Source: Monosiga brevicollis MX1 | Taxonomy: Eukaryota | Direction of reading: 5' to 3' | Assembly: GCF_000002865.3 (NCBI RefSeq) | Contig: NW_001865076.1 | Location: 199,570 to 263,569 of the forward strand | Length of the DNA: 64,000 nt | Shown: positions 1 through 64,000 of the stretch, piece after piece | How positions within the stretch are numbered: the first letter of the stretch is position 1 | How the letters are laid out: each line of letters opens with the position of its first letter | Notes under the pieces: model-generated | The model's database searches: none | The model's input: only the letters and a program-made list of their open reading frames with translations | Told to the model about the DNA's origin: nothing | Translations under genes and position numbers: made by a program

Positions 1-24841: not shown

Positions 24842-26625
24842 ATGTCACTTCATGCCGAACAAACATCTGACGCCCGGAGATCTCGTACGCGACTCATGTG
24901 GTCCTTTGGTGTGATTGGCCATCATGGTCTAGCGTGGGCGTGGGCTTGTCGCTGACGGCCACCGTGGCTGTGATCGTGGCCGACGTCCTCTTGCTTGGTA
25001 CGTTGCAGCAGGCATACCACCCCGGCGAACAACGCTCCTGTGTGTTCCTGACACATGAATGATGGCTGGGTATGCAGGCTTTGGCAAGGCACGACACGAA
25101 TCCAATGGCTTTTTGATGCGAATTCTGGTACGATTCGACACTTTGACGGCCACGGCATGCTATCCACTTGACTTAACTCGCCCATCGCCTCTTTCCCCCC
25201 CTGCAGTACATCACCTACTTCATCCTGCTGGCTGCCATGTTGCGCTGGGATGGGGCCTTGAACCAGCTCTGCTACCCGAGCGGCGAATGTGGTGCGTATC
25301 CCGAAACACCACGTCTTCTGCATGTCGAATCGTCCACTCACAGTGTTCGCGTTTTTGTTTCTTTTCACAACACACACGAATCTGCACCGACAGTCTTGGC
25401 CTTTAACTATCACCCTCTTCTCTTGAGCGTGGCCTGGCTCTTTTGCATTGCCGAGAGCCTGAGTGCCTACAAGACCGCCCCTTTGGTTTTTGCACCCCGT
25501 GATCTCCGCAAGGTCTGATCTGGACAGTACGCCTTGTAGATTGTTCCTTGCATCCACTTGGCCCGAAGTGGCTTTCATTTCTCTTTCGATGCGCAACACA
25601 GCGACTCACAATCCTGCTGCTCAATTTGATTCTCTTGTCAGCGCTATCATGCCTTTATGAACCTGATTGCCTTGGCCCTGGGCTGGGTGGGCGCTGCAGT
25701 GGTAAGTGCTCCCAGTTCGCCTCCATGTGCGGTGTCGCGCTTGTGTAGCTGGGCCGCCTCACTGCCCTCTTGACCTTTCACAGGCCTTTAAGAATCATGC
25801 TGCGGGCAAGAAGCCGCACCTGGCTTCGATCCACTCCTGGCTGGGCCTTGCGAGTATGTGACCTGCCCCCGTGCACGACAGTGCAAAGATGAATATCGAC
25901 CCTACCCACCCATTTGCCATGGCCTTGTTTGGTCTGCGGCTGCCTGACATGCGACCCCTGCTCTGGCCTGCAACCTCGTAGCTTTGATGCTGCTGACTTT
26001 CCAGTTTATCTATGGTGCCTTTGTGTACTTCATGTCGAGCAATGTCAATCTGAAGCGCAGCTTCCTCCTGACTCACAAGTACTTGGGCGCCGCCGCCTAC
26101 GTTTCGGCATGCGGGGTCATCTCGCTGGGCATCTCCACCTACATTCTCAATCACAGCGTCTACGCGGTAAGTGCCTGCCTGTTTTGCTCGCCGAGTTGTG
26201 ACTATTCATGTGTCTGCCTGTGAACTTCACACTTTTTGTGGGCGGTCTGGCAGGAAAATTACACGCATCGCCGTCGCACGGCATTGGCGGCCGTGGTGGT
26301 GGTTTGGGCACAGGCCTTCCATGTCATTGCTGGGGTTTGTTTTCCGCATGAACCACAATGTCTCAAGGCGCCCGCTCGTGCCTTGTTTGGCTCTGCTGAC
26401 TTGACCCACTGGTGAATTCATCTCTATATAGCTCGTGTCCAGCACCATTGTTGTCGAGGTGCCGAAACTAGGTACGTCTGACCCGGCCATAAACGCCGTG
26501 CGGCAGATGCAATCCCGGCTCACTCGCTGTTTTGTGCCTCTTGACGATGAGTAGACACAAATGCCGAGGAAGAGGAGGCCCGCCTGATCAATGCAACCGA
26601 ACACCCGGAAAGCCTGTCCGAGTAA
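24842..26625 (+). CDS. Cytochrome b561 family transmembrane ascorbate/ferric reductase, multi-exon (start uncertain)
   Basis: Spliced FNYHPLLL, RYHAFMN, KPHLASIHSWLG, THKYLG give the four heme-ligand His residues; stop TAA 26623-26625. Confidence 0.85.
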
Positions 26626-27039
26626 AGGCCCGCTACCAGCATTGCGACTTATATACCATGTTCATCGTAGCTGCTACTTTTTGCATGTGTGTGTGTGTGT
26701 AACTCTTGATTTTTTTTCTTAATTTCTTTGAGGGGGCGAGTGTTGGAGTGTCGTCCGTTTTGGCCCAGAAAGCTTGGCATGGGGGCATATACATGGAGTT
26801 GTTGCTGCGTTTGTTGACCTCCAATTCAAGACTTTCCAGATGTGGCGCTTTCATAGACAAGAGTCGAGGGGGGAAATAAACAAGAGATTCTTGCGTATGT
26901 TTCATTTGACGCTGTGAAGGACATGGCATGAAAGCCCCCACACCCGGGTGGCGCAGCCACCATTTACAAGATTAGAAATATGCAAAAAAAAAAAAAAAAA
27001 ACAGAAGGAGCTATGAGAGAATATACCAATGACGCGGGC

Positions 27040-28057
27040 TCAGAGTGTGATAGCAAAGTTGTTGCGGCCGCCGCCCTCGACGAGGACTGCCTTGGTTTGG
27101 AGTTCTCGAGCCACGGGTGTTTGCGGTTCGACGCGCTGGCACCAATAACAGGCCAGGCGTTTGGTATGCTTGCGTTGCCGGACGGCAAACCCGACGGCAC
27201 CCAAGATCTGCAAAAGACGATCTTCGGTGGTGTACCGGCTGTTGTTGACGCAGGCCAGAGGCAGCATGAGGGCTAACCAACCATCGGGATGTAGCAACTC
27301 GTGGCACCGACGCAGCATGGCACCGCGCTGGGCGGGGGAAGGGACAAAGTTGATGACCAGGCACAAGGAAATGACATGGTAGCGCGGCTCATCCGGCACG
27401 GTGAAAAAATCGCACTTTTCCACAAACGGGTGCTGGGAGTTGAGGTCAATGGCTCGGGTGGCGATCCAAGCGCGCTCGCGTCGGTAATTGTCGTCCAGCG
27501 CGCCCACGTCAAGCAGAGCCAGCTGGGGGAGGGGTGCGCCAAATGCCTCTTGTCGGCCTGCTGGAGAATGTAATTGAGCCTCGCGCAGCATGCTGACGAC
27601 CCAGCGCGAGCTATTGGTCACGCCACGCGACTCGCTCTTGAGGGAGAATTGCTGGTAGGCCTCGATCCCTCCCAACTCGGTCAGCTCCTGTTCGATGGCA
27701 GCAGCACGGTGCGTCTCTTGATTGGCCTGCGCGTGCGCCAAATCCTTGTTGAGCTGATGCATATAGGCAATGGCAGCCGCACTATTCACAGCAAAGCAGG
27801 TCAGCACAAGGGTTCAAGCGCAGATTGACCGAACAGCAAGGGCGCAGCCGAGGCCTGGTCATTGGCACCTACTGCTTTCGACCGGATCGCCGCCCAACGA
27901 GGCCCTTTTCAACCACGCGCTTGACCAGCGGAGCCGTTGCCACCTGTGTCACCGGTCGTCCCCCCGTCTTCTTCTTCCCCCTGCCCTTTTGCTGCCCCCG
28001 ACCCCTCTTGGCCTTGTTGCCCATCTTGTCGCCCCCTGCCCCTGCGGCTGCCCCCAT
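27040..28057 (-). CDS. BMT2: 25S rRNA adenine-N1 methyltransferase Bmt2-like, 2 exons
   Basis: Basic N-terminus; LGGIEAYQ..S, SSRWVV, LLDVGAL, AIDLNSQHP, CDFF, ISLCLVINFVP...RGAML, LPLACVNNSRY, RNNFAI. Confidence 0.85.
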
Positions 28058-28069
28058 GACGGCTGCCTC

Positions 28070-28133
<64 letters not shown>

Positions 28134-28239
28134 TCTCTCTCTCTCTTACTCTTCTCTCTCTACTTTCTCTGACATTTTAGTATGACATTAGTGTCGCAAT
28201 TGTCAGACGTCAGACAGATATCGCTCCTGCATCATCATC

Positions 28240-29207
28240 ATGGCTGATGCGGGAGCGAGGACGGCGGGCAGCGCGGGGATGCGGTTGCCGGATCGGTTTG
28301 CGAGTTTGCCGGCGGCGCTGTCTGTGGTGGATCCGACTTGGGAGGTGGGTGGATGCATATCATTGAAGATGGTGTTTTATCGTGTGCCAAGGATTGTGCT
28401 GCTGCTTCAGTTGTGTTCTTCATTGAGCTTCGGTCTTGAACCCATGTCGCTGACGCTTCCATGCCCCTCGCTCTCTCTCTCTCTCTCTCCCTCTCTCACT
28501 CACCCTCTGTGCAGACGCTTGACCCAAACCCAGACATTTTCGAGCTGTTTCAGATCTTTAATCGACTCTTCTTCAATTCCAAGCTTGATGGCATCGAGGT
28601 GGGTCGAGGTCCAAGGCTGGACCCTCGTATGCTCTGCTCACGCACCTTGATTCACCTGGACTTGACAGGTCAAGTGGTCAGCGCGCATGACGTTGTGCGC
28701 TGGTGTCTGCAGCTTCGATGGCCAATTGTGCAGCGTGCGACTCTCTCAGGTCAGCTTGATGCCGGATGCTCCAACGCCTCGACCATTGGCCCCACATTGG
28801 TCCTGCTCGCGTGCAGACTTGCTCTGGTCCTCCCCAGTTCACTCTCTTTTATTTATTTAGCCTCTACTGCGGTATCGTCCGCGCGCCGACCTGGTCAACA
28901 CCCTTTTGCATGAAATGATTCACGGTACGCTGCCAACCAGCTCAGCAACGTCCTGCACTCGGCCATGACACCTGCATTGCCCCAGCTACGAGCCTCTCTG
29001 CTCATACCACTGCAATTCGAGTCACATGCAGCCTACCTATTTCTCTCCAAGGGCGAGCGGGATCGAGATGCCCACGGCCCCAACTTTCACTACCACATGC
29101 AGGTATTTACCCGCTCTGCCCCACCTGGCACCCATTGCCCCCGCATGCTGGCACCGAGCCTGTGTTACTGGAAGGGGGCAAAAAGAGTAGCGTGCACCCT
29201 CCTCACC

Positions 29208-29277
<70 letters not shown>

Positions 29278-30288
29278 GTTGTTGTTGTTGTGTGTTTAGC
29301 GGATCAACGTGCTTTCCGGAAGCCAGGTCACGGTCTTTCACACCTTTCATGACGAAGTCGATTTGCATCGGGTTCACTGGTGGCAGTGCCAGTAAGACTT
29401 ATACCACCTTCTTGCCACCTCTTCCTTGCAAGCATATTGTACTATGCCGCTCCGTGACACTTGAGGTGACCCTCACTTTGTTGTGTTGGACCAACTCGCC
29501 CATCAGGGGTCCTTGTCAGAAACGATCGCCTTACTTTGGGCTCGTCAAACGTGCCATGAACCGTGCGCCCTCGCCGCGAGACCCTTGGTGGGCTGATCAT
29601 CAGCGTAATTGTGGAGGCAACTACGTCAAGGTCGGTGGGCCACAGCCCGGCACTTCTGCCGCTGTCGCTTATCCACTTTTGTACGAGCGTTGGCCGCTTG
29701 AACTCTTTTATTCAGCCATCCTGCCGTCTAGATTCGCGAGCCGGAGGACTATGGAAAGAAGAAAAAGAAGAAGAAATCTGGCAAGCAGCACGACGAAACA
29801 TGCCCACCCGAGCAGACGGATGAACCCACGGCCAAGCGTTCTGCAGGCGCTAGTACGTCTGGCTGGTGACCCGACCTTCACCGAATATATGTTTGAAGGT
29901 GTTTGTCAAGCCCATGCGCCTCATTCCTTGTTTTTTTATAGGTGTGCCCCCGCGCCGTGCCAGCACCTCTGTGCTTGACCTGTTGCAACGAACTCCAGCC
30001 CAGCGAGCGCGCCGGGCAACCGCACCGGACAAGCTCAAAGAGGCAAGCCCCCTGCCAAAAACGATGGAGGATGATTATGACGCCCAGGCCGTTGCCAGCG
30101 AGGATGAGGTTGTGTGCATTGCCGAAGACACGATGGCGAAAGCGTTGCCTCAACAAGGATCGGCGGCCTCTGAACCCGAGGCTGACCTCGTGTGCCTCGG
30201 AGAAAGCTTTGCCTGCCCAATCTGCAGCGTGGCCGTCGCTACCCAGCTCGACATGAACCGCCACCTAGACACTGACCATGCCCTTTAG
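28240..30288 (+). CDS. SPRTN: SprT-like DNA-protein crosslink protease Spartan
   Basis: SVVDPTWE|TLDPNPD, VKWSARMTLCAGVC, LVNTLLHEMIH (HExxH), HGPNF, HTFHDEVD, VKRAMNRAPS.RDPWW..H...CGG, C-terminal UBZ CPIC..MNRHLD. Confidence 0.92.
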
Positions 30289-30834
30289 CGGTGCAGCTAC
30301 CCTGTGTTTTATTTCCTGTAACTCGTTGCATGGGCGTTGTACTCCTGTGACGGAGGGGTTTCATCGCCACAGTTGAAATCTCGTGCCTGGTGCTGAGCAC
30401 CGACCTCTGTTAACCGAAGGGGGCGTTCTATGGCCGTCCCCTCTCTTCTCCTTTCTTTTCTTTTTAGCCATCCGACCATCCTAATTGATCAATATAAATA
30501 TAAGACCTCTCGAGCAGCAGGCATGCAATACACCGACTACACCGCTTCCTTACCTCCCGAGTATCCTAATTTAATCCATTGGCATATCTTCAGTCATACT
30601 CATACTCTTCAGTCATTTTTCATTAGCCGTTTCGCTCGCCCACAAATGCGTTGAAGGACGGATTTGACGCTCACACCCACACGCCACTTCTAAAGTCATA
30701 TTCTTAGAATGATGGCACTCTTGTTGCTGCCTCTCATCCCATCTCACATGCCCTTTATACCGACCGCCGTCGTCTTATATGTATTCTCTCCTTTTCTTCT
30801 GAATTTTTCCATTTTTTTTGAGGCATATCTTCAT

Positions 30835-31045
30835 CTCTCGCTCTCTCGCTCGCTCTTTCTGTCTCTGTCTCTCTTGTCTCTGTCTCTCAAACCAATTGTC
30901 TCTCTCTCTCTCTCTCAAACTTTCTCTCAAGCTCTCTCTCTCTCTCTCTAACTTTCTCTCAAACTCTCTCTCTCTCTCTCAAACTTTCTCTCAAACTCTC
31001 TCTCTCTCTCTCAAACTTTCTCTCAAACTCTCTCTCTCTCTCTGT
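30835..31045. repeat. (CT)n-based minisatellite with CTCTCAAACTTT units
   Basis: Repeated tctctctctctcaaactttctctcaaac. Confidence 0.85.
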
Positions 31046-31095
31046 GTCTCTGGCGCATTTTTTCTCGTTTTCTCGTTTTTTTAATTTTGAGAAGG

Positions 31096-32381
31096 ATGAT
31101 GGCACCGGACGAGGGAGAGGGGAGTGCGAGCAGCTCGATGGCGTCGGGGGATATTGGGTTTGCGTCGGTGGAGCATGATGTCAACTTTGATGATTTGGCT
31201 GGATCCATCGACCAGGTAGGTCTGCATTTGTCGTCGTGGACCGTGTGGACATGTCGCACGCAGCAAGGGGTGATTGCTGGCTGAGGCTGACAGGCTTTGG
31301 CTGCGCCTTTTTCGTCGGCGCGTCGTTGGGGACGGCGGCATATGCAGGAGGCGGTGGCTGATCAGCAGCTGGTTCAAATGACGCTCGATGAGCCCGTGTG
31401 GGATACGCTCAAACGCGACCTGGTCGCTATCGGTCGCAAGTTTTACTACGTCTTTGTCCCGCATCGCAGCAAAGCCCTTTTACACGTACGTTCCCCCCCT
31501 GCACCGCTGCACCGCTGCTCCGCACCGCAGCCGGTGCTATTCTCCTCGAGATATGTATGAGTCAGCGCCATTGAGCAACTTGATCGTGCATCTTGCCCGC
31601 CCCAGGCAGCCGTGTACCTCCTCATCTCCTCATGCTGGCCCCACGCTTGTAGGACTGGGACTTGTGGGGTCCCATGATCCTGACCATGACGCTGGCTTTG
31701 ATGCTGCGGTCGTCGGCCGGTCCCGACTTCCAGTCTGAAGTCTTTGCCGGCGTTTTCTTCATCATTTGCGTTGGAGCTACCGTAATCACGGTCAACAATC
31801 AGCTTCTCGGCGGTACCCTGTACGCACCAAACATGCTGGCGCAAGCTCTTCCCCGTTATCCGAACACTTGCACCTCTCCTCTCATTCCTCTTGCTTCGTT
31901 GGGCTGGCCACATCTTCAGAACCTTTTTTCAAGGTCTCTGCGTTTTAGGATATTGCATCTTACCCCTGGTCACGGCATGCTTGCTCCTCAAGCTCATCTC
32001 CGCCATCAGCACCCATCTCGCCTTGCGCACGCTGGTCGTGGCCGTGGCCCTCGCGTGGTCCATCTACGGTACGCATCTTCTCGTCACCAATCGCGCCTGC
32101 CGCGCCCTCTTCTTGCCGCACCCTCTTCTTCCTACTATCACTTTCTGTCAGCTCACGGGGCATCCAAACTTGCTCCTCCGCTCTGTCACGTAGCTTCTTT
32201 TGGATTTGTGTCTGGGCAAAGCCCCGTCAAGCGCCGCGCGCTCGTGCTTTACCCCATTGTGCTTTACTACATTGTCATTGCATGGCTCGTGCTCAACGAT
32301 GCCCCCGTCGCCTCTCACGCCGCTGGCTCTGCCGCAAAAACCACGCCCGCACCAACGACAGTCCCTACCCAAGGCTCATAA
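31096..32381 (+). CDS. YIPF6: Yip1 domain family member 6, multi-exon
   Basis: TLDEPVWDTLKRDL, DWDLWGP, VITVN.QLLGG, FFQGLCVLGYCILPL, RRALVLYPI.L.Y. Confidence 0.9.
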
Positions 32382-32629
32382 CGCCACCGCCGAGAACATA
32401 CGACCGTTGTTCGCTACAACAAATCTAACAGTGCTCACATTCTCCCGTCAGCTCACAACCTGGCCCAGTGGATTATCATGTCGATTATTAAGAAAGAAGG
32501 ACGATGAGGGGCAAGGGAGACACAATGATCTTGCGTGTAACGACTCTCAAAAGAAGGGGCTAAGATGATGACCACAACGATCAGCAAACAATAATGACAT
32601 CCAGACTGACTCGGCCGGCTCCTCGGATT

Positions 32630-35600
32630 CTAATCCTCCCAGTCAGAGTCCGATTGTTCATCTACGAGGCAAGGAAGAAAAAAAAGAGAAAGAAAGAAAA
32701 AAAAAAAGATGAGGTAACGTCTCATAGCAAAGGGTCAACGGATAGGCTCCTCAAGAGGGGGTTGAAACTTCGGTCACCTCACAAGCGCGCAAAGTACCTA
32801 CCATCTTCACTATCCGACATGGCCCCTCGCCGTGCATCCATGGCATTGACCAGGGCAGTCGTGAGGGAGTTGCGTTGGCCTGGCGAACGTGCCGAGGTGG
32901 GTGTCGCCCGCACCCGGCGGAGCGACTTCTGGCCTTGGCCCGAACCAATAGAAGCCATCAACACTGCGTGTGGAGTGGCGGCTGCCGGTGAAGAAGGCTC
33001 GCTGCTGTCGTGCACACTGCGCAACCTGGATTTGTTACCGGGATCACGTAATGAAGCCAACAGCGATCCTCGTTCAGCCGATGGGGGTACACTCATCGGC
33101 CCAGTACCGGAGCGTGGCGGTGGTGTCGCAAAGGAAGACGGCGCTGAACTTGAGGTGGGTGACGCCAATAAAGTGGCACCAGACGGCGGTGGAGGGGGCG
33201 GAGGCGGTGGTGCTGGTGCACCATTGTTTGGTTTGGGCGTACTTGCCTCAGACGCCTGGGCCACCGAGGTTTCCGCCACCATGGAAAGATTCTCATCCAG
33301 CGGCGGGGGCGGCGGTACATCGAGCAGCTCACACGACGCTTGGCGGGATCCAAACAAGCGCGGGCGTAGCTCACGTGCATCAAGAGGTGGGGGTGGTGGC
33401 GGCACAAAGTCGAGATCATCGTCCGAATCGCTGTGGCTGTCGCGGGTTGCCTGGGTCATCAGGACAGGCGCAGGTGGCGGAGGCGGAGGAGGTGGCGCGA
33501 GCGCCAAATCACCACTGGAAGGTGGGGGCGGCGGTGGTGGCATGGGGGCTGCTGGCGCATTGACCGAAGCCACAATCTCGGGCGAGGCATCCATTACCAG
33601 GCTGGGCGGTGGTGGAGGCAGCGCACAGTCGGACTGCAGAGATGGCGGGCTGGGCACGCGATCGAGGAGAGAAGCTGCGCTGTTGGCCGTGGACAGTGTG
33701 ACGGGTGGCTGCATGGCCAGCACGTCGGCGTCTGTGATGTCCCCCAAGCCAAGGTCCATTTCCAAGTCCAAAACAGCATCCATAGTGGAAGCAAACACAC
33801 AAGGGTCCAGGACTTCCATCTCCATTGTGAAGGGGTCACTTGGTCCTGTGGTGCCACCTGCGGAGACGGGTGAAGGAACAGATGTGACACTCACGGCCGG
33901 CGGTGCTGCTGTTACGGCCACCACGCTGCCAGCGCGACTGGCCGGCTTTGGCGCCGGCGGCGGGGGCAATCGCTTAGCAGACGCATCTTCAGACATGGCA
34001 GTGGGCAAGGGGGCGGAATGCAGACTCGGCACCATCGCCACTGGACCCTCGGGCGTGTCCGCAGGTTGGACACTAGAGCTGGGCCGCGAGGTCATGGCTG
34101 ATGGAGGCAGGGGCAGTGCCTCGATTTCCAGCGCATCCACATCCGTGTCCATGGGACCATCGCCGAGTTCGCGAAACACAAGCACACGAGGTGGCGGGGG
34201 CTTGGGGGCTGGCGGTGGAGGTGGAGTTCGGGCGCGGGTTTTCAGCGCCGATCGAGCAGCAGCAATACCTTCAAGCGAGGGCATGGGTAGGGGGGCACTG
34301 GGTGTCGGCGCCGGGGTTGCAGTAGCGGGCGCGTGGCTGCTAGGTCCAGGCTGTGGTGGTGCGAGGCTTGACACAGGGGACGCTGAAGAAACCGGGGGCT
34401 GACTGGGCGAGGTCCGTAGCGCTGGCGGTGGAGGCGTCCTGGCGGCCGGGAAAGCCCGGCGCACACCAGAGCCCTCGCTGATGAGGGCGGCGGCACTGGC
34501 TCCACGAATAATTTTGCTGCCATCAGAGTAGTTGAGGGCCGAACGGGACCCCACGGAGCACAAGCTGCTCTGGCGGCTCAGGCTATATTGGGGGGCTGGC
34601 GAATGGGGCGATGACCGCGGACCCGTCTCGTCCCAGATGGTTTCGTTGGAGCGACGAGGTGTCCGCACCGGCAAATCGTCTTCCTCCGAGTCACATTCGG
34701 TCACGGCCGTCAAGTCCGAGTTGTTGGCCAGTAGCGAGTCGCTCGAGCTTTGGCGGCCGGGTGGTCCCGGGGCGCGTCGGCGCGAGGCGTCCCCATGCCG
34801 CGAGGCCGCTGCCCTGGCCACCTCCAAGAGAAGAGGCGGGGCTGGGGCTCGTCCACGCGCCCCACCCAAAGGTGGCTGCGGGGCCGGCGCAGCTGAGCGC
34901 ACGCTTCGCGTCCGCTTAAACTTGTCGGCAGCACCAAACAGGGACCGCAAGTCTGGGTTGCTGCGGCGCAGCAGGGATCGAATCCCGCCGTGCTGATCAA
35001 TCTGATTGAGGACAAAGTTACGTACGCCGACATCGTTCTGCACGGCCTCGGTCAAGTTTGTGCGGAGGCACAAATCGCAAAAGCCGGTGGGCATGCGCGC
35101 ATCACTCAGGGCGACGCCCTCGGCAAGCAGAGATGTGAGGCGCTGCACATCGCGGCGAGTGGCCTCGGGTTCGTCGTTGAGCGACGTTTGGGAGGGAGCG
35201 CGCTGCAGGGTGGGCTCGGAGATTTCCAGCTTGCGCCGCCGGCGCTGCTCCTCTTCCAGGTTTACGGGTGTTCGTCCCACCCCAGTGGAAGGGGTGGCAC
35301 TTGAGTTGCGACGGTTTCCGCGCTTTACGCTGGAGAAGGCCCCAGAAAACATGCTGCCACGGCGAGCGCGGGTGATTTTTCCCTCGACGAGAAAGATTTT
35401 GCGCCGCTTGCAGTCGCGCACAACGCCTTCCACCGGCACTAGCTTGCGGCCGCTGGGATTCTCGGCCATGACCAGGTCGGTTGCACTGAGGGAGCGCTTC
35501 TCAGCAATGTAAAAGAGCAGTTCACCCATCGACATCATCTCTGGGACGGAGACAACCGTTTCGCCGCCATCGGGCAGGTGCACCTGGAAGAATACCATCT

Positions 35601-36944
35601 CTGTGGTACTGCTTCGACGGCGCGGCTTGCCGGCGTTGTTTTGTGTGAGCACGGCCAGGGCCGTGGATTTGTCGCGTTTGGTGTCCACCACGTCCAGGAG
35701 ATGAACCAGATGGAGGGTCTTGTTGGTCACGTCAGCGACGGTCATGGTGGTGAGGTCGGTGGAGCTGAGAATGTTGCCCGCTTCGGTGAGCCGCACGCCA
35801 ATGGTGTGGGCATCGAGCTTGCGCTTTCGCGCAATGTGCTCAATAACATCCGTCAGGCGTTGAGACGGATCGTGCAGAGTCATTGTTGAGCCGGCCTCGG
35901 GAAAGTGAATCTGCACACCACGCACCAAACAGCAACCCCGTTTATGGAGTACAGGCCAAGAGGAGCGAGGATGGGTGCATGGAGGAGCAAAAAAAGGGCG
36001 ACGAAACTGTACCTTGAGCAGGACTTTGTTCTGCTTGTCCTCCTTTTTGGACATGTCAGTCAGAAATTGATAGGCCTCGGTGGTCTGACCGGTCCGGTTC
36101 AGGTGGGAGAGCCGGTGCTGGGCCTCGGCATTTCGTAGCTTGGCTTCGGCGGCCGTTTTGGCCAACTGAACGCCAGCTTGCAAGTGTTGCAGCAGCTACT
36201 CATGGCACGAGGGCTAGCGGTTAGTCAAATGCCTGGGCCAGCAGCACGGTGTTGGGTCCGAGCAGGAGGGCTTATGCTCACCTTGTCTGTGGCGGCACTG
36301 GCCACGAGCTGTACGCCGTAGGATAGGCAAGAGCCTTTGGCATGCCATTGGATAAAGGTATCTTTGGTGCGCTTGAGGCGGGTCTCCGCTGTGATCTTCA
36401 GGTTGAGCTGCACCACAACGTTTGGCCCATGAGTTGATACATCCCCAAGGAAAAGAGATAGCTTTTGGGTCATGGGGGGTCGGTGGTACACAAGAATGCC
36501 GTTCTCGACCGACTGTAATCCCACACCACGCTCGGCTTACCTCGCGTCCTTTGCCCGTGGAGACGATGCGGAAGGGATGCTCAATCGAGGCTCGATCGTG
36601 AACGACGCGCAGACCAATGTACCCATCCGTCAGTGTACGCCAGCCCTCGGGATCCCCTTGCATGCTAAAGGGTTTCAGGTCAGAAGTAAGGGGAGGGTTC
36701 AAAGGACTTTGTGAGCACGCAAGAGTGGGGACGTTCAGCGAGACCTAAACCACTCTTTGGCTTGGCATGCACCAGGGCCCCAGAAATGGCGAGAGGTATC
36801 AACTCATGACACGCACCAGCTGTAGAGAGCGCCATGGTAGGTATCGACGATGCTCTCAGACGTCGACAAATCAGTCTGCGATGAGCCGCGGTTGGCACGC
36901 TCCAGGGTGTGGGAGGTTTGCATGGCGTTGAGCGCCGTCGTCAT
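32630..36944 (-). CDS. WASP-family actin nucleation-promoting factor with WH1, two ubiquitin-like RBD/Cobl-type domains, degenerate CRIB/GBD, Pro-rich region, 2x WH2 and C-A
   Basis: N-terminal EVH1-like exons (ALYS..GWRTLTDGYIGLRVV; TFIQW..SYGVQL); WH2 RGSLLASLRDPGNKSRLRSV and HAVLMASIGSGQGQKSLRRV; C helix SLTTALVNAMDARRGAM; last exon 32661-32630 completes SDSEDDEQSDSDWED*. Confidence 0.85.
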
Positions 36945-37946
36945 TGAGACTGACGTTGCGGCGAGGAACCCCTCGCCTTAACCCAAACCTGCAGTCTTGA
37001 TGCTGGTGCAACCGAGACCAAGGGCGAGCGTTCAAGGATCACTCAGCCCAAGCGCACGACAACACCTGCATGGGATGGGATGGAATGCAATGGTCGCCAA
37101 CAGATGAGTTTTCATGTTGACCCATGGTTGATACTTTCCTTGAGCCGCGTACGGTTGTTTCACAAGCAGCAAATGTCGCCGAGTCGGGCAGAGCGATTCA
37201 AGATGCAGGCAGACGTACGCGAGGCTCGGGAAGTGTTCTAGCGTGCGGCGGTGACGCTGCCGACAAAATTCTGCTTGGGCTGCACGCTCTGCTTTGAAAC
37301 ACAATGCAACTTTGATCAAAGGTCGCCGCCTTGAGGGTTGGCGGACGAGCAGGCGATCGCTGCGCAGATAAGGCCGGGCCGAGCCGAGACGCTGAGCGCT
37401 GTGACGAATGACTTGTGCTCTATCTATGTTTTTTTGGTGCACGGAGGCGAGCGAACTGGCACACGAGCGGTGTCATCGGTCACGCAGCCTCTCTTTTCTT
37501 TTTCTTTTCTCCCCAACTCTGGCTGTGGTGGTGGATTGGTCTGACTGGATGTGGTCAGCAGCATTGCTCGAAGCAGCCAAGGCCGTGGCGGACACCCACT
37601 GCGACATTCCAACCGGGGCTCAAGCGTGTCCGCGACTATGCACCAACGACCATGAATCGTGCTTGCTTGCACGCATCCTCCCGTCAGTCAGGGTTGAAAG
37701 CCAGAAAATTGTCAGCACTTCTGCTTCCGTTCTTCGTGGTTGTCTGGCGACGCGGGACGCATGTCACATGTGAATAGCGATACCCTCGACTGGCTGGCCT
37801 ACGGTGGTCCTCGGAGTGTTTCTCAGCTGGCGGGCAGCAGGGGTGAGGAGATGACGCGTCTTGCTCCGATAGGAGAGAGCGACTGTGAATGTAAGATTGA
37901 GAGAAAAAGGGAAAAAGGGGGGAATAAAATTATTTGAAACACAATC

Positions 37947-40900
37947 CTAAACCTCTGAAACCGAAATGTTGATCCGGCTGTCTGAAGAGTTTGAGTCAGT
38001 GACGCGGGTGCCTGTGCGGGGGCCCAAGACGAGGCCACCTTCGTCATCAACATTGTCGGTCTCGCTGTCTTCCGTATCGGCCTCGACGTGGCTCGTCTGG
38101 GCCGCGCTCACGGGTGAAGTGTCCTCAGCAATCAGCTCGAGGTGCGAGCCATGAGATCGAGGCCCGGTCAGGTCCACAAAGGAAGGGTTGCGGCGTGGAC
38201 CAAAGCTGCCACCCAGTCGAATCTGGCTCGCTGTTCGGCTTAGCGACGGTGGCGTGGCAGAGACGGCACCAAAGTCGTCAATTAAGGGGGCTGGCAAGTC
38301 AACCTCGTCCAAGTCATTCTCGGCCCCGCGGGTAATCCAGTCTGACTCGTCCCGCTTCTAAAGAAAGGATAAAAAGCAAAAAAGACCAATGAGGATTCAA
38401 GCCGCGATCCACACAACCGCCAGGAACATCTCACTGCATTGTTCCAGTCTCGCACTCACCTTGACGGCCACAGGACCCAGCACAAATATGAGGGCCGCGG
38501 GTGGGGCGTCGGTGGGCAGTACGCGGTAAATGCCCGCTGGCACCACCTCGTGAGGACCAATCAACAGCGACGCCGACATGGTCTGCAACGAGCCAACCCG
38601 GTCCATTTGCACGGGGGCGGACGTGTTCCTGTGAATTCCATGTCATACGCACAAAGCCGACGCCATGAGACCGGGCCGGGGCCTGCAATACGCTGCAAAG
38701 GCTTCGTGGACATGCCAAACAGGAGGTGCGAAGTACCATGCCCGAGTAGTAGCGCCATACCTTTGCAAGGCTCGCCCCTGCATCTCTTGGCTGTAATCTT
38801 CATGAAGCTGTGGACCTGTGCTGAAGACTTGCTCTGTAAAACAAATCGGCACAGACCAGTCACCACAACATCAGGAGTCCAAGCTGCAGCTGGCGGCGCT
38901 AATGTCGTGCAAGAAAGAAAAAGACAAAACAAAAAAAAAAAACGCAAGACATTTCAGTAGACATGGCATGCACGTACCAAGCTGCTCGGCCAAACGATGC
39001 TGGCCTTCATCCAGGGCAGACAGTGAAATTTCCGCTGGGGTGAAGCGTGTGTGATCCGCGCTAAGGCTCGAAGCCAGTGATGGGCTGCCGCTGATGGAGC
39101 CTGGCGTAGAAACGTAGCGCTGACGTCGCTCCTTGTTTTCCTTCCGGTGAAACGGCCGCAACAGAACCAGTCTCCCTCGCAACATCAAGCCAGCCGTCTC
39201 CAACTATAATACAGGCCACCGCCAGACACCATGTGAGCACACAGCTGATTCTTGCCCCAAAGACTAGACTTCTATAAATAGCATGGCAAGCGGGGAGGAT
39301 GTGGCAGGCCACGTACCCGTAGTTCATCCCCGGCTTCAAAGTAGGCGGGTTGTCCGGCCTTGATAAAGGGCCAAATGTTTTCTTGCACAGCCATGGGCGC
39401 CTTGGCAATGTTTTCCGCTGCCGGGACCACGTAGGCCAGCTCTTGAAAAAGCTCCTGACGATTCTTGTACGCCAGATGGAAAGCCGCAATCTCAAAAAGA
39501 TTCTCCTTGATCTTGGTCCATTTGTTGATCAAATCAATAAAGACAGTCATGCGCAGGCTCAAAACATGCAGGTCACTCTTGCCCATGGCCTGCACCATGA
39601 CGCAGCCGTCGGCACCAGATATCGCCTCGATGGCCCCCACAACACGGCCCGGGCCCAAGTGATCGACCTGCACAGGCAGACCAAGTGCGGTGAATCACGG
39701 CGGCGCAGCACTCGAAGCAACATAGACACCCACGTCAACAGACAGGATCAAAGACCAACTACTCGGCTGCGTCGGCATACCTGTTCAGAGCTGATGACCA
39801 TGCGGGCATAGCCGCGCACAATGACATAGATGCACTCCACGGGTTTGCCGTGCTGAATGAGCGTCTGGCCATCTTTGAGCTCGATGGACTCACACACCTC
39901 TAAGAATTCGCGCATGCATTCCGGGGAAGCGCCTTGAAAAAGGCGAGACCAGCGCAGGATACCCTCGGGCGATGGATAGGGAAAGCAGACAGAGTGCTGC
40001 AAAAGCTTTGAGCGCTTCTTGCGAATGGCTTTGAGCAGGTGCTTGCGCTCTCGCGAGGTGAGCACGCCCCGTTTGAACTTCTCCTGAATCCAATGCTCCT
40101 GGTGCGTCACCAGGAGGGACGCTGCGGTCCGGGAACGAGCTGATGAAATGGCGTTTTGATTGAGCATGCGCAAATGGCTTCGGGCTTTGGTCGTGTTGGT
40201 TGCAGACTCGGCTGCCAGCATGTCCCGTTGCGCCGCCGTGTCCAGCACGTCGTTCAAAATGCCATGCAAATCTCCATTTGCCTACCGGTCGGACATGCTG
40301 TCAGTCAAAGCAAAGACATCATGTTGCCAACGGGCAAATTGCGTGACGCGCATGCTCAGCGGGCGCCATTCAAGCAGCAGTGCCTACTTTGCGGTGAGCG
40401 GCAAGGTAGACATCAATGACGTTGGCCGTTTGGCTTGCATGCTGTGAAACCAGCCAGTGCGAGAAGCGACGACACCAATGGCCGGCTCGCCCTGGCAAGC
40501 TGAGGTTGTCGATCCAGCAAATGTAGGCAGGAACGGCGACAAAGCTCTGCAGCTCGTCTGACCAGTCACACAAGACTTGGCGTGGATTGCTCTTGATTCG
40601 CTCCTCGGCAGCTTCAGTGGCTTGCATCAGCAGTGCCACGTTGTTTCGGTCCAAAAAGCCAGCCTCGAAAAACTCCCAGTATATAGACTAAGCGCACCAC
40701 CGACACATTGAGCAGGCGGCAAGCAGGATCCCAAGTTGCAACGGCCAGTGCCTAGCTCGCCCTCAGCTGGCTGAGCCGTGACTGACCTTGCATGATTCCA
40801 AAAAGAGGAGGCGGGCCGTCTGCAGATGCTCCGTTTCAAAGCTGACCTGCAAGTGCTCACGGCCTGAAAAAATAATCATAAGAAAAAACAAAGATGAAAA

Positions 40901-43900
40901 AAAAAAAAAAAAGGGGTTTTTTTTTAACAGCAGAAAAACCTCATATGAGCAAAGCCAGCGCGCTTGCTAAAGTGGTCCAATGTCGGGCCAAACCTCACGT
41001 ACCAAAGAAGTTGCGTAGCTGATGGTGTTCATGGTGGTGGTGATGGCCCTTTTTCCCGTGCTGGTGATTGTGATGTCGATGGCGCAGGCGCGCGTTCTTG
41101 CCTGAACGGTTGGGTGTGTGGCCGTTGCCAATCACCCCTGCACCTTGGGCGGAAGGCATTGTCGGAGAATGTGCGCTATCGACACTACTGTCCGACTCGG
41201 GAATATTGGTGAGTGCCTCGTTGACCTCAAACCTGGCCGATGCGCTTCCGCGACGAGGCCGAATGGGCTTCATTCCCGCTTGCATGCTACCGTGGTCGCT
41301 GCCCTGCGATTTGATCGAGGTCATGCTTGCCACACGGTGGACGGCAAGCTCAAGACCAAGATCGCTGCTTGAAGCGGCCTCGCTCTGCGAGCGGCGCACA
41401 GCCAAGCCGCGATGCGTGTTCGATGCGCTTGCGGCGCTTGGGGTCGATGCCTCTGCTACCACTGATGGCTTGTCTGACTGTACTGGCGCTTGCTCGGGAT
41501 TGGTATTCGTCGTGGCGTTGGGTGCGAGCGATGGTGAAGATGTGACTTCAACAGCCGTGTCAGATTGACTAGCATTCCTCAACGTGGGAGCCCCACTGGT
41601 GCTGGCTTCGCTGGCATCCTCGATAGTAGGCATTCGCTCAAGGTGAGCGTGATGACGGGACATGTTGGGTAAACTGTGGGTCGATGTGTTCCCAGCTAAC
41701 CGGGTACAGGGGCAAACATGCAGTGATCAACGTGAAACGAGGGACTTGGCAACCAAGCAAACAAAGCGTAGACCTCAGTCAAACCCGGGCCCGGACCCAA
41801 CCACTCTTGCGGCTTACCGTTGGTGCCTTGAGATGGAGTTGCTTGGCTGGGGACATGGGTGTGGTCGGCGTCTGTGTCCTCCAGCGTCAGCTCAAGTTCA
41901 CGGGTTAAGCGGTGACGCTGGGCCGCTGTGGAAGCGGGTCGTGGCGGTGTGTCTGCGTCCTGCTCTTGGCCAGCAGAGGACATGGATGCAGACATTTGCG
42001 ACCCGTTTGCGTCCAGACGCGGTGCTTCTTTGGGCAGCTCCTCTTCCGGGTCATCCAATTCGTGAATGGCAGCCGACGTTGGCGTTTCATTCTGCGCAGC
42101 GAGGCTGTGAGTCCATTTTTTGGGGATGCTCGCCCGGAACAGGCCGCAAACTGATACTGAAAAGGCAATGCTCCGAGCGGGGTTCAGAGCAGGGGAAAGC
42201 GGTGACTCACATAGTCGGCCCGACGGAGGGACATGACTTTATCCGGGTCCATTTCTTCAAAGGCTGCATCCTATCAGAGGTCAATAGCAAATTGCAAATG
42301 AGAAATGAGAAATCTGTTCGGCCACCGCGAAGACAAGTACAAACAAAGGCACTCGAGGTGGGAGAAGGCTGCACGTGGCAAGCAACGTGGGGGCCAGGGG
42401 GGCAGAGCAAGATGACATCTGTTTTAAACCCAGAACAAGAGACGAACAGGATCAAAGAATTTGCGTGAAGACTTGACATCAGGCATGACAAACTTCAGCA
42501 CCTGCACACACGGGCGGGAGGGGCACAAAAGTCGTCGCCTTGTGAGCCTAGGAAATGAGAACGGTTCTGACTCTTTGGTCTCTGTCGCTTTAGACCCATG
42601 CCATGAACGAGAGATGGGAAGGAAGGAGAGCAACCGATGAATCGAACCTCATCCCAATTGCACATCGAAAAGAGCTTATCGCGGCTGAGCAGATCGGCAG
42701 AGCTGGCGGTGTAGTTTGCCAGTGTTTCCGTGGCCTTGTCAAAGACGTGCCGCTGGCCCGCCGGCTCCTCGGTCAGCTTGAGCCAATTGATAAGAACGGG
42801 TGTTGTTGTCGCGTTGATGAGCAGGGTGAGAACGGCAATACCACCTGCACCCAATGAACGCGACACAGTGAGCTCAAGCGTTGAGAAGATTCCATGCAAC
42901 AGAGCGTTGGAACGAGCTTGGAAACCCATCTCGCGTTTCCAACCCTGGCTAGACGCACCGGCGTAAAACAAGGTTTTCTCCCGAACCGTGTCGCTCAAGC
43001 CAAGCTCTCCCTCGGCTTCATCCAGGGAGACGGCAAGGCCCAGCGCAAGGGAGACGGCACCACGCAAGCCACCATGTGAGGTGATGAGCACTTCGCGCCA
43101 GGAGATGCTCTTGTAGCCCGTCATGATGAGGAATGGCGTGCACATGAGCAACATGGCCAGTCGAATGATGTAGAGGAAGATCCAGAGGACAAAGAGGTAG
43201 CCGTAGTCACGGCCTTCGATATTTTCAAAGTCTACATTCAAAACCAAGACCACGCCCTGACGACAAGCCCTTGATGAGAACGAGGGACGATCTTGTCTGC
43301 ATGCGCTGGAAGCGAAGCGGGTGCTCTTCTTCGGGGAGAATGACACAGCTGACACACCACGAGGAGAAAAATGATTGTATTGCCGTGGTAGGTAAGCAGG
43401 CTCCACCAAGCATGTGTGGCCGATTCTGAGTTGGGGCTAATGCTAGCTCGACCAAAGGAAGCAAAGCAGACACCTAGGACCACGAGAGCCAGCACGCCTG
43501 CATTGCCAAGTCGTCGTGGTCGCAGTTTGTGGTTTGTGGTGACAAGCGTGTCCGTGCCGTGAGTCAGGAGAGGTGATGACAAAGAGCGAGCAGGCTGCAA
43601 TTGACAAGGTTGTCCAGAGTCTTGGCCGGCATTCCAAGGGCTGGAAAGCCAAAACAGATAGGAACAGATAGGAACAGACCTGAGACTTGAACAACGTCTT
43701 CGGCAATGTAGAAGAGAAGGTATGCAGAGGCAAATGTCAGAGTGACCTCGATCAGCTCGTCGTCAAGGACGTGCCGCATCCACGAGACGGTAACAAAGCC
43801 CCACAAAAGACCGAGCGCCGGTCCACCAAGAGAGAGCTGGGCGCCTTGGGCCACAATGTCGCCCGCCGAGAGATGTTCACCTCGGGCCAGCTGCAGGAAG

Positions 43901-44793
43901 ACCTTGTAAGCGACGATGGCCGTGCCATCATTCAGCAGAGACTCTGACTCGATGAGGGTGGCGAGTTGGATCGGGCCACCCAGTTCGCGCAGCAGCGCGA
44001 CCACGGCGACGGGATCTGTCGCGCTGAGCAAGGTGGCGAGGAGAAACGCCTCCTCCCACGAAAAGGACGGCAGGACAATGGCGTGAATGACGACAGCCGT
44101 CAACGCAATGCAAATGAGCAGGCCAGGTACTGCAAGGACCAGGGCTGGCCAGATGACCTGTACTCATTTGTACGTGGGATTTTGACACGGTCAAGTGGTG
44201 AGAGGCTTGGACATGAGAAGAGGGCGGAGCGGTCTGGGGACGAAGAATCTGGGTACGGTCGGATGAGCCGGGTCCTCACTGACTTGCTTAAAAGTGAACC
44301 ATTCAAGGTTGAAAGCCGATTCAAAGATGAGCATGGGCAGGAAGATGATGAGCAAAAGCTCGGGCTCAATGGCCGAGACAAGGTTTGAGGCATCCTCGAG
44401 TTTGCCCAAGCCCAAGGTGTCAAGAGCTGCAAAGGCCATGCCCACCAGGAGCAAGCTGGCATAGCATAGCAGAGCCGTTGGGTTGGGGACGAGGCGTGAG
44501 CGGGCGCGAGACCTTGCAGGGATAGATGTGCCAACGAGGCCAGCGCAGGCTGGACGCAGGGCGTACATGACAGTGTAGGGCAAGGGGAGGTACGGCTGAC
44601 AGGCGCGAGCCAGAATACCCAGGATGAGGCCGAAAAAGACAAAGAGGATGACGTCTTGACCGGCGGGTCCTTCGGAAGGAAAGGCATCGCTGAGTTGCTC
44701 GGTCGAGTCTTGGGCCAAGGTTGTAGGTAGGAGTGCCAGCCCCAGCCCCAGCCCCAGCAGCAGTGTCAAAAGTGAGCGCGGCATGGATGGCAT
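37947..44793 (-). CDS. SOS1/NHX7-type (SLC9C-related) Na+/H+ antiporter with C-terminal cyclic-nucleotide-binding-like domain(s), multi-exon
   Basis: Signal peptide; LPYTV, IFLPMLIFESAF, LSATDPVAVVALL, IESESLLNDGTAIV, GGLRGAVSLAL, INATT; YWEFFEAG..LLMQ..LCDW; CNBD ELKDGQTLIQHGKPVECIYVIVRG..LGPGRVVG. Confidence 0.9.
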
Positions 44794-45654
44794 GGCGTTC
44801 TGCGCCGCTGCCAGCGAGCCCTGGACCGGGCGCATGATGGTGGATTTAACCCCCAGCCAAGGTCTACCGGGCAAGGTGAGCACAGAGGGAAGAGCAAGGA
44901 TGAGGAGAGTCTTGCGCCCCTCTCTGCACGCCTTGTGTTCTGACTAAGTCGCATCTGCCGCTCTCGCTTGTTTTGAGCCATGTGGGAGGGTCAAGTGCAA
45001 TTGGCGCAGAGTTGGATACCTGGAGATGAGCGCGGCAACTGCGATCCCACTCCCAAAAGAAGAGAAAAAATGGCGGTGTGGCGCTGCGATGGTCGTTGTG
45101 GTGCCTCTGGCTGTCGGCCGGAGGGAAGGATGGGGGTTGGAACAAGCAGGCAGAGGCACAATGGGACATTAGTGATGAAAGCTGGCACCGCGTGCCACAG
45201 TGCCAGACAAGGCCAGTGGACTGAGGTCAGGTGGAAGCGAGGTGGAAGCGAGGGGGGATGCGAGCGTGGGAAAAGGGGACACTCGTGGCATGGACGTGCC
45301 AAGCCTTGACGTCTCAGCCCTCCACCAGCGTAGGGGGCACCGTCACGGCAAGAGCGACGCCTTGGCGGGTCTCACCTTGCCGATGTATCCCCCAAGGCGA
45401 CGCAGGAGAAGGAGGAAGGAGGAGGAGGAGGAGGCACCGAGTCACGCTTCAAACCTCGGATCACGAGGCAAGGGGGGGGAGCGTTCTTGGACAACAGCTC
45501 CTGCGAGCACTGGAGCTCTTGTAGCTTCTCAAGCCAGTGACCGCCCTGAACACCACCGATAGCTGCACAGGACGTATAATATGTAGCAGATGCAGCAGAC
45601 ACCCCGCCCTCCCTACCCAGCTCTACCACTGGCACACCCACAGGTACAGCCACA

Positions 45655-45860
45655 GAGAGACAGAGAGACAGAGAGCCACAGAGCCAGAGAGAGGTGCACG
45701 AGAGAGAGAGAGAGAGAGAGAGCGAGAGACAGAGAGACAGAGAGAGAGAGAGAGTGTGTGTGTGTGTGTGTGCGTGTGTGTGTGTCGAGATGATGATGAC
45801 AATTCGCGTGTGTGTGTGCGTGAGAGAGAGAGAGAGAGAGTGTGTGTGTGTGTGTGCATG
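45655..45860. repeat. Compound (GA)n/(GT)n microsatellite
   Basis: Alternating GA and GT tracts. Confidence 0.9.
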
Positions 45861-46302
45861 TGTGATATTTTGTTTGTTGATTCAGCTTTTTCGTCATCAG
45901 CGATAGGAAGCACACAGCGGTAAGAGGATAAGAGGGCAAGGGTGTGTGTGCTCTTCGCTTCTCTTCACGAGGCATGATCACCAGAAGACTCGCATCTTGA
46001 CCATCTTTGACTTTTGTTTTTGACCCTCCTCTCCCTTTCTCCCCCTCCCGCTTCCTCACGCGGTGGTGTCTCTTGCAGCAACCAAAGGCGTTTTGCATCG
46101 AGCGCACCCTATCCACACAAAACGCCAATCGCGGCCTTGCAATCCCGACGACCTGTCTTCTGATCTCTCGCTTTCTCACGCTCTCTCCCTAGTACTGCGG
46201 ACAAGACAAAGGAAAAAGTCGCAAACATGTGCTCAAAGTAAAATACTTACAGGTTTCTTGAAATGTCTCATTGCGCTCGTCGGATGTGTGCATGCATGCG
46301 AA

Positions 46303-46352
<50 letters not shown>
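46303..46352. repeat. (CA)n microsatellite
   Basis: Perfect CA run. Confidence 0.95.
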
Positions 46353-46354
<2 letters not shown>

Positions 46355-46744
46355 AGCGCGGTGGGGCAGAGAGCGACTTATTGCTGACACGGTGCGCGGT
46401 GGCCGTCAGGTGCAGTGCCACCGAAAGACGCAACTTTGCGCTGGTCGTTCAAATCACCAAGGCTCTGAAAGATACCGACCGTGCTGGCTTGCCAAGATGG
46501 CGGGCTTGTTCGTCTTGTCAAAGCGCAATGGCTCAAACGTTGGCTTTGATGCTGATCTGCCCAATTTGGGCCGCGAGCACTGGCCAAGCCGTGCCCCGAC
46601 AATGCTCTATCTGTGTGTGGCTATGCCATATGCCATACGGTGCCTCTCATTGCGCTTGCCTTGAGGGCTTGACCTGCTGGTTTTGACGCGACCTGCGAGG
46701 ATTGCTTTTGCCTCGCCCCTGGTCAAAGTCTGGCCCAGGCGCGG

Positions 46745-47100
46745 GAAAAGCCTGCCTGACATTGTCGTAAGTTGTGCCTACAGGCGTTATATTTTATGGT
46801 ACCGCAACCTGAGCCAAGGCACCTTCGTATCCCGACCGCGGCCTTTGGGACCAATGCTATGCCCGCTTTGGATGTGAACAATGATGGCGATTTGGATTTC
46901 TTGGGGCGGCCAGCACCGATGGCGACCAGCTCTCCTGGTACCGCAACCTGTGTACTGGCACCTTTACCAAAGTTGTGATTGACGCAGCTGCCGATGGCGT
47001 GCAAGCTGTCATGGCCGCGGACCTGGACGACGATGGTGTCCTAGAGCTCGTCGCCGCGTTGCGCGAGGGACAACAGCTCCTCTATGACAACGTGGAGCGA
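46745..47100 (+). pseudogene. Decayed FG-GAP/VCBS beta-propeller repeat fragment
   Basis: LPDIVVS..ILWYRNLSQGTF / (frameshift) ALDVNNDGDLDFL / (frameshift) DQLSWYRNLCTGTFTKVVIDAAADGVQAVMAADLDDDGVLELVAA. Confidence 0.7.
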
Positions 47101-47713
47101 TGGGCCTGATGCAATGGTATCTGAATGGCAGTGGTAGAATAAGATAGCGTGAATGGGCGATCGCTTCGGCATGCGATTCTTGTTCGATCCTGTATGAATG
47201 CGTGTCTGGACTGGGTTTACGTCTTGGCATGCTCCCCATATCAAGCATATCAAACAGATTCATATGCCCCACGCCCCCCGTTCATGTGATTATGCATCTG
47301 GGCTAAGGGGTTTGGTTAATTTGGACCAGTTTTGTGTGCACGCGTGTGCTTGCTTTTTATCAGCCCGCATCTATCGGCTGCCAGCTTCACCTTGCTCCCC
47401 ACTTGCAATGATCATGATCATCGTTGGTCACGGAGCGCATTAGTTTGCCCTTTTGACATACGCATGTACAGTAATGTAATTGATGTGGTCTGCTCGAGCG
47501 ACGATGGCACGTGTCGGAGCTGGATGAGCTTGGTCACGTGCAAGGAAACAATGCGCTCAAGAAAAACCGTTTCGAGCCGTTCGGCAGCGCACGCCAAAAA
47601 CCGGGCCAAAATGTGTATTTTTAGATGATGAAGCTTTTCAGACTCGATGCCATCATTCTTCTTCAAGCGTGTCAATTGCATTTTTTTTCTTACTTTTTTC
47701 CTTCTCCCTCTCC

Positions 47714-47736
47714 TTTTTTTTTTTTTTTTTTTTTTT

Positions 47737-47821
<85 letters not shown>

Positions 47822-47830
47822 TTTCTTTTT
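47714..47830. repeat. Poly-T + (TTTC)n microsatellite
   Basis: Perfect TTTC run. Confidence 0.95.
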
Positions 47831-47894
47831 TCTTGTTGTACTTTTTGGCCCGGTGGCTCTCTCAGCATGTTGTCTGAACGCGAGACCCGTCAGC

Positions 47895-50800
47895 ATGGCT
47901 CAGGATCAGGCCTTGGAACTTGTGAAGCAGCTCAAAGGCTTGAATCTGAGTCCTGAATCGATCACGTTGCAGCTGGATCGTCTTCATGAGCGACAAGCAG
48001 CGGAGCGAAAAGCAGAGCGCGAGCGTGAGCGGGAGGAGCGACAAGCAGAGCGCGAGCGTGAGCGGGAGGAGCGACAAGCAGAGCGCGAGCGTGAGCGGGA
48101 GGAGCGACAAGCAGAGCGCGAGCGTGAGGAGCAAGACAAGCGAATCAAAGCGGTTGGTTGATTGGGGCATCTCGCGACCCCTCTATATGCTGTGCTGTGC
48201 AACAATGCAAATGTCTGAGACGAAGGATGAATCAAAGCTTATTCCCACCTCTTGTCTGTGTGCTCGTCAGTATGAGTACCTTGAGGATCATTTCGAGTTG
48301 CCTCAGAACTCTAACCTTTTTGAGCATGTAGCCAGCATGTCAGCGGAGAAGCTCTCCCTGATGTACGCTCGATGCCAGCACCACAAAGTCTCTTGTGCTC
48401 TGCTCGAGAACATTTTGCCGATTTCCGGTAACGTTTCGCCTGGGCTTGAAAGTCGACAGCCGTTTCGTCACCCGCATGCTTTTTTGCACCAACCCGACGC
48501 CCGACGCGCAAGCTCACCACGGTGCCCTGGGACTGTCAATGCTTTGATTGTGGTGTGTTTGTTTTTGTTCTTGGCTTGGACTTTAGGGCACACTTGGAAC
48601 GAGCGGGAGGAGCAGCAAGCAGAGCGCGAGCGGGAGGAGCGACAAGCAGCGGAGCGACAAGCAGCGGAGCGACAAGCAGCGGAGCGACAAGCAGCGGAGC
48701 GACAAGCAGCGGAGCGAAAAGCAGAGCGCGAGCGTGAAGAGCAAGACAAGCGAATCAAAGCGGTTGGTTGATTGGGGCATCTCGCGACCCCTCTATATGC
48801 TGTGCTGTGCAACAATGCAAATGTCTGAGACGAAGGATGAATCAAAGCTTATTCCCACCTCTTGTCTGTGTACTCGTCAGTATGAGTACCTTGAGGATCA
48901 TTTCGAGTTGCCTCAGAACTCTAACCTTTTTGAGCATGTAGCCAGCATGTCAGCGGAGAAGCTCTCCCTGATGTACGCTCGATGCCAGCACCACAAAGTC
49001 TCTTGTGCTCTGCTCGAGAACATTTTGCCGATTTCCGGTAACGTTTCGCCTGGGCTTGAAAGTCGACAGCCGTTTCGTCACCCGCATGCTTTTTTGCACC
49101 AACCCGACGCCCGACGCGCAAGCTCACCACGGTGCCCTGGGACTGTCAATGCTTTGATTGTGGTGTGTTTGTTTTTGTTCTTGGCTTGGACTTTAGGGCA
49201 CACTTGGAACTAAAAAGGCGTCATCTTCGAACGCGGAAGCCTATTTACCTAGCAAGTCACCTTCACAGACCCCAAAAATTAGTGACATCAACGACAATGC
49301 GGCGGCCGTCTTTGGTATCGTGGAGTTGCCTCCGAGCTGTCATTACCTGGCCCTTGGGATCGTCCAGCGAGCTGCCAAGCTGTTGTCTGCTCATGATCAA
49401 CTGCCTGAAAAAGGCATCCATACTGAGTTTACAGCCGCATACCAAGAGTTCAGCCAGGTGCACAATGACCTGCAGCACGAACCGTACTATTCGACGCGGA
49501 TATCACTGGCTCTACACAGTTTCTTTGATTTTGTGCGCTTGACGCACCAGGCATCAGTTGGAGCCAACAGCATGCACGCTGACTGGATAGGTTTCGACTC
49601 CGACCTGCACCCAGTCGTCATGGGCGAGTGCAAAAGGAATTTCAAGCACTTTGGCAACTTTGGTGGCCAAGTGGGCAACCAGGTTGTGCGCCTTGGCATC
49701 CAGCCGACGACAAATCACATTACACAGGAGAGGCAACACCTGTTCTATCCGCTCATCAACATCAATGTGTGTGGCAACATTCTGACCGCTTATTTGGTCC
49801 TGCACTTGACCCGCCAGAAGACGGTTGCTCTGGTTGAAAAAATGACGGGCCTCAAGAAGGACTACCACCTGGCTTTTCTCCGGCTTGGATCCGCCCGAAT
49901 TTCCAGCAACCCCAAGGACCAACAGGCTGTCTGGGCGCTTTTGTCAGCTTGCAATGATTTTGTGTCAGGTCCCTTGCGGGCTATTATCAAGGAGTACCGT
50001 GATACCAAAAAAACTCAATTTGCCTCCGAGCCCTTTCCCTGCCCGGCTCCGGACATGGTAGGGTGGACCTGCAACGAAACGTACGGGCCCAATGTGCAGC
50101 AGTACGAGCATGTCAGTGGCGGGTCGTGGGTCATCAAGCACTACGACTATTGGGGCCGCCATGCTGAGGCTTTTGGTACAAAGGCGTACCAGATTGCTTC
50201 CCGTGATGCTCGCCTACCACCATCACTCGAGCTGCTCAAAGCACTTGAACAGTTGCCAAAGACGGGCGAGTTTTACCGGGCGTGGGTGGTGAAGAAGCTT
50301 GCGACCGAGGTGGTGCTTCTCCGTTATCCACGGGTAGAGACAGCCCCATGTGGCCTTCATGCGCCGCTCCAGCTGAGCGATGTCACTGCGCAGGTGCAAG
50401 CGTTGCACAACATTGGCTTTGTGCACGGCGACATCTTGTCTCGCAACATTCTCTTTTGTGACAACTGGCAACCGGAGGATTGGATGTTTCAGTCGCCCAG
50501 CTGGGAGGAGGGGCAGCACAGCTCCGGTGCTCGGTCTGGCGCATCTCCGAAGAGTCGAGTGTCCTCCGCGGAAGCAGCCTCAGTGAAAGAAGCTGTGCAA
50601 ACTGAGAAGGCGACAGCCAAACAGCCGATGGCTTTCCTGATTGATTTTGACCTGGGTGGTTTTCTTCACGAAAACGCAACGTATGCACCCAGCTTCAACT
50701 GCTATGACGACCTTGAGATGTACCGCCATCCAAATGCCAGGCCAAATTTCAAACTACAAAAGTTGCACGACGGCTATGCATTGGCTCGCGTGGCGGAAGA

Positions 50801-51068
50801 GATGCTGGAGGACAACGACGCCCGTAAGAAGCTGGTCGAGGCGTTGGAGGCGGTCAAGTTGGACGAAGCCATCGAGCTGTGCAAGGCCTGCACTGGCCGT
50901 CAAGGGGTGAATATGGTCACCAAGGCATCGGGTAGCCCCCCGCGCGACACGGCGGGTGGTCCAGCGCGCCCCACACCTCGGTCACGCCGCTCAAACCCTC
51001 TGCTTTCTGATTCTCAGCAAACACGTCGTCATCTCACTCCGGTCCAAGAGGACACCGCCAGTGCGTAA
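47895..51068 (+). CDS. Crinkler(CR)-type effector-like protein: helical E/R-rich header + PD-(D/E)xK nuclease-like domain + kinase (5' splicing uncertain)
   Basis: Header MAQDQALELVKQLKGL..(ERQAERERER)n; main exon from about 49197; HADWIG..PVVMGECKRN..GQ; kinase VIKHY, LHNIGFVHGDILSRNIL, LIDFDL, YRHP..HDGYAL. Confidence 0.7.
48111..49210. repeat. Internal ~490-bp direct duplication (offset 610 bp) in the header of the CR-like gene
   Basis: 48111-48600 matches 48721-49210 with two mismatches seen (gag/gaa, tgc/tac). Confidence 0.92.
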
Positions 51069-51940
51069 CTATCAAAGGGTGTCGAGGTTTGGTGTCTGGG
51101 TTTGGGGGCTGGACTGTGGCTGGATGTGTGACGTGCGTGCCCTGCTCAACCATGAACCGTTTGGTTGTGGGCCAGCATTGATCCACATGAAAACAATGTG
51201 ATGCTTTCGACTGCGATTTGTTAATTGATGACCGACCATGGCCAAAGTCACTCACAAACTCGGCAAGGAAACACGCAAGTCTCACCGAGCGAGATATGAA
51301 TTTGCCGAGAGAGAGATGAATTTGACGAGAGAGATATGAGTTTGTAGAAAGAGATATGAATATGCCTCAGGTTGATGACTTAGGATGCCAGAGTCAAGGG
51401 CAGGGCATTCACGCAGACACCGGATTTGCCGGATGATATTGAGAGACAGGTCACATGCTTTTGCTCATGTTCTACTCTTTCTCATTTACTTACAAAATTT
51501 ACAATCTCACTCTCTGTTGTGCTATTCCTCTGTTTAACTCTCTCTCTCTTTCTCTCTCTCTCTCTCTTCCTAACTCTCTCTCTCTCTCTAAATCTCTCTA
51601 AATCTCTCTGCCTCTCGCTCTAAAATCTCGTCCGTTAGTGTGACGGGTATGGCTAGAGCAAGACTGTTGAAAACACATGTCGGAAAACCCAGTTGTCGTT
51701 TTCAGGACGAGAGACCTGCGTGAGCGAGGTCGACAGGACGACGGGCGAGCTGGCAGTGGTAGTTTGTCGGTGAGCGTGGTGGTATTGGGGTTCTTGGTCT
51801 TGGTTCGGCACAGATCGAAGCTGCACCCAAAGCGCACACCGCAGAGGGAGGGCCTTGGTCATTGAATGCAAAAGCATTCGGCTTGGGCAGACTCGAGACG
51901 ATTCGTCTCGCACCGCTTTGATCGCCTTGAATAGCCGACG

Positions 51941-54900
51941 ATGGCACCCGCGCTTGTTGTGGACGAGGCGCTGCTGGCCCAGTTACCGGAGCCAAGCGCT
52001 GTGCAGCAAATGTACGAACCCAGCAAGCAGCGCAGCCCCCCTTGCTCCTGCCTCACAGTGCAGAGCTGCCCTCCTGCCCTCATGATGTCGCTCACATGCC
52101 CCTTTGGCGTTCTGCCTGTCTTCCTGCCCACCTTGTAGCCTAGAGGCGCTCCGTACGTTTGCCGACCAGCAAGATGATGTTGGCTTGGTTCTGAACCTGC
52201 GCCGCCTCTTGGCTGCCGTTGTCCGTGGCACTATTGCGCAGCCTGCGGCGCTGAGTTGCCTTCAGTTTGAGCATGATGAGGTCGGTCGGGCCAAGCCACC
52301 GCTACAGCACAGCCTTTCATGCCAATCGCAGCTCATGTTGCATGTTCACCCACCTTTCCCGTCAGCACTTTGCCGTGGTCCTCGCCGATACCTTGCATGC
52401 TCTTGATCATGAAGCTGCCAAAGGTGCGACACAGAACAACTGCAGTCCCTTTTCAAACCCCATGCCGCCCTCTGGTGTCAGCGGCCACTGCCGCTCTCCA
52501 CTAACACGCCGCGCACCTGCACGCACGCAGGCGATCCGCGCGCTCGCTTCTACAAATTGTTGACCGCCGTGGCCGCCCTTTCTGATCAGCAACGTGAACT
52601 GCTCTACGAGCGACTGGAGGCCCCTACCCTCGAGGTCCGGTCCCAGCCGCCATCCTCCCACACATGCGACCTTCCTGCTCATCTTTGCCTCTCACAAATT
52701 GGTCAACTGATGTACGCACGCGCGCAGGACGCCAAGCTTGTTCGTGACTATCGCAAAATTTTGGTCCGCATGCGTACCACTCGCTTCTACAAGCAGCAAA
52801 AGTACAACCTTCTGCACGAAGAAAATGAAGGCTTTGCCAAACTCGTCGAGCTCTTGGTGCGTTCCCGACCATTCACGGCTCTCGTACAACACATCCGCCG
52901 AGCCCTGACTGCCATGTTGCTGTCCAGGGCAACGAGACGTCTTTGACGCAACCCACCCCCACCATTCTCAAGCAGATTACCAGCCTCATTGGCTACTTTG
53001 AAGTAAGAGCATCACCGTTCGACTTGGCTTGTGGTTTTTTTTTTCCCCGCGCTCCATGCGTATCCCCCCGTCCTCTCGGGCAATCACCCCAACGCCACCC
53101 TGCTTCACTGCAATCTTGCCAAATGACAGCTTGATCCCAACCGCGTGCTTGATGTCATCCTGGACATGTTTGAACAAACGCGCTCGCCCGAGCTACTCAA
53201 CGTCATTCGAGATTATGCGGCCCTGGGCTCATCGCTTGCCTCACTTGTGGGCTTCAAGTTTCAAAATTACGCTGTATGTTCCCGTGCTCCTTTCTCTTCT
53301 CTTCCTTGCAAGGATCTGACATGATCACTCATGTTCATCTGGCCCGTGCTTGCCCAGGCGGCTGAAACCAAGACACCAAAGAGCCTCTTTGAAATGACCG
53401 CCGTGCTCATGAAGCAGGGCTTGCTGACGATTGAAGATATCGAGCCCCACCTCTCGCCTACCGCTGAAAACACAGAGGCCATGGCGCGCCTGATGAGCGA
53501 GGGCAAGGTATGCTCAACTCGATGGCTCTTGGCCACTCCTCCACAACCATTTTGTGCCATCCTCATCGGACTACCCGTAAATGTATAGACGACCGACGCC
53601 GAGGGCCGGGATTTGGCCGAGCAAGCTGCGCAGAACCAGTTTTTGGGGCTCTGCAGTGCCTTGATTGCTGCCAACAACTGGGTTGCAGCAAAAACGGTAC
53701 GTCCAGTCATTTAACATGGGCCGCGCACCTGCCTCTCTTGACCTATCATACGAGCTCCAGGGCCTAATTATGCCCGCCCGGATCTTCATGCGAGCCGCTT
53801 TAGATCCTCGACATGCTGCCGCCATCCTTTGCGGCCACTCAAGCCGACCTCCGACAAGTTCTGCTTGACGTTGTTCACGTCAAGATTGAGCCCCTTTATC
53901 GCAAACTCAGTGCTGTCCCGGTACGTTCTTTGTTCCTTTCACCTTCCAACACCATGCCTAGAACGCGTAATTGGTCGACACACGCTCATGCTGTCACTCG
54001 TGTTTTTTCACCTGACCGCCCCGTTGCAGCAATTGATGCGCTTGTCGCCAACGCTGGCGGCCAAGCACAAGCGATACAGCTACGTCACCCCCTGCGACAG
54101 CTTTGGCACGTTTGTTGCCGATGTCTTCCCCATGCTTCATCAGATTGGCTTTTATGTCGGGCAGGACATCCTCCTCTTTACCAAGGTACGGCGCTTGCAA
54201 CCCCTTGCTCCACCTCGCTCTTGACCAGACATGCTTCTTGTCTCTGCTGCGTGCCTTCACTCAACCCCTCGCTGCTGTCGTCCACCCTGTATGGTGCCTC
54301 CCCCCTCGCTCTCCTACACGCCACGTGCGTCAGGTTTTGCGACTCTGTGAGACTTTTTTGAGCGCTGCCTCTGAAATGGACAGCACCTCGTCCAACCTTC
54401 AAGATGAGGTTAGTGCCAATCAAGGCCGCCTTGCCGTCTGACAATCAAAAGCCAATTCTTCACTTTTGTTTTGCTCCCCAGATTGAGCAATTGATGGACA
54501 CGGTTTTGCTGCCAGCGCTCACCGTCATGCCCAGGTATCAAGCCCGCGCACTGGCCTCACCCAAACGAGGATGTCTTCTGCTCGCTACTATCGCCTCCCT
54601 TGATGGGCGCTGCCACACCACGTCCCACCTCATGTCTATGTCTTGTCTTTGCGTGGTCGTTTATAGCAACGCCCCCTTGTCTGATCAAGTGTACAAGGTG
54701 TTGCAATACCTACCCTACGTGACACGCTTTCGCCTGTACTCCAAGTGGAAGGTTGGCGGCAGACCTGCCCTATTATTTTCCAAGGTCCACAGTTGTGTAC
54801 AGCTGTAGTGTCGATTCAACTCATGACCTACTCTTTCGCATCTATTGTGTACCACAAACAGCGATCAACGCTCAAGTCCCACGCTCAACTGCGTGGCGTG

Positions 54901-56952
54901 GCCGAGAATGCCGTCAAGGAGAGCAAGTACATTCTAAAGCGTCTCTCCTCCGAAACGGCTAAAAAGTTTGGCAAGCGCCTGGGCAAGCTCTCGCACAGCT
55001 GCCCTATTCCCGTCATCGATGCCCTCTTGGCTCAATTGCAGGTACAGCAACAATGCCTCATGCGTATCGTCATCTTGTCAAGCCTGACGCAGAGTCCAGC
55101 CAGAGCTCGCTCACCACATGCCCGTCCCCCCACGTCGCATCCGAGTAGTCATACGAGAATTTGATTGAGGTTGTTGTCACAGCCATCAAATACATGGATG
55201 CGTTGGGTTTCGACGTCATGATCCTCTGCATTTTGGAGGCCTTGACAGCCCCGGGCAAGACTGCAATCAAGCCCGGGGTATGCGCTCGGGCGCCACTTTC
55301 AGCTTCGCACGTCGGCCCACACCCAACGTGTGCGCATGCTCACCTTCGTTCTTATTGCTCCGACCTGACGCTTTGCACACTTAGGAGTCTCACTTGGCGC
55401 TATGGTTGCAAAATCTCTCCCGATTCACGGGTGCTCTGCTCAAACGCTACGACATCAAGATGCTGCCCATTTTGCAGGTTTGGACTCTTGCATGGCCCGG
55501 ACTTTTGCATGGCTTCTCACACAATCTCAGATCACGAGTGACAACTAGCGACCTTACTTTCCATGGCTTGTCTAGTACGTTGCGAACAAGCTCAAAGTTA
55601 ACGAAACCTTCGACCTAATCATTCTGAAGGACTTGATCATGGCCATTGCCAGCATCGAGAGTGTCGAGGGTGAGACCTTGCCTCAAGACTCGCTCAATGT
55701 TGCTTCAACAAATATGTTTGTGATTGGTGCGTCGTTGTGGGGGTTGTGACGCGCCTGACCAAAATTTTGCATCCCTCTGCAATGACACGCATCCCCTTAG
55801 ATATGACGGAGGATCAGTTAGAAGCCATGAGCGGTGGCCCGACACTGCGCGCCGAAGGCGGTTCATTCATTTCCGTACGCTATTCTGCATACCCTGAGAG
55901 GGGTAGTTGCTGGGAGTTACCTTCGTTTGTTTTGTTTGGTCTGACGTTTTATTTTGTTTGGTTCTGTCCTCAGACGCGGCAAACGCGTGATCGTCGCAAA
56001 GCCGTGGCGCGTCTGCGGGCTGCTTTGAAGGACGACAGCATGGCCATTCCCTTGCTCATCCTTATGGGCCAGCAACGCGAAAGGTATCTTGTGCTTTTGT
56101 TCATGCCGGCTCCTGTTTCTCTCGCACTCTTACCACATTCTGCGCCGCTCCACTTCCATTAGCCTGGTCTTCCATTCCGATGAGTCCCTGCATCTCAAGC
56201 TCCTAGGAGACACCTATGACCAACTGCAACAAACGCTGATTCAGTTTCACGACTTTGTGGAAGTGCATCTGGGCGGTATGTTCACCTATTATAGCCGAGC
56301 TCGGAGAATTGAAGAGCAGGATATTGATGACTCTGACTGTTATTCATGCACGTCCGTCAGATGCCTACCTGGCTGAGAAGCTGCCTGAATTGCCCAAGCT
56401 ATGTTCAACGTACAAGCTGGAGCCCGATGTCGGCCTCTTCCTGCAACGGTATGAGCTTGCTTGAACGTCTGAGACCCAGAGGTTCCAAATCCACAGTTTC
56501 TCCCTGGGTGGTGCCTTTCTTTTGTTTAGACATATTGGGCATCGCTGTTCTCGTTCCTCATGCTCCCCATGCTGTTTTGATGTTGCCTGTGCAGGAGCGC
56601 CATCCGCCATCGCATCTCTGCCGAGATGGCGGCTCTGGAATCCCCAACCAAAGAGGATTATCTCAAGGCTTGCGAGCGCACGCTCGCTCCGGTTTGCCAG
56701 GATGTGAAGCTTTTGCATCCCGAAACCCTGTGGCGCACCATCCAGCCGCACTTTTACATGACCTTCTGGTCCCTCTCGCTTCCGGACCTGCTCTTGCCCA
56801 GCAAGTCGTATGATCAGGCCATTGCCAAAAGCAAAGAGTCGATTGTGAGTCGTGCATGGGCTGTGGCAATCACGGGCATTGACCTGCCCAAGACAAATGA
56901 CGGACGGCTTTCTGCTTGTGACTTTTAAACTATCTCTATCTTCTCACCCGCT

Positions 56953-56988
<36 letters not shown>

Positions 56989-59785
56989 TTTGCAAACGTG
57001 ACGCCAGGCCGAGGTGGAGGCTTCAAACCAGAGCGGCGCCAAGAAACGCCGGGAGATTCACCATTATGAAGAAGTCATTGCCAAGCTGGGGGCTGAGAAG
57101 CAGGTATGTCTTGAGCCTTTCGAAAAGAAACTGGGAGAGGTGCATGATCAATTGCGCTTCCTCTCACGGTCTTGTTTTCGCCGACCATAGCGTCAAACTC
57201 AACATGTCGAGTTTGTGCAGCACCGTTTGGAAACTGAGAAGGACACTTGGATCCCCGAGGTTGGCCGAATCCTCAAAGTCCTTGTCGTGCCGTGTGAGCA
57301 CATGCAAATAAGGGGTCGTTCTTACCTGGCGCGTCCGTGGTTCTAGACGGGTACCCGCATTAGCTGGATCACGCAGTACATGCAAACCTGCGTGTTTCCC
57401 CGTTGCTTCTTCTCGGCTATTGGTGCGATGGTGACGCGCCCTGCATTTTGATCAGCATTCCTTTTGGGTTTATTTTCGAACCCCTGACATTCTTTGAATC
57501 GCTGTGTTGTGACGTGCAGATGCCATTTATTGCGCCAAATTTGCCGAGATGCTGCACAACATGGGCACTCCGCAGTGGAACACGCTGCTCTACTACGACC
57601 GCGTGCTCAAGGATATCACCTGCACACTGAGCAGGCATGTCACCCCCATCACTCCTCACTTCTCTGTTTCATCTCGATGCGTCAAAGCAGCATAGATGAT
57701 TACAGCACTCACCGTCTCTGTGTGAACCTGTCCATATGTGTTCGAAAATCTTTTCTCTAGCTGCACCTACAATGAGGCGCATCGCTACGGCCGGTTCTTG
57801 AGAGAGACGCTGAAGCTTTTGGACAAGTGGCACGGAAGCAAGGTTGAGTTTGAGCGCCAGCAAAGTGGTATGTGCTTGTAAACGTGTCCAAGTAGTTTGT
57901 ATTTCTGCTCACACTCAAACCAAAAGGTGCCGCGACTACCCTCTGACCTTGTTGCGCATGTCATTGCCGGCTCGCCGTCAGGTTTTGCTTCGCAGGGCCA
58001 CCGTGCCATCATCACCTACGAAGACTTTCGCAGCCTTTGCTACAAATGGCATTGCAAGCTCACCAAGGTATTGCAACGGCTGCTGTGCATCTCTCCCTGT
58101 CTAAGCGCCATGGAGATGGCGTGATGAATCATCTCAATTGGCGTACACTTGGCTCGCAGGCTTTGATTATGCTTTTGGAGGCGGATGCCAAGGATGCAGA
58201 CATTTTGCAGCGCGCGCTGGTTGTTCTGACCAAGGTTTGCCTGCGCTAGCCATCTCATTTGTGTGGGGTAACGCGTTCCCAACTCATCCAATGCGCCTCG
58301 CGTCTGCTCTAGCTGATGCCTTATTTTCCGCGCCTGCGCGTCATTGGGCAAGGTTTGGAGAAACGCATCAAAGCCCTAGCCGATAGTGAAGAGACTCGTT
58401 CCGATGTGCGCGTCATGGCCCGGGCCTGTCTCGGGCAACTGCGTGCCATCAAGGACACGCTTGTGGCTGAGGTTGGTTTGGACAGATGATGGACGAGCGC
58501 CTGATGAGGTTTGCTATTTGGGGAAAAGATGACGCATTTGCTCAACAATGGTGTTTACGATTGGCGAATAGGGTGACTTTCATACCAAAACCTCGCGGAC
58601 CAAGAAAGGTGAGTGCTGGGCGCATCGGGCGCTGACTATATCTTCATGAATGAACTAACCTGAAGCATTCAGCAACCTTGTCTCATCACGATGTGCATTG
58701 CTTTTGTTGTTGTCGCCTGGTGTCATGCCGACTGGGTTATAAAAACAACATACAACAGAGCCCGACACTGCGAGTGAGTCTCGTCGATTCATGTCCTGCA
58801 GCCTTGTTCAGCACCACTGCGGGACACCCACCTGACCCTGGTTGACTCCATGATTCTAGAAAACTCGCCAAAGCGCGTGGCATCCGACAGTGGTGCTGGG
58901 CTGCCAGCGGCCAAGCGCAATGCCACGGAGCCAGCCAAGCACGTCAAGTCTGAGCCCAAGGCGGGCGGCACGGACAAGGACGGTGCCAATGCAGCAAAGG
59001 AGGGCCCTGCTGCGCCGCCAGCGACCAAGGGTGAAGCGGCCAAGGGCGAAGAGGCTAAAGAGGTTAAAGAGAGCAGATCTTCACGCCACGAGCGACGGGC
59101 TCGTGGCAGCAGCAAGCCTCGCAAGGATAGTGCTACCAGCGAAACGAACAAGGATTCTGAAGGTGGCAACGAGGCACGCGACGTCAAGCGTCCCAAGGTC
59201 TGTCCTGGTCTGCTCTAGGTAGAATTGCTCAGAGCACGCTTCGTCTTCCGTTCTTGTATGTGTTTTGTTGCTTGCATTTGACCGAGCTTGCCAATTTCGT
59301 GCGTATCAATGGGTGCTGTAGCTGGAAGAGCGTCTCAGTGGAGGCAGCAACAACAATGCCGGCAATGGCAACAACGGATCGGGAGGACGCGGGGGACGTG
59401 GCAGCCGAAATGGCGATGGTGGCAACGCGCGCGCTCGTACGCCTGAGGTAAGCTTGAACAGGCTGTTGAACGCCGGCCTGTCTGTGGCTCTCACTCGTGA
59501 ACAAACCATGACTTGCATGTGTAGGGGCCCTCGTTGCCCCGTGGTGGCAACGGCAATGCCGAGGAGGGTCGTCGAGCAAGTGATCGCGGCCGTGGCGGTC
59601 GTGGAGGTGACCGAGCTGATCATCGTGGTGGTGATCGAGACCATCGTGGTGGAGATCGCGCAGACCATCGTGGAGGCGACCGTGGTAACGACCGCGGAGG
59701 TGATCGTGGTGGCAGTGATCGCGGCGGTGATCGCGGCGGTGAACGTGGCGGCGATCGCCGTGGTGGAGGCCGCCGCCGCAAATAG
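51941..59785 (+). CDS. THOC2: THO complex subunit 2, many exons
   Basis: VRMRTTRFYKQQKYNLLHEENEGFAKL, LIGYFE|LDPNRVLDVILD, KYILKRLS..KKFGKRLGKLSHSCP, YENLIEVVV, FYMTFWSLSL.DL, RGG-rich tail. Confidence 0.93.
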
Positions 59786-60452
59786 AGCACAAACCTCGGC
59801 TGTTCTCCTTTGAGCGTGACGAATGTTCGGCACTTAGAAAAATTGAGCCGGCAGTGACTCAAAACTATTTTTTTGGTAAAAAAAATCAAGCAATGGTTTT
59901 TTTTTTTTTTTTTGAGAATTTTGGCTCAGAAGTTAGAGGTTGACGGGCACGCACCCCACTACAAGCATGGTGCATGCATAAAGCGTTTTTCTCCTGATTT
60001 GTTCGAAAGGGCATAAATACCGCTTCTTGATCTCTTTGACCTCACCACTTTCTATGCTTTTGAGCTACACAACGCGCATTAATCTACACTTGAACAAAAA
60101 AAGGTCAAGTCACGATTGATCGATCCTCGACGACGAACGACTTCGATTAGATGAAATGAAAGTACATGTATTGTTGGATAAATTGATGGCATTTAGCAAT
60201 CCCCTTTTCAAAGAGGAACAACTCGCAGAAAAAAAAGAGTCGAGCTCAGCTCGTACAAGCAATAGCAGTTCGTTACAACGACGGCCATTACGGATACATA
60301 TTATCAGAAGGATAAGACACGCAACCCTAGTTACTTAAAGCCTGTCACCGAGAAAGGCCCCAGGCTGGTCAATGTGGCAGGCATCAGAATGTTGAGAAGC
60401 CTACGGCCTGTCCTGAACACCAGAAACAACAAAAGGTGACCCGGGGCCATCC

Positions 60453-62545
60453 TTAATTGCCATATTTCGAGGCCCAGTCAGTACGACCATTGACAGCATT
60501 GGCACGGATACCCTTGCGGGGCATGGCCGAGTTGGTGCCAACGCCTGGAGCAGCACTCACGCGCGCCCCTCGATCAAAGTTGCTGTCCTTGATGCGCAGG
60601 TCAGCCAGCAAGCTGTCCAGAGCATCGTGAGATGGGGCAGCACTGGCGCCGGCCGGACCACGGCCGCGCTCTCTAGAATGGCCGCGCACATCCAGCTGTC
60701 GACTGAAAGCACTGCCAGCACCCGCACCGTGGCCGGCTGGGGCAGCTCCGTTGAGTCCAACAAAGTGGTAGGGATGGGACTTGCTGTCCAAAGCTGCACT
60801 GCTGTTACCCTTGGGAAGGCCGGGTGGTAGGTAGCGAGCACCACCGGCATGGTAAGCTGCGCCTTGCTGTCGAGTGGCGCGCTGTAAAAAACGAGGCAAG
60901 GCAACAATGGACATGATACGATGCACAGGCAGATGACCATGAGTTTCAAACAAGGCACCGTTTCTACCCCAAACAGAACAAAACATACAAGTGGCATGTG
61001 CACACAGAAAGGGGGCATGGCGAGCGTACCGCAGCTGAATTGGGCTTCTCTGCAAGATCGGGCAGGGTCCAATCCTTGCTAGCTCGGGCTTTTGTGGTGG
61101 GGGCCGGGGCGTTGGTATCGAGCATAAAGTCCCAGCTATCTCGGACACCACCCCGGGCCGGTTTGGCAGCAGCAGCAGCAGCAGAGGGGGCGGCAGCGGC
61201 AGCTTGGACACCGCCGGGCTTTTGCCACTGCCGGCGTTGCTGCTGCTTGGCACTTGATTCACGAGACTGCGAGCAGCAAACAAAGGTGGAGCGATGAGCC
61301 TTGTAGCGTCTTGTAGTCATATATACAGCTACGCACGCGCAACAGCAAGACTGACCGCCGAGCGACCCCAGTGGTCTTGACCCAAGGCCGGTCCATTGGC
61401 CGGGGTGGGCGTGGCTTCTTGCTGGATCGTGGGAAGCTTTGGGACTTGGCGGGAGCCAGCCGAAGATTTGCGAACGGTGATGGGTCCTTGTCCACTGGAT
61501 TGACGCGTTGCTGAGACGCGGCGCGAGGAAGAGGAATTTTTAAGGCCTTCAGCAGCGTAGCGATTGGGGGGTGGGTCGGGCAGGGCGCCATGGGCACAAA
61601 AGTAGGCGTGGCGGAGAGCACCGGCGCAGTTGGGGCGTTTGGCCGGATTCCACTGCATCAGGTCTTGCATGAGATCGATGGCATCAGTGCTGGCCTGAGG
61701 CACCAGGGTGCGGAGCGGGGTGGCAGACATTTGGGGAAACTTGAAATTCATTTTGCTGGCAAGTTTGAGGCCCTCTGCCCAGTTGGCTTTGGAGGGGGTG
61801 CCAAAGACGGCGGTGCACTTGAAGAGGGTGTCGACCTCGCTGCTGCCGGGCAGCAAGGGGCGAAGGGTGTAAAGCTCGGCCATGATGGTGCCGACGGCCC
61901 AGAGGTCAATGGGCGAGTTGTAATTGGTCGAGCGGAGGAGGACCTCGGGCGCACGATACCAGCGCGTGGAGACGTAGTCTGTGTAGGGGGGGCGGGAGCG
62001 GATTTCGCGGGCCAAGCCCATGTCGGCAATCTTGACGAGCTCTGGGCCGTTGCATAGAATGTTTTCTGGCTTGAGGTCGCGGTGAAAGAAGCCTGTAGTT
62101 TGCAAAAAATGCGATGAGTGGGTGTGAGCGCGGATTGTGCGGCCCAGTCAAGAGTGGCGGCGTTCGCGCGCGGGACAAACCTTGTTTGTGCATGTAGGCC
62201 AGACCCTGCATGGTTTGCCACACCATGTTGCGAATTTGTTGCTCGGGAAACATTTTCTTCCTGTGAGCGCCGATGCATTTGTGGGAGCGGAAGAGTGAGT
62301 GGGGACAAGAGGGGGGAGGGCCATAATCAAAGAAAAAAAAGCCCAGGTTCGGTGGGCGGGGTCGAGGCACACAACAAGGCTTCTGCTTGAGTGAGTGTTT
62401 GTACGCACCGGACTTTCATGAGGTCATACATGTTGGACTCCATAAACTCGAAAATCATAAAGAGCTGATTGTTCTCACGAACAACCTCTTTGAGCTTGAC
62501 AATGTTGGGATGGTGCAGCTTCTTGAGTGACTGTGCAGGCAGGTA

Positions 62546-62590
<45 letters not shown>

Positions 62591-62814
62591 TAGAGTGGTG
62601 TGTCAGCTGATGTTGAACAACAGGGCAATACCGGTGACGTCTGGGGGCTGGCTGGTACCTTGATTTCCCGGAGGCTGAGGCATTCCTCCCATGAGTAGTA
62701 TTTCTTCTTCATCTTTTTGATGGCGACGGTCTCATGCGACTCGTGGTTGACGCCGAGCAGGACGCTACCGTAAGTGCCATCGCCCAAGGTCTTTGTAATC
62801 TCGTAGCGGTTCAT
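60453..62814 (-). CDS. MAK: MAK/ICK (RCK family) ciliary Ser/Thr kinase, multi-exon
   Basis: [61 protein letters not shown] (TDY), C-terminal [10 protein letters not shown]. Confidence 0.92.
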
Positions 62815-63201
62815 GACTGTGGTCTAGGGCAGAGAGAGCTAGGAATGGCTTGTGACGGAGCCAATGGAGCAAGGTCCGTGTCCGTGTCCGTGTCCGTGTG
62901 GCAACCGGCAGCAAAGCAGCGAGAGCCCAGCGCCCAAGACACCGACCCTGCCAACAGCTGGCTCGGAGGACAATGCACACCCAACCCAGGGCGTATCCGC
63001 GTCGGTCTGTCGTCTGGGTTTCTAAAACACCCCAGCTCAGGAAAGCACCTGCTAGACAATGCCTTCGACGACGACGACGACGGCGACGACGGCAACGGTG
63101 ATGGCAAATGGTGATGGCAATGCTGCTGAGGGCAAGGCGGTTCGGGCCCCGACCGCACTCACTCTCTCACTCACACACACACAGTTGTTGTTGTTGAAAC
63201 T

Positions 63202-63421
<220 letters not shown>

Positions 63422-63471
63422 NNNNNNNNNNNNNNNNNNNNNNNNNNNNNNNNNNNNNNNNNNNNNNNNNN
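63422..63471. other. Assembly gap (50 N)
   Basis: Run of n. Confidence 0.99.
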
Positions 63472-63864
63472 ACAGAGGAGGGTTGTGTGTTTGGCTGGGT
63501 GGTTGGTTGTGAAGGTCGGTTGTAAATGTGTATGGGTTTGAAGCGGACTTTTGGGCTGTATTTGATTCTGAAAATGCTTTCCCGCTCAAGATGGATGGTC
63601 ATGAAAAAGTATTTAAAGGCGTATTCACAACGTTGAATAGAAAGAGACTTGTAAAATGAGTAGTAAAATACTTTCAATGCAATATAATATCTAAGTATTA
63701 TACGTGGAAATTCAAAGGGAAAGATGCGGTTTAGCGTGGATAATAAAGATAAAATACTTCTTACCCCCTCCTGACCAAATTCATCTCCGATCCTCAAAAG
63801 CGCGCTCGCGCACTCTCTCTCACTCTTTCCGCCCCCCTGAGCAGCTTTTGACTTTTGGCGGCGG

Positions 63865-64000
63865 CTCTGCTTCCTCCCGCTCTCCTCTCCTGGCTTCCTG
63901 CTCTCCTCTCCTGGCTTTCTACGCCTCCTGGCCTCCTACTCTCCTCTCCTGGCTTCCTACTCCCCTCTCCTGGCTTCCTACGCTCCTCTCCTGGCTTCCT
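63865..64000. repeat. ~21-22 bp pyrimidine-rich minisatellite (ctctcctctcctggcttccta)
   Basis: About 6 imperfect copies running to the window end. Confidence 0.85.

Follow-up and report, generated by a model that had tools for sequence, protein, structure and literature searches.

A probable second WASP-family protein of Monosiga brevicollis, with tandem Ras-binding/Cordon-bleu-type ubiquitin-like domains in the place of the CRIB motif

WASP-family proteins are the main switches from signals to branched actin, and the known subfamilies are defined by their input modules (CRIB, WHD, WAHD and others). A gene of the choanoflagellate Monosiga brevicollis raises the question of what kind of regulator it is that joins an EVH1/WH1 fold and a WASP-like C terminus to two ubiquitin-like (UBL) domains. 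We analysed a stretch of 64,000 nucleotides from strain MX1 (contig NW_001865076.1, positions 199,570 to 263,569; referred to as the window here), in which this gene, at 36944-32630 on the minus strand, comprises six exons and codes for a product of 1233 amino acids. The translation is letter-for-letter identical to NCBI MONBRDRAFT_12455 (P0002 in our family set), annotated there as “uncharacterized.” Our main reading, to which we give a probability of roughly 60%, is that it is a second WASP-family nucleation-promoting factor of M. brevicollis, working by the mechanism proposed below and belonging to a choanoflagellate-wide family.

In the gene model, GT is found at four donors and AG at all five acceptors, the fifth donor reading GTAGGT, and exon 5 alone codes without interruption for everything from UBL1 through the C helix. 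The M. brevicollis sequence runs found were genome-colinear contigs only, with no expression or splicing support for the gene. From the N terminus, the protein starts with an EVH1/WH1 fold, to which a long conserved helix, a pair of paralogous beta-grasp domains and a disordered basic linker are joined. The WASP-type autoinhibitory helices (WAID) come next, then an SH3 motif of KRAP type and a region rich in proline; two WH2 motifs lead on to the C helix and an acidic tail ending in DWED. This is the architecture that a sequence-only reading of the locus had claimed (WH1-like start, two RBD/Cobl-type segments, GBD-like helices, poly-Pro, two WH2, C helix and acidic tail), and translation, structure models and profiles bear it out; all of the peptides named there (QIHFPEAGSTMTLHDPSQRLTDVIEHIARKRKL, FQVHLPDGGETVVSVPEMMSMGELLFYIAEKRSL, LEISEPTLQR, IDQHGG, both WH2-like motifs, the C helix and the terminal DWED*) occur in the translation. 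The features, in window coordinates, are as follows.

32630..36944, minus strand: whole coding region, ATG to stop, six exons, 1233 aa (MONBRDRAFT_12455)
36944-36817, 36664-36541, 36407-36282, minus strand: exons 1-3 (gene model)
36195-36013, 35910-32802, 32661-32630, minus strand: exons 4-6 (gene model)
36282..36857, minus strand: EVH1/WH1-fold domain, about aa 30-126, on exons 1-3 with two introns within (AF2, Foldseek, family profile)
36013..36195, minus strand: long helix of exon 4 with the conserved HRLSHLNRTGQTTEAYQ motif, aa 127-187 (AF2 helices, alignment A1)
35686..35910, minus strand: UBL1, first beta-grasp domain, RBD/Cobl type, aa 188-262 (AF2, one of two RBD stretches, hhalign)
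35374..35604, minus strand: UBL2, second beta-grasp domain, aa 290-366 (Pfam RBD, 2daj profile match, VIA-align, ESM Atlas)
35200..35247, minus strand: basic stretch RRRRK, then LEISEPTLQR (“CRIB start”), aa 409-424 (AF2 disorder, family alignment)
34903..35172, minus strand: helical domain, conserved pre-helix QRLTSLLAEG and putative WAID (...NQIDQHGGIRSLL), aa 434-523 (AF2, profile A2)
33082..34902, minus strand: proline-rich, largely low-complexity region, aa 524-1130 (four [FLWV]PPPP motifs)
34753..34785, minus strand: KRAP-type motif SRRRAPGPPGR, aa 563-573 (family alignment, syndapin-SH3 consensus)
33013..33075, minus strand: WH2 motif 1 (ERGSLLASLRDPGNKSRLRSV), aa 1133-1153 (family profile A1)
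32911..32970, minus strand: WH2 motif 2 (HAVLMASIGSGQGQKSLRRV), aa 1168-1187 (family profile A1, alignment)
32818..32877, minus strand: C (connector) helix, ...NSLTTALVNAMDARRGAM, aa 1199-1218 (alignment)
32630..32817, minus strand: acidic tail SDSEDDEQSDSDWED and stop, interrupted by the last intron, 32801-32662 (translation, family alignment)

The case for a WASP-family protein begins at the C-terminal end. Arp2/3 activators are typically recognized by a C helix together with an acidic tail that bears a Trp. Within the C helix, D1212, R1214 and R1215 (DxRR) are invariant in alignment A1, and 10 of 14 family members close with D[DE]W[DE], which places a Trp in the penultimate position. The two WH2 motifs are nearest to those of Cordon-bleu (Cobl), with family profile A1 matching the Cobl WH2 chain 4jhd_C at an E value of 1.3e-8; Pfam WH2 gave no match on the M. 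brevicollis protein's own 110-aa C terminus, the WH2 homology resting on the family profiles. Judged by its sequence, the WH2-WH2-C-A end would quite probably deliver actin monomers and activate the Arp2/3 complex, as in N-WASP.

N terminal of the proline-rich region, the helical domain is modeled by AF2 as seven helices with a block-mean pLDDT of 95-98 (model residues 251-320). Profile A2 aligns to the GBD of WASP and N-WASP without gaps over 42 columns, at marginal E values of 0.014-0.051 (chains 2k42, 1ej5, 8s5t, 9r3y and 2lnh), and the search with this profile matched no other helical family at this position. Together, family profiles and AF2 model point weakly to a WAID, which could hold the C helix in an autoinhibited state, at odds that we put a little short of even. 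Autoinhibition would not be universal in the family, because the WAID is found in 10 of 14 members (missing in four) and UBL1 is missing in two.

The sequence-only reading had seen in LEISEPTLQR the start of a degenerate CRIB lacking the FxHxxH needed for Cdc42 binding. There is indeed no working CRIB: FxHxxH is absent, and PF00786 (PBD/CRIB) has no match on the M. brevicollis sequence at E<=10 or at E<=1. The degenerate CRIB itself, however, comes down to four residues. Of the consensus ISxPxxFxHxxHVG, only ISEP is retained, with no F, H or HVG downstream; ISxP stands at the homologous site in 3 of the 14 members, and chance alone would give ISEP 0.38 times in a protein with the same composition. 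The basic linker around LEISEPTLQR is disordered in the AF2 model (pLDDT <50). A separate canonical WASP, which the same reading had suggested looking for, is recorded in Kollmar et al. 2012 Additional file 1 (PMC3298513), where MbWasp has a WH1, a basic stretch and the full CRIB MISGPSDFRHVSHIG, and in Sebe-Pedros 2013 Table S1, where it is jgi|Monbr1|38251; the motifs of MONBRDRAFT_12455 are absent from both files. Because a CRIB-bearing WASP is encoded elsewhere in the same genome, MONBRDRAFT_12455 is a paralogue and not a replacement.

The place of the CRIB is occupied by the two UBLs. Their AF2 models have block-mean pLDDTs of 88-95 (UBL1, model residues 1-90) and 95-97 (UBL2, model residues 111-170), and linear di-ubiquitin and ISG15 are among the Foldseek matches of the pair (E = 3.6e-7 and weaker), supporting the beta-grasp fold proposed for the RBD/Cobl-type segments. 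Comparison of UBL1 with UBL2 by hhalign (98.9%, E = 2.6e-17) indicates that the pair is a tandem internal duplication. UBL2 is the most conserved module of the family, being found in 14 of 14 members with a mean pairwise identity of 0.50. The two Pfam models named earlier for these segments fared differently on the M. brevicollis protein. RBD (PF02196, cut-off 25.7) scored 28.4 bits on the whole protein, with its best stretch at aa 296-333 in UBL2, and 33.8 bits in two stretches on window positions 35386-35910; across the 25 family proteins scanned, 11 reached at least 25.7 bits, including all five full-length members, with a maximum of 55.7. No match to Cobl (PF09469) reached the cut-off of 25 bits on the M. 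brevicollis protein, while three relatives exceeded it (P0017, 25.2; P0023, 34.4; P0024, 39.8) and eight more scored below threshold. By three other methods, UBL2 appears closest to the ubiquitin-like domain of Cordon-bleu: its family profile matches the COBLL1 UBL 2daj (E = 5.1e-4 over 80 of 91 residues), the same domain is the top row in VIA-align (Z 10.8, rmsd 4.7, 90 aligned), nearly tied with many ubiquitin-likes at Z 10.7-9.3, and ESM Atlas places UBL2 with a Cobl cluster (0.91, 187 shared features). Raf RBD chains matched the family profiles at E values of 0.13-0.66.

The activities that we infer for this protein (Arp2/3 activation, autoinhibition and Ras/Rap binding) are of unequal probability, the last being the least secure. 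Release of the C helix would be triggered by ligands that bind the UBL pair, in place of Cdc42 acting through a CRIB. Tentatively, the likeliest of these would be a membrane-anchored Ras-superfamily GTPase, the alternative being a ligand of the sort bound by Cobl-type domains. Localization would be served by EVH1 and the KRAP motif, via proline-rich ligands and a PACSIN/syndapin-like SH3 protein.

A stricter version, put forward by the sequence-only reading, takes both UBLs as true Ras/Rap-binding domains, so that GTP-bound Ras or Rap would directly open the autoinhibited protein in a shortcut from Ras to Arp2/3. The RBD scores across the family speak for it, as does the location of the UBL module between EVH1 and WAID, precisely the site of the basic region and CRIB in WASP. 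In helix 1, each UBL has a K-R pair (K216 R217 and K325 R326) that is likewise invariant in the five-member alignment A1; in the wider set, K325 R326 is unchanged in 14 of 14 rows and the UBL1 pair differs in P0021. Against this, the Ras-contacting residues of Raf appear, in an alignment by eye, to be kept only in part, and UBL2 of M. brevicollis has a Glu at a site where most relatives have a Lys. Moreover, many beta-grasp domains bind no GTPase, the likeness of UBL2 to Cobl points to another ligand, and the Cobl domain, which is nearer to UBL2 than is the Raf RBD, has no GTPase partner reported in the portions of the literature available. The suggested rewiring to Ras or Rap comes from the name of a domain, and we regard it as a serious contender that is nonetheless unlikely.

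Quite unlikely, in our view, is that the protein is not a WASP at all but a Cordon-bleu-like protein, nucleating actin independently of Arp2/3 or controlling filament length, for instance at the base of the collar microvilli, with recruitment through F-BAR/SH3 proteins and with beta-grasp domains that bind no GTPase. This would fit the affinities of UBL2 to COBLL1 and the ESM Atlas Cobl cluster, the Pfam Cobl matches in P0017, P0023 and P0024, and the Cobl-like WH2 pair. It would also fit the KRAP-type motif: [KR][KR][KRQ][AG]P is found at its position in 12 of 14 members, R565, A567, P568 and P571 are invariant in alignment A1, and the motif agrees with the syndapin-SH3 consensus KrRAPpPP (PMC8282341). 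Cobl itself is located at the base of microvilli, according to the available part of PMC4161516. The likeness of the tandem WH2s may be convergent, however, because Schultz and Terhoeven inferred just one WH2 for the ancestral Cobl (2013, PMC3849942). Objections come from the features described above, namely, the conserved C helix with its invariant DxRR and the acidic tail with its penultimate Trp, both expected of an Arp2/3 activator, the restriction of the WAID matches to WASP and N-WASP, and the lack of a Pfam Cobl match above threshold on the M. brevicollis protein.

That annotation fused a neighboring EVH1 gene to a UBL-to-VCA gene is highly improbable, even though the M. brevicollis runs found gave no RNA support and the model places the EVH1 on four small exons upstream of a single 3.1-kb exon, since every junction is GT-AG and in frame and the same combination of EVH1, UBL(s) and WH2/CA lies on one protein in complete transcriptome ORFs of Salpingoeca kvevrii, Didymoeca costata and Acanthoeca spectabilis, as well as in a protein of Acanthoecidae sp. 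10tr. The family search, run against 1.84 billion representatives, retrieved 25 proteins at E<=1e-3, and of ten clusters looked up, all seven named to species are choanoflagellates, giving, with M. brevicollis, eight named members from both orders, Craspedida and Acanthoecida. Several transcriptome-derived complete ORFs (P0004, P0010 and P0021) carry EVH1, UBLs and WH2s in one frame.

The N terminus complicates the reading of this family as WASPs. An EVH1 fold is predicted by AF2 (block-mean pLDDT 81-95, residues 31-170), in line with the WH1-like start proposed earlier, and one relative, P0004, exceeds the Pfam WH1 cut-off (25.9 bits versus 22.4), yet a WASP subtype is not implied. The best Foldseek match is the Homer3 EVH1 (E = 1.7e-7, TM 0.82), followed by Ena/EVL EVH1 at about 1e-5 (Homer/Ena range 1.7e-7 to 2e-5, TM about 0.8), and family profile A3 matches the EVL EVH1 at 1e-4; WASP WH1 chains were not among the matches listed in the structure and profile searches. 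Descent from WASP therefore falls short of proof, and domain shuffling could have produced the same module order. Exon 4, which follows, is modeled as helices at 121-160 and 164-178, with R154, L155, H157, L158, R160, G162 and Q163 unchanged throughout alignment A1.

Compared with known systems, MONBRDRAFT_12455 shares with WASP and N-WASP, including MbWasp, the order of EVH1/WH1, WAID, proline-rich region, C helix and acidic Trp tail, and with N-WASP the two WH2. It differs in having no CRIB, in the two beta-grasp domains and conserved helix between EVH1 and WAID, in the EVH1 being nearer to Homer and Ena/VASP in the searches above, in the long, Cobl-like spacing from helix to LRKV in its WH2s (alignments read by eye), and in its size of 1233 aa, of which the proline-rich region takes up about 600. 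RGS12 and RGS14 also have tandem Raf-like RBDs, two adjacent PF02196-type domains, but in the wholly different protein context of RGS and GoLoco. Animal Cobl and Cobl-like 1 resemble it in their C-terminal WH2, in a long disordered middle rich in proline, in SH3 motifs of the KRAP type and probably in the UBL subtype (2daj), whereas the tandem UBL pair sets the choanoflagellate family apart; Cobl proteins are not known to have an EVH1, WAID, C helix or acidic Trp tail, and they act without Arp2/3. WAWH and WAML, as described in the available part of Kollmar et al. 2012 (PMC3298513), also keep WAID-PRD-VCA with altered N-terminal input modules, but WAWH lacks WH1, WAML has an IMD, and neither is described there with beta-grasp domains; the same part handles CRIB and WAID as elements that can be separated, since ascomycetes have WASPs with a WAID only. 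The main text of that paper does not mention RBD, Ras-binding, Raf or ubiquitin. By published description, two cobl-domain proteins from outside Bilateria also pair the cobl-type UBL with a WASP-type module, one of Nematostella vectensis with a WH1 and one of Capsaspora with WW, PTB and CRIB; the authors found WH2 in neither, in contrast to the two WH2 of MONBRDRAFT_12455 (Schultz and Terhoeven 2013, PMC3849942). In the collection of papers that we searched, none mentions choanoflagellates and cordon-bleu together.

Cordon-bleu was long called vertebrate specific and was later traced to Bilateria. The link between WASP and Cobl suggested by the sequence-only reading gained support from the three UBL2-COBLL1 tests, the WH2 profile match and the conserved KRAP-type motif, and the family may be an evolutionary bridge between the two. 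It is rather unlikely, though worth stating, that the choanoflagellate proteins preserve, at full length, the form from which animal Cordon-bleu descends, with Cobl and Cobl-like having arisen from a WASP-family protein by loss of EVH1, WAID and the Arp2/3-activating C-A. If so, the starting protein would have had EVH1, a cobl-type UBL, the KRAP motif, a proline-rich region, WH2 and C-A, the Nematostella protein would be an intermediate, and the cobl-type UBL would have originated as a signal-input module replacing CRIB in a WASP paralogue. Microvillus-associated Cobl and the collar microvilli of choanoflagellates would then have a regulator common by descent. The family offers a concrete candidate for how Cordon-bleu gained its mix of ubiquitin-like domain and WH2 motifs, and it would account for the “enigmatic” WH1 and CRIB neighbors of cobl domains in Nematostella and Capsaspora. 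On our main reading, the sister group of animals has a conserved WASP subfamily that kept the output and autoinhibitory parts and carries an RBD/Cordon-bleu-type UBL pair instead of the Cdc42 input, which would make it a candidate new route to Arp2/3 from a UBL ligand (a Ras-family GTPase is one possibility) in cells whose structures include phagocytic cups and a collar of microvilli.

The gene at window 32630–36944 on the minus strand, MONBRDRAFT_12455, is a real, conserved gene whose six exons run from 36944 down to 32630 and encode a product of 1,233 amino acids. Four of its donors carry GT, the fifth reads GTAGGT, and all five acceptors carry AG. The family protein P0002 is identical to this translation and is listed by NCBI as 'uncharacterized protein MONBRDRAFT_12455 [Monosiga brevicollis MX1]' and by UniRef as 'WH2 domain-containing'. 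A single 3.1-kb exon codes from the first ubiquitin-like segment through the C helix. Contigs from the Monosiga brevicollis sequencing runs, none of them listed as RNA, were colinear with the genome throughout, with no joints, and carry no information on splicing or expression. Transcript-level support for the architecture comes only from relatives, several of whose 'type:complete' transcriptome open reading frames hold an EVH1 domain, ubiquitin-like domains (UBLs), and the WH2-C-A end (WH2 motifs, C helix, and acidic tail) in one frame. The peptides quoted in the sequence-only reading were all found in the window sequence or its translation, and the anatomy that it gave describes the protein well, with the module order seen in MONBRDRAFT_12455.

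Exons and folded domains of MONBRDRAFT_12455 (window coordinates, or residues of the product)
36944–36817, minus strand, exon 1
36664–36541, minus strand, exon 2
36407–36282, minus strand, exon 3
36195–36013, minus strand, exon 4
35910–32802, minus strand, exon 5
32661–32630, minus strand, exon 6
aa 188–262, first ubiquitin-like domain (UBL1)
aa 290–366, second ubiquitin-like domain (UBL2)
aa 434–523, helical domain

On the opposite strand, a 612-aa open frame rich in glycine runs (window 32564–34402, plus strand) mirrors the stretch that codes for poly-proline and is very probably no true gene. Just downstream, also on the other strand, the first exon of a gene at 31653–32381 (plus strand) is hydrophobic and resembles a membrane protein (DWDLWGPMILTMTLALML...); its first 46 amino acids gave no Pfam match. 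Of the further open frames in the window, those matching Bmt2, the Spartan-like domain, and JmjC/cupin belong to housekeeping genes of an ordinary kind and show no obvious connection to the WASP-like gene.

Other open frames in the window
5878–6891, plus strand, JmjC/cupin, 2e-5
17999–20296, minus strand, protein kinase, 765-aa open frame, Pfam Pkinase 3.8e-35
27040–27813, minus strand, Bmt2 rRNA methyltransferase, 3.7e-55
28914–29978, plus strand, Spartan-like zinc-binding domain, 7.1e-22

An exhaustive phmmer search with aa 188–564 against 1.84 billion representative proteins yielded 25 proteins at an E value of ≤1e-3, 16 of them at ≤1e-10. Seven of ten clusters examined carry a species name, and all seven are choanoflagellate (Salpingoeca kvevrii, Barroeca monosierra, Codosiga hollandica, Bicosta minor, Didymoeca costata, Acanthoeca spectabilis, and Acanthoecidae sp. 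10tr); the three without a species name come from JGI or ENA records. Together with Monosiga brevicollis, the named species span both choanoflagellate orders. We compared the members in alignments of 5 (A1), 26 (A2), and 14 (A3) sequences.

The N terminus had been read as WH1-like, which holds for the fold. Modeled with AlphaFold2 together with 11 relatives, aa 1–187 form a sandwich of seven strands with a long helix as its cap (block-mean pLDDT of 81 to 95 over residues 31–170). The best Foldseek matches were the EVH1 domains of Homer3, Homer2, and Homer1 (1.7e-7 to 1e-6, target TM score of ∼0.8, rmsd of 2.5), followed by Ena/EVL EVH1 and Ran-binding domains. The A3 profile matched EVL EVH1 at an E value of 1e-4 and Homer at 8.5e-4, and relative P0004 scored 25.9 bits with Pfam WH1 (cut-off of 22.4). 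The fold is thus WH1/EVH1, and no WASP or N-WASP WH1 chain was among the Foldseek or A3-profile matches listed. Less was gained from a phmmer search of relative P0005 against PDB (E value of ∼1 at best, to the Epac2 RA domain and EVL EVH1) and from ESM Atlas, where aa 1–400 matched Grb10/RAPH1 RA-PH clusters at 0.76 to 0.78, under the trustworthy level. C terminal of the EVH1 domain, exon 4 codes a helix with HRLSHLNRTGQTTEAYQ that is near-invariant across the family in A1.

The two proposed ubiquitin-fold-like segments proved to be a tandem beta-grasp pair. On P0002, Pfam RBD (PF02196) scored 28.4 bits, above its cut-off of 25.7; on window 35386–35910 it reached 33.8 bits in two stretches. 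AlphaFold2 modeled both domains with block-mean pLDDT values of 88 to 95 (UBL1, model residues 1–90) and 95 to 97 (UBL2, residues 111–170), and in Foldseek the pair resembled linear di-ubiquitin and ISG15, at E values of 3.6e-7 and weaker. An hhalign comparison of UBL1 with UBL2 (98.9%, E value of 2.6e-17) shows that the one is a duplicate of the other. UBL2 is the most conserved stretch of the whole protein, with a mean pairwise identity of 0.50, and is found in 14/14 members; UBL1 is missing in two of them.

By three routes, UBL2 leans toward the Cordon-bleu (Cobl) type. The family profile matched the COBLL1 ubiquitin-like domain 2daj at an E value of 5.1e-4 across 80/91 residues, versus 0.13, on UBL1 only, for Raf RBD chains. 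VIA-align placed 2daj in its top row (Z of 10.8, rmsd of 4.7, 90 aligned), tied with many ubiquitin-likes at Z of 10.7 to 9.3. In ESM Atlas, the first match for UBL2 was a Cobl-domain cluster (0.91, 187 shared features). Pfam Cobl (PF09469) exceeded its cut-off in relatives P0017, P0023, and P0024 and did not reach it on MONBRDRAFT_12455 itself.

The helical domain, earlier called a GBD-like helix region, is modeled by AlphaFold2 as seven helices (block-mean pLDDT of 95 to 98, model residues 251–320). The A2 profile matched five WASP/N-WASP GBD sequences (2k42, 1ej5, 8s5t, 9r3y, and 2lnh) at E values of 0.014 to 0.051, in a gap-free alignment of 42 columns spanning the WASP helices to ...FIEDQGGLEAV. 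On single sequences, a phmmer search of the protein's own WAID piece against PDB gave no match at an E value of ≤10, and Pfam found no PBD in its 100 aa. Ahead of it lies an extra, highly conserved helix, QRLTSLLAEG (aa 441–452, in window 34903–35172, minus strand), whose S447–E451 are invariant in A1. This helix may resemble the EspFU and WASP C-region helices that fill the GBD groove. The idea of an EspFU/C-helix mimic was set aside; none of the PDB searches listed an EspFU chain. The helix might compete internally for the groove or belong to the domain's structure. A structure prediction combining the WAID (aa 436–522) with the C-A end (aa 1190–1233), run without alignments or controls, scored 0.00 and favors neither contact nor its absence. 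Kollmar et al., in the accessible part of their paper, name these helices WAID and treat them as separable from the CRIB (PMC3298513).

The sequence-only reading also saw a degenerate CRIB, which finds little support. No F, H, or HVG occurs downstream of ISEP, and no Pfam PBD match was found on the protein. The segment RRRRK-LEISEPTLQR sits in a disordered linker (AlphaFold2 pLDDT of <50). That LEISEPTLQR is a CRIB relic is possible because the site follows a basic stretch and precedes the WAID, where WASP carries its CRIB; against a true remnant, ISxP recurs at the homologous site in only 3/14 relatives and would be expected 0.38 times in MONBRDRAFT_12455 by chance, and we did not retain it.

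Directly C terminal of the helical domain is a KRAP-type motif, SRRRAPGPPGR, and [KR][KR][KRQ][AG]P occupies this position in 12/14 members. It fits the Cobl syndapin-SH3 consensus KrRAPpPP and dynamin RRQAPPPP quoted in the accessible text of Izadi et al. (PMC8282341). The proline-rich region of ∼600 aa (window 33082–34902, minus strand) contains four [FLWV]PPPP motifs, some acid-flanked. Repeated [FLV]PPPP, partly with acidic flanks (e.g., LDFVPPPPPPLD and LLDVPPPPPLDE), occurs across this region and relatives P0003, P0006, P0008, P0015, and P0021. By their sequence, these motifs look like class I EVH1 ligands, and the protein's own EVH1 domain or Ena/VASP might bind them.

The C-terminal end reads as proposed after the poly-proline: a pair of WH2 motifs is followed by a C helix and by an acidic tail ending in DWED. 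The A1 profile matched the Cobl WH2 chain 4jhd_C at an E value of 1.3e-8 with both WH2s aligned in register, and N-WASP 2vcp reached only 0.35 in the profile search. Pfam WH2 was not detected on the protein's own C-terminal 110 aa; P0015, at 40.1 bits, was the one relative to exceed the cut-off. All A1 sequences share DxRR in the C helix, and D[DE]W[DE] forms the C terminus in 10/14 members.

Architecture varies within the family. The WAID is kept in 10/14 members and missing from P0017, P0021 (Acanthoeca spectabilis), P0022, and P0034, the last two, of the Acanthoecidae sp. 10tr type, also being those without UBL1. This reflects either repeated loss of the presumed autoinhibitory part or incomplete models of those genes. 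A double zinc ribbon follows the proline-rich region and precedes the WH2s in P0004 (above the Pfam cut-off) and P0022 (below it), and P0015 carries some five additional WH2-like repeats in a row. By eye, CxxC...CxxC appears at the zinc-ribbon place in P0010 and P0021; the ribbon is absent in Monosiga brevicollis.

A separate canonical WASP exists in the organism. Kollmar et al. (2012; Additional file 1) include MbWasp, with a WH1 domain, a lysine-rich stretch, a full CRIB (MISGPSDFRHVSHIGLD), a WAID (FIEDFVNKNGGIES), and poly-proline, and Sebe-Pedros et al. (2013; Table S1) enter it as jgi|Monbr1|38251. Fritz-Laylin et al. (2017) give one MbWASP only, with Kollmar as the source. Since MbWasp differs from MONBRDRAFT_12455 and the motifs of the latter are absent from Additional file 1 and Table S1, MONBRDRAFT_12455 is not the canonical WASP but an additional, uncatalogued WASP-like gene.

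By analogy with the WASP family, the WH2-WH2-C-A end would bind actin monomers and Arp2/3, and the WAID would restrain the C helix as long as no activator is bound. The UBL pair may serve as the input module at the place of the CRIB, with the EVH1 domain and KRAP motif as probable targeting elements. Going by the name of the Pfam family, the UBL ligand would be Ras or Rap, a reading tempered by the closer kinship of UBL2 to the Cobl domain; GTPase binding by the pair seems rather doubtful. The accessible Cobl literature was not found to name a ligand of that domain.

The family shares its UBL subtype, KRAP-type motif, and matching WH2s with Cobl and its EVH1 domain, WAID, and C-A end with WASP. 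The union of these traits in one protein makes a WASP-like ancestor of Cobl a concrete hypothesis, and in this measure the proposed WASP-Cobl link gains support. Schultz and Terhoeven traced Cobl to Bilateria and reported a cobl domain adjoining WH1 in Nematostella and WW, PTB, and CRIB in Capsaspora, the latter called enigmatic (PMC3849942). Against the hypothesis, they inferred an ancestral Cobl with a single WH2, and the structural match to 2daj is tied with generic ubiquitin-likes. In addition, no animal or filasterean relative was retrieved by the phmmer search or by queries with the A3 alignment and P0017 aa 1–380; of these two queries, the former gave 2 proteins and the latter 1, none of them new, and their word-based choice of candidates makes absence from them uninformative. 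No publication in the literature searched joins 'choanoflagellate' and 'cordon-bleu', and none of the Cobl/WH2 matches listed mentions Monosiga. MONBRDRAFT_12455 is a variant within the WASP family, not a new kind of system, and its interest lies in an unusual input module and in the bridge that it may form, in the sister group of animals, to Cordon-bleu.
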